A stretch of 64,000 bases of DNA from Vitrella brassicaformis CCMP3155 (taxonomy: Eukaryota > Protista > Chromerida). Positions 1-64,000 of the stretch are shown in pieces (the stretch's first letter is position 1; each line of letters begins with the position of its first letter). Both the position numbers and the translations under genes were made by a program. The stretch spans positions 124,001 to 188,000 of the forward strand of contig CDMY01000098.1 of the NCBI GenBank assembly GCA_001179505.1, in the 5' to 3' direction. Below the pieces are notes generated by a model, which saw only the letters and a program-made list of their open reading frames with translations, was not told where the DNA came from and did not search any database.

Positions 1-85
1 AGACAGACAGACACCCAGAGGGAGCAACAAGGCGTGGAGACGTAGTCCACATCGCACGGCGTGTCGGTCTGCCTGCCTCACTCAC

Positions 86-692
86 CATGGCGGGATGTCC
101 CCGTCCTTCAGGTAGTACCCAGAGGTCAGCTACACACACCGCACACACACAGAGAGCCCATCAACAGACCAACATCTATCCGCTTCCCAGACACACTGAC
201 ACACTGACACAGTGACACACTGCCTCACCCACCCACCATGAGTATGACCATCAACATCCCAATGAAGATGTTCCCTATGTCAGGCGAGGGCGAGGCAGCG
301 GCGACGGAGACCATGAGGGCAAACGAGGCGTACACGGTGATGTTGGAGATGAAGAGGAACTTCAGGAAGTATACGAAGCCGGGGCGGAGACCCACCATGA
401 AGTAAAATATGGCGCAGAAACACGTCGGCGGGATCTGAGTATCAGAGACAAAGGGGGAGGGGAGGCAGGGGATGCAAGAAGGAAGGGAGAAACAGGCGAA
501 ATGAGCCTCTCTCTCCCTGTCTGTCTGTCTGTCTGCCTGGCTGTGTGTATGTGACTGGGTGAGTGAGTGACTGAGTGGGTGGGATGGGTTGCCTACGTGG
601 ACGAAGAGGAACTCCCCGATGTCCTTGGCCACGAAATATGCGAACGTTCCGTGAATGCCGTTGGCCGTGTCCCTACACACACAACACCGACA

Positions 693-725
<33 letters not shown>

Positions 726-2429
726 CGGTGGAGTTGCGTCTCCCTCCCTCCCTGTGTCCTTGATTCACGCATTCACACACCGACCGGTTGAGCAGCGCTC
801 TCTCCGGGGCGAGTGTCATCATCACAGAGAACGTGCTGTGTGCAAGAGAGAGAGAGAGAGAGAGGCAGAAGGGGAGAGGCAGAGCTCGCGGCATCCACAC
901 GCACTTGCATGAATGCGAAGTTCATTGCAACGAAGAAGATCGCGCCAGCTCTGTTCTGGGCATCGGAGAGGCCCGAGTCGCCCAGCTGCCTGCAACACAA
1001 ATGTGACACAAATCATACTCACACAAATCAATCAAATCGGTCGTCGCTTCTGTCTTTTTCCCGTTGTTTGACTGACCAGAAAATGGCGCCGAGGACGAAG
1101 GCCATGAAGATGTTCTGGCTGACGTCGCCCATGGCCTTCAACGGATTGCGCAAACTGTTGAGCACTGTCCTGCACACACACAGATGGGCGCCACACGAAG
1201 ACACACACATGTTTTCTCTCTCTCTCTGTCTCCGTCTATGTGTGCCTGCCCATAGATACAGAGAATCTCGTTTCCTCACCGTTTTGCGAGCACACAGACC
1301 TCCAGCCAGAAGCCGCTTAGCGTCTGCTTGACCGACTCGAGTGTGATCTTATTGGGCGGCGCGGCCGTCATCCCGCCCTCCGAGCGCTTGTCCAGCTCCT
1401 TGTCGATCTGATCCTCTGCGAAACACACATACACACACACACACACAGACACACCGAGAGACACAAAGCGAGAGAAGGAGAGGTGTGGGTGTGCATTGAC
1501 GAGCACCGATTCTCTTCGCCAGGTCGCATTGGTGGAACAGTTCTGGGAAACGCTCGATCTCGGCGCCGGAGATGTTGGTGCGGCCCTTGTCTGCCATGGA
1601 TGCTGACGCAGACGGATACACAGAGGGAGACACAGATATGGAGGGCGGTCTGTCATGTGGCTGCAAGTAAGTAATTACCTACCATGGTTGTCTGCAGCCG
1701 GGGGTGCTGGTGCGTCTGGAGGAGCATCTGGTTGGGCGTCTGGCCCGTCCCCAGTGGTGACCTTGTCGTTGTTGCCCTCCTCATCGCCAAGCGGTGCCGG
1801 TGCTACTTTTCTGCTGCCGTAGTCGGCTTTTCCGCCCAACTCGCTGGCACGCTGCACACACACACACACACACACACAGATATGAGAGAACAGTCATCCC
1901 AACTTTCTGCAACACATTCTCGTAGCGTACCGTCTCAGTGAGGATGTCGAGCAGAAAGTCGGCAGGGTTGAAGTGCGCCGGGCAGACGTACCCGTGCTTC
2001 TTGAAATATGCGTCGGCGTCCACGGCGGGCCCCTGGTACACCACTCGGCCGCGGGAGAGCAGCAGCAGCTGGTCGAAGAGGGCGAACACCTGAGACCTCT
2101 GATGTCGCAAAAAGCGACAAAGACATACACACACAAAGAGGGAGGTTAGGTGGTGGATTGAGGGAGCCATGGAGGTAGGTTTGACCGGCTGATGGACGGT
2201 GCAGATGATCGTGCGGCCACCTCTGAAGAGAGAGACAGATTACGGGGGACAGGGTGCGGTGCAGGGTGTGCTTTGATTGTTGTGTGTGCAGGTGCTTACT
2301 TTGCGAGCTGCACGAGAAGCTTGAGCATGTCGTAGGCAAGCGCGGCGTCCAAACCAGACGTCGGCTCGTCTATACACATAGCGTATACGTCCACAAGACA
2401 CACACCCACACACATACGGGTCTCTCTCT

Positions 2430-2470
<41 letters not shown>

Positions 2471-3592
2471 ACCCGCTTACCGAGGCACAGCAGTGCAGGG
2501 TCGTCCAGCAGCTCTTGATCGCGATGGAGACGCGCTTCTTCTCTCCGCCCGATATGCCCTTCTTCATCGGACCGCCAACCGCCGTCCCGCGACACTTCTG
2601 CAGACCTGCACGCCCACAGACGCAGACACAAAGAGTGTCCCACTCACAACCCATCGCTTCCCAAGTGGCTGGCAACGGTGCCGTCGTCTCACCTAGCTCA
2701 GCTATGACCTTTTCGACCCGCTCCATTCTCTCCTCAGGCTTCTTGTTGTTTGAGCTTGAGGGTCGCGTTGAGCCGCAGGGTCTCCTCGACTGTGAGGAAT
2801 TCCAGCAGACAGTCGCTCTGCATCACGTAGGACACGAACTTCTTCCGGTTCTTCGGGTTCGCCTGTTCGCACACACACACACACACACACAGGGATTGCT
2901 ATGCGCGAATCAATCGCTGCGTGGGGATGCTTGCCTTGCCGTTGAAGTAGATGGACCCCTCCCTCTCCCCGCCCGTGACCCTGCCTGCTATTAGGTTCAT
3001 CAGGGTGGTCTGAACACATTGAGACATTCATGTGTGCCTTCCTCGCCTCCCCTCCCTCACTCTTGCCCCTCTCACCTTGCCCGACCCTGACGGACCCTGC
3101 GCACATTCACACACAGACAGAGAGAGAGAGATGCATGCCTCCCCTCCTTAACTCACCATGATGGCCAGCAGCTGGCCCGGCTGCATCACAACAGACACAC
3201 TCAGAACACACATCGAGACAGAGGGATGGGTGCGTGTGTGTGTGTGTGTCTATGATGGATGGATGGATGGATGGATGGACGTCTTGGGTACCTTGACGAT
3301 CAGGTCGACATCGTGGATGATCTGCGTCCGCTCCTCGCCCTGGCGCGTCTTCTTGACGATCCAGTAGTTCAAGCCTACACCACACCATCAACGAGCCATT
3401 GTGCTCTCCCCCGAGCCCGGGGAAAGCGGGGAGGCTCGTGCATATCCCGTGTGGCTTCCCAAGCCCACCCAGCACTCCGCTTACCCTTGGCACACACCTG
3501 TGTACACACACAGAAGCGCACACATAAAGCTGACCCTGGCACAGAGGCTGTACACGGCTTACGGTAATGGGTTCATGCTTATGGAACACCAT
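86..3592 (-). CDS. ABCG-family (White-like) half ABC transporter; multi-exon, 3' end runs off the window; two frameshifts in the NBD
   Basis: Spliced reading MVFHKHEPIT|VCAKG|LNYW..IIHDVDLIVK|PGQLLAIM|GPSGSGK (Walker A)|TTLMNLIAGR..|..SYVMQSD (Q-loop)..|ISGGEKKRVSIA (signature)..|DEPTSGLD (Walker B)|..TIICTVHQP|..NPADFLLD; then ABC2 membrane exons (QNRAGAIFF, RDTANGIHGTFAYFVAK, GYYLKDGDIPPW). All junction phases are consistent apart from two in-exon frameshifts near 2751 and 2518. Confidence 0.93.
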
Positions 3593-3715
3593 GGTGACCA
3601 CGGCACAACTGGGCTGACCAAACACAACCTACGGCGCTGGAATTGATGGGGAGGGGAGGGGAGATGTCGATCGTCGAGAGAATCCGGCCCCCACCCGCCC
3701 CCGTCTCTGCACGTT

Positions 3716-6316
3716 ATGGGCACTGCGTGGGGCTCTCCTGTGGTCCTGTACGAGTCCTCCTCCGTCATCGGCCGCTGCTATGCATTCAAAACGCAGCACA
3801 TCGTCGAGGGCGCCGACAAATTCCTCTCCACCTATCCCGGCGTATGGCGGCTATCGGGGGACCTCTTGCTGGAGCTGCTGGAGCTGTGCAGCGGGGAAGA
3901 GCCCTTCTTTGCGAATGGAGGCGGGTCGCCGTCGTCCAGGAGGGGCTCGGGCGATGAAGGCGACCCTGTCGAGGAGCTCCTTGGGCTATTCTGCGAGGCT
4001 CAGCATGGGCAGGGGCCTCACAAGACAGTGGATCTCTTCCAGGTGCTCATCACGTTGGCCCTGGTCTCGCAAGGAGAGTTCCACGAGAAGGTCTACTTCG
4101 CGTTCGGGCTGCTGGATTTTGACAAGCGCGGTGGGCTCACGAAGTCGGTCGTGTTCCTGCTGCTCATGACGGCACTCAAAGGGGCATACGCACTCACCAA
4201 GATCGTCCCTCCCCATCTCTCACACGTGGAAGCCCTCGTCGAGTCTCACCACCCCCCACCTCCGGGAATGGCTGTGGCTGCCTCAGGCGACGACGCTCGG
4301 TGGTCGGCCAACTATTTTCTCGGGTGTCTCAACAGAGTGCACGTTGTGCAGAGCTACTATGCGGTCCTGACAAGGCCACAGAGCACTCTCGAGGCGAAGA
4401 AACGGCTGGAGGCGCTGTGGCAGGACTTCCGCCGGTTCACTCGGCTGCTTGTGTACAAGAAGACGCGCAAGGATGGCAAGAGAGACAGAGACAGAGAGAA
4501 GGAGGGCAAGGGGGGAGGGGAGGGGGAGGCAGAGAGGAAGGGTGCAAAAGGGGACTCTCAGGCTGAGGACGAGATGATCAAGTTCACGATGGGCGACGTC
4601 AAGACTGTTCTCAAAGACGCCGGTGAGCCTTGACCGTTCCTGTTTTTCCCTCTGCATCATTTTTATCCATTTCAGGGTTGCCTTTGGTGAGCGTGGATCT
4701 GATAATGGATGCGCAGCTGTGTGCCATGGCTCTGTGTCGCGATGCGGCGATCCCATTCCTCAAGTGGGGGGACGACGGCAATGGCAACGGCAACGGGGAG
4801 GGGGGAGAGGGCAATGGCAACGGGGCGGGTAGTGGCTTTCTGCCCGGCACACCCCTGGGGCTGCTGGTACGCTTGCAACTCCATAACGATTTCTTTCCTT
4901 GCACCGCATGTGTGCGTGTGTGGCTTTAGGGCATCATGTCTGACGATTTGCGGATCATCATGGCCTTTGTGGTCGCCTTTGCCGCGCTTGACCTGCACGC
5001 GACTGGCCTCGTGCACAGGGGTGAGCCTGCGTGCGTGTACATCAGCGTGTGCAGCATATATATCAAGGAGAATCGACATCGACATACTCTTTTTTCCGAT
5101 TGTCAGGTCAGTTCCACTACCTGGCCGATTTCCTGACCGAGATTGACGCCGACCTGTTCGGCTACATCGAGAGTGTGGACGACCTGCGCATCAGCAAGTA
5201 GGTGACTGAGGGCAAATGAGAAGAATGACACAGAACACGAGAACAAAGAATGCATTGCCATTATTCACACAGACACCACAGCGCGCCTGCGGACATCAAC
5301 ATCATGTCGCGGTCGTCCACCCACACTCACACGGTGCCCACTGTCAGCCCGCAGCGGATGTCGATTGAGCTGACGTCGTCAGCGGGGGCGATTCCAGCGG
5401 GTGATGATGATCAGTGGGTGATTGAAGGAGAGGGCGAGGGAGAGGGGGAGGACGCTTCACCTTTATCAGCTGCTGATGGTGCTGGCGACGAAGGGAACGA
5501 GACGCAGAATATGGACGAGGTGAGCTAGAAAAGGGCAAAGATGTACATCATGATGTGTGTAGATCTCTCCCTCTCTCTCTTGTGCGTGTGTGTGCGTGCC
5601 GTGTTGTGTTGTGAAAGGGGGAGGGAGAGGAGGGGGATCTGGGTGCTTACATGGAGGACACCCGGGAGCATTTCATCCGCTTTGAGACATTTGTCCGGGA
5701 AGGGGCCGCGCGAGTCATCCTGGTGTGCAGAGGATCGTTACACACACAGAGAGAGGGAGAGGACATCTTCTGGCATGTCTGTCTGTCTGTCCGTCTGTCT
5801 AACCGGTTGCAGAGGAACCGGCAGCAGTATGAGCTGAAGCTGCGCAGCGCTTTTGAGAAGTACGACAGCGACGGCTCGGGGTTCATCGACAAGACAGAAT
5901 TCGCGGCGGTAAGCAAACCGATATAGCGATACGATCAATACACGCACACACTTTCCGGTGCACTGCAGGCCATTCAGGACATGATGTACTCGATAATCAT
6001 GCCAGGCGATTCACAGCAAAGAAGCCTCATCGGTCAGCCCATCCCAAACCCCAGCACGCCCCCCCTCCCCCACACACACCCCCGTGTGTGTGTCCAGATC
6101 AGATCGGCGAGTCGATAGCTGAGCAGCTGATGCGCGAGATGGACGAGTCGGGCGACGAGCAGATCGACTTCGCCGAGTTCAAGACCGCCATTGCCGTCAT
6201 ACACAAGAAGACCGTTGAGATCAAAAGGGCCATCAAGAATGCTTCGTCACTCGTATGTTCTTCACACAGAGACACACACAAACACACAGAGACACAAGTG
6301 TGTTGAAATCTTCATG

Positions 6317-6360
<44 letters not shown>

Positions 6361-6587
6361 TCCTGTGGCTGCAGTACTCTGTGCGTGAGGTGCTGATGCA
6401 GCAGCAAGGCAGCAGCAGCAGCAACCACAACCACCATGAGCATCACGGCCACCACGGCGGACACCAAGGAGACGATGCCATTGCCACGGACTCTGTCACA
6501 AAGGGCCTGGTGCTGCCCGGCACCCACAATGCTCATCACGCCCACACACACCACCACCACCACCACCATGCGAAAAGGGGATCGTAA
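3716..6587 (+). CDS. Multi-EF-hand calcium-binding protein with His-rich C-terminal tail
   Basis: Long first exon with an NCS/CBL-like segment (VDLFQVLITLAL..EKVYFAFGLLDFDKRGGLT); canonical EF loops YDSDGSGFIDKTEF and MDESGDEQIDFAEF in later exons; GT-AG junctions in phase; stop at 6585-6587 after HHHHHHHAKRGS. Confidence 0.85.
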
Positions 6588-6674
6588 TGGACACAATGGA
6601 TGGATGGATGGATGGATGGATGGATGGGAGTCGGGGAGACAGTGGATTTGTCAATGAGGTGTGCCTTTGAAACA

Positions 6675-6708
6675 ACAGACGCCGTTGTTGGTTGATTGCA
6701 GGTTTGCA
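6675..6708 (+). repeat. Short dispersed repeat, copy 1
   Basis: acagacgccgttgt-tg-gttgattgcaggtttgca; near-identical to 8548-8584. Confidence 0.85.
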
Positions 6709-6876
6709 TTGCATTTGTATGTGTCAACTATCTGGGTGTCCACACACACATAACATGAACACAAAGAAATCCACGCACGCCGGCTCCCGTACCGACTACT
6801 GATATACAATAAATGGGAAAAGGGCTGGGCTGCACAATATTATGCATAGCATAGACACACACTTATCCCTGCAGAG

Positions 6877-7162
6877 CTACACTGGCTCGAGGGTCCACAC
6901 CTCTGCATTCATGAAGCCACTTTCGCCGCCCAAGTCGTTTGTCGCGAAACTGCAGGAAGGCGTACACTCTCGAGCAACATCTGAGAGCAAAGAATGACAC
7001 AGGGGGCACGATATGCATCGGGCGGCTATCTCGCCGCGCCGGGTCCCTGCCGGCCGCACAGAGACAGATACAAACGCACACAGCGGCAGTGCACAGGTTG
7101 GATGTGCGTGTGTGTGATTGTGATTCAATGTCTCCCGTGCGCGGCGGGATGCGCCGCGCCAT
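6877..7162 (-). CDS. Possible small spliced gene (unresolved)
   Basis: ATG at 7162, an intron-like CA-then-GT tract, and a terminal exon-like segment after a CAG acceptor (DVARECTPSCSFATNDLGGESGFMNAEVWTLEPV*). I could not close the splice phases. Confidence 0.2.
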
Positions 7163-7188
7163 GATGGCGTGAAACCGCCATCATGGCG
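7157..7188. repeat. Perfect 13-bp inverted repeat with a 6-nt loop
   Basis: cgccatgatggcg-tgaaac-cgccatcatggcg; the arms are exact reverse complements. Confidence 0.95.
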
Positions 7189-7312
7189 TCCGACCCGTCC
7201 TGTTCCGCCGTGAAACCGCTCTCTCTGTCTGCCGGGAGGCTGACGAGGGAAGCCAACCAGCTCGCCGATATTTCTACACGGGCTGTCCCAGCGCTCGCAG
7301 CAAGGAAGCGCC

Positions 7313-8054
7313 ATGTTCAAACTGGGCTGCCGGAGGACGTCGCAGCTGCTTGGTGAAGGGTTCCCAGCCTCTCTTCGACCAAAGGTGAGAAAAGGCGCTC
7401 ACTGGCTGCAGCATCATTGTCACGTAGTGCTGCGTGATTTCATTGTTCGTTTGTTATGTTGGGTGGCTCACGTGTCAGATGTACCGGTTCGGTCTGTCCC
7501 CACTCCTGCTCAGAACAGCACACTCCCTCGGCCACACGCCACCCACCCGCCACTGTCAACCACCGAGGAGCCGCCACCTACCTGCAGCCTCCTTCTCTGC
7601 CAGCGTCCACACCAGTGCTCAGCCTCATACTCGACGACAGCACTCTGACGGCAAGGCGGCCGATACTGAGATTCTGTCCATTCACGACGACCCCGGTGCT
7701 GAGCCATTCGACCATGAGCTGTCGCTGCCCGACGTCACCGAGGAGAACCTTGAAATCATTTCCAAGGGCAGGGATGGCGTCGAGTACCTGTCGGAAGCGC
7801 CCTCCAGCAAGCAGCCCAGCTACGCACCAAAGGGCCTCGTCCGTGGCACTTGCCGGCGCCTGTTCATCAACCTGGTGTGTGTTTTCCTTCAGGTGCTGGG
7901 GATGTGGGCCTTGGAGGACTTTGGGTGGTCGGCGCTCATCAACTGGAAAAAGAGCACGTTTGTACTGGCGCCCTACGATAGGCATACGGTGCCGTCAGAA
8001 CACATGCCCCCACACACACAGGCAGCCGAGAGGACGGCCCGTTCTGCTGGCTGA
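7313..8054 (+). CDS. Hypothetical protein, possibly mitochondrion-targeted
   Basis: Exon 1 7313-7384 (MFKLGCRRTSQLL..RPK), phase-0 intron 7385-7478, exon 2 to the stop at 8054. The N-terminus is Arg/Ser/Leu-rich and there is a short hydrophobic stretch (LFINLVCVFLQVLGMWAL). Confidence 0.55.
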
Positions 8055-8547
8055 CACACCGAGTCGGAATCGTGTGTGTGGTGTGCGGTGTGTGTGTGTG
8101 TGTGGGTGTGGTGGGTGTGCGCTGTGCATGGCTGGCATGGATCGATTTTACTGAATTGTGGCATTGCAATGCATGTGGCTTGTCTGGCGTGTCTCGCTCG
8201 TCTTGCATGCCTGCCGCTTTGACCAGTCGGACCAGTCCGGTCGAAGTGTGGATGGCTTGTACGTGCGTTGGTTGGTTGACTCACTCGTGGGCCGTTGGTT
8301 CTTGGTGCTTTATGTGCTTGTGGTGGATTCTTTTTCTCACTCACCTTGATTGATTGACACACAGCTGATCGACCGATGGATGCAACGCAATCCAGATATC
8401 TAGAGTTCCAACCAACACACTCCACCCCACTCACACTCCACCCAGGCACGCACTCCGCGGTTCCTTCCTGCTTGTGAATTGGCCATCCCATTTGCAGACA
8501 GATGCAGCTCAGCTCAGCACGGGGCCACAGGGGGGAGAGTTGTTCTC

Positions 8548-8584
8548 ACAGACGCCGTTGTCAATTGTTGATTGCAGGTTTGCA
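8548..8584 (+). repeat. Short dispersed repeat, copy 2
   Basis: acagacgccgttgt-caatt-gttgattgcaggtttgca; near-identical to 6675-6708. Confidence 0.85.
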
Positions 8585-9804
8585 ATTGTTTCGCTGGTGT
8601 CTGTCTGCACACATACAAACGTACACGTGCTTACACACGGAGACACACACATACAGAACGTACGGCAGCCGGCCGGCTGCTCAATTGCCATGGATCCCAT
8701 GCCCTCCGTAAATGTGCAGAGAGGTGGTATGCAGACAGACAGACAGACCGGGCGAAAAATGCCTTGTTCGTGTCTGCGTCGCCTGATGACATGTCTGTCT
8801 CTATTGGCATGATGTGATGCTGACAGGCATAAATAATCGTCCGACATGATGTGCGCAGCGCCCCCCACTCCACTGATCGATCCACAATACAGTACGTCCC
8901 GTCCGTGTGTTTGTGTGTGTGTCTGTCTGTCTGGAGGGACGGGAGGGATGGGCCAAAAAGCGGCCTCATTCATTCAGACCATCCTCCTCCCACCACTCAG
9001 TCAGTCAGCCCACTCACGGGAGGCAGGCAGGCAGGCAGCAACCAGGAAGGGGACAAGCAAGGGCAAAATTCAAACACCAACACTGTCTGTCCGATGGATC
9101 GATGGCGCAGTGAGTGAGCTGAGGGAACGAACCAACTGTCAGGGGGAGGGGAACAGAGAGAGAGAGAGAGAGAGGCGTCCACGTGTGCAGTGCACACCAC
9201 GTCAGTCACCATGCAGCACATCCATCCCATCAGCGTGTGTGTGTCTCTAAGGCACACACACACACAGACAGAGAGAGAGAGATAGGGGAGAGTGGACGCA
9301 GCACATCCAGGACACAGAGAGAGTGAGAGGGGAAAACCTCCCTCCCTGTTAGTATAGCAATCTTTACATGCAGCCAGCGGGGAGGGAGAAATACGAAAAC
9401 AAAGCGGGCGTGTGTGTCTGTGTGTCAGCTACCACCTCTACGTTATTGAGGATTAGCCACAACACACACACAGAAACACAACACACACACACCCCGAGAG
9501 AGAGAGAGAGAGAGCCATCAACGCAAACAACACAGAAACACAGAAACAAGCACGCAGGCAGGCAGGAGGGGGGAGAAGTGACCGAAAGCCTCCCCGCTAT
9601 CCCTTTCCTTTAAGAATGACATAACCCCAATATATAAAGCTATGCCTCTTGGCACACCACACCCACTACGGCAGTCACTTAAGCCAGGTCTACTGGATGA
9701 ATGGATGGATGGATGGAGGCACTCCTATCCTACTAAGTATTGCTTTCCTTCTACACGAGGCACATTCCCCACCCACAACACACAGACATACAGAATGGCA
9801 TCAC

Positions 9805-11554
9805 TCACGCCTCGTGTGTCTGCTTCCCCCCTCCGCTGCCATTATTCCCGCCACCCTGTGGCCCTCTCCGGTTGTTCCCCCCGCCCCCGCTCCTCTTCTT
9901 CCTCGATGCCGGCGGTGTTGACGGTGGTGGCTTCTTCTTGCCCCTGGCGGGGCCCCCGATGCCTTCTCGCTCGCCGCCGCCCTTGCTGGGGTCCACCTCC
10001 AGCACATTGGACGACCGGATGCGCCGGCCGGTCTGTGTTGCAACACACACACACAGAGGGAGGGAGAGGGCGTGCAGTGAGTGCATTTGGTCAAAGGGTG
10101 TGTGGTGAGGGTGTTAAGATGGATGGTTACCTTGTCGACGGCCACGACCCTGAAGAACTGTTTCTTGTCTCCCACGACGGGCAGGTGGTGCTCAAACATG
10201 CTCTTTGGGTGCCTGTTCAGCAGCTCGGTGGGCGGGTGGGTCGGGCCGAAGTACACCTCCCACTCAGTCACCTACACACACACATCCACACCCACACCCA
10301 CAGACATCTCTCTCTCTCTCTCTCTGTGCGTGTGTGTGTGTGTGTGTGTCTCCGGTGTGGTGAAGGTAAGGTACGTTGGTTGCCCCATTCCAGGAGTAGT
10401 GTACGCTGCCCAGGGATCTGCCCGAGGGCGGCTTGTAAACCAGCTCAGGGCGTGTCCGCGGCTGCCCCCACCACTGCTGTCGGTAGCTGCGGTAGCTGCC
10501 GCCCCGGGAGAACTGAAGCTCACACACCTTCTCGCCCTTGTCCGTCACCTGCCATGCCAACACATATCGATTGCATAGCGCATCACATGCACATGTGGCC
10601 GGCCATGTGTGTGTGTGGATGGATGGATGGTATGGTGGGTGGGTACCTCAGTGTAGAATGGCATAGGTGGGGAGCCGAGGCCGCCCCAGTCAATGGCCCA
10701 GTTGCCATTGTCGAGCTTCTGCGCGTTGCCCGTCGCGAAGCCAAAGTAGTCGGGGTCGTGCCGGTACTCCCACACCTTCTTGGCAGTCAGCTTATCCTGT
10801 ACACACACACACACACAGAGACACTGCTCGCCTGTTTATTTGTTTGTGTGCATGGCTCTCTCTCTGCTGCTGTGGGCCTGTGGTTGTGAGTGCGTGTGTG
10901 TGTGCACCTCACCTGGTCAATTTCGTATTCGACGGCTCGCGAATATCTCGGCGAAAACTCGTTGCCATTGTCAAACATCGTGAGGCCTTTGCGGCCCGCA
11001 CACAGAGATGTGTCGTGTGTTGTATGGGTGGGCGTGGGTGTGTTGGTTGGCTTACTTTTGTCTGATCTGAGCCGTACGTCGTGCTGGTGTGTGAATCCCC
11101 GGTCTTTGTTGAGGTACTTGAACTGGTTCCAGGGCTCCTCGCTGCCGAACCGCCACAGCACCTCGCCGGTGTCACGCGACACCTGCCCATGCACAACACA
11201 GATGCACACACACGGGAAACACTTGATGGCCACTCTNNNNNNNNNNNNNNNNNNNNNNNNNNNNNNNNNNNNNNNNNNNNNNNNNNNNNNNNNNNNNNNN
11301 NNNNNNNNNNNNNNNNNNNNNNNNNNNNNNNNNNNNNNNNNNNNNNNNNNNNNNNNNNNNNNNNNNNNNNNNNNNNNNNNNNNNNNNNNNNNNNNNNNNN
11401 NNNNNNNNNNNNNNNNNNNNNNNNNNNNNNNNNNNNNNNNNNNNNNNNNNNNNNNNNNNNNNNNNNNNNNNNNNNNNNNNNNNNNNNNNNNNNNNNNNNN
11501 NNNNNNNNNNNNNNNNNNNNNNNNNNNNNNNNNNNNCCCCCCCCCCCCCCTCCC

Positions 11555-11594
<40 letters not shown>

Positions 11595-13513
11595 GCGTAT
11601 GTGACTTTACTTTGAGGGCGCCGATGTGTCTGAATGAGAAGATGAGATGTCCGTCGGGCGTCCAGTCGATTGAGTTGACGTGGCCGATGTCCCAGAGGCT
11701 CATGCCTTCACGGTACTGCATCTTGGTGTAGTTGAACACACCAGGGATCCGGTCCCACACACGGAACTCGAACAGCTGACCGACAAGGAATGAACGACAC
11801 GGCACACGACACGGTTGTGTGGGTCTACTTCTCTCCCTCTCTATGGGGTTGTTTGCTGTGAATGCATTGGCTGGCCTACCACGTTGCCCTGTGTGTCGAT
11901 CTCCTGCACTACGGGCCCCACCACGGTGACCTCCCCCCTGGTGGGCCCCGACCGCACGACCTTCTGCACCTCCCTGGAGGCAAAATTGACCTTCCTGCGG
12001 TCGTACACCATCACCAAAGCCCTCCCGTCGTCCCGCACTTGCAGCCCGTGGAAGTCCGCAAACCCGCCGTGCTTGGCCGTGTGCACCTTGACCTCCTCGT
12101 ACTCGTGATCGAGCTCCACATAGCCACCACGGCCGGCGGCCCGGTACGTCAGGTGGCCGTTCCTTTGCACCTGACGAGAACAACACGAGAAATGCCGATA
12201 GTTCGGATGTGGGAAGTGCGGGAGTGTGTGAGTCGATCAGTCAAGCCAGCCGAGGATACCTTGAACTCGGCGATGTCTGCTCGGCCGGCGGGGGGCGGCA
12301 TGAAGAAGACGGGCTCGCCATTCTCGTCAAGAATGAGAAAGTACATTCCCGACCCGAAGCCGCTGTTGGCCGCGAAGATGTAGCCGTCGGCGGTCTTGCC
12401 GGGCTGCGTCTTGACTATCTGCTGGATCTCGGGCACGGTGGCGTCCATCGTCTGATACCGCCGTGGGTCCATCACGCGATGCGGGCGGGATGCCTCGGCC
12501 ATGGCCGTGCCGTTCTTGTTGTTCTGCTGCCGCTGCTCTCGCATAATGGCGTCTCTCTCCTTCATGAGCAGCTCGAAGGCCAGCTGGGAGCCGTCCTTGT
12601 GGGCGTGTGGGTCGTCCTCACCACTGCCGTTGCCGTTGCCGCCCTGACGGCTGGCGGACCGCCGGCGGCTAGTGCGGGAGTAGGGGGTGGTGTCCTTGGC
12701 GATGTTGAAGGACCACTCGAAGGCGGGGAGGGTCTCCCTTGCCGCTTCTTTCCCATTCCCACTTCCGCCCGCCTTGATGCCCCCCTCGATGGCCACGGTG
12801 ATTTTCTCACCATACTCGAGCGGGGGGCTCTTCTCCTGCTCCTTGCGGGCCTGAGGGAAGATTTCCACGCCCTCGGTCACAATCTCGTACCCCATGGTGT
12901 GCGCCGGGTGGAAGACGAGCGTGCAATGGTCGTCGCCGAGCTTGAGAGTGCCCTCGTGGCGGCCCGACTGCTCGCCTCTTATGGTCACCTTGCCCTCAGC
13001 CGTTGAAAGGTCCACTGGGCAGGTCTTGGGCTTGATGGCGACGGTCGTCATGTCTGAGACGAAGATGGCGCCGGGCATTGGGTTGAGGTACTGGTAGGGC
13101 CCGTAGAGCTTAGTCATGTCGCGGCCCTCCGCGCGGGCGGCGAGCTCGTCGAAAAAAGACCGCTTCAGCTCCTCCTCGCTCAACTCGGTGTCGTCATCAT
13201 CTTCGATGAGCGGTGCCTGGGTCGCCCCCGCCTCCTCAATGACATCATCCTCGATGAAGAGTGGCGCGTCGGTCACGCCCTCCTCGTCGTCAGCCAAGGG
13301 CGCCTCGGTGGCTGCTGCCGCCCTGCTCTCCTCTTCCTGCCGTCTGATCTGCTGTTTCAGCCTCTCGACTTGCTTGCGCAGGTCGGCGAGTGCCTCCTCG
13401 AGATCGCTGCCGGCTGCGTCAAGGAAGCGAGGTGACGCGGAGAATGCCGTCGACGATGCGCCGAGGCAGCAGCAGCAGCAGAGCAGAGGGACGAGCAAGG
13501 ACAGGCTCCTCAT
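9805..13513 (-). CDS. Secreted aryl sulfotransferase (ASST beta-propeller) with N-terminal Ig-like (SbsA/Big_5-type) domain
   Basis: Signal peptide MRSLSLLVPLLCCCCCLGASSTAFSA; Ig-like segment YQYLNPMPGAIFVS..GEQSGRHEGTLKLGDDHCTLVFHP..YGEKITV; ASST motifs EFKVQRNGHLTY, DFHGL, GHVNSID, SFRH, HQHDVR, MFDNGN, SRAVEY, GNAQKLDNGN, YRSYR, SWNGAT. All junctions are in phase; the N gap is intronic. Confidence 0.9.
11237..11536. other. Assembly gap (300 N) inside an ASST intron
   Basis: Run of N with an adjacent poly-C; the flanking exons join in phase (..GALK|VSRDTG..). Confidence 0.98.
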
Positions 13514-13531
13514 CTTTTTGGAAGGAGCTCT

Positions 13532-13545
13532 CAATTAATTAATTG
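13532..13545. promoter_or_regulatory. AT-rich 14-bp palindrome in a divergent intergenic spacer
   Basis: caattaattaattg is its own reverse complement and lies between the ASST and coiled-coil start codons. Any function is inferred only. Confidence 0.3.
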
Positions 13546-13800
13546 GTAGGCCCATCTCGATGGGCACCCTCTCCTTAATTCAACATCGTCATCGTCTTCT
13601 CATCTCGCGGGCCCTTTCTGTGCCGCTGTACGCTGCAAGCTTTTTCTAACGGCCGACATGGTTGCGGTTGCCAAGGCGCCTGAAAAAAGGCAAATCTGAC
13701 GCATCTGTGCGTCCCTTTCCCGCTCCTTGTTCAAAGGCGCCCGACACACTTCCACGGAGAGCGGTCGCGGCCAGCGAGACGGCCAGTGAAACAATCCGAG

Positions 13801-16800
13801 ATGCAGCCCCCACAGCCCCCAGTCACTCGAGTACGGACGATGCACCCTGTTCGTGCTCCAGCTGGGGAGGGCAGCCGCAGCAGCAGCGGTTCTCGGTCGG
13901 CGCCGCCCCTGCAGCAGCCGAGCCCCTCCCGCTCCCTTCTCCCCCTTGGCTCCAACGTCTCCTCCATCAGTTCAAGCCGCGAAGCCGCCCCTCTCCCTGC
14001 GTCCCGCTCAGACACCCGTGGCTCGCTCCGCCATGCGCCGTCGCATCGCGGCAGCATGGTGGAGATGTCGGTCGGCAGCGGTGGGCTCGAGCGGCTGCAC
14101 TCGAGAGCCGGCACAAGTGGACAGTTGCTGTCGGCTGCGCTTGCGCCGACCTTGCGGAAGCCCAAGGGGCAGACAGTGACCTTTGATGGGCCGAGGGGGG
14201 ATAGGAAGAAGAAGAACAGTCTCGGCCGGTAAGACATCGCACGTAGGCCGGCCTTTTTGCATGACTGGCCGCTCTGTGTATGTGTGTATGTGTGTATGTG
14301 TATGGGTGTGTGGGTGGGCGTGTGGCGTTCAGGAGCCAGACGACCAACTTTGGTGGCAGCGCCGGGAGCAGCGGTGGAGGCGGCCGCACCATCACGCCTC
14401 CCGTCGCCATCTTTGACCCGGGCGACCACCCCGGCTTCTCGCGCCGGTCCACCTTCAACAGGACCGCCCCACCACTGGTCAGTCAGTCAGGGTGTCTCTG
14501 ATGCCATGTGACCGGCCCCAAAATGCATTGATGCTCCCGTTGTCGGTCTTGTGTGTATATCTGTGTGTGTCGGTGCAGATGGTGCGTCACCGTTCGTCTC
14601 TGGGCATTGCGGCCAACCAGCAGCACCAGCAGCAACCATCAAGCCCCTCCGCCCCCCCACAGCTGCGCACCAGCACAGGCCGGCTGCAGCTGGACCCTCA
14701 GCCATCCCCATCCCCATCCCCAGCCTCGCCCACCATCTCTCCCTCACCCCAAGACACCCTCTCGCCCACCGCAGCAACGGCATTCAGGCGAACGATCGAC
14801 ACCCCATCAGGCGAAAGGCGCTTGGTCGTGCCGCCGCTGTCCCCCTCAGACGGCGGGATGTCTGTCGATGAGCTGCGTAAGGGGCCGGCGGCTGAGTTCT
14901 CCAGGACCATCAGCTTCTGGGACGCCATGCAGGGGTCGCATCACCTCTTGGACGAGGAGGCGGACGACGACCATGGAGAGGAAAGGGGTGGTCAGCAAGA
15001 AGAGGAAGAGGTCCAGCAGAAAGCTGGGGATGCCGAATGTGACGAAGCCGCCAACGAGCCAGCGGCGGACACTTCACATTCAGATGGCGAACAAGAGGTA
15101 ATTCCGCACGTCATTCTTTGGGGTTTTCATATGGCCGGAAAGTAATCCTCTGTCATCGATACTCCCTCGCTTAGGTCCATGACGAGCCCCCGCCAGCACT
15201 GGAGGTCCCCGACGGCCGGTCCAAGTCTGTGTCTGTCACCATATGTCCCGATGGCATGATGGGGGGTGGCGATGGTGACGACGGGCGGGCGGACCAGCCG
15301 AGCCCCACTTTCGGGGGCGGTGTTCGGCGGAATCTGTCTCGCATCCTGGCGCGTTCGTCGACGTTTGTGTCAGACGGCAGCAAGCCAAAGGAGGTGCAGA
15401 ACGAGCTCATCCTTGCCGCTTCTATCGGTCGGTAAACCACACACACAAGGAGAGGGACAGCGAGAGAGCTTGACGGCTGGATGTGTGTGGATTGTCTGTC
15501 CATCGATCAGGCACTCAGCTGTTTGCTCAGAATCAGGAGCTGATGACACAGATCCAGAAGCGACAGACAGCATCGGCAGGCGCCACACCCCTGCAGTGAG
15601 CAAACCATGGCCATCCACAACCAGTTAGTTAACACAAGAGACAAACAGAGTGTGTATGCCATGTCAGCCGTGAGGAGTCCGGCTTCATGGTCGAGGGTGT
15701 TGTGGACACCTCCCCCAATGTGCACGACAGCCTCACCTCATCGCCCGCACTCTCCAACACACCCGCCTCGCGAAACAGATCCAGACGAGGATCAGTCATG
15801 TACTGGACGGACAGGCGGAGAAATGAATGCATCTCTTGCGTGGATCGTGCTGTGTTGTGTTGTCTTGTGTTGTGTGTGGCAGCTCTTCGCAGATCCGCCG
15901 CGTGTCTCACAACCAAGCACTGGTACGGTGCGTGAGCGACCTGTGTGTGTGTGCTGTGGATGGATAGAGTCGTGTGTGCAGGCGATGGAGGAGCTTCACG
16001 ACGAAGTAGACCGTCTCACCAAACAGTGAGCAAATGCACAAGGGGGACCTGCTGGCAGCAATGATGGCATCCACTTCACCCCTTCCTCCCCTGTGTGTGT
16101 CTGTGCCCACGCACAGGCTGCAGGTGACAGAGGCAGAGCTCTTCAAGCTGCGGCGCGGGACGCACGCCGACGTCAAACACTACCAAGACCAAATCGAAGA
16201 CAAAGAGCGCGTGAGTTAGCCAGTGGGTCGGTCGATGAGTGCATCCATCTGTGTGTCTGTGTGTGGAGTGCAGGAGATCAACGCGCTTCGCCAAGAGGTG
16301 ACTGACCTGCGGTCGAAGGAACACCACCACAGACGGACCACCGAGAAGCTTCGCAAGTAAGTGAGCACGTTTAAGGTTGGGCGTGTCTATCATGCGTTCG
16401 ACGTGTCTTTGTGCAGAGAGCTCAACGAGCTGTCGACTTCTGGCAAGGTGAGTGAATGGGCAAAGAGTAGGGGAGAATGGTGGACTGGACGATGTTTCAC
16501 TCTCTCTGTGTGTGTGCATGCTATGCCTTGGTGTCTGTCTGCAGCACTTGTCGAATGAGCCAGAGATCACTGACGAGTGGTACAGCACATGCACGTGCTG
16601 ACCTAGCATGGACGGGGGGATGGGTGTGCGGATATGGACTGCAGGGCCAAGGAGCGTGCCGAGGAGATCGCCAAACTTAAGAAGGGATTCAGAGAACGAG
16701 AAACAACACTTCTCGGTGGGTCAGTGAGTTAGTGAGCATCCTTATCATTGACTGATTGACTGATGTCTGTCTCCACCGGAAATGGTTGGATGGCATGGAT

Positions 16801-17335
16801 ATATGCAGAGGCTCTCGACGCATCGAACAAGAAGGGCGAGGCACTGGAGGAGGAAACCAACAAACTGCAGGCCGAAATTGCCACCGTAGGCACAACACCA
16901 ACACCAACAGCACAGCACACCACAGCACACCACCGTCACAGACACACACCATGCTGTCAACGCCATTGTGCAGCTCAAGAGCATGATGTCGGACTATGAC
17001 GCCACATCAGCCAAGGTAAGAAACAAGAAGACACACGCAAACACATGTTCTCTACTCCCTCCATATATTCTCTGCCTGCTTGTGCTTGCTTGTGTCAGTT
17101 ACGCGAGGAGTTGGATGAGCTTCAGTCGACGATAGAGGGCGGCAACATGCGGGCGGCCGCCGCAAGACGCGGACGCAGAATGACTCTGCAAGACGAGCTC
17201 AGAGAGGTCAGTCGGCCTACACAGACCTTACAATCTCAGCATTCCTTTCTCTGCACACGTGGCAGGCTGTGTTTGATATCGGGGCACAGCAGAAGGATGA
17301 CGGCAAAAGCGGCGGTAGGGAAAGACTGACAGCCT

Positions 17336-17369
<34 letters not shown>

Positions 17370-20244
17370 TGGCCAACTTGACGCCTGAGAAGTGCATCTG
17401 TCGACGATGACATTCACCCACTGTCAGGTGTCGGACCAGCCGCAGCTTCGCGAACACTCCCTCCGCGGCTCCCCCTACCCCAGCTCCTCTCAGAAACGGT
17501 GTGTGTCTTTCGTGTGTAGCCATCCACACACGACCAGACAGACATCCGTGTGTGTGGGTGTCTGTCTGTCAGATCCCCGAGGACGATGTGGCCGAGTTCA
17601 ACTCGCAGACCTCGGGCAGCTCGTCGCAGATGAGCAGCTCGTTCGAGGAGTCGCAGGTGTCCAGCCCGCTCGCTGCCTCGGGCAAAGACGTCGCCCCACC
17701 CCCACCCCCACCACCTCCACCCGACACTGAGGTCGGGTCAAAGATACACGGACTCAAGGCCCTCGCCGATCGATTGAGGAAGCCTGTAAGACAGAGAGAA
17801 AGACAGAGAGAGAGAGGATAGATCAACGGGCGACTTTCGTGATTGCAGAAGGTGTGGGACATCTTGCCAGACAAGAAGGCTGCTGGTGTGCAGTCGGAGG
17901 GCGACTTCCGCCGGCAGGAGTCCCTCGACGAGGCCCAAAGCAGGTGGAGGAAGGAGGCAGAAGGCCTCAACGCACAAATGCACATCCTTGAGGACAAGGT
18001 GGGTGCGATCGAAGGCAAACATGTGATCGGCTCCGGCGCAAATGTGATTGATCCATCGCTGTCCTAAATGCAGCTTCGCGATTGTGGTGTGGGCAACGAG
18101 GAGGCTCTGAAGGCTCTCGAGAAAGATGTCACCAAGCTGGAGGAGCTCGTCCATCAGAAAGAACAACAATTAGTGCGCTCTCCCCTACCGTCAACAAACA
18201 GCACACTGCACGGACGGCAAGTCCGAAGACTCTGTACTTTCGTGTGTGTGGTGACGCAGACGGAGGCTGAGAGCACCCTCGAGGCCACAGCTGCGAGACT
18301 GGCTGAGCTGCAGGCTGCATTCGAGAATACTCAGCAAGACCTTGCGAAGGAGATACAGGCCAGGGTACACAGGAAACCGCCCTCTCGAGGGCAGCAGAAG
18401 GAGATTCATGTCTCTCACCCTCCTCTTTTCAGGCCGACGAGGGGGCCCGCCGGCAGGGCACAGAGGAGCTGAACGAGCGGCTGAAATCCGAGCTGAGAGA
18501 CCTCCACGCCGCCCAGATACAAGCAGAGGCCGACAAGCGGGAACTGATGGCCAAGCTCGATGCTGCAAAGGCCGATATCGAGAGGGAGAAGGAGAAACCG
18601 AAAGAAAGAGAGAAAGAGTACGTCGAGGTGCCGGTGCATGTGCCCGTGCCCCTTGCTGCGAGGGTCAAGAAGCACAGAGATGATCGAGACGATCAGGAGA
18701 AGGAGAAGGAAAAGGAGAGGGAGCCGTGTCCCGACTACGACGCAGTCAAAAAGGAACTGGCGGGCATCAAAGAGGCGGGTAGCGAGCTGACGGAGAAACT
18801 CAAATCCATCAAGGAAAAGGTAGGCCTCGATCAGTGCCATCATCCCATCAGCATAGTCATACTGTACTGTCATTCTTGTGGCAGCGTGAGCAGCAGAGTA
18901 GTCAGGAGGGGGCATCGGCAGCAGACCTCGCACGTGGACTCACAAACATCGCCCGCAAGATACAGGTGCCTCCCTCTGGCAAGCAGGGGGAAGACACGGA
19001 GACCGTCTGCATGAGTGTCCCTGCTGTGTTCTCCTGCAGTCGGAGTGTCGCGAGCTGCGTCAAGAGGTCGAAGAGGCAAAGAAAAGCGTAAGGTTAAAAG
19101 AACAGCAGAGGCTCATCATGTCTCCTCGTTTGTCGTCCACATGCAGCACAAGGAGGAGTCTGCCTTCCGCAGCAGCCTACCCATCGCAGCAGGACCAGAC
19201 GAGGCAGACACTATCAACCAAAGGGTCCTCATCCGGCCCCCCCTGACCTCCAACATCCGCATTGGCCCGCGCTCCGTCAAGCCCCTCACACTCCACCCGC
19301 CCCCACTCGTGAAGGCAGTGCGGCAGACCTCGTCGCCCCCATTCTCCCCTCCCATGCGCCCCTGCCTCATTCCCCACCCGCTGCTGTCTCCCCGCCCATC
19401 GCCTCCACCACTGATCGTCAGGTCGCCGCTTGGCAGATTCGGTCCATTGTTGCCTCCGCCCGGTCTGGGGCTGCGGCGGTGCTTCAGTGACCGACGGCTG
19501 GACTCCTATCGGCTGCTGTCCCCATCGCCATTGCCATCGCCGTCGCCATTGCCATCGCCATTGCCGCCCCGCTTTATGCCATCTCCCCTCCAGCAGAGAG
19601 CCATGAGTGGATCGCGGTCGACTCCCCATCTCGCTGCCGCTGTGCCTCGCGCCAAGCCGCCCCTGCCGAAGCGAGAGGCTGACATGATCGCTGAGGAGAG
19701 ACGTCGGTGTCAGAGTGTGGGGGCGTCATGGTGCTGTGACGGCAACGACAAGGGCAAGGGCAGGAGAAAGAAGGCAATGTCTCCCTCTCCCTCTGCTGCC
19801 AAGCTTCCGCCGCTGCACGTGGAGGCGCGCTCTGACGTGTCGAGCTTGCCTACTCCACCGGGGTCGTCTCGGTCGCCCCACCGCCGGTCATCGCCCTGCT
19901 CTGTCTCTGCGCGGCCACGTCTCAGACTATTCGGCAACCATGGAGCGACGCTGCGGTCGAGGGCGTCCATTTCCCCCGCTGCTGCTGTGATGCCAAGAAG
20001 AACACCTGCACCACAGATGCCGCCCATCATGCGCTCGCCATCATCAGACCAGCGGCTCCCAGGCGATCATCGCATTGCTCATCATCATCCCATAATGTCA
20101 GAGAGGATCAGCCGCTGCGTCACTCAGCCAGCAGGTACGCAGACAACGCCAACTGTGGGTTCATCTGTTCTGGGTCCCATGTGTCCACAGGTAATGTCAG
20201 TCGTCCCCCTTGGCTGTTCCTTCCCCCAAACCGACGTGACGTAA
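13801..20244 (+). CDS. Large coiled-coil protein with disordered Pro/Ser-rich termini
   Basis: Many short exons with E/K/L/Q heptad-like content (EELHDEVDRLTKQ, EINALRQEVTDLRSK, LREELDELQSTIE, LAELQAAFENTQQDL) and a long Pro-rich last exon ending at 20244. Not every internal junction was verified. Confidence 0.7.
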
Positions 20245-21563
20245 TCGTGCCAGTGAGGCCGCCCTTCGGCGGCACATACTGTCTCCCCCCAAACCAGCCA
20301 GCCCCGGACCAATTCGGCAAAACAGTGAGTGGAGTGAAGTAGCACTGTACATAAAGTTTGTTGGACGGACTTATACAGTAGAATAGCGGCCATTTTGTAG
20401 ACAGCCAGACAGACAGCCAGACAGACACACAGAGGCGTAGGCAACGTAGATCGACATTAGATAGAGACGCTTCCTGGTAGCGACACACGACTGACTGTGC
20501 TCTGCGTGGATGTCTCCCTGAACACTGAACAAAGAGACGCATGGCACTCTGCATTGAATCAGTCAGATGTCAAAAGCCGACCTTTAGCATGTCATTCCAA
20601 CTACAAATGGCCGCCTAGACGTGTCTCCGGCTGCAGCGTCGGAGCGAGGGAGAATGGGCTGTTGGCGAGTGCTGTCCACAGGCCGATGTATCGCGGGACA
20701 TCCGCAAAGAGATGCAGCCTGACACACACACATACGCACGCACACACGCACGTGTCGTAAGGCGATGGGCGATGCGATATGGGCTTCTGTGGACTTGAGA
20801 GGGATGGATGGGGGGGAAGGCATCTTGATGAACTGTCATTGCCTTGTCCTCTTGTCGACAATCATTTACGAACGGTTCACGCATGTCTCTCCCGACATCT
20901 CCCGACAGACAAGGACATATATACTTTTAAGAGCAAATGTCCATCCGCCCAGCACTTCGTCACGCACATGTTGCCGGTTGGCCATCATAAAACGGACGGC
21001 GCTTTCTCAGCCACAGACAGACCCACAAGCATTCGATCGCGCCTGGCACACCGATGGGCACACACACACAGACCGACCGACCGACCGACCGACCGACAGA
21101 CAGACAGACAATGCACACACTATGCGCGGATGCATACGCCCCCCCTACACACATAAAAGACCGACACACTTGGATTCACACGCACTTGTGCGTCAGTCAC
21201 GTCACGCACTCACAACTTTCACACGACAGACAGACAGGCGGATGTTTGTCGACACAAAGAGCCTTCTCCCCTGCCCCTACTGCTCCCCCCCCACACATAC
21301 ACTCACATACAGACACATACACACCAGCATACAGCACCTCCTGTCTCAGGATTTGTTGGGCGAGGCGAAATTGGCCTCGGAAAAATCACCACACCGGCGA
21401 CAGCAATCAAACAGGCAGACCCCTACACGCACGTAACCACCACTGCCTCAATAAAGACCATGCCACATCATCGCACCCATAAGCAAATGGACAGACAGAC
21501 AGACAGACAGAGCGAGAGGGAAGAGCGAGAGGGCAGGAGCCAAGTCAGTCTGTCAATGGGCTA

Positions 21564-22672
21564 TCAGTTCGCTGTCAGCGTCATGCCGAAAGCGGGCTCA
21601 TAGTGGGTGGGCAGGGGGACCTCTTGGATGAAGCGTCCATCGGCGGGCGAGTAGAGGCATTTGGCGCGGCTGTAGCTGATGATGGCGAAGCTCAGCTGGA
21701 ACTTGGTCTTCCCCAGGCTGTCAAATAGCGTGTGCCATTCCCCCTGAAAAGCCCATCACACACAGAGGCAGTGTATCCAGCATGAAATGCATATGCATAT
21801 GCGCAGACGCACCGGATTGTTGACGAGCCATTCCAGGAGGCGGTCTGTGATCTGTTTGAGGATCTCGTTACCGTACTTCATCATGCCTTTGTAGATGGTC
21901 ATGACTTGGTTGTAGAGCTCGTTCTTCACATACGCCAAGGTGAAAGTGCTACCGCCTCCCATGAAGTCCGCCGCAACCACAGTGGCCACCATATTGTAGT
22001 CACCATCATGTATCATGTTGCCTACACACACACACAGCGAACACATGCACAGACGCACACACGCACTCACATACACACACACACGGAGCGATGGCCTATA
22101 TCTGTGCAATGCGTCCATCGTTTTTTCGCTCACTCACCCCAGAAGACTGCGCCACACGGGAGTTCGAAAGGGTTGTCTGCCGCCCCCGTAACGCACTTCG
22201 TCCCCTTTGTGACCTGGTACTCCACGTCTGCCCGTTTCGCCCCCACGTCGACGCCGCAGTGCTCACAGTAGTCGCCCGCCGCGCGGCAGGCCGCCTCGAA
22301 CTGAGCAATGCCTGTGACGCCATTCGTCGAGAGCTCCACGGCGGCGTCCAGGGCCTCCCGAGGGTTCGAGGGAATGCTTGACGTTGCGTCCTCCACTTGT
22401 TCCCTTGCATTCCCCACTTGTCGCCCCGCATTCTCCACTTGTCGCCCCACATTCCCCGTTTCTCGCTCCACATCGTCCAACGTGGGGAGTCCGAGGTCAA
22501 ACCGCAGTTGGCGGCGGTCCTCGCCCTCTGACGAAACCTGATGGATGAACACGCAGCAAAGGCATGCATAGAGATGGATGCCCATGCAGGCACGGCACAA
22601 TCAATTGCTTACCGACGGCACAGCGCAGGCCACGAGACCAAGGGTCAACATGATCAGCTTAGACATGATCAT
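21564..22672 (-). CDS. Secreted hypothetical protein (4 exons)
   Basis: Signal peptide MIMSKLIMLTLGLVACAVPS|VSS; 7-aa repeats (GNVGRQV/ENAGRQV/GNAREQV); Cys-containing globular region (YCEHCGVD..LPCGAVFW|GNMI..WLVNNP|GEWH..PTHYEPAFGMTLTAN*); junction phases consistent. Confidence 0.8.
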
Positions 22673-22932
22673 GATGGATGGCCGGTGTGTGTACTACCGA
22701 TAGTACCGAAACCGGGTGTACACACAAAGATGCAAAAGATGGATGCAGGGCGGGAGGAGGAACTTCAAGGCCTTGATGGAGACGGGGAAGGCGAAAGTAG
22801 GCGGTGTCATGACGGCTGCCTCTCTCTCTCGAGGATCATTTTGCAGCTCGCAAAGGAGGTGCGGGGAAGACACACGTGTGGACAAGAGCTGCGATCTGAC
22901 GAGCAAGATGCCAAGAAGTGGATTTCCATTTT

Positions 22933-22967
22933 GGCGAGAATTTGAGACGGCGAGAATTTGAGACGGC
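22933..22967. repeat. 16-bp tandem duplication in a divergent intergenic region
   Basis: ggcgagaatttgagac x2 + ggc. Confidence 0.9.
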
Positions 22968-23184
22968 ACGGCAACTGCGCTTCTTTTCGCTTTTCCTCCG
23001 CTTGTGCAGGACCAGGCTGACAACTCGGCGGTCGCAAAACAGGCGGTTTAAGAGTAAAGGTCGCCCTTCGCCATGCAGAGGTCCAGGGGCAAAGGGCACA
23101 AGAGTCGGCCGCCTCGGGCCGAGAGGTCTAATACCGAATGCAATCACAGCAGCGTAATCCCAGCATTCTCTGACGTCCTCCCAT

Positions 23185-24990
23185 ATGGCGGTGAGGCACC
23201 AGACAAGGCACCAGATGTCAATCTCACTGTCGAAGCAACAGATTTTGACAACAGGGTGGGCAGAAACGAAGAAATAGATGGATGGATGGATGGATTTGTG
23301 GATGGTGCGTCCCTGTGTGATGATATCTCCCTCAGAGCTATCAGATGCAGGTGCAAGGGACACTCACTCACTTTGCCACGCATGATGCAAACAAGGTTGG
23401 TCGGTCGCTGTCTTGCCCTGGTCTGACAGAGTCGAGGCCCTTTGCACACTTATAGGCGACGCACAGACAGAGGAGCACGCCGATAGTGTCACACACATAT
23501 ATGTGTGTGGTCCTAAGCAGGTTGAGCGCTGCTGTTCCTCGGCGGCCGGCACCTGCAGAGGGCCATGGAGCTGTCCCAACAGACATGGGCGCCGAGCGTG
23601 TGTATGAGAATGGACTTGAGGGTGAGGGTGAGGGCATGTCCGGTGACGAGGAGGGCTATCGCACCCACCAGCAGCATCTGGTTCAATCACGCACGCAACA
23701 CGACACGCGATCGATATGTGGGCAATTGTGTGTGTGTGTGTGTGTGTGTGTGTAGAATGTGGGTGACGCCACTGACATGCAGGAGGGCACGCCACGCCTC
23801 GTCCAGCCACGGCAGGAGCAGTACATCAAGAAGGAGAACGGCGCAGCTGTCAAGCACACCGAGGCGCACGTACAGCAAGTACTGCAGCACAACCGCCATC
23901 GATGGACGACTTTGACCCAGCGACAAACGATGCAAATTGCCTTGCGGTGGACATGTACATTCGTCAAAGGGAGCTTGAAATGGCGCCGAAGGCACTCCTC
24001 GTCCTGCTGTCGTCCATGCGCGTGGGTCCCCCCCCCCCCCCCCCCCCCCCCCCCNNNNNNNNNNNNNNNNNNNNNNNNNNNNNNNNNNNNNNNNNNNNNN
24101 NNNNNNNNNNNNNNNNNNNNNNNNNNNNNNNNNNNNNNNNNNNNNNNNNNNNNNNNNNNNNNNNNNNNNNNNNNNNNNNNNNNNNNNNNNNNNNNNNNNN
24201 NNNNNNNNNNNNNNNNNNNNNNNNNNNNNNNNNNNNNNNNNNNNNNNNNNNNNNNNNNNNNNNNNNNNNNNNNNNNNNNNNNNNNNNNNNNNNNNNNNNN
24301 NNNNNNNNNNNNNNNNNNNNNNNNNNNNNNNNNNNNNNNNNNNNNNNNNNNNNNGGCCCCCCCCCCCCCCCGGCCGCATCGTGCGGCTCCCCCGACAACT
24401 CTGGAATATGACGATACGCATACTGCCTTGGAGGGCGCGCCTCTGCGATCTTCGCAGGTTCTTGGGATTATGGTGGGAGTGGGCGTGCACCCAGGACTAC
24501 ATCGGGCAAGACATACGAGTTCTGGAGGTTGCGACGTGCAGCGTGATCGGCGTCCCCAGGTGCGCAAAAGGGGCATCCCAACGTCCCCACCAAAGCGTGT
24601 GTGTGGTCTCTGTCTGTCTGCCCTTCAGTGAGGACGAGATGGATGAACCCCTGCTGTCGGCAGAACAGTAGATTCTACTCACAAGCTCCAATTTCCAGAT
24701 GCTTCTTTCCTCTGCTTTTTCTTCTCTTCTTCGCAGCCACAGCGACTTTGTTCTGCTTCTTGGCTGTTCTTCCTTGTCGAGTGTGACGCCCACGGCCCCG
24801 TCAGCCGCAGCAAAAGCCGCAGGCCGGCAGCCACCGACGGGACGATGAAGGAGCTCACGAGCTTCATAGGCAAGTGAGTAGCCGCACAGACAAGTTGAGT
24901 GAGACAGGCGTTGGACGCGCACATTTGATCCTCACACACACACACACACACACATTCAAATTGCCGCATTGGTCGGTCTCATCGCTGTCC

Positions 24991-25023
<33 letters not shown>

Positions 25024-28000
25024 TGTGCATGTGTGTGTGTAGCATGTGCGTCCCCCATATCGCGAGTTGGCGCCCGACTGCTCCTCCCTGGGAGCACCCC
25101 AAGAACCTTAGGCACACACACACACACACACAGACAGAGAGAGAGAGAGAGAGAGAATGAATGTGTCTGTGTCATGTTTGTTCAGGAATGCCCTTGCCGA
25201 GTTGCTGCTCAACGGCCGCCTGTGGAAGGGTCAGTGACATCAGTCAGCACATTGCCAACCATTCAGTGTGTCGTGTACGACATCGGCAGGAAGATGCCAT
25301 CTCCTGTGCAGTGATGCATTGTGTCTGCTGCTCATGTTCTTCTGCACACAGAGAAAGCATTGTGGAGGCCGGTACGCATGACGACGCCACACAATGACGG
25401 TCTGCGCACATGCTTGATGTATTCGTTCGTGTCTTGTCTTCGATTTAGAGCTGACTGCTGCGTCGTTGGACGAGCGCCGTGCTGTGCTGTCCGCGGGCAC
25501 ACGCACATCCCGCGAACTGCGAATCACCACACAACGAACATGCGGAGAGCAGACTTTTCTTTTTCTGTCGGTCACACATTGCTTTTTGCCGCACCTCTTC
25601 TTAAGATGTGTTGCAGATCGCTGCTTACATGTTTTATTCCGGAGACATTCTGTTGCGTCAGCTGCTTTCCTGCTTTCCACCCTCAGCCTTTGTGAGGTAA
25701 ACTGAAATAAATATACTTGTACCAATCAGGTGTCTCTATGTCGTCTCTGTTCCTCTCTTTCACTCTCTCTCTCTCTCTCTCACTTTCTCTCTCTCACTCA
25801 CTCACTCACTCACCTTCTCTCTCTGTGTGTGCAGTCGACTCGGAGGAGTCAGGGGCCTGAGCCTGATGGCCCCGCTGACGTGGGTGTGCTGGTGGAGGCG
25901 ATGCTGGAAAAGTTCAGACTAAAGAGGAGCATCTGGTGGTCCCACAGAAAAATGGTCAAGGGGGATTTTCAGGATGTGCAGGTTTGTGTTGATGACCCAC
26001 ATCGACATATTGCCGGCCGACTTGCCGCTGTCGCTGCTGGCGAAGCTGACCACCGACAAACGGCACCGACAAACGGTCCAAGATGGCCATCATAGGTAGA
26101 ACGACTGACTTAGTGAAAAGACTGCTGCCGACCCGCCAACGCAACACATTCATTTCCTTTGCTTCCTTTGCAGGGTTGGAAACCACACACAACGACAGCA
26201 AGGGAGCCGGCCCCTCGCACATCGCAAAAGACTCAGCCAGTACGTGCCTTCCCCAACGAGAGCAATGCGCCTTACGTCACCCTCCTGCCCTTTTCCATGT
26301 GTGTCTGTCTCTCCATCTGCAGAGTCAACTGACGCACGAACACGTGGTACATAGTGGGTCTGTTAACTGTGTGTGTCTGAAGCATGCATGCATCGTGCTC
26401 GGCGAATTAATGCATTGGCTGCACACACGGACGTGATGTGACGTGTCATGTGAATGTCTGTAGGTGGGTGGTACGCATTCGTTAACTGTCGTTCGTGGGC
26501 CATGAACGACGCAGTGGAGGAGGAAGAGCCTCAGCCGCAGCCGCAGGGACAGCCGCAGGGACATGATGGGGCTGGCGGGGGAGGACAGCAGCAGCAGCAG
26601 CAGCCGGGTGGTGTGGTGCAGAAGACTCATGGCCAGTATATGGAGTTGCACGAGTATATGGAGACGATGCTCGTGTTCTTCTACCAACACAAAGGTACTT
26701 ACTTACGTCCGCAAGCACACACGCACGTTCGTGCAGGGCCCTGCATGCCCGCATATATCCGCTGCCTGTCTGCATGTGCATTCATTCCATGCATCTCTCT
26801 CTCTGTATGGTATGTGTCTGTCTGTAGATGCCAACTGGCAGTACATTTTCCGCGACGTGGTCAAAAGGTCTGCCAGGGCTCCGCGCACCCCAAGCAGCGG
26901 CCCGTGGAGAAGCAGTACTCCCTCTGGCTGCTGCCCGGACAATTCAGAGTGACCATCCCGCTGGACAACGATCGCATCAGCCGGCTCAACGCCCACCGGT
27001 GGGCCAAGATGGCCGTGGTCTGCGAGAAGATACGGCTCATCGCGATCCGGTGGGACAAGTGGCTCCTCCTGAAGGCGCTCTCCAGCAGCGACAAAATCAT
27101 CACCGTCACCCACAAACACGTGGTAATGTACATACGCATACACACACATACGGTCAACTGATCGGGGTCAGTCAGTCAGATGTGTGTACCTGTCTGTCTG
27201 TCTGCCTGTCTCTCTGTCTCCCGATGTGCAGAGTCGTCACCTCCGTACGCCGCCTTGCGGCTGAACGAGGCCAAGGACGGCATCGTTCCTTGGGAGGCTG
27301 CCACCACCAGCAAACGAGGCGGCCCCAGCAGAGGCCGTGGCAGAAAGGGTGACGGTGACGAGGACATCTGCTCGAAGGCCAAGGCCATCAAACGATCGGG
27401 GCGGCGCGGGGAGATCATGAACGAGACGGAGGCGGCACACGAGCTGACGGCGGGAGGTCAAGGGCGCCACACGGCCGGAGATGTCGATGGGCTGGGGTGG
27501 GGTGGGGTGGGGCGAATGGGATGGTCAGTGGATGTTGTTGAGAAGCAAGAGCAGGGGACCGCACCCTACTCTGTCTGAGTCTCTGCTTTGCGGCTGCAGG
27601 TTTGTCCGCCAAGGCGGTGGCGACCTGATGGTGGTCCGCAGCACGGCCCCCGACCTTCCTCAAGTCAAGGAACTCCTCAACCACACCATCTACACACACG
27701 AGGCGTCTCCCCACGTGGTGCACATCGCCCCAGAGGCCCACGCCACCCACGACACACTGAGCGTCCTCCGGACCATCGCCGTCGCCATTTGGCCCCGCCA
27801 CGGGCGGCAGGGCCTTGGGCAAGGAGGCTGTGCTCAAGGAGGTCGACGACATGTTTGAGAGGCTCCAGGTGCCAGAGGGCGGGCCTATCGACGAGCGGGT
27901 CCTCGTGGACGCCCTCCTGGACAAGATGAAGCGCAGACGGGCCATACGGTACATGCGCAATGCACCCGATCGACCACACAAAGCAAAGGACCAGGGGAGA

Positions 28001-28106
28001 TACGATGAGCAATGCGCTGGTGCGTGTCTCGTGCAGGTTTATCGTGATAGAGGGGATGGAGAAGCTGCCGCTGCCCCTGCTGGCGCAGCTGGCCATACTG
28101 AGATAG
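23185..28106 (+). CDS. Large multi-exon hypothetical protein with possible degenerate AAA+-like C-terminal region; frame disruptions present
   Basis: GC3-rich exons (e.g. YMELHEYMETMLVFFYQHK, VEKQYSLWLLPGQF, KEAVLKEVDDMFERLQ) ending RFIVIEGMEKLPLPLLAQLAILR* (Walker-B-like hhhhEG). The start codon and 5' exon chain are uncertain, and one intron contains an N gap. Confidence 0.5.
24055..24354. other. Assembly gap (300 N) flanked by poly-C
   Basis: Run of N directly after a long C homopolymer. Confidence 0.98.
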
Positions 28107-28858
28107 AACGACTGTCTTAGTGAAACCGCTGCCTGCATTTTATATTTGCCAGTCAGTGTGTCATTGGCTGACAGACATTCCCGTGTCACTCACTGTCAGT
28201 GTCAGGGTCACCTGCCTGCCTGCCTGCAGGAGCGACCAATCGGTGGTTGTCTGCCTGCCCTGCCACTCTCTCACAACCTGGCCGACTCACTCATGTACTC
28301 TCTCCTTCACTCATTGCCTGCTGGGAGGGAGGGAGAGAGTTGTTTGCGGACACAAGTACATGCAGCACAAGAAAGAAATCAGTGGCAGCTGGGCAGCTCC
28401 CCACTTCCTCCCCCCTCCCCCCCTCCCCACAGACACACACGCAGGCGGCTACACAGCACATTCTAGGTGTATGTGTCTTTGTAATCGGTATGTAATCGGT
28501 GTGTAGTACTTGTCGCTGACAGTCTGGTGCCCCACTGGTCTGCTGTTGGTTGTTGCACCTACCACATGATGTGATGTGATGTGATGCGATGCCATTGATT
28601 CTCTGACACGAGGGAGAGGGCGGGCAAGGGGGCGGGCGGCGGGAGAGACAGCCTTTCATACACTTGACTGACTAAAGATTTGTACATTCACTACAACGTC
28701 TGCAGCAATGAAATGACGGTAGCCAACACAAATAACCAGTGACTTGAACAAACAACAACAAATAACTCAAGGCGGCCATTTGTAGTTCGAAATCGCATCC
28801 GCACGCGCACCCCAGCGCTCTCTCTCCACACACACACGACTGCCATCGACCACCATCG

Positions 28859-29520
28859 TCACCCTTCGTGTCGAGAACGTTGGCGAGACGCCTTCTCCCT
28901 GATGTAGTCGGAGTACTCCACTATGATGTCAGCTGACCGGTCTCGACTGCGGAGCCAGCGGTCGTAGCGGCGTTGTGCCTCTTCGGATACTGACGGATGG
29001 CATGTCACAGACAGACAGACAGACACATTCAGATGGTCACACACACGCTCGCTCATTGGTTGTGTGTGTGGGGTCGGGTTCTTACCGGGTTTCGGCATTC
29101 GCCGTCCCTCCAGACGCACGACGAATGGGTCCTTCCGGCTGAGTCCCCTGCACACACACACATACACACAGACAGACACATCACGGAGGGCGAGATGAAC
29201 ACAGACAGGCAGCATCCGAAAGGTGCGCGACCGGCGTGTCGGTGAGCGTGTCGGTGACCACGTAGCAGTACCTGTTTCCACAGACGTCCACGATGCGCTG
29301 TGTGTCTTTCGCGTCTTCACAGTTCATCAGTTCACCGCCAGAGCAGTAGACCAAAAGGAACCCCTTGACGTCGGAAATGGTGTCGAAGGCCACGAGCAAG
29401 AGCGGGTCCGTGGTTTTTGTCGTCGTACACGAACTGGAAGTACCGAAAGATTCCTTTCCAACTTGACTTTCCTTCCCAACTTGACAACAATTCGAGATAT
29501 CCGACGTCGTTGGCAGGGCT
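28859..29520 (-). other. Three spliced coding-like exons with no evident start codon, directly downstream of the tRNA-binding gene
   Basis: ..DPLLLVAFDTISDVKGFLLVYC..DVCGNR|GLSRKDPFVVRLEGRRMPKP|VSEEAQRRYDRWLRSRD..RHEG*, joined by in-phase GT-AG introns with typical repeats; GC3-rich codons. Confidence 0.5.
29451..29485. repeat. Imperfect 18-bp tandem duplication
   Basis: ttcctttccaacttgac / tttccttcccaacttgac. Confidence 0.8.
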
Positions 29521-29560
29521 GGGCCGATTGTCACGCCCACACACGCCACACTCAGCTCAG

Positions 29561-30243
29561 CTAGCTGATGGTGCCGCCCACAATGCTGTCACAGAAACAA
29601 GGCCCCGAGGGCGTCATGAAGCGATGATCCTGCACACACACACACACACATGGACTGTGCCCACACAGCTGTAGTGCACTGCATTGGTTGTGTCGCGTGC
29701 CTTGTAGAGAGCGATTTTGTCTGGTGAGGTGCGGAAGTCGGGCTGCACCTTGCTGAAGGGATTCTTCTTGTCATTCAACACCTGTAGCCACGACATCGAT
29801 CAGATCGACGGCATCCATGCCATGCGAGTGTGTGTGAGTGTGTCCAACCATGACCCACCTCGTCAGGCTCGCCTTCAAGGCCCTCCCACGAATGCGGCCC
29901 GATCTGATCAAACAAGGCACACACACACAGACACACAGGCAGGATGTGTGTGTGTGTGTGTGTGTGTCGGCCATCCTCTCTGACGCACCTTGGCCTCTGG
30001 CGGCGGCCGGATCAGCTCTGTGTTGCTCTTGTCGGCAGACGACGCACACAAGACCTGCACACACACACACACACACAAACATACATCCAAACAGGTGTCT
30101 GTCATCGGCAGACAGAGGGAGGAGCACCGCCGACAGACGCTCACCATGCCGTGTGACGGGAAGCCCTTGAGGTTCTTGGCCTTTAGATTGCACAGCACAA
30201 CCACCTGCACACACAGACACAGACACACACGCAGACACACAGA

Positions 30244-30278
<35 letters not shown>

Positions 30279-31638
30279 TGGTTGTGCTGTGTGCTGTGCT
30301 GTGCTGTGCTGTGTTTGCCTTTGCGTCTTGCATCTGTTGGATGGGCACGTAGGGCACCAGCCCCGATGCGATCTGACGCGGCTTCTCCTCGCCTATGTCA
30401 ATCTCCTCGCAGTAAAGCCTACACGCGTAGCGACACTCATGTGCACACGCGTGGCGTGGTGTGATTGCCTTCCTGTGTGTGTGTGTGTGGGTGTCTGTCT
30501 GTGCGCTGCGCTCACTTGTCTGCCTCCGGGTGCTGCCAGACTTTGGTGATCTTCCCAACGCGCACATCGAGTCGCGTCACGTCCTCAACCGGCCGCTCGG
30601 GAGCTGTCACGTCACGAGCACACCGTCACGTCACACGCAATCCAATCAAAACACACAGACACCGACCGATACAGCAGGCGCATAGCATCACGGACGCAGC
30701 ACAAGGTGGATGGGTGGACAGACAGTCGGATGTGCTACCTTTGTTGTCGGCCCTCTGTTTCTTCTTATCCTCTTTGGCGGCCTTCTTGGCCTTAACACAC
30801 ACACACACACACACACACACACGGCGTGACACACAGGAGAATGGACCAGATGAGATGCGCTCACTCACCTTGGCTTTGTCCTGGTCCGCCACGCCATTGA
30901 CCATCGCGTCTTTGCTCTTGTCCGCACCAGCAGCTGCATTAGCATTGGCCGATCCAGCAGCAGCAGGCACCTTCCTGACACACAAACGGACAGACAGCAC
31001 CTTCCTTCTTGTCCAGCACAAGGCTCACTTACGGGGTCGGTGTGGATGTCGACAGAGGTGAGGTGGCCGACTGCCTTGGATATGCCGGGCAGGTGCTGGA
31101 TGTGGTCGAACCACCGCGTCACATTGCAGTGCGCCAAGCGCTCCTCGGCACTTGCACCCACCTGAATGAACCACATCCATCCAACCTGCCGCAGAGATAG
31201 GCATGTGTGACTGTGTGTGTGTACCATACCATCCACTGGTGGACAGCGGGGTAGGTGGCGAGGTCTGCGAGTGTGACGTTGTCGGCCGCCATGAAGGGAT
31301 ACACCCCCTGCCAAAGGTGTAGACTCTGTATCCCGGCCATGATGTGTGTCCACTTCATGGAGAGAATCCTCCACGAAGTGTGTTCAAGTTTGCAACCGAC
31401 GTAAATGCACAGAGCCAAGTGTGTTGTTCCGCGTCTGCAAATGGCCATTCAGCGTCTGATACACACACCCACACCCACACACCCACACACACAAGAGAGA
31501 GAGAGAGGTGTTAGTACTGTCTGACGAGATACGTCTTTCTTTCGTGTGTTATGTTTATATCATCATGGCGGCTGCATCAGGGACGGCATAGTCCCGCTGG
31601 GCAAGGAAGGACAACCACTGGTCGATCTCTGCCTGCAT
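29561..31638 (-). CDS. Arc1p/AIMP1(p43)-like tRNA-binding aaRS cofactor (GST_C-like domain + EMAP II-like OB fold)
   Basis: AEIDQWLSF, TLADLATYPAVHQWM and NVTRWFDHIQHLP (GST_C-like); Lys/Ala linker; RLDVRVGKI..HPEADK|LYCEEIDIGEEKPRQIASGL..|VVVLCNLKAKNLKGFPSHGM|VLCAS..PPPEAK..GTIS* (EMAP II-like). The start codon and two 5' junctions are uncertain. Confidence 0.92.
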
Positions 31639-31817
31639 CCACCACACACACAGAGGGAGTGACTCACACAGACACACAGACGCCGATCGAGCGTGCGTTT
31701 ACGGAGTAGGGACGATAGGATTCGCGAGCGAAATGGGATTGGGAAAATTCGCTGGGACAGGCGCGTGACGGCGTTTTCGTGTTGCTTCCGACACGAGCGA
31801 GCCACCTTATCATCCTT

Positions 31818-33521
31818 ATGTCAGGCGTCAAGTGGTAGGCACGGCGCTAGCACGGCGCTGCCATATCCATCCACGTATGTATCCTTTCTGCGTGTGTGTG
31901 TGCGTGTGTGCGTGTGCGTGCGCCAAGGTCCTTGCCGTGGATCCAGTCTTTCGACAACTTCATCAATGACTGCGCAAAGCCCGTGATCGAATGCCTCGGG
32001 TTCGTGCTGCAAGTTCTGGATTGGCTCCGCGGACTCGTGCTGCAAGGCATCGGTTGGTTCCTCGTCACTTTCATCATCAATCCCTTCATCGGAGCCTTCT
32101 TTTTCGGGCTGAACATCGTGGGTACCGTGATGGTCGCCGTGACCACCTTGGTGAATGTGATCGTCCTGCTCGGCTGGATCTTCTGCATCGCGGCACTATT
32201 CATCGCCTACCTGATAGTGGGCTGTTGTGTAAGAGTCGCCTTCCGCAATTGCGTGCAAGACACCTTCACGGCGGCGGAGGTCATCTTGTTGCACTTCGCC
32301 GCCTTGACGGACCCCGTCCCTCTGCCGCCGCTGGGCTGGGTGGACCGCGTGCGACATCTCTTGGTGGGAGTCAGGAATGCAGTGTCAGACGGCGGCGGCA
32401 TAGACAGCTTGCTCGCGATGGCCCTGCAGCTGCTCAAGGACTATCCTCGGCATTGTATCGTGTGCGCATGGGAGGCCTTGTTGCCTGGCTTGCCGTTTCG
32501 CCCGTTTCGATGGATGCCACGTTGCCTCACGTGGTTGGCCTTCCGCGACAGTAGCTCACCAAACCCCCTCGACGGCGCGCCAGGGTACAAACACGCACAC
32601 AGGCAGGTTGGTTTCACGCGTGCATGTTTGTGTATGCAGCTTTGAGAAAGAAACGTGGATCTATGTGAACGGCATATGCTCGAACGGATGGATCGCTGAG
32701 CTCAACGGGAAGCGGCTGCAGGAGCTCTTCTGTAAACGTCCTATCACCGTCATCCACAACCCTACTGACAGTGTTTGGGTCGATGTGCTGGAGACCTTTG
32801 TGGGCAAGCTGAAGCTGTTTTCGTGGTGGCAGGTGGAGCCGGAAAAGACGCTTAGGAAAGCGGTGGAGGAGGCGCTGCTCAAATCGGGGGATGCGCTGCT
32901 CAAATCGGGGGATGCGCTGCTCGATACGGGGAAGATCAGGGTGGTGCTGATAGCGCATTCGCAAGGGACCATCATTGCCAACAATGTGGTACATCAGATC
33001 GCTGACAGTGTGGCCAACGCCAAGGCCAACGACGAGAAAATGAAGAAAATGAAGAAGGGCCTGAGCAAGTTGGAGGTGAGCAGTTAGAAGCAGCCGTACA
33101 TGACCGTCCAGAGCGTTATGTTGAGCCGGCCGGTGTCGTGTGCAGGTGTATCTGTTTGCGGATTGCGCTCATCACGTAGATGTGGATCTTTTGAAAAGCC
33201 TGAACGTCCACATGGAGAGCATCTGCAACGAGCGCGATCCAGGTCAGCCTGCCTTGTGTATGCACACACACAACCTTGACATGTCACTTGTGTTTGAATG
33301 CATGCTTACAGTACCGTATCTTGGGAGCACTGTACCCAGTGAAGGGACAATGGAGCGACGTAAATGGAAAAGTGGTCAATGACCGCCCGAAACACCCGAT
33401 TGTCCAACCTGACAAGCGAGGCCATTTCCTCAACACGCACTACCTCGACAACTTCCGTCGCGAGTACCGGGACTCACGGCTGCACAATTATGAGACACTA
33501 CCCACTCGTAATTGGGACTAA
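31818..33521 (+). CDS. Membrane-anchored alpha/beta-hydrolase (lipase-like, AHSQG nucleophile elbow)
   Basis: MSGVKW|SLPW.. followed by long hydrophobic segments; WIYVNGI, LFCKRPITVIHNPT, VVLIAHSQGTII, KLE|VYLFAD, ESICNERDP (candidate Asp), GHFLNTHYL (candidate His). The last exon needs a frame correction. Confidence 0.8.
32872..32922 (+). repeat. In-frame 21-bp coding tandem repeat (ALLKSGD x2 + ALL)
   Basis: gcgctgctcaaatcgggggat x2 identical, plus a partial third copy. Confidence 0.95.
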
Positions 33522-34290
33522 CTAGTCTCTCTTTTTCACGTTTATTTGGTGATTTAGTAAGGTGGTTGAGCCTGGCGCTCTCTTTTTCTACGTCTGTTCA
33601 GTGGGGTACATATCGCATGCATGACATGTATTGCCTCTCGATCCTCGTGTTCCTGCGCTGATTGAGCCGTCGCCAACCGATGTGGTAGGCTCCTATCTGC
33701 GCCAAGGCGTGCTGTCTTGTGCCGTTGTGATGGGCTGTGTATGTATGTTTCTGACTGCTGACTGATTAGTGCTTTATCAAGCCTGCAGGGGCTTTTGCGT
33801 GTTCACGACTGAGGGTAGTCTTCTGTGTGCGTGTGAGCTATGCATGATTGTATGGTAGTGGGGTGACGTCAGAAAGAAAAAGAGAGAGAGATCGACAGAG
33901 AGACTGGCGCCGCAAACAAAAGACGGTCATGCGAGACGAGCAGAGACACATGCAGAGATAGGCGACTGACGCGACACCCATCAAGGAAGACATCCATCGG
34001 ACAAATGTACGTGTGTTTTGATCACATCGAGTGTACGTGTGTCAGTTGAGGTTCCCCCTCGCCGGTTTGATGAGTGTTTTCAAATTCACTGCCGCGCTGC
34101 TGCGTATCTCATCAATGGCTTAAGTCACATTGAAGGGCAGTACACACATCTTTAAGAACAAACACCAAACAAACGAGTCACGTTCACGGCCACGCACTCA
34201 ATCACCCACCCCCCACAAAGCTCTCCCTATCTCATTCTCACCAAGTCCATCCATCCATCCACGCCCATACACACAAACACATCGGATCGT

Positions 34291-35444
34291 TCAGGCGGCC
34301 ACGAGCCCCAAAAAGGAGTGCTCGAGAGAGATAATGTCCGGCTGAATGTGCAGGTTCCTGTCGACGCGCGGCGAGTGGTGGATGGTGTGGGGGTGGGGGT
34401 GGGTGGGCGGCGACGGCAGCAGGTGCATCGGCGGCGGCAGCTCCATGACGGGCGGCATCAGCGGCGACATGGTGTCCGCACGGGGGAGGGACGTACCCAG
34501 CCAGCCCTTCTGATATATCACACACACACGCAGAGAGAGAGACAGAGGGGGGGAGATGCTGGTGTGGTGTGGTGTGTGGATGGCTGGTCGGCTGACCTCC
34601 GGCACCATGTCGGTCATGATGTCGGGAATGTCAGTCCACTCCCCGTCGTCATCGCCGTCGTCCTCACACACATACTCCACTTGAGGCCTCGGCCTCGCCA
34701 TTGCAGCCGCCGCACCACTTGTGCGGCTGCCCGCCCGACCTCTCTGCCTCTTGTTGCTGCTGGTGGTGTTAGTGGTACTGTTGCCCTTCTGCTGCTGCTG
34801 CTGCTGCTGCTGGCCCCGCTTGTTGCGCCGGGGGCATCTGGCGTCCCCCGCCTCTGCCACCTGCCGCAGCGCCGCGCCCCCAAACCACGCCAGCATCCCC
34901 AGCACGTGTGCCGACGCCACCGGGGTGCTCCCGCCGTTGTTGTCGGGCGACGCGCTGCCCCCCGCCCCGCCTCCCTGCTTGCCGTTCTCGCCTCCGTGTT
35001 TGCCGCCCGAGTGCTGGTGGTGGTGATCGCCGCCCTTGCCGCCCTGGCCGCCATGTGGGTGTGTCTTGGGGTTGATCTTGAGGATGTGTTTGAGGGGGTT
35101 GTGGATGGCGTAGGACGACTGAGAGTCGGGGGGCTGCGGGTGGAGGGGGTTGACCGTGACGAAGAGGAAGGTCCCGTAGCGCTGGCCGCAGTAGTTCTGC
35201 CCCGCACTGCTGCGCCACCGTTGGCTCGTCGCTATGCAGCTGATGTTGGGGCTGATGATCGACATGGACACGGAGAGAGAGAGAGGAACACACAGATGCA
35301 CGTGTGGTGTCTGTCAGGGGGGAAGGGGATTACCCGAATGCGTTGGGCGCGTTGCCGTCGTGGTAGACGTGGTTGGTGGTGCAGTGCAGGGGGATGCTTG
35401 ACGGCTTGGCGTTGGGTGGCTCCACCGCCACACAAGTACTGAAG

Positions 35445-35475
<31 letters not shown>

Positions 35476-36449
35476 ACACAGATACAAAGTCACAGCAGCT
35501 TGTGTGTGTGTGTGTGTGTGTTTCCATCCATCCATCAGATACGCACCCACCTTTTGCTGAGGAGTATGGGTATGGTCGGCGCGTCGGTGGAGTACTCAGA
35601 GGCGTCAGGGATGTGCTGGTGGTAATTCGCCAGCTGAGCCTGCACTCCACCCACACACCAACACACCCACACAGACAGACAGACATGAATCTCCGTGTGT
35701 GTGTGTGTGTGCGCGTGTGTGCGTGCCCACGTGTTCCTGGTCTGAGGTGAGTCTGAAGGGGTAGTGCTGGTAAGAGGATATGTCGAGCATGTTGTTGATG
35801 TTCCCGTGCTCGTCGCTCTGCGTCGCCTGGTCGGGCGCGTACTTCCACTGCTCGTCAACTGCGTCCACACATCGACACATCGATACCGCCACACACACAC
35901 ACAAGGTATGGATGGATGGGAGGGGCCACACTCTGACAATGACTGACCGATGAACTTGTAGTGGTGCACCCCTCTGGCCAGCTCCAGAATGACCGTGAAC
36001 TCATGGCCACTGCGCACCTGAGATATTCAACACACCAAACCGCCCCCTTCCCTCCGCACCCCCTCCGTGCACCACCACACCACCACACTCACCAGTTTGA
36101 TCTTCTGGTCGACGCTCCAGTTGTTGAAGCTCCCGGTGACGTACACATTGTGCCCGCCGTGGCTCCAGGTAATCACACACGGGATCGTCTCGTTGACGTC
36201 TATGACGCTCGCCGAGTCCTTCGGCGTCCGCGACGGCGTGGGCGGTGTGGGCTGCAGGAGGTCCAGCGGCGACATCGACAGGGGCGGCAGGCCCCCCGCG
36301 GCGCTGCCCTGCCCGTCTGGCGGGAGTCCATGCCCTGGCGCCCTGCTGTCGAGGATGGCGGGCTTGGAGGGGTCGATCAGCCCGGGGATTCCGCTCTGGT
36401 GCGCGTCGGAGAGGGCCTGGTGCCGAGACGTTGACGTCTGAGATCCCAT
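34291..36449 (-). CDS. AMPK/SnRK1 beta subunit with long C-terminal extension
   Basis: MGSQTS (myristoylation-type start); CBM48 CVITWSHGGHNVYVTGSFNNW..GVHHYKFI|VDEQWK..GNINNMLD; ASC-like DAPTIPILL..IPLHCTTNHVY..CIATSQRW..RYGTFLFVTVNP; all junctions in phase. Confidence 0.9.
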
Positions 36450-36652
36450 GGTGATGACAGACAAAGGGAGTCACGGGCGGTGTGTGTCGGGGTGAGTAAC
36501 GGCGAGACCGATTGTGAGAGGGAAAGGACAGCTCACGGATCTGGCTGTGAGCACATCGTTGCGCCTGCTCTGGTGCAACGGGGGCTGTACAGCCTTGGCG
36601 AGCTTGAGCTCGCAAAATTCTCAGGTTTGTAGCGTCCTGTTCGAGTGATACG

Positions 36653-37017
36653 ATGAGCGTGGGAGAGATGACGCACCTCTACCGGCAGATCTTGAGGACA
36701 GCCAACCGGTTCGACGACAAAAACTTCAGGCTCTACTTCATCAGAAGGGTCGGTCGGCGGTCAGCCACTTACTGACAGCACACACAGACACACACACAGA
36801 ATGGTTTTAAAAGTGTGTTGTGCTTGTGTGTGTGCAGGCCCACGAGGACTTTCGGTCATTCTATCATTCGCAGGAGTCCAAGTCGCTGGGGGAGGAGGGG
36901 GAGGGGGAGGGGCGGCAGTCGTTTTTGCGCAGGATGGAGGAGCACCTGGCGATGCTGCAGCGACAGACCGCCATCGGCCACATGTACTGGCACGAGGGCA
37001 TCCATGCCAAGAGATAG
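36653..37017 (+). CDS. ISD11: LYR-motif protein ISD11/LYRM4 (Fe-S cluster assembly, NFS1 partner)
   Basis: MSVGEMTHLYRQILRTANRFDDKNFRLYFIRR|AHEDFR..EEHLAMLQRQTAIGHMYW; the LYR..R..F..NFR.Y..RR...F and L..L.RQ..IG.MY patterns are typical of ISD11; one phase-0 intron. Confidence 0.82.
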
Positions 37018-37333
37018 CTAGATAGTGATGACCATGACGGTGCTTGGTTGGTGCCAAGGGGTGTGTGCTGTGCGATGGTGTGCTAATATATTATGCGTGC
37101 GTTTCTGTCGATATGGCTCTTGTATCAAGATCATGATGAGAGAGAGTTTTTGACACTTCTTTCCCTCTCACTGTGCGTCTGTGGACGGACCTCAATGAGG
37201 TGACTCTCCCTTGATGTGCTCAACTCGAGCACCAAATTGATGGATGGATGGATGGGCGGGAGCGTCACACACACACACACACACACACAGATGCAGAAAC
37301 ACACGAAGCCATGATCTCTCGCACAAGCACTGT

Positions 37334-38931
37334 TCATTCGGTCTTGCTGCTGCTGCTGCCGCTGCCCTTCGCTACCATCTTCTCTCTCCTGACCCGCGAG
37401 AGGACGCCCACAAAGCCATAGAGCAGGGTGGCGTTGAAGGCCAGCTGCACCACCGTGCCCATCATGCCGCTGCACCGATGGCCTGTGGGTGGAAGGAACC
37501 ACACACACACACTCATCAATCGCAGAGGACAGACAGCCGCACCTGTCTGTCTGTTGGGTCAATCAGAAGACTTGATGACCTACCTGTTGTGTGAAGCGTC
37601 ACAGTCACGGCGGCGCACGCGAATGACGTGGCGAACTGGACTATCTGCAGCTGCGTGATATACCTAAACACACACACACACACACACACATTGGTCCATC
37701 CATTCAGCCATCCAGCCGTCTACGAGTGTGTGTGTGTGGGTGTAGGCGCCCCCACCGACCGACCGTTTCCACCATGGGTCGATTCCGACTGACTTGAGGG
37801 CGAAGTAAAGGTACATGACCACATGCACCAAGCAATTGAACACCTGGCCCACAAACTGCATAAACCGGCACACAACACACAAGTGAGCTGAACCAGACGC
37901 ACACACACACACACACAGAGGCTCTCTCTCGCTCTGTCTGTGTGTCTGTCTGTGTGTCTGTCTGTCTGTGTGTGTGTGTGTAGTAGTCTGGTTACTTACG
38001 ATGAGTGTGCCGACGGTGTCGATCCACAGCCACACGGCCAAGACGATGCCAGCGTGGTGATAGACATGCAGCAAGTACGACGGGGGACGGCGGCCCTTCA
38101 GCAACTGACACACACACACACAGACAGACAAAGGAGAGAAAGGAACAAGACAAGAATGGCACCATCTCTCTGTCAGTCACACATTCGCCACTGAGTGGTC
38201 TGTCTCTTTGTGACCACAAACTGAGTGACCTGCAGAATGGTGTCGAGAAGCTCCCAGTACTTGGACACATAATACACATACCTTCACATTCACACACACA
38301 CACAGACACGTGTGTGTGTGTGTGGGCAGGGCATGCAACACACAGACACAAAGGCCGAACGAATGGCACTTACACACTTACACCCAGAAATACAGCGGCC
38401 CCCTCGCCGTCGTCCCCTCCACCTCACACACCAGCCACAGCGCACTGCCGTCTGCCGCCACACGCCGCCCCGCCTCACACACGGTGCCCACCAGCATGAT
38501 CAGAGAAATGACACTCAGCAACGCATTGTGCACTGCAATGCAACCAGACAGACAATCTGCCTCTGTCTGTGTGTGTGTGTGTGTGTGTTGATGACCACAC
38601 GCGCAGAGCATACCAGCCTGAATGGGGCCAATGTGGGAAGAAAGTCCGGCGGCGGCTCCCTTGCCGCCGTCGGACCTCCGCTGCACACACAGCGCGTCAA
38701 GGGAGAGGACGAGGCCCACATACACACACACACCAACCTGACACACACACAAGACCGACTCTGCACTGCTGTCTGTCTGTCTGTCTGTGTGCGCATCTGT
38801 CTGTCTGCCTGTGGATGTGATGTGGATGGCGCACCTACCGTCGGTGTGCGGACGTCGCTGAGCGGTGCGTCGCGCCAGTCGAAGGACAATGGATCAGACA
38901 GCGTCGTCACAAGCGATGCAGCGGCCTCCAT
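37334..38931 (-). CDS. ELO-family fatty acid elongase
   Basis: VHNALLSVIS, GPLYFW, YYVSKYWELLDT, HVYHH (His box), FNCLVHVVMYLYF, WWKRYITQLQIVQF; all junctions in phase. Confidence 0.95.
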
Positions 38932-39387
38932 CTTGCAGCCACGCACCGACACAAAGGCAGACGATGGGCCTTGCAGTGCCCTGTTGGCGAAGATCTGCTT
39001 CTCTTCAAGCGAGCCTAGGGTGCGAGCTTGTGGTCGCTGTGGTGTGTGGAAAAAAAGTTGAGAACCACACATTCGTAGAGCTCACGGGATACAGGCGTGA
39101 CAGGTTCGCCCGGATCTGCCGAACGACCTGTTCGCGACAGCCTTTCCGCGCTTGAGAGACATCTGCGGCCTCGAGGACGGCCACAGAAGCAGCACACGCC
39201 AGCCGAGGGGCGCATGCACCGCACCGCTCCCCCATTGGCCCGCTGACCGGCCCCCGTTCACCGTCGACGAGCGGCAACTGCATGCGGATGCCGTAGAGGC
39301 GAGTCGACTTCAGTCGAGTGTTTGAAGGAAAGGAGCCTCCGATAGAACCGACTCGTCTGACAACGGATAGAGTGCGTCTCTCTCGTC

Positions 39388-40272
39388 ATGGAGAAGGAGG
39401 ACGAGAGAAGGGATGAGCGAAGGGAGGAGAGGCGCGAGGAGAGAGACCGTCATGACGGCGAGGAGTCGTCTGTGGCTGGCGACGGAGAGGGCCGCAAGGC
39501 CTGGGCGGACGTGAGCGACGATGAGGACGTCCTGCCGCACCACCAGCACCACCAGCACCGCGGCGAGAGGGGAACCCCGCAAAGGCGCGACGGTATGCAT
39601 GTCTGTGGGCGAGTCACTGAATCGATGGACACAGCCTGGTCGATCCCTCGTGTGTGCGTGTGGCTTGGTGGCTTGCTTGGTGCAGAGGAGGAGGATGAGG
39701 GCGAGCGCTATGGCGAGCGAGAGCGTGGCGGTGGCGGCGGAGGTGGGCGTCAGCGTGGTGATCGGCCCTCTCGTCCGGCGGGCAGGGACCGATATGACGA
39801 CTATGACGATAGACGTGAGTCGAGTCGAGTCGAGGGAGTGACATCCACACACACAGACACAGACACGGACACAGACACGGACAGGCGTCAGTCACATCAT
39901 CTGGTGTGTGTGCAGGTGGTGGTGGTGGAGGTGGTGGGTATCGTGACCGCGGCGGCTATGACGACTACGGCAGGGGCGGTCGCGGCCCGCCCCCGCCGCG
40001 CGGCGGGGGACGGGACAGGTACTACGAGAGGGAGAGGTGCCCGCCCATCCCGGAAACCGTAAGCACCACATGTGATCCATCCATCCATCGATCGACCGAA
40101 TGGTTCGTGTGCTGGTTGGTCAGTATAAGGGCCCCTATTGTTTGATGCTGCACAACATTCCCTACGAGGCCATTAGGCGCGACGTGGAAGACTTCCTCAG
40201 ACCTTGCAGAGTCAGACAGACAGCACAGCACAGCCAGACAACCCTCCCTCGCTCGCCAACCTTGGCTGTGCA

Positions 40273-40308
<36 letters not shown>

Positions 40309-43300
40309 TGCGTGTGTGTGCGTGTGTGTGCGTGTGTGTGGCTGTGCAGGCGGACCACATAAGGCTGGACCTCGACCCTCGCAATCCTAGCAAGAATGTC
40401 GGCAGATGTGAGCAGCCACACACACACACACACACACGCCACGCGCCTCACCGCTTTATCTATCATATGTCTGTCGCCCACACTCACTCAGGTTACGTCG
40501 AGTTCGACGACCGTCGCGACTTTGAGGATGTGTGGAAACTCGAAGGAGAGGTGCGGACACACTCACACACAATATGTCTTCAATCACACGCAGGCACACA
40601 CTGACTGCCTCCCCTCCATGGGTTTCAGAGGATGCTCGGCCGCGAGATCCGCATCAGCCTGGCCGACGAGATGAAGGGCGCCATCGGCGGCCGGGGGGCG
40701 CCTGGCGGCCGACGCGACGACAGAGACAGACCTGGATACGGCTTCACGCGCAGAAGGCAAGACTGACAAGCCCACACACACAGACAGGCAGCGCACAGAT
40801 CTTTGTGTGCATGTGTGTGTGTGTGTGTGTATGTGCAGCAGCAGGGAGGATGACTATTATCGTGACTCTGACTACCATCGCGGCTATAGCTATGGCGGTG
40901 GTGGTGGCGGTGGCGGTGGCGGTGGGGGCCGCGACAGGTACCCCAACCTCGGGCGCTCGGACAGAGACCGAGACGGTGGCTACAGGGACAGGGAGAGGGA
41001 CCGGCGGCCGTCATACGGCCGATACGACGACAGAGATCGGGACAGAGACAGAGGTAAGCAAAGCCATCCATCCATCCATCCCTGGCTCCACCCACACCTG
41101 GATGGCGTGCATTTCAGGCGACATGACCCCAGCGAGCAGCGTCAGCCACGGCGGGCGGCACGTCCACTCGCCCAGCGAGACCCCCAAGTCGTCGGCACAC
41201 GGGGCGACGGCAGCAGGGGAAGACAAGCCCTTCCACCCGGTGCAGCACCTCCACCTCGACAAGCCCAAGGGGCCCATCGACACACCCGCATCGCTCCCTA
41301 GGCAGTGAGTCAGTCACTTCTTCATAAGTGCTGTGCTCGCTCGGCTTAAGAGCTTGATTTGTCATGGTGGCTGGTGGTGTGCATGCTATGCTCATCTGAG
41401 TCTCTCTCTAACTGTCTGTCTGTGTGTGTCTGTGTGTGTGTGTATTAGGGGCCGCACAGCGTCGATATTCGGCACGGGTAAGCCTCGCGATGAGAAGGAG
41501 ATCCAGCAGCGGAAACAGGTGAGGCGTCTAGCAATCTCCCTCCCTCCCCGCCGCCTCATCTCACCACCCCACCACCCCACCATCCATCCATTCACTGATT
41601 CATTGGCTGCAGGAGGAGAGGGCCAAGGACGACCCGCCCACGCCCGCGTCGGCGTCTGGGTCTGCCTCTGCGTCGGCGGCACACGCCCATGACGACCCAC
41701 ATGACCACCACGGTCATGGACACGGACATGGACATGGACATGGACATGGCGGCAGCGAGTTCCATCAGGAGGAATGGGACAAAGGGCAAAGGTACGCTTC
41801 CCTCCCACCCCTCCACAGGACTCACCCCCGACACGCACTCTCACTTTGCTACTGTGTGTGTCTGGTGTCTGCTGTCTACTGCTCAGGTCACAGGGCGAGC
41901 CCAAGCACACCCACACCCACACGGACAAGGAGGGTGACGACGACGACGACCACCACGACCACCCCCCTGGCCAGCCCACCCCGCCGGCCGTGTCGGCTAC
42001 AGCGGCCATCAAGCCCTCAGGGGGCGGGGGCAACTACTGGAAGGACCGAGAGCAGCAGCACCAGCACCAGCAGCATCATGGCGAGACCCTGCCGTCCGGC
42101 TCGCTCATAACGCCTCAGGGGGTGGTGCCCCGCTCACACCCGCCCCCGCCCCCCTCCCGTCCGCCACCGCCTGTCGACGGTCAGTCTGTGTGAGAGGAGA
42201 GAGAGGTCCATCACGGCCAACAGAAGTGACAACACGCCTTCTCTCTCTCTGTGTGGGTGTCTCTGGGTGCAGCAGATGAGTCACCACCCAAGCAGGAGCA
42301 GCAGCCGGCATATCGCATCCTCAAGAGGGAGGACGTCCCTCCCCATCATGCCGCCGACTATGGCGACGACAACCATCAGCATGAGGGCGATCATGGTGAG
42401 GGCGACAGCGACGGCCTGTTCGACCAGGAGGAGGGCGACGAGTGGACCAAGACCACCAAGACGCCCAAAAACATGAAGTGGCAGGCCAAGCGTGAGAATG
42501 AAGAATAAGAGCATCTGCTAGTGTGTGCAGGGGGTGAGGTGATATGTGTGGGTGTGTGTGTGTCACCGTGTGCGTCAGGTTCGGAAACCGACCTGTCGCC
42601 GACGGACCACGGCAAGATAGCAGAGATTCCTGAGGCTAAAGGTGGGTTTAGGTGCGAGCGACATGGACACGCGGACGCACTCACCACCCGCCACAGCCAC
42701 AGCACCTTTCTCTGTGTGTGGGTCCATGTGCAGCATCGCCCGTCACACCCCCTCCGCTCAGCAGTGGTGGCGGCGGCTCTGTGTGGGGCCGCCCGGGACC
42801 ATCATTCGCCGCTGTCGTCAAAGGCGAGTCGGCCACTCCCCCTTCGCCCGCTCCCCCAGCAGCCCCAATCCGTTATATCAACAACACCACCAGCAGCAGC
42901 AGCAGCACCACGAGAGGCCGAGGGCGGGCCAACGGGGCCTTCAACAACACCAGTACCAACAGCAATAATCAGGCCATCCGGCCGCCACCATTGGGCGGTA
43001 TCGGAGGTGACCACAAGCCTCCGCTGATTCTGAAGGTGCCGCAGGGGGGCCCCCCGGTGCCCTTCGACGAGGGCGTGCACATGCAGCAGCCGGTGCCCCC
43101 GATGGTGGGAGGGCCGCGGCCGCCGCATATGGAGCATCGTGGCCGTGGGAGGGGTTTGTTGGGGAGGGGGGCGGACGGCATGGAACACCGAGGAGGGAGA
43201 GGGGGCGGCCGCGGTGGAAGGGGGAGAGGAGGTCAGTCAGTCGCGCGCACACACACACACACACACACGCACGACTGATTGATACCTACCAAAGACAGAG

Positions 43301-44355
43301 ACAGAGAGTGAGGGAGACGATGCTCTGTGCCCTTTCAGGTGATTTCTACGGCAACGCCTACGATGAGAACTGGCGGACCGGTGCACCCACACCACCCAGA
43401 GGTAACCACACATCAGACCAGACGGGCAGGAACCATCCCTCAATGTGTTGTGTTTCTGCAGGCCGTGCTTTCCCACGCGGCGGTCGTGGTGGGCACCCTC
43501 GCGGCCGCGGCGACTGGGCTGCCGGCCCGACCACACACGACGGTGACGGCATCCTGGGGCCGGGAGGAGGTCACGGGCTCCACGGCCATGACGGCCCCGG
43601 TGACGCGCAGCACGATGGCGACCAGCAGATGGTGGGGTCGCCCACGTACAACCAGTCGTCGCAGAGGACGCCCACTGGCAGGGGAGGCAGAGGGGGCCGC
43701 GGCAGAGGTCAGTAACTAATACACACACAAACCAGACGACAACCAACCAACACACCAGAACCGCACTGCTTGCTGGACTACATGACACTTCGCTCGCTCA
43801 GGTAACCTCGGTTATCGCCCCAAACAGGGCAGCCCCTCGCCCACGTCGTCCCCTCATCCAGCCGACTCGCCCGAGCCGCAGGTGGACGGCCACGGTGGCC
43901 GGGAGGACAACAGCCCGGCTGCCCCTGCTGCTGCCGGTGGTGCTGGAGCTGGGGGGGAGGGTGGTGGTGGTGGTAGTGGCGGTGGTAAGGAGGGCATTGT
44001 GCGTCGTCACGACGAGCTGTCGAGTCAGAGCACCCTGCCGATGGTGGGGTCCATCTCCATCAACGGCAAGGGCAACGAACACCTCACAACCGGTACGCTG
44101 ATCAGAGAGAGAGGGAGAGGGATGGACGGACGGATGGATGGATGGATGACCCCATGTATCTCTTCCTCTGTGCGTGTGTGTGTGTGTGTGTGTGCAGCGT
44201 CTCGCCAGCAGGCCGACAAGGAGGAGGGTGCCGCCAGTAGTAAGGGTGCTGGCGGCGGTGCCCCTGGCAAGAAGGGCTCCTCCAAGGGCAGCAGCGGCGT
44301 CTCCGCCAACAACCCCTTCGCCGCCCTCCAGAACGATGATGACGACGACGACTGA
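39388..44355 (+). CDS. eIF4B-like RRM RNA-binding protein with DRYG/RGG-rich disordered regions
   Basis: AWADVSD near the N-terminus; RRM (LMLHNIPYEA..DVEDFL..|CYVEFDDRRD..LEGE|RMLGREIRISLA); D/R/Y/G-rich tracts; SIFGTGKPRDE motif resembling eIF4B; RGG boxes; NPFAAL near the C-terminus. Confidence 0.7.
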
Positions 44356-45556
44356 CTGACTGCCTGACGAGCGGCATCCGGGCGTCCCGTCTCGTCTCCC
44401 TCTGTCTCTCTGGCTCTCTCTGTGTGTCGTCAGTCCCACACTCATTCGGTAGTCACCTTAGATGTACCATTAGCAAGGGGTGGGTGTGGGTGTGGGGGTC
44501 GGTGTGTGGGTGGGCAGGATGGATGGATGTGATGGCGGCTTTTAAGAGAGGGAGAGAGGGGGATGTGTGGGCGGACGATGGTGGGGGGACGGCGGTGGGT
44601 GAGGTGAGATGGTGGGTGGATTGAAGACACCTGAGTGACACGATGGATGGATGGATGGATGTCGCACTCGCTTCGCTTCTTTTTGTTGACTGCATTGTTG
44701 AATGTTGTCGCCTCCAGAAGCCCGCCCTCACTCAGTCAGCTGATTGTATCTATATTTATGAGGTAGTGTGTTTGTGGTATGTGTATGGTGTGCTCTTCCT
44801 CTGCTCGAGCGCTCGCTCAGTGGCTGTGCACTGAGCGAACCGCTTGAGATGAGGTTGTGCACCACACGCACACACTACACAGACACACACACACACACAC
44901 ACACAATGGCAATGGAAAACATCGACACACTCGACGGCTCACTGACGGCGATTGATTATTTCATCGCCGTGTTCATTTCTTGGACACCCCACAAACCAAA
45001 CCCACTTGGATGGATGGATGGCTAGATGGCCGGCTGGAGGGATGGTTAACTGAGTGGGTACCGGTCTGGGGCGTGCACGTGTGTGTATGCCTGTGGTGCG
45101 ATAGAGGCGACTGGCTCACCTAGTGGCAGGCAGGCACGTTCCCAGTGGCAGGCATTCAGGCAGGCAGGCAGCTTGACGTGACTTAAGTCCCCATGCATGT
45201 GGATCTCTCTGTGAGCTTACGTGTGTGTGTCTCTCTCTGCCTCTCTGTCTGTCGGTGTGCTGACGAATCAATCCCTGCTGTTTAACCCATGGACACACAC
45301 ACACGCCCTGCACCCTGCACACTGCACTGCCGGCCCCCCAATCCAAGCCGCAGCCCCACACAGACAGACACACCAGGTTGACTGACACGTGAGATCATTG
45401 ATCATCTTTGGGCGGCCAGATCGGATCGGCCTGCCTTTTCAAAAACAGCACTGTGTCGGTCGTTGAGGGGAAAACAAAAACCTTAAAAAAACTCGGAGTT
45501 CTTCTCGGGTGGATGGAAAAGTGCTGCTGTCGGTAGTGGGTGCCGCTGCCCGGCAC

Positions 45557-46829
45557 TCACTTCTTGACTGCATTGCACCCCCCCACACACCCACGCAGAG
45601 AGACAACAAGTACACCAAGTTGGTTGGTGCTATTTCTATGTCTCTCTCTCTCTCTCTCTGTCTCTCTGCACCCACCTTTTTTGTAGCATTTGGGGCCCTT
45701 GCCTTTGGCGCTATAGCAGCACTTGAGCAGCTGCAGACAGACAGACAACAGCAGCACAGACACCAAGCACATCACATGCATATGCGTCTCACCTCACCCA
45801 CACTCATCCCCATTCATTGTCACCCATTGTCAATGATCAGTGGTCACTCACTTTGCAGGCGAACTGGCCGGTGCCCTTATTGCCGCAGCGCTTCTTCTTC
45901 TTGACCGGCACGTTCTTGCAGGTGCCTACACACACACACAAACACACACACACAAAACACCGAGAGAGAGACACAAGCCATCCATCCAGCCATCCATCCA
46001 TCCACGAACGGTTCGGTGGGAGTCTTTGTGCACCTTTTTTCGGCGGAGCGGTCATGCGCTTGAACTGCACCTTGGGCTTGACGGGGACGGGCTTGCGGCC
46101 CTTGATAATTTTCATCGCGTTGATGATCTTCTTCTCGCCCTGAGAGACACATATAATACACAGACAGACAGGCACACAGAGGGAGGGGGGAAAGGCTGGC
46201 TGGCTCGCTGGCTGCCATCTCTCATCTCTCTCTGTGTGCTGTGTTGTGTTATGTTATGTTATGTGTGTGAGGGTGCTTGCCTTAAGTGATGTGATGCGCA
46301 GCTTGAGGGGCGGCTTGATGAGGTTCTTGGGCCACTTGCCGGGGATCTGGCTCGTCTTGATCTGACATGCAGGCATACACGCATCGCATGTACGTGTCTC
46401 GCCTGTCCCGTTTGTTTGAGTCTCTCTCTCTCTCTCTCTCTGTGTGGGTGGGTGGGTGGGTGGGTGAGGAGGCGGCGGCGCCTTCCTTGTCCTAGGCACC
46501 TGGAAGAACCCGGCTTTCCATTTGAGGTTGAACCACTTCTTGGCGTTGCGGTGCCAGTACCTGACCGACGGCACACACACATCCACAACATCCACACACA
46601 CATTCAACTCTCTCTCTCTCTCTCGAGTCGCTCGTGTCTCCCCGACTCACTCAGTTTTGATGGCCGGCATGGGCATGTTCCGCGGCTGCACGCCGATGTA
46701 GTGCACGCTAGACGCGTCGTCAAATATGATCTGCACACCCGCCTTGCCGGGGTTGCAATCCTGCGCACGCACAATCGCCCACACCGCACGGAAAGGCAGT
46801 CCGAGCAAAATGGACAAATGGATCTCTGT

Positions 46830-46860
<31 letters not shown>

Positions 46861-48224
46861 GGGGGGNNNNNNNNNNNNNNNNNNNNNNNNNNNNNNNNNN
46901 NNNNNNNNNNNNNNNNNNNNNNNNNNNNNNNNNNNNNNNNNNNNNNNNNNNNNNNNNNNNNNNNNNNNNNNNNNNNNNNNNNNNNNNNNNNNNNNNNNNN
47001 NNNNNNNNNNNNNNNNNNNNNNNNNNNNNNNNNNNNNNNNNNNNNNNNNNNNNNNNNNNNNNNNNNNNNNNNNNNNNNNNNNNNNNNNNNNNNNNNNNNN
47101 NNNNNNNNNNNNNNNNNNNNNNNNNNNNNNNNNNNNNNNNNNNNNNNNNNNNNNNNNNNNNNNNNNGGGGGGGGAGGGCACGCACCACTGCTCTCCACCA
47201 GGTCTTGAAGAGGCCCTTCTGGTTATAGGGCTTCACAGACACGTCCAGCTGGTTCTTGTAGTAGCAGTCAGCACAGCTGACACACACACAGAGATGGATT
47301 CAGGCTCCATCCATCCAGGCATGGCTCAGCTTAGCTTGGTGTGGCTTACGCATTGTTGACGAAGAGTCTGAGCACTTTGCCTTTGGGCGGGTACTCCTTC
47401 TTGTTGGGGCCGGGCACGCCGCCCTTGGGATTCGTGTGCGTCGCTATCGCCTGCACACACACATGACATGGATGGATGGGATGGGGTGCATGCCATGCCG
47501 TGCTGTCACCACACAAACAAAACAACCAAAGGGACACAGGCATGCACCTCACTCAACTCAACTCACCTCGATACACATGCCGCAAGTCTTGCCCTGGAGT
47601 GTCAGCCAACACACACACACACACGGCCGTGGATGAGATGGATTTTGCTGCCGGCAAGCCAAAGCCGAAGCCATGTGCCCGTCTATCCTCTCTCCCTCTT
47701 ACGTTGGCGAATGTGTTGCCGCCGACGTTGGGCAGGGCCACGGAGCCCCACACGCCGTTCTTCCCCGAAGGGGGCTGATGAATGAACGGATGGACGCAAT
47801 GCATGCATGCCAGCGAATGACAACGGGGTGGTCTCTTCAAAGCTTTGTCCGGATCTCTCTCTCTCGTGTGCCCTTTGATGCACCGGTGTGTACCTCAGGG
47901 AACATATGACAAGTCCCACGGGCATCTGAACACACGGAGGCATTGAACACAACACACATCCCCCACAGAAAGATGGGCGTTGTCCATCCATCCATCCGTC
48001 CATCCATACGCACTTTTGGTGAGGGGGTGGTAGTGGCTGATGCTGCCCAGTCTCACCCCCTTGTACAGCGACTTGGCCTTCTGAACGTCCTTCTGCCCCT
48101 CAACTGCCCACACACCACACACCGTCAGCCGAAGCCCTTTCTGCCCTTTTCTCGCCACTCCCATGTGTTATTTCTCACCGAGGGAGCCGATGAAGGCCAC
48201 TGTTACCAGGATAGAGAGCCCCAT
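45557..48224 (-). CDS. Secreted Lys-rich expansin-like protein (DPBB + CBM63-like D2) with C-terminal trefoil (P-type) domain
   Basis: Signal MGLSILVTVAFIGSLVEG; GSVALPNVGGNTFAN|GKTCGMCIE, LFVNNA|CADC..QLDVS, WWRAV|DCNPG..VQIIFDDASS.HYIGVQPRN; C-terminal TCKNVPVKKKKRCGNKGTGQFACK|LLKCCYSAKGKGPKCY. Junction phases are consistent. Confidence 0.8.
46867..47166. other. Assembly gap (300 N) flanked by poly-G inside an expansin intron
   Basis: Run of N between G homopolymers; the flanking exons join in phase (WWRAV|DCNPG). Confidence 0.98.
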
Positions 48225-48286
48225 GACCAAAATGCCCTCCACGAGGAGCCTCTTGATGATTGTAAACGGATCTACCTTGAGGCGTC

Positions 48287-49799
48287 ATGATCTTTCTTGT
48301 TTTCGTCGTCGCGTCGCTCGTGGGAGCATTGGGGACGTCCCTACGCCACATGAGGCTTCAGCAGGAGCCGAATCAGCCGATGACCCATCCTGGGCCCATG
48401 CCGTCTGGTGAGATCTGAAACAGGATCTGAACAAAATGGGAGATCCATCGGTAGATCTGAGTGTGTGGGGATGCGTGTGGTTCAGGAGACCCCATGTGCA
48501 AGAGCGGCATTGTCAGCAAGGACCTCGCCGTCTGCTGCAGACCTGAATGGTGCGCAGCGCATGAACCTTCCAAAGAAAAAGCTTAAGACGGAGGAGAGGT
48601 CCTTGGGTGTGTTGTGTGTTGTGCTGTTGTGCTGTTGTCGTCGTGCAGCTCCGTTTGCTCTGACTATGAGGACTGCAAGGTCGCAAAGTGACTGACCAGC
48701 CATGCATCTCGCAATGTGTGTGCTGCACTGCACTGCAGGCGAGCCCCAATGTCCCCGCCCACTGCTGCCCGGCGCTCATCGTCAAAGGTGCGTGTGTCCG
48801 CCTCATGCATGGCTGCGCGAGAATAGCAGGTGGGTGCATGTCGATGCGTGGCTGCAGCTATGGAGTCGTGTGATGCCACGCATCCGCCGTGTGTCTTGTC
48901 GGAGACATTCAAGAGTAAGTGGGGGGGGGGCTGCCTGCCTGCCTGTCTGTCTGTCTGTCTGTTTGTGTGTGTGTGTGTGTGTGTGCATCGCTATGTGTGA
49001 CGTATGCAGCGAGTGGGCAGGAGTTCCCTGTGGGCGTCAACGACACGTCAGCCGAATGCAACTCGGTCGAGAGGAACGGTCAGCGTGTCTGTCGTCGGCA
49101 CATTCACATACGTACTGAATGTGTAATGATGGTTGGTTGATGCATTAGAGAACTCTCGTCAGGCTGCCGCTGCCGCAAAGGGAACGGTCGGCCCCACACC
49201 AACCAAACAGAGACATAAGGGATTCTTTCACTTGGATGGTTGCAGGTGTCTGGCAAGGCCATCGGAGCTGCCAACGCCGCCGACGTGAAGACGGGACTGA
49301 TCATGCCATAGCTATGTGTCTCACTCTCTCTGTCTATGCAATGCAGGGGCTGACCGACTACGTCATGAAGAACGCGCCGAACAGTGAGCAGTCGACAGAG
49401 GCACAGGCACACCGAGCCGACGCGCAAATGGCGGTGTGGAGAGAGAGAGAGGGAGGGAGGGAGGGAGAGAGAGAGGGGGATAAGCCAGGTCGCGAGGGCA
49501 TTCCTTTGTTGCCTGTTCTGTTTATGCAGGCTGGCGTGGCTGCACAGCAGGCCCTCGACCCCACCAAGACAGCCCAAGACATACAGCCAAACACGTACGC
49601 AGCCACGCACACACACACACAGAGAGAAAGAGAGAGAGGGACAACATCGATCACTGGAGCATGTGGTGTGGTGTGCGGCAGGGACCATGCCGTGAGTGCG
49701 CGTGATGCGGTGCGGGCCATCGCTGAGGGCATCGCCGCCGCCAAGACGCAGACGTATGACACACAGGCGCCACATGCCCCCAGTGTGTCGCCAGCATGA
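48287..49799 (+). CDS. Secreted protein with one 10-Cys module and an Ala-rich tail
   Basis: Signal MIFLVFVVASLVGALG; GDPMCKSGIVSKDLAVCCRPEC|SVCSDYEDCK|ASPNVPAHCCPALIVK|AMESCDATHPPCVL. The phase of the central exons (49010-49200) is unresolved; it ends SVSPA* at 49799. Confidence 0.7.
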
Positions 49800-50201
49800 C
49801 GCCAGCCAGGGTGGACAGACAAGTGGATAGACCATATGGTTTGGTGTGTGGACTGACGGACGATTGATCGCATGTGTGTGTGATGTCAAAATTTCGATGC
49901 AATGTATTGCAATGGTCTGCATCATGATGTACTCAGATTCGTCCACAGTCCACCCCTAATCCACCTAATCCATCCATCCATCCACCCATCACCATAAATA
50001 CATCACCCCAATGTGCCTAGGCCACAGAACGCATAGATCCACCCGCCCCGCCCCGCCAGCGGCACACAGACACACACACTCACACTCACAAACACACTTG
50101 TACAGAAAAAGGGCGTCGATGCACTGAGTGCATCGCGCCCACCCGTCCACCGCATCATGTGATCGTCAGACACATCCTCCCTCTCCATTCGTCAAGCCAC
50201 G

Positions 50202-51485
50202 TTAGACAGTTGCGAGGGCTCTCTGGAAGTACTGGTTCTTGAGCATGCCTGCACACACACACACACACACACACAGGTGTGAATCTAATCTCACACTCCA
50301 TCCCTCTCCCTCTGCTGTGCAGTGCAGTGCAGTGCTCACCCTTGTACATCTCCACGAATTGTTCCTTCTTGCCCATGGTCTCTTGCACACTCTTGACCGT
50401 CAGCATCTTCTTGTACCACGCCAGAAAGGCCCGGGACCCCTTCAGCAGCTCCTCCCAGCCAACCTTCTTGAAGGCCCCGTGTGTGGCCGCCGCACGCTCC
50501 ACAAACGGGAAAAGGGCGATGTCGGCCAACGTCATCTTGTCGCCGACGAACCAGCTCGACTTGGAGGCGTTGGCCTTGAGCATCATCTCGAGGAAGGCGA
50601 TCTCATCCATCAGTTTCTGCTTGAGCATTGCCTCTTTCTTGGGCTTGTTGCAGCTGAGGTAGAGGTAGAAGGCCTTGACGAAGGCGTCGACTCGCTGCAT
50701 GACGATGCGCATCCTGGCCCGCTGCTGCAGGTCTGCCGGCATGAGAGAGCTGCAACCAACACAGACCCGGTGCATTCAAACATGCACGCACTCACGCGCA
50801 CATTGTGTGGTCACTGTGGTGTCACATTTCACCTCTGGAATGTCTCAGCGAGGTACTCGTTGCACACATTCGACTCGTATACGACATCATCGAAGTACTG
50901 GACCACAGGCACCTTGCCTGCAACACACACAGACACACATGCACACACACAGACACATAGAGAGCGCCGGACAGGACGTATGCGTGTGGCCACATCGCCC
51001 CTTTCGCGCACGCACCATTTGGGTTCATCTGTTTGAACCATGCCTCCTTGTTGTCCTTGCCAAGCACCACATCCTTGTGCTCGTACCTGAGGGAGGAGCA
51101 AAGGCAAACCACATCTATCCACACTCACACACATGCAGCCAGCAATCACGCTTACGGCACGCCGAGCTCCTTGAGCACTATCCACGTTCTCTGCGCATAC
51201 GGACACCCTGCACACACACACACATCCATCCATCCATCCATTCACAGACCTCCCCAGGCACCATCAGATAGATCTGTTACGTCCGTTCGTGTAGAACTTG
51301 AGCTGCGGCAGGCTCTTCAGCTCTCGCTGGTCACTGTTGCTCTCCACCGCAGCTGCAGGGGCAGGGGCAGCCACGGTTGCTGGCGGTTTCAACGCCGCTG
51401 CTGCTGGCTGAGAGCGCCTTCCGATGGCGTCGCAAGCTATGATGAGCACGGAAATGACCACCAATGAAGCAAACCCACCCATCAT
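50202..51485 (-). CDS. Omega-like (Cys-type) glutathione S-transferase with N-terminal signal sequence
   Basis: FYTNGR|CPYAQRTWIVLKELGVP|YEHKDV..WFKQMNPN|GKVPV..VYESNVCNEYL; GST_C WFVGDKMTLADIALFPFVER; hydrophobic N-terminus MMGGFASLVVISVLIIACDAIG. Confidence 0.92.
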
Positions 51486-51637
51486 CTTGCTTGGACGTGA
51501 GAAAAGAGAAGCAAAGATGGAAAAGTGCTCAGCGCGCAGATTGGCGATCGGTGTCGGGAATGGGTCATTTCCTTCTCCCGTTGCCGATGCTCTCCGTCCT
51601 GCCTGTGTGATCCTCAGTGTATGTGCAGCAGCCGCAT

Positions 51638-54600
51638 ATGGTCTATTCATCGGTCTTCTTCATCGCCCTCTTTTTCTCGGCTGCGGGATCTTCACTCCTT
51701 GAACGCATTCTGCAGCCTCTCAATGAGACGGATCCATCCAGTGCCACCGAGCTGTGTCCACTCGGGTACAGACGAGTGGATTCCGAGTGTGAGCCTTGCG
51801 CGCGAGGTATGGCACACAGACAGACACAGCACCAGACAGGGCACACATCAGCGCACGTGGCATGCGTGTCCGTGCAGGGTCGTTCAAGAGCGAGCTCGGA
51901 CCGGGCCCCTGCACTCCCTGCCGCAATGAGAAATTCACTTCCCTTCCCGGCTCAGTTTCGGAGGCAGACTGCTTCTGCAATCCAGGATACATCACGTACG
52001 CAATCCAGCTTCCCCCTCCCCCGTCTATGCAGACACACCTCTCTCTTCCTCTGTGCAGGAATCGCAACGACAGTCAGTGCTACGAGTGTGAAGGGGGTCT
52101 CGACTGCTCGGAGCCCTTCCCGTTCCACCCCCGCGTGGAGCCTGGCTACTACCAGCTTGAGGTCACTCTCTCCATCCTTCCTGAACACGTCCATCAAGAT
52201 GAGCATGAGCAGGATCGCGATGTGAGGACGCAGCGATGGGAGTGGAATGCTAGCCATTACATTGCGCTGCCGAAGCTCGCTGAACTAGGAAGGCCGGTCG
52301 GCAACGATACCTACACACGAAAAATGACCTCGTAAGCACACGACGCCAAAAGCGCAGCTAACAGGACAGCCACGGGAGTGGAGGGCAGTCACTTGTGGCG
52401 TCATGTGTGTGCCGACATATATAGGTATGATGCGGGTATCACGGCGTTGCCCGTTGTTGTGGAGTGTCTTGCGCGCGATGCCTGTCTGGGGACCGATCCT
52501 GACACAGGACTCAATTTGTGCAAGGTAGGTATGGTAGGTATGGGTATGTCGAGCGATGCCTACACGTGTTGCTGTTGGTTGGTGTGTATGCGTGCGCTGC
52601 AGAAGGGTCAGCATGGTTTTCTGTGCGGTGCCTGTGAGGGTCACTATACGCGTACAAGCCCATTCTATTCATGCGCCACGTGCAACACTTATGCTCAGAG
52701 CATGGCCGCAATAGTCGTCGCGAACTTCGTGGCCCTCGGCTTCATATTCGGCTTGACGTTTCTCTCGCAACGGTGAGATGAATGAGTGGCAGGCTGTGTG
52801 CGTGAAGCGAGCCCTTTCCGTGTAGCACTGCTGCGCTCCCCCGTGCGCGCATTCACTCGATGCTAATCAAGATGGGACTCGTTCATCTTACAGCGGTACA
52901 AGGAGAAAATGGCGAAACACATGAGTCTCTCCCTTTTGTGTCATTCTCTGCCTTTACTCAGATGAATTGCCTGGCACAATTCGGAATCTACACTGCCGAT
53001 ATACAGTGGCCCACATGGGCGGCAGCCACGCTCGCAAATCTGTTTACATGGGACGGGGGCCTGCCGGCAGCGTACGGCGACTGGGAGTGCCTCTTTCGAC
53101 CTCGCTTTGGTGAAAATGCCTTGCTATGGCGGCACGCATTATGGGTCATCTGGCCGGCAGTCTGGCTACTCGCTGTTACCATGACAGGTTTGTGGACATA
53201 TCACAGACAATGCGTGAAGTACAAGTGGACAGCGCCCTTTGTGTACCTAATGTGTGTATCGCAGGGGGCATTGGTATTCTTGTTCGTTACTGTCTGTTGC
53301 TGCTGCCGACTTGGCGTGGCAAACATTCATCGTACAGGTAAGAATATGTGAGCATGAGTGCGCATGAGATACAGTGTATACAGTGTATATAATCATGTGA
53401 CGAACGGTATTCTATCCGTCTCTCCCTTTGCACCTGATCGGTGGAAGCGCTACTACAACCGCTACCACTCCAAAGTGTCCCTCCATCCACAAGGACAAGC
53501 AAGGGCATGAATCAGCTGCTGACCATCGTCGATATGAGTCCAAGCCATCGGTATCGACGGCCCCATCCCTGTCCAAAAGTGAGAATGTCCCTTCGAGCAG
53601 CGACCAACCGCTCCTCAACCGCAGCACAGATAACGCAGTGAATAGCGGGATGGACAAAGATGGCAATATAGTGGTGGCTCTTTCGATGCCTCACGAGGAG
53701 ACAAAGAGGAGAGCAGTGCGCACAATTGGAGCGCTAGGCATATTCCAGGTACTACTACAATGGCTGCCCATTCGTTGAACGAATCATTTTATGCAGATAA
53801 GTGCTAATATGGGTTTGTGGCGCTCGATATTTTTGTTCCTGGGACAATGTTGGCTCTTGTGGATTGTCACGTGGACATTCGCACACCCCAGTATGTATGA
53901 AGTCGATGCACATAGACGATTGAAAGCGATCTCCTTGTCTGCATTGTGTTTCTTAGCTGTTACAAGGAACACTCTTGAATTACTACGGTGAGGGACTATG
54001 CGTTGGACTGTACCTTTCTTGTGCATATTTTGTGTTGTCTCCTGTAGATGTCATACGGCTCCGTGGCTGAAGCCCGAATATACGACCAACACAAAATACG
54101 TCGCCATGGACGTTCTTGCTTTCGCAAAGCGAAGACTTGCCATCAATCCCAATATCATCTGTTTGTAAGGATCACTTCATCACACTCATCACGTGGCTCG
54201 GCTAGCTATTGTCTCTCTTTAATGCATGTCTTACAGCGAGAAAGAGCATAAGCTTTTTGGGCTTGTTGGTCTTGTGGGATTTCTTGGTTGGTCCGTTTTT
54301 CCGGTGTTTGTACTAATAACGGTTCTGTGCCGAGAACGATCGCGTTTCCGATTGCCGGAAACCAGACAACGATTCGGCTTTCTGTACAATGTAAGATGAC
54401 GGCGTGTGACGGCGTATGTGTATGCACTCAGTATTCTAGAGACTCCTTTTCTTTGTCTCTCTGTGTGTGTGCCAGGGGTAAGGGATAAATCTATATTTCG
54501 GACGCCACATGATTTTAATCTTTCTTCTCCCTTTAGCTACCGTCCCGGCTTCTTTTTCTGGGATGCAGCTTATGCGCTGCACCGAGTGGCGGTCTTATTG

Positions 54601-56863
54601 ATAGCGCAGACGGTGGTAGGTGATCCCTCCTTTCAGCTGCTGGCGTGGGCTGTGGTGGCCATCGGTTCACTCATTGTCCAGCTCACCGTGCGCCCCTTCG
54701 ATCATCGCAAGTTGAACATCCTCAATCGAATGGAAGAGCAGGGGTAAGTGCATGTGATGCGGCGGACTTCTCTTACAGCTCTCATGTGTCATCGATTGGT
54801 TGCTCTGTTTTGTTCCAGTCTGGTTATATGGACAGCATCTATTGTTCTGATGGAAGTGGTCGTCATCATTAATTGGAGCCGCACACTCAACGCCCTCATA
54901 GTCATTATTGTGGCCGCACTCAACATTGTCCACTACATCAACATACTTTTGCTTGTTGTCCCTCAATTCCGACGCTCACTGGTATATGCGGCATACCAGT
55001 ATGCTTACGGTGGTAAGACAGGAGATCTGATGAAGAAAAAGGAGATGCATCAAGATGTGTCTATCGCATGCATGCGTGTAGCCGTTGATGGCGTTCTCTG
55101 CTGTCGTGCTGGCATTATTTACCTACTGTTGAAGTGGCCGTGGACGTATCTAATTGGCAGAGACGCGAAGTGTCGCGAAGGTGTGCCGAGGGTGTTTATC
55201 AACTATACCACCGGATACCTTGACCTCCGCCAGGGCCGCAACAGAATGAACACACGCACGTAATACCATACGTAGAGACAGAGATCCGCTACACAAACAC
55301 TCGGATGCCTACCTTATATTACTCTTTTCACTTTTGTGGTAGAATATCGTGTTGCCCTCTGAGCGTTGAGGCGATGCTGAAGAGTCTCTCACTAGGCGGC
55401 AGGGCCGCTGAAGTGGGAGTAGGAGTAGGAGTCATGCGGATGACTGCACATGCCATGCAGGATGCCATTGAGCTACTGCAGATACACGAAATACCCCCAG
55501 GTAGGTATGGAGGGTAGAAAATCGAAGGAAGCTAGGTTTCTTCTTTCTCTGGCTGTAGATCTGTCAGAGTTCTTTTGGAGCCAGGCTTTTTTGTTCCACG
55601 CATTGCGTATGAAAATCGTGAAGGACCGAGAGGACCCTACAAGTGAGTGAGCTAGAATACGCAAGTAAAAGGGTGAGAGTCATCTCTTCTGTTTACAGAG
55701 GACCGAATGATTGTCATGCCACACCCTATCGAGGACAGCAAACAAGTAACGGACTTCCACAGACACGAAGAAGCCCACGCAAGTGACCAAATGTATCTCA
55801 CGTGTTTCGCTTTTCTATAGGGTTTCCGTCAGATGAGCATTGAAGAGACGTCTCAGGCGATGAAAGAGGAGGCGGTCAAACAGGCCTCTCTGCTCCTCCA
55901 GGTCAAGGCAGCCAAGGCAGCAGAGAGCCATGGAGAACGCTCATTGCACAATGCCGGCCGAATTGTATCTCCCGTCGACCTCCCCGATGGATCGACGGAC
56001 AGCACAGCCTACCAGGCGGCAGCCGAAGGGCAGTGCAGAACAAGGTCAGGCATGGGCTTGAAACAACGCATGTCAGTTGTTGGTTATCTGCATGTATGAA
56101 CAATGGTAGGCCCATTATTGTTGGCGTCCCGCTTGATGACTTCGAGGCAAGCAAACAGAATGAGGCGCCTCTTAGGGATGAATGGCTCCTTGCCTTCTTC
56201 CCTTTTAGTTGAATCTATCTTATGTGGTTGACGAGCTCGTCACTCGGCAGCAGCAGCACGAGGAGACACTGCGGGGCCAAAGATTGCTCGCCACGACGGA
56301 GGGGGTCGCCAGAGAAGACGATGGGAAGCCGGGCGGCTGGATGGGCCTCTACTTGGCCTTCAGACAGGCCAAACAGAAACTGATCCAAACTGGAACTGAC
56401 CCGGTGATAGACACACAATGCGATCGCGTTGAAAGACCGATGCACTCTTGTCATCTGTTCGTCTTCTCTTGGCGTGTAGGAGGATGTGCCTGCTGCATTG
56501 GCCACTTATGCGTCTCAGAAGGACTACATCCCCCTCTCCTCCCCTCATGACGTGTCCCAGCCTCGACCATCGGCCTCCAACGCCAGCATCACATCTGAGG
56601 GCTCGCCATCGATGCCCCGCTGCTCGTCTCCCTCGATGCAACACCACCCCTTCTCCAGCATGCGACTGCAGGCCATCCCTCAGCCATCTGACGATATTGG
56701 ATCGGGCCGGCAGAGAGGCAGCCCTCCGAGAACATCCAGCAGTATGTTCGAGTCGAGGGACTTTAAGAATTTCGCAGAGGCCGTCTATCGCGACATCGCA
56801 GGGCCCGTTACGATCCGCAGGACGATAAGGCGAAGCAAGAGCAAGCCGAACTGGGGTGACTGA
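51638..56863 (+). CDS. Cys-rich (GCC2_GCC3/ephrin-receptor-like) ectodomain + multi-pass membrane protein with long C-terminal tail
   Basis: Signal MVYSSVFFIALFFSAAG; CPLGY..CEPCARG|SFK..CTPC..TSLPGS..DCFCNPGY; CGACEGHY; TM block (QMNCLAQF, WPTW, RFGFLYNGYRPGFFFWD, LIVQLTVRPF..LNRME). One acceptor near 53420 is unresolved. Confidence 0.8.
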
Positions 56864-58030
56864 CTTCATTGCTCTTCGTCTCTGTGTGTGTTTTTCGCTT
56901 TTGTGTGACGGTCGGTTGGTTTATTCACAGCCAGAGGCGATACGTGGACACATGCGTATATGGAAGTCGGTGTCTTGATCGGCAGCTACATGCATGTGGC
57001 GCGATTGTCGCGCCCAATGTGTGGATGTTGCCGTGTGTGTGTATTTTTATGCGGCCATGGCGCACCAGCCGTATTGGCCGAATAGTGGCCTTTTTTTCTT
57101 CCCATTTGTGCATCACTTGCATGTGTTTGGTCGACCGACTGTGGTACTTACAGCCGCAAGACGATGAGGTATGTTGTTCGCGCCATACGTGCCTTCATTG
57201 CGAACACCGTGACAAACAACGGTCTTCATCACAGCACGCAGAAGTCCAAACCACGAAGCTTGCAGCGACACTGAGATCTGTCGCCGTTCTCACGTATGCG
57301 CCCGTCGACAGAGGGGCAGTCGACATGGGCACACGCAGAGACCGGCAACAAATCCAAGAGGACCACGAGACAAGGCTGCACAGACGGCATGGACACACAC
57401 AGACGTGGCGTACCAAACCAAAAGGAAACGAACGAAGCCATACGAAGCCATCAATGCATTGCAAGCACAATGACAGACAGACAGACAGCCAGTCAGTCAA
57501 CCGATCTTACGTACGTGCCATGAATGCAATGAACGCATCTCTGTCTGTCTGTCTGTCTGGTCTGCTCGTACTCTGCTGTCCTGTCCTGTGTGCACACGTG
57601 TGTGTGCTGTGTGTGATATCATCCCTTTCCGTCCGCTGCGATGCCCTGTGTGTGTTCGCTCCAAGAAAGTGTTGCATCCGTCAAGTCAATGAATGGCTCG
57701 CAGACACACACACACACACACAAAGACAAACAAACAGCCAGCCAGCCAGACACACGGAACAAGCAGAGACAGACAGACAGACCAACCTCTCTCCCTCTCC
57801 CTCTCCCCTCCCCTTCCCGATGGATGTGATAGGATGGCTGCCCCTCCCTCCGCTTATGCTATGCACACACCCGAGATGACGTTAGTGGATGGATGGATGC
57901 ATGGATGAATGTGTCGACAGGTGGCTCGATAATGGCACCTGACAGACACAGCGCACACAAACACCCCCCACACACCACCAATACACACCTGCGGGATGAC
58001 ACTGGTGGTGGTACTGACCTTTCGCGATAT

Positions 58031-60632
58031 CTACGATAGGCCTGACGGCTCGCTGCCGGTGCTGTCCTCCACCATGCTGCCAAGCGACGCAGAGGCCTGC
58101 TCTGGCACAGCAGCAGCCACGTTCGCAGCTTCAGCGGCCACGTGGGCAGCGACAGCGGCAGCTATGTGCTCGTCCTCGACAGCGGACTCGGACAACACCA
58201 TCTCCAGAGCCTCTGCATTGCCCGACACATCAGCCACGACAGCACCACCACCACCACCCCCACCAGTGGCAGCAGCGTGAGCAGCAGCGACGAGGTGAAA
58301 TGGGCATGGTGGCGATCTGAGAACAATGCATCAATAGTCGGCGCAGCACACACACACACAACCAGAAAAGAGGTTTCTTTCGTGCCGTGTTCACTCTGTC
58401 TGTCTGTCTGTCTGCATGTGTTCCCCTCCCCAGCCACTCACGGTGATGCATCGAGGTCCGGCAGGGCCAGCGATGGCATCCCCGAACTATTTATCCCGAT
58501 CCATCTATCCAGCCATCCACCCACCAATGCGCAAACAACACATCACATAACATCACATCCGCCATGCCGAGGCCGTGCTGTCTTGTGTTGTGTTGTGTTG
58601 TCCACTCACAATTGGTCGTCCGCCGCAGCCGGCACCTCAGGCGACCCCTCAGACGGCTCCACATGTGTGGAGCCGTACTCTGGCTCCGGCCCCTCCTCTC
58701 CTTCGGGCGGTATGTACGGCGCCCACGGCAGCGGAATGGCAGGTGCCTGGGGAGGCGGCACCCACGGCAATGGGATGGCCGGGGCCTGGGGCGGCGGCGC
58801 GTAGGGCAGGGGAATGGCCTGGTTCGGGTTGGCTGGGAGGGGGGCCGTGGGGGGCGGCTGTGGCGGTGGTGGCGCTGGGGCTGGTCCGGGAGGGACTGGC
58901 TGGGGAGGAGCGCCAAATGCCGCGCCATACCCCGGAATGCCATCCATAGTGTCGGGATCGACCCACCAGTCACCTCCCTCCCCTCCGAAAAAACCCCACA
59001 TGTCGTCCAAACTGCAACCAAGCGCACACACACACACACACACATACATCCATCCATCCACCGTCGCATCCCTGTGCTCGTGTCACCTGTTTTCCGATAC
59101 ATCATCCGGCCAGAAAGCGCCGCCGAAGGGCACCCCCCCGCCAGGGGGCGATGGGTGAGGCGTGGGCGGCCGGTACGGCGGCATGCCCTCATAGAAATAC
59201 GGCCTACACCAGCCAGCCACACACAACACAGATTAAAACACAGGTGCGTGGTTGTGTGCTTGTGTGTCTTGTCTGTCTTGTGGGGCTGTTGCTGCTGCTG
59301 CTGGTGCTGGTGCTGCTGGTCTTTGTTTGTTTACATCTTGCAGACGTCGCATTTCTTGGCGACGCTGCTGCGCGAGCTACGGCCTGAGAGCAAACAACAC
59401 GCACAGAGGCATCCACGAATGGATAAGTAGAGCACCCCCCGGTGTCATTGTGCATTGACGTACCGGGCGCCGGAGTCTTGATCCACTGTTCTAGGCACTT
59501 GGTGTGGACCCACTTGATGCTACCCTTACACCCACACGGTGCCACCAGCGGCCCGTCATCCGCGGCATCGGGGTCGTCCTGACACACACACACACACACA
59601 CACACACGATGGATGCCACCCACAATGATAATCGCTTCCTTCCAACGTACGTACCTCCGAGAGGCGACAGAAGCGGCAGGTCCTCTCCTCTTTCTCCAGC
59701 TCTCTCTCCCCCTCTACCTCCCCATCTCCCTCCCCCTCTCCCTCCCTAGTATCGGCCGTCTCGGTCACCTTGGCCATCCCATCCCGCCCACCCCTGGATC
59801 CGCCCAGCCGCAGACCGCCAAATGCCGCATGGAACAACCCACCCAAACCACCACCCTGCTGCTTCGACTGCTGCTTCTTGCTGGTGGCCGTGTTTGGCGG
59901 CGAGGGCGGCCATAGCCCCGGACACGGCGCCATCGTCGGAGGGTGCGATGGTTTGCTGCCTGGTGCAGGTGCCGGTGCTGGCGATGGCCCCTTGAAGGAC
60001 GTCGAGCAGTGCGGCCCCGGCGCGTATGACTCGGGCGTCGGTGGGCTGCCTAGTGCAGGTGCCGGTGCTGGCGATGGCAATGGGTTGGGCGATGGCCCCT
60101 TGAAGGTGGACGAGTGCGGCCCCATCGACGGGTATGGCGGGACGAATGGCGGGCAGGGGGGCGGGGGAGGGTACCTGGGCGGGGGCAGGCCATGCGGATG
60201 GGAGTGGGGATTGAACTTCTGGGTGTACGGCAGGGGCTGGCTGGACGGAGCCGCCTGGTCAGGATGGGTTGCGTACTTGTTGGGGTACGGCACGCCCTTG
60301 GGTGGTGGTGCTGGCATCGTCGGCTGCATCCCGTGCTGCTGGTAGAGGGCGTGGAGGAAGGGCGAAGGGGCAGCGGGGGGAGGGCCATTGGGCATCATCT
60401 TCTGCGCCTTCATTTTGGGCGACACGGGGGGAGGGAAGGCCGTCGGCGCCGGCTTCTCCTGGGCCACCTGAGGCTCGAGTGTGGCGCCGTAGCCATGCAT
60501 GTGGTGGGGGTAGAAGTAGAGAGGGTCACCATAGCCGTAGCTATGGTGATGGTGATGAAGATGGTGCGAAGAGGGCGGTCCGCGAGGCAGCGGTCTGCTG
60601 GGCGCCCCCGGATTGTACAGCGGCGGACGCAT
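58031..60632 (-). CDS. RING-CH (RINGv, MARCH-type) E3 ubiquitin ligase in a Pro-rich disordered scaffold
   Basis: TCRFCRLSE|DDPD..LVAPCGCKGSIKWVHTKCLEQWI..|..KKCDVCK = C4HC3 RINGv; junction phases give a continuous ORF to the stop at 58031. Confidence 0.85.
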
Positions 60633-61081
60633 AGTATCGCAACAACTGCACACACACACACACACACACATTTCTGCAACTGGCAGTGGGGATGCATGCA
60701 TTCCTCTCTCCATCAATGCGTTCTCTCACCTCGACAACCAAACCGGGAGGGCTCCTTATCCCTCACTGACACATTAGTGCGCTGAACAAGCTCCTCGCCG
60801 TCCCAGGAGGACTGGCTCGTCCGGTCTCGGTCACTTACTCACAGTTGGCCGCTCGAGAGGACGGCGGCTCATTAGATGATGAGTCCTCAACGCCGCCTGC
60901 CCTCTGCCGTCCTCCACAAAGCGCCGAAAAAAGGTCTCCAAGTTCCAAGGGTTTCTCAGGGTTTTAGGGTCCAGGATTCCGAGGATGAAGGAAACGGCCG
61001 AAGCCGGCACCAGCTAGACGCCAACCTACACCAGGACGGAGGGAAAGATCTCATTCATGAACGGTGATTGATGGCGGATTG

Positions 61082-63421
61082 ATGAAGATGAGTCAGCTTC
61101 GCATCTCCTGCCCGCAGCTGCGGACTCGCTGTGCGCCTCTGCGGCATCTTCCCACCCATCCACTCACCCTGATTCATCGCGTGCCCGTCACTCCCGCCCT
61201 GATCCATCACATTCGCGCCTTCTCATCGTCGGGCCACTCGGAGCCCTCCCTCTCCCTCCAGCAGACGCTCGATATCGTGGCGCAGCAGCAGCGGCTCACC
61301 CCGCCCGAGTACCTCGCCAGCCTCAATCAGGTGTTCAACGCCGCTCTCAAGGAGAACAGCGGCACCTTCTGGGACGACCATCGGTTCACGGCCTTCCAGG
61401 CGATGCTCGTCAAGCGCCTGCCTGCGTTCGGGGGCGCTGACGTCTACCGAGTGCTGACGGCCTACGCCAGGCTGCAGTACTGCCCGGAGGGGACGCTGGA
61501 TGACCTGTGTGCGGCGCTGGTCGAGAATTTGGGCGAGTTGTCGGTGCTGCAGCTCAGTCATACGGCGGTGATACTGTCGGCGCTCGAGGTGACTGACCCA
61601 ACCGTGCTGGAAAGCTATTGCCAGGTGATCAACAACACTGAGAGGCCATCAATCGCTCACCGTTTGTTGACAGTCTGGTTTGCTCTCTTTGTGTGTTCGC
61701 TCGTTCGTTCATTCATTCATTCATTCAGCGTGTCCGTGAGCACCTGCCCGCCCCGACAGAGGAGGGCTCCACCTCCCCCCCCTCCCCCCTGGACCCCCGA
61801 GAGGCCACGTTTCTGGCGCTGGGCCTCTCGCATCTCGGGTGGCGCGACCTGCCCACCTTACACGGCCTCGCCACCCTTGTTGTGGAGCACTGCAGTAGGG
61901 GCAAGGGCGGAGATGGGGAGGGGGAGAGGCTGTCGGGGGCTCAGCTGTCGACGCTGCTGCTGTCTTTCGCGACGCTTGGCGTGCAGCATCCCTCGCTGTA
62001 CCAGCATCTGTGCCGGGAGATTGCCGGTAGGTGGGCGAGAGGGGGTGGGTGGATGGATGGATGGTGTGGTGTGTGGCCATGTAGATAGTTTGCCGTCCTT
62101 GGCCCCTCAGCACCTGGCGAATGTCGTCTTGGGCTTGGCCACCTATGGCGACTACCCGATTCACCTCATGACGGTACAAACAGACACACTGATAGACCGA
62201 TAGGCACACACGAGAAAGCCATCGTCAATCACTCTGTTCCTCTCCATCCCTCCCTCCCTCCCTCCCTCCCCTCTGTGCAGGCCATCGAGAGCCGTCTGAG
62301 TGCGGTGCTGTCTCTGTACAAGACCGAGGATCTGCTGACGGTGGCCTGGTCGCTGGTCGCTTTGCAGTTCTTCAGTGTGGACCTGTTGGCGCACATCGGT
62401 GCGGCCATGGCGCGCACACTCGACCGCACGGCGCTGAGCCAGGACAAGGAGCGGCAGCTGCACCAGTTCTCCCTCACCATCGAGCTTGAGGCGCCGGCAG
62501 AGATCAAAGAGGTCCGTCTGTGTGTGGGGGGCTGGCTGGCTGACAGGTGTGAATCTATCGGCATCCCTCGTTCGTTCGTTGCCGGCTGTTGTGCGCAGAA
62601 ATTGGTTGAGAAGGGCGTGTGGAACACGCTGTACCAGGTGGGTAGCGATCGAATCGACACACTCCCATAAAACAAACACGCATGCAGCGTCAAAGGTGAT
62701 GGATGCTCGCTATGCCTCGGGGTGTGTGTGTGTGTGTGTGTGTGAGCCTGAGTCCGTCCCCACAGAGCCGGCGAGCGACAGCCACCCGACCGTCAAGGCC
62801 ATCGTCCAACAGGTGCTATGCCGTGTCACACACAGATAAATAGCTGTGTGTGTGTCACGTGATGTGTCTGTCCTTCCCCTCTCTCAGCTGTCGTCGTGTC
62901 TTGACGCCCTTCATGTGCCGCACGAGCAGTTCCTCACCGTCGACGGCTTCTACACGGCCGACATAGCTGCCACGGCACCACCGCACCTCACACACACACA
63001 AGTGGGGGCACCAGTATCGGCAGCAGCGAAGGAGGAGGCCAACTGTCGAGTGTTCTTTCATGTGGACGACTCGACGTACGATGACTTCGCCGAGCCGCTG
63101 GACCCCTGGGTGACGCTCAAACACCGGCACGTCGTCGAGCTGGGATGGAAGCTGGTACTGTACCACACACAGAGAGCAGAGAGCAGAGAGACAGGGAGAG
63201 AGAGGGCCCGCAATGGGCCTTGGGCCTCTGCTGTATGTGTTGTCTGACTGCAGGTGTGGGTTCGCGTGAGCGACTGGGATGCGCTGGACAGTGACGGCGA
63301 GCGCATGACGTACGTCAAGAGGGAGCTGACGGGCGAGACCACCGCAGACGTCACAGACGACACACACGAGGAGGAGGATGGTCATGATGTGGATATCGAT
63401 GAGTCGGGCAAGAGCAGATAG
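61082..63421 (+). CDS. RAP-domain protein with helical repeats, probably mitochondrion-targeted
   Basis: Arg-rich presequence ending ..IRAFSSSG; helical repeats (LANVVLGLA, LLTVAWSLVAL); RAP-like C-terminus FYTADIA..FFHVDD..VTLKHRHVVELGWKL|VWVRVSDWDAL. Confidence 0.88.
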
Positions 63422-63740
63422 ACCTGGCGTGCGGTGATGTGCGGTGATGTGTGTGATGGCTGAGTGTCCGGTCACTTGTTTTTCGTTCGTCGGTGGAGGG
63501 ATGGACGGGATGGACGGATGGGCCCACTAATTTACACACACTTAGATGACATGAATGGTCGATTTGTCGAAATCTGTCCATTCGTCTGTCACGTCTCTCC
63601 CGGCAAACACACACACACACACACACACTGCACACACACACATTGCACACACAGGCCTTGCCCCCCCTCCTCTCCCTCTCTGCGCGTGGACCCTGCGGGT
63701 GTGAGTGTGTCTGTCGGTCTGCCACGCACTCCTGCACACG

Positions 63741-63771
63741 CGCATTCACCAATTTCGCATTCACCAATTTC
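63741..63771. repeat. 15-bp tandem duplication
   Basis: cgcattcaccaattt x2. Confidence 0.9.
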
Positions 63772-64000
63772 TCACTCCTGACGTACCTGTGTGTTTGTGA
63801 GTCACCAGTGTGATTGTTTGAATCTATCGTGGCGGCGAGCGAACAGCCGTGCCGTGAAGGCACGAAGAGAGCGAGAGGGTGTACGTGAGTCTGTCTGCGT
63901 CAGCGAGGACGACAGCCGTCGGCGAGGCATAAGACAGACAGACAGGTTAATCCGTGATAACTGGATGGATAGATGGCCAGTGCATAACTGGATGAATTCG

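What the first reader, a model, noticed from the sequence alone, without database searches (positions are those of the whole stretch)
54391..54536. A 2-nucleotide micro-exon (GG at 54476-54477) completes RFGFLYN-G-Y
Seen: the exon ends ..ttc ggc ttt ctg tac aat|GTAAGA (phase 0) while the next exon CTTTAG|c tac cgt needs phase 2. Between them lies gtgtgtgtgcCAG|GG|GTAAGG, a strong acceptor and a strong donor 2 nt apart, giving introns of 85 and 59 nt and the in-frame reading YN-G(gg+c)-YRPGFFFWD. Established: exons of 3 nt or less are very rare and usually missed by annotators. It could also reflect a recursive or sequential splicing intermediate.
Basis: seen in the sequence. Interest (0 to 1): 0.75.

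Follow-up and report, generated by a model that had tools for sequence, protein, structure and literature searches.

The report
Two-nucleotide exon in a Vitrella gene
A membrane-receptor gene of the alga Vitrella brassicaformis almost certainly needs a two-base exon (GG) between two short introns to stay in frame, which is rare but already known in plants and fungi, and no transcript has yet confirmed it here.

Summary
Exon E4 ends ...RFGFLYN|GTAAGA in phase 0. CAG|GG|GTAAGG lies at 54473-54483. The acceptor CTTTAG|C TAC CGT opens exon E5 in phase 2.

The genome is Vitrella brassicaformis CCMP3155. The gene belongs to a family of 40 or more paralogs (LRR repeats, ephrin-receptor-like repeats, a multi-pass membrane region).

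- **Paralogs.** Those without an intron here read GFLY-x-G-YR contiguously. The closest paralog has one phase-0 intron followed by GGA TAC. So exactly one Gly codon is required, and GG+C supplies it.
- **Splice sites.** Of the 25 in-frame canonical solutions, only the GG micro-exon uses four sites that score inside the range of 119 real family introns. It is also the only one that keeps the motif.
- **Mis-splicing.** Every mis-spliced product hits an early stop.
- **Selection.** Exons downstream of the junction are under strong purifying selection (dN/dS about 0.12).
- **Origin.** The likely origin is gain of a single-copy 59-nt intron 2 nt downstream of an older intron.

No transcript evidence and no official gene model could be obtained. 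Exons of 1-3 nt are documented in Arabidopsis and, in numbers, in Coprinopsis. This is therefore a new member of a known kind. The same stretch was also noted in another first-stage reading of this scan.

The parts
51868..56818 (+). Approximate extent of the host gene that could be traced: Cys-rich ectodomain, multi-pass membrane region and conserved C-terminal region.
   Evidence: tblastn of annotated paralogs P0001, P0011 and P0010. Colinear tblastx with the paralog on contig C295. Canonical introns at matching positions in both genes.
54165..54236 (+). Ordinary upstream intron, 72 nt, phase 2 (tt|GTAAGG...ACAG|c).
   Evidence: Sequence. The only good in-frame connection between the two anchors. 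Matched by an intron in the C295 paralog.
54237..54390 (+). Exon E4, 154 nt. It encodes ...EKEHKLFGLVG...ETRQRFGFLYN and ends in phase 0.
   Evidence: It is 59% identical to the C295 paralog, with pN/pS 0.40.
54391..54475 (+). Intron 1, 85 nt: GTAAGA ... TG-rich tract ... GCCAG. It sits at the phase-0 position shared with L002 and the L011 clade.
   Evidence: The donor scores 9.0 bits (73rd percentile of 119 family introns) and the acceptor 6.5 bits (21st percentile). The position is shared with paralogs.
54476..54477 (+). Proposed 2-nt micro-exon GG, the first two bases of a Gly codon (GG+C).
   Evidence: It is the only solution that restores GFLYNGYRPGFFFWD. The Gly and the spacing are conserved in the paralogs.
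54478..54536 (+). Intron 2, 59 nt: GTAAGG ... TTAAT ... TCTTTCTTCTCCCTTTAG. It is found only in this gene among about 40 paralog loci.
   Evidence: The donor scores 5.2 bits (21st percentile; 5.5 bits once intron 1 is removed) and the acceptor 8.5 bits (44th percentile). It is single copy in the genome. Its length lies within the family range of 50-281 nt.
54515..54519 (+). Candidate branch site TTAAT of intron 2; its A lies 18 nt upstream of the 3' splice site.
   Evidence: It is the only yUnAy match in intron 2. This is inference only: the motif is found in just 51 of 119 family introns.
54537..54743 (+). Exon E5, 207 nt. It starts with the third base (C) of the Gly codon and then encodes YRPGFFFWDAAYALHRVAVLLIAQ...NRMEEQ(G).
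   Evidence: It has 44 matches in the same genome, is 68% identical to the C295 paralog with pN/pS 0.30, and gives a weak PF06011 TRP match.
54744..54818 (+). Ordinary downstream intron, 75 nt, phase 2 (gg|GTAAGT...TCCAG|t).

Best explanation
The two bases GG at 54476-54477 are a real exon that is always included in a functional Vitrella brassicaformis gene. The gene encodes a receptor-like protein with a multi-pass membrane region.

The pre-mRNA carries two complete short spliceosomal introns, of 85 and 59 nt, separated by only these two bases. Each intron has its own donor, its own pyrimidine-rich or TG-rich 3' region and its own AG. Each is recognised as a unit across the intron (intron definition), which is the expected mode in a genome whose introns have a median length of about 70 nt.

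The 3' splice site of intron 1 and the 5' splice site of intron 2 overlap physically. The two introns must therefore be removed one after the other, in either order. After one is removed, the remaining intron sees a normal long exon. The product is ...TAC AAT GGC TAC CGT..., which encodes the conserved GFLYNGYRPGFFFWD.

The arrangement most likely arose when a 59-nt intron was gained inside the Gly codon, 2 nt downstream of an older phase-0 intron.

Shown: the sequence, the family constraint, the strength of the sites, and the lack of any equally good alternative. Inferred: inclusion of GG in the mRNA, the sequential order of removal, and origin by intron gain.
For: 1. **Family constraint.** Paralogs with no intron at this site read GFLY-x-G-YR(R/K) contiguously, with 6 nt between the two Tyr codons. 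Distant homologs P0015, P0017, P0019 and P0021 keep GF..xGY....F.WE with identical spacing.
2. **Closest paralog.** The paralog L002 (contig C295), 68% identical in E5, has one 83-nt phase-0 intron: tacaac|gtaggc...gtgcag|GGA TAC CGC. The window's intron 1 sits at that same position, and its acceptor is likewise followed by GG.
3. **Enumeration.** There are 6 single-intron and 19 two-intron solutions that are canonical and in frame. Only the GG exon gives FLYNGY. No nested (twintron-type) solution does.
4. **Site scores.** A position-weight matrix (PWM) was built from 119 exactly mapped introns of 6 annotated paralogs. All four sites score within the real range: 9.0, 6.5, 5.2 and 8.5 bits. The weakest-site score of 5.2 ranks first of the 25 solutions; the next best is 2.1.
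5. **Intron lengths.** 85 and 59 nt lie within the family range of 50-281 nt, median 71.
6. **Mis-splicing.** Skipping GG or retaining either intron produces an early stop.
7. **Selection.** Against the C295 paralog, dN/dS is 0.24 upstream and 0.12 downstream of the junction. All the downstream junctions examined are canonical and in frame.
8. **Precedent within the family.** Annotated models hold exons of 13, 20, 21, 23 and 25 nt.
9. **Precedent elsewhere.** A 1-nt exon is spliced constitutively in Arabidopsis APC11 (PMC4674806). Coprinopsis cinerea has 57 exons of 2 nt (PMC12230235).
Against: There is no transcript evidence. The annotated model of this gene and any transcript-derived fragments were sought and not recovered, and an exon-only scan of metagenome contigs found nothing.

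Synonymous sites between the two paralogs are saturated. The purifying selection is therefore an average over a long period and cannot exclude recent loss of function.

The donor of intron 2 and the acceptor of intron 1 are only at about the 21st percentile of real sites.

The mRNA sequence aatGGctac would also result from a single non-canonical 144-nt intron with shifted borders. cDNA alone would not prove that two introns are removed.
Confidence: 0.78

Rival explanations
1. A single 153-nt intron is used, running from the upstream donor ct|GTACAA (54384) to CTTTAG (54536). The result is ...RFGFL-YRPGFFFWD, a protein that lacks three residues (YNG) of the motif.
For: This is the only single canonical GT-AG intron that joins E4 and E5 in frame without adding residues. 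A gene predictor that cannot model 2-nt exons would probably choose it.
Against: The donor scores 0.3 bits, which equals the weakest of 119 real donors, and it lacks the +5 G present in 96 of 119. A strong donor, GTAAGA, lies 7 nt downstream. The deletion breaks a spacing that is invariant in all paralogs and distant homologs examined. It also leaves the internal CAG|GG|GTAAGG unexplained.
Confidence: 0.06
2. The junction is not productively spliced. The GG is skipped, or an intron is retained, so the transcript carries a premature stop. The gene would then be a young pseudogene, or would be kept at a low level by unproductive splicing.
For: Skipping GG joins two strong sites (9.0 and 8.5 bits) and gives a stop after 28 codons. 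Some family members carry in-frame stops. No expression data could be obtained.
Against: All other junctions examined are canonical and in frame. The downstream exons are open and strongly constrained, with dN/dS 0.12. A complete, well-formed 59-nt intron placed exactly where GG+C restores the conserved Gly is not expected in a decaying gene.
Confidence: 0.09
3. A 51-nt intron (54391-54441, acceptor CTAGAG) is removed and the remaining 95 nt are translated. This inserts 32 residues (TPFLCLSVCVPGVRDKSIFRTPHDFNLSSPFS) between N and Y.
For: It is in frame and free of stops. Introns of 50-51 nt exist in the family.
Against: The acceptor scores -2.3 bits, below all 119 real acceptors. No paralog or homolog has an insertion here, and the conserved Gly is lost. 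The inserted stretch has intron-like T-rich composition.
Confidence: 0.02
4. It is an artefact or a non-canonical event. Either the assembly has a 2-nt error at one border, or a single 144-nt intron with shifted non-GT-AG borders (for example 54392-54535) yields the same mRNA.
For: The same mRNA sequence follows from shifted borders, which can be read directly. The assembly is based on short reads (PMC4501334).
Against: All 119 family introns are GT-AG or GC-AG: 118 GT and 1 GC. There is no gap or N near the site. An error would not create a precisely placed acceptor-GG-donor with a full intron behind it.
Confidence: 0.04

Closest known systems
2-nt and other exons of 3 nt or less in Coprinopsis cinerea (long-read annotation, PMC12230235)
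   Same: These are internal exons of 1, 2 or 3 nt (13, 57 and 27 exons respectively) between short introns. Omitting them usually creates a premature stop. The organism has short introns.
   Different: It is a fungus, and the exons are supported by full-length transcripts. The present case is a chromerid alga and rests on comparison only.
Single-nucleotide exon of plant APC11 and VPS55 (PMC4674806, PMC8831610)
   Same: An ultra-short exon lies between two canonical introns. It is missed by annotation, is needed for the reading frame, and has relatives that lack the introns. Stepwise removal of the two introns was proposed.
   Different: The plant exon is 1 nt and ancient, conserved across land plants. 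The exon here is 2 nt and is seen in one gene out of a family of 40 or more members, so it is apparently young.
Recursive splice sites (ratchet points, zero-length exons) of long animal introns
   Same: A 3' splice site lies directly next to a 5' splice site, and removal is stepwise.
   Different: At a ratchet point AG|GT is juxtaposed, nothing is retained, and the site serves to remove very long introns. Here two bases are retained and needed, and the introns are 85 and 59 nt. This comparison rests on my own knowledge and on the discussion in PMC4674806.
Spliceosomal twin introns (stwintrons) of fungi
   Same: Two introns in intimate contact must be removed in order.
   Different: In a stwintron the inner intron interrupts a splice signal of the outer one. 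Here no nested solution gives the conserved protein, and the two introns are side by side.
Fungal-type TRP / Flc membrane domain (Pfam PF06011)
   Same: The membrane region around the FLYxGY motif gives sub-threshold matches in E5 and in paralogs P0001 and P0005. The E-values are 0.029, 2.6e-4 and 3.8e-5.
   Different: All scores (13.6-23.1 bits) are below the curated cut-off of 28.5 bits. The ectodomain (LRR, ephrin-receptor-like repeats, DUF7630) is different. Membership is not established.

Membership tests
Ultra-short micro-exon (3 nt or less) between two spliceosomal introns | An acceptor AG lies directly upstream and a donor GT directly downstream, each in a context typical of the organism. 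| tested here: met
   CAG|GG|GTAAGG. The acceptor scores 6.5 bits and the donor 5.2 bits, both at the 21st percentile of 119 family introns.
Ultra-short micro-exon (3 nt or less) between two spliceosomal introns | Both flanking introns are complete and of normal size for the genome. | tested here: met
   They are 85 and 59 nt, against a family range of 50-281 nt with median 71. The outer donor scores 9.0 bits and the outer acceptor 8.5 bits.
Ultra-short micro-exon (3 nt or less) between two spliceosomal introns | Inclusion restores the reading frame and a conserved residue, and no ordinary junction does. | tested here: met
   It is the only one of 25 in-frame canonical solutions that gives GFLYNGYR. 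The paralogs read GFLYxGYR.
Ultra-short micro-exon (3 nt or less) between two spliceosomal introns | The bases are present in the mature mRNA. | not testable with these tools
No transcript data were reachable. Protein searches found neither the annotated model nor transcript fragments.
Recursive splice site (zero-length exon) | AG|GT are juxtaposed and no nucleotide is retained in the mRNA. | tested here: not met
   Two bases lie between AG and GT, and dropping them shifts the frame into a stop after 28 codons.
Stwintron (nested spliceosomal introns) | Removal of an inner intron rebuilds a splice signal of an outer intron. | tested here: not met
   An exhaustive nested enumeration gave 46 in-frame solutions, none of them with FLYNGY.
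Introner-type (repeat-derived) intron | Many similar copies of the intron sequence occur in the same genome. | tested here: not met
   The 83-nt and 161-nt queries covering the introns match only themselves in the 72.7-Mb genome. The tool may miss very short or diverged copies.
Pfam PF06011 TRP domain family (host protein) | The score reaches the curated gathering threshold of 28.5 bits. | tested here: not met
   The scores are 13.6 bits for E5, 20.4 for P0001 and 23.1 for P0005.

The most novel reading that the evidence does not exclude
The locus captures a recent intron gain. A single-copy 59-nt intron was inserted 2 nt downstream of an existing acceptor, inside a Gly codon.

Among paralogs that same codon carries introns at four adjacent positions: -1, 0, +1 and +2. 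This would make the site a natural hot spot for intron insertion or intron sliding. It would also show that a chromerid spliceosome tolerates effectively no exon between two introns.

A further possibility is that inefficient inclusion of GG, which leads to a premature stop, serves as a built-in control on expression.
Probability: 0.3. Interest if true: 0.55.

Novelty: new member of a known kind. Interest (0 to 1): 0.38.

Why it matters
- **Annotation.** If the GG exon is real, the gene model at this locus needs a micro-exon that standard predictors and read aligners do not place. Several family models in the public annotation are already truncated or skip small exons in this same region.
- **Range of the phenomenon.** It would extend exons of 3 nt or less from plants and fungi to the alveolates, in a close relative of the apicomplexan parasites.
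- **Experimental use.** It offers a simple natural substrate for two questions: how short an exon the spliceosome can handle when introns are recognised by intron definition, and in which order two touching introns are removed.
- **Evolution.** Comparison of the paralogs gives a dated-by-context example of intron gain next to an older intron.

Tried and rejected
- **Official gene model and transcript fragments.** The exhaustive representative search with E5 gave a best hit of only 61% identity, which is a paralog. Three word-based searches found only paralogs or nothing: the E5 open reading frame, P0001 region 1590-1720, and P0003 region 325-530. The annotated model of this gene was not recovered.
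- **Metagenome scan.** An exon-only 24-nt pattern from E5 gave 0 hits in metagenome contigs.
- **Introner origin.** No other copy of either intron exists in the genome.
- **RNA structure.** Folding of intron 2 and of the whole 146 nt is no better than shuffled sequence (z = +0.76 and -0.98). Intron 1 gives z = -1.9, which is not compelling. The 9-nt inverted repeat at the ends of intron 2 is what donor and acceptor consensus sequences produce by themselves.
- **Internal duplication.** No tandem or segmental repeat links intron 1 and intron 2.
- **Paralog tree.** The tree built on about 100 residues is poorly resolved. It supports only the statement that L002 is the nearest relative. It was not used to date the gain.
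- **Second site in the window.** The other acceptor-NN-donor site, at 31053-31062, was read. Its context suggests that the sequence there belongs to a gene on the other strand, so it was not pursued.
- All searches were exon by exon, by reference.

Full report
**What is there.**
- Exon E4 (54237-54390) ends ...cga ttc ggc ttt ctg tac aat and is followed by GTAAGA.
- After 85 nt comes ...gtgtgtgtgcCAG (54473-54475), then GG (54476-54477), then GTAAGG (54478-54483).
- After 59 nt in all the intron ends in ...tcttctcccttTAG at 54536. Exon E5 begins c tac cgt ccc ggc ttc ttt ttc tgg gat.
- The frames of E4 and E5 are fixed by the neighbouring junctions, and both of those are ordinary. E3|E4 is tt|GTAAGG...ACAG|c, with a 72-nt intron. 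E5|E6 is gg|GTAAGT...CCAG|t, with a 75-nt intron.
- E4 therefore ends in phase 0 and E5 starts in phase 2, so two bases are missing.

**Organism and gene.**
- The window is contig C98 of an assembly of 72,700,666 bases in 1064 contigs.
- These figures are exactly those published for Vitrella brassicaformis CCMP3155 (PMC4501334). Related proteins carry that species name.
- The gene runs from about 51.87 to 56.8 kb on the + strand.
- Full-length annotated paralogs combine leucine-rich repeats, ephrin-receptor-like Cys repeats, DUF7630 and a multi-pass membrane region.
- The membrane region gives sub-threshold matches to the fungal-type TRP domain PF06011.
- The family is large: E5 alone finds 44 places in the genome.

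**The family fixes what the mRNA must encode.**
- In the paralogs with no intron at this site, the two Tyr codons of GFLY-x-G-YR(R/K) are 6 nt apart. The residue before the second Tyr is Gly in nearly all of them; it is Ala in L024 and L036 and Ser in L037.
- Distant homologs found by the exhaustive search keep the same spacing. Examples are GFLTNGYDEGFWFWE, GFVADGYESDFFYWE and GFFFYGYRPQFFLWE.
- The closest paralog is L002 on contig C295, 68% identical in E5. It has one 83-nt intron exactly where intron 1 sits: tac aac|gtaggc...tgtgtgcag|GGA TAC CGC.
- The L011 clade of eight genes has an intron at the same phase-0 position, followed by GGA TAC.
- The window gene therefore needs N-G-Y. Its intron-1 acceptor is followed by GG, and the missing third base is the C that opens E5.

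**Alternatives, enumerated.**
- I listed every GT/GC-AG solution that joins E4 to E5 in frame without a stop. There are 6 with one intron and 19 with two. I also listed every nested, twintron-like solution; there are 46.
- Only 54391-54475 plus 54478-54536 yields GFLYNGYRPGFFFWD.
- To judge the sites independently of homology, I threaded six annotated paralog proteins exactly onto their loci. This recovered 119 introns: 118 GT-AG and 1 GC-AG, 50-281 nt long, median 71.
- A weight matrix built from these introns scores the four sites at 9.0, 6.5, 5.2 and 8.5 bits, which are the 73rd, 21st, 21st and 44th percentiles of real sites.
- Ranked by their weakest site, the GG solution comes first of the 25 at 5.2 bits. 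The next best scores 2.1.
- Two rivals would tempt a gene predictor.
  - A 153-nt intron from ct|GTACAA uses a donor that scores 0.3 bits, lacks the +5 G and deletes YNG.
  - A 51-nt intron ending CTAGAG uses an acceptor that scores -2.3 bits, worse than any real one, and inserts 32 residues.
- Skipping GG, or retaining either intron, leads to an early stop.

**Is the gene alive?**
- Against the C295 paralog the exons are colinear over 5 kb. Introns lie at matching positions almost throughout.
- Synonymous sites are saturated (pS about 0.6-0.67), while pN is 0.17-0.24. This gives dN/dS of about 0.24 upstream and 0.12 downstream of the junction.
- This shows long-term constraint on the downstream frame. 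It cannot exclude a recent failure.

**Origin.**
- Intron 2 was found in none of the other roughly 40 paralog loci inspected. Its sequence is single copy in the genome.
- The simplest history is gain of a 59-nt intron inside the Gly codon, in the lineage of this gene.
- The C295 paralog has precisely lost at least one other ancient intron. This is the 53-nt intron at 52773-52825 of the window, which P0001, P0011 and P0005 share.
- So it remains possible that intron 2 predates the split from the C295 paralog and was lost there.
- Among the paralogs, introns sit at four adjacent positions around this codon:
  - AA|T GGG in L005;
  - x|GGN in the window gene, L002 and the L011 clade;
  - G|GG in L027, which corresponds to the annotated protein P0005 and has a 50-nt intron;
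  - GG|C in the window gene only.

**Mechanism (inferred).**
- With introns this short, recognition is expected to work across the intron.
- The AG of intron 1 lies within the stretch that U1 would contact at the donor of intron 2, so both introns cannot be engaged at once.
- Removing either intron first leaves an ordinary substrate. The remaining donor context becomes TGG|GTAAGG (5.5 bits) and the remaining acceptor context CAG|GGC (6.1 bits).
- The same stepwise model was proposed for the 1-nt exon of Arabidopsis APC11 (PMC4674806).

**Comparison with what is known.**
- Exons of 1 nt are experimentally validated in plants (PMC4674806; PMC8831610).
- The long-read annotation of Coprinopsis cinerea lists 13 exons of 1 nt, 57 of 2 nt and 27 of 3 nt (PMC12230235).
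- I found no report of such exons in chromerids or apicomplexans, and nothing relevant under "2-nt exon" and its variants.
- Annotated Vitrella paralogs already hold exons of 13 and 20-25 nt.
- Other first-stage notes of this scan, which are unchecked, mention micro-exons of 4, 6, 9, 10 and 15 nt elsewhere in this genome.
- This is therefore a new member of a known kind.

**Limits.**
- No transcript data were reachable, and the public model of this gene was not recovered.
- All searches were exon by exon, by reference.
- The contig is algal, not human.

**Verdict.** The micro-exon reading is the best explanation, at about 0.78. Interest is moderate to low.

Noticed in passing
window 52773-52825: This is a 53-nt phase-2 intron in the Arg codon of ...FLSQR|TAALPRARIHSML. 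Annotated paralogs P0001, P0011 and P0005 have an intron at the same position and phase. The closest paralog (C295) is contiguous there, which indicates a precise intron loss in that gene.
   Followed up: partly
L005:1396-1500, L002:1415-1497, L027 (minus strand, reverse-complement positions 1539-1588), window 54391-54536: Among the paralogs, introns occupy four adjacent positions (-1, 0, +1, +2) around the same Gly codon of the FLYxGY motif. This points to intron sliding or to repeated insertion at one proto-splice site.
   Followed up: partly
L025 and L048 (contig C508), protein P0003: In the L011 clade (eight loci) the piece GYKxxYAYW lies on a 27-nt exon and DAVFAL(R) on a 20-nt exon. The public model P0003 reads FLYQ|DAAFALR. 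It therefore omits the 27-nt exon, and it also omits an upstream open, conserved transmembrane exon that lies inside a 281-nt 'intron'.
   Followed up: partly
L045:5102-5114 (contig C462), protein P0010: The public model contains a 13-nt exon, GAGGGGCATGCAG, between introns of 68 and 69 nt. This shows that very small exons are already accepted in this family's annotation.
   Followed up: yes
proteins P0006, P0009, P0014, P0016 (loci L036, L018, L011, L029): Several public models of family members begin in, or just before, the FLYxGY/E5 region. They look like truncated models.
   Followed up: no
G000:C274:121732-121938, C481:33444-33650, C585:4631-4822: The E5-equivalent exons of three paralogs each carry an in-frame TAG. 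They may be pseudogenes within the family.
   Followed up: no
119 family introns (loci L042-L048): The 3' regions of the introns are TG-rich rather than purely pyrimidine-rich. TGTGT occurs in 46 of 119, and a yUnAy branch motif is found in only 51 of 119. The donor +5 G is the strongest signal after GT (96 of 119).
   Followed up: partly
window 31053-31062: This is the second place on the + strand where a good acceptor and a good donor lie 2 nt apart (CAGAGGTGAG). The surrounding sequence looks as if it belongs to a gene on the minus strand.
   Followed up: no
window 11237-11536, 24055-24354, 46867-47166: There are three runs of exactly 300 N (scaffold gaps). None is near the finding.
   Followed up: yes
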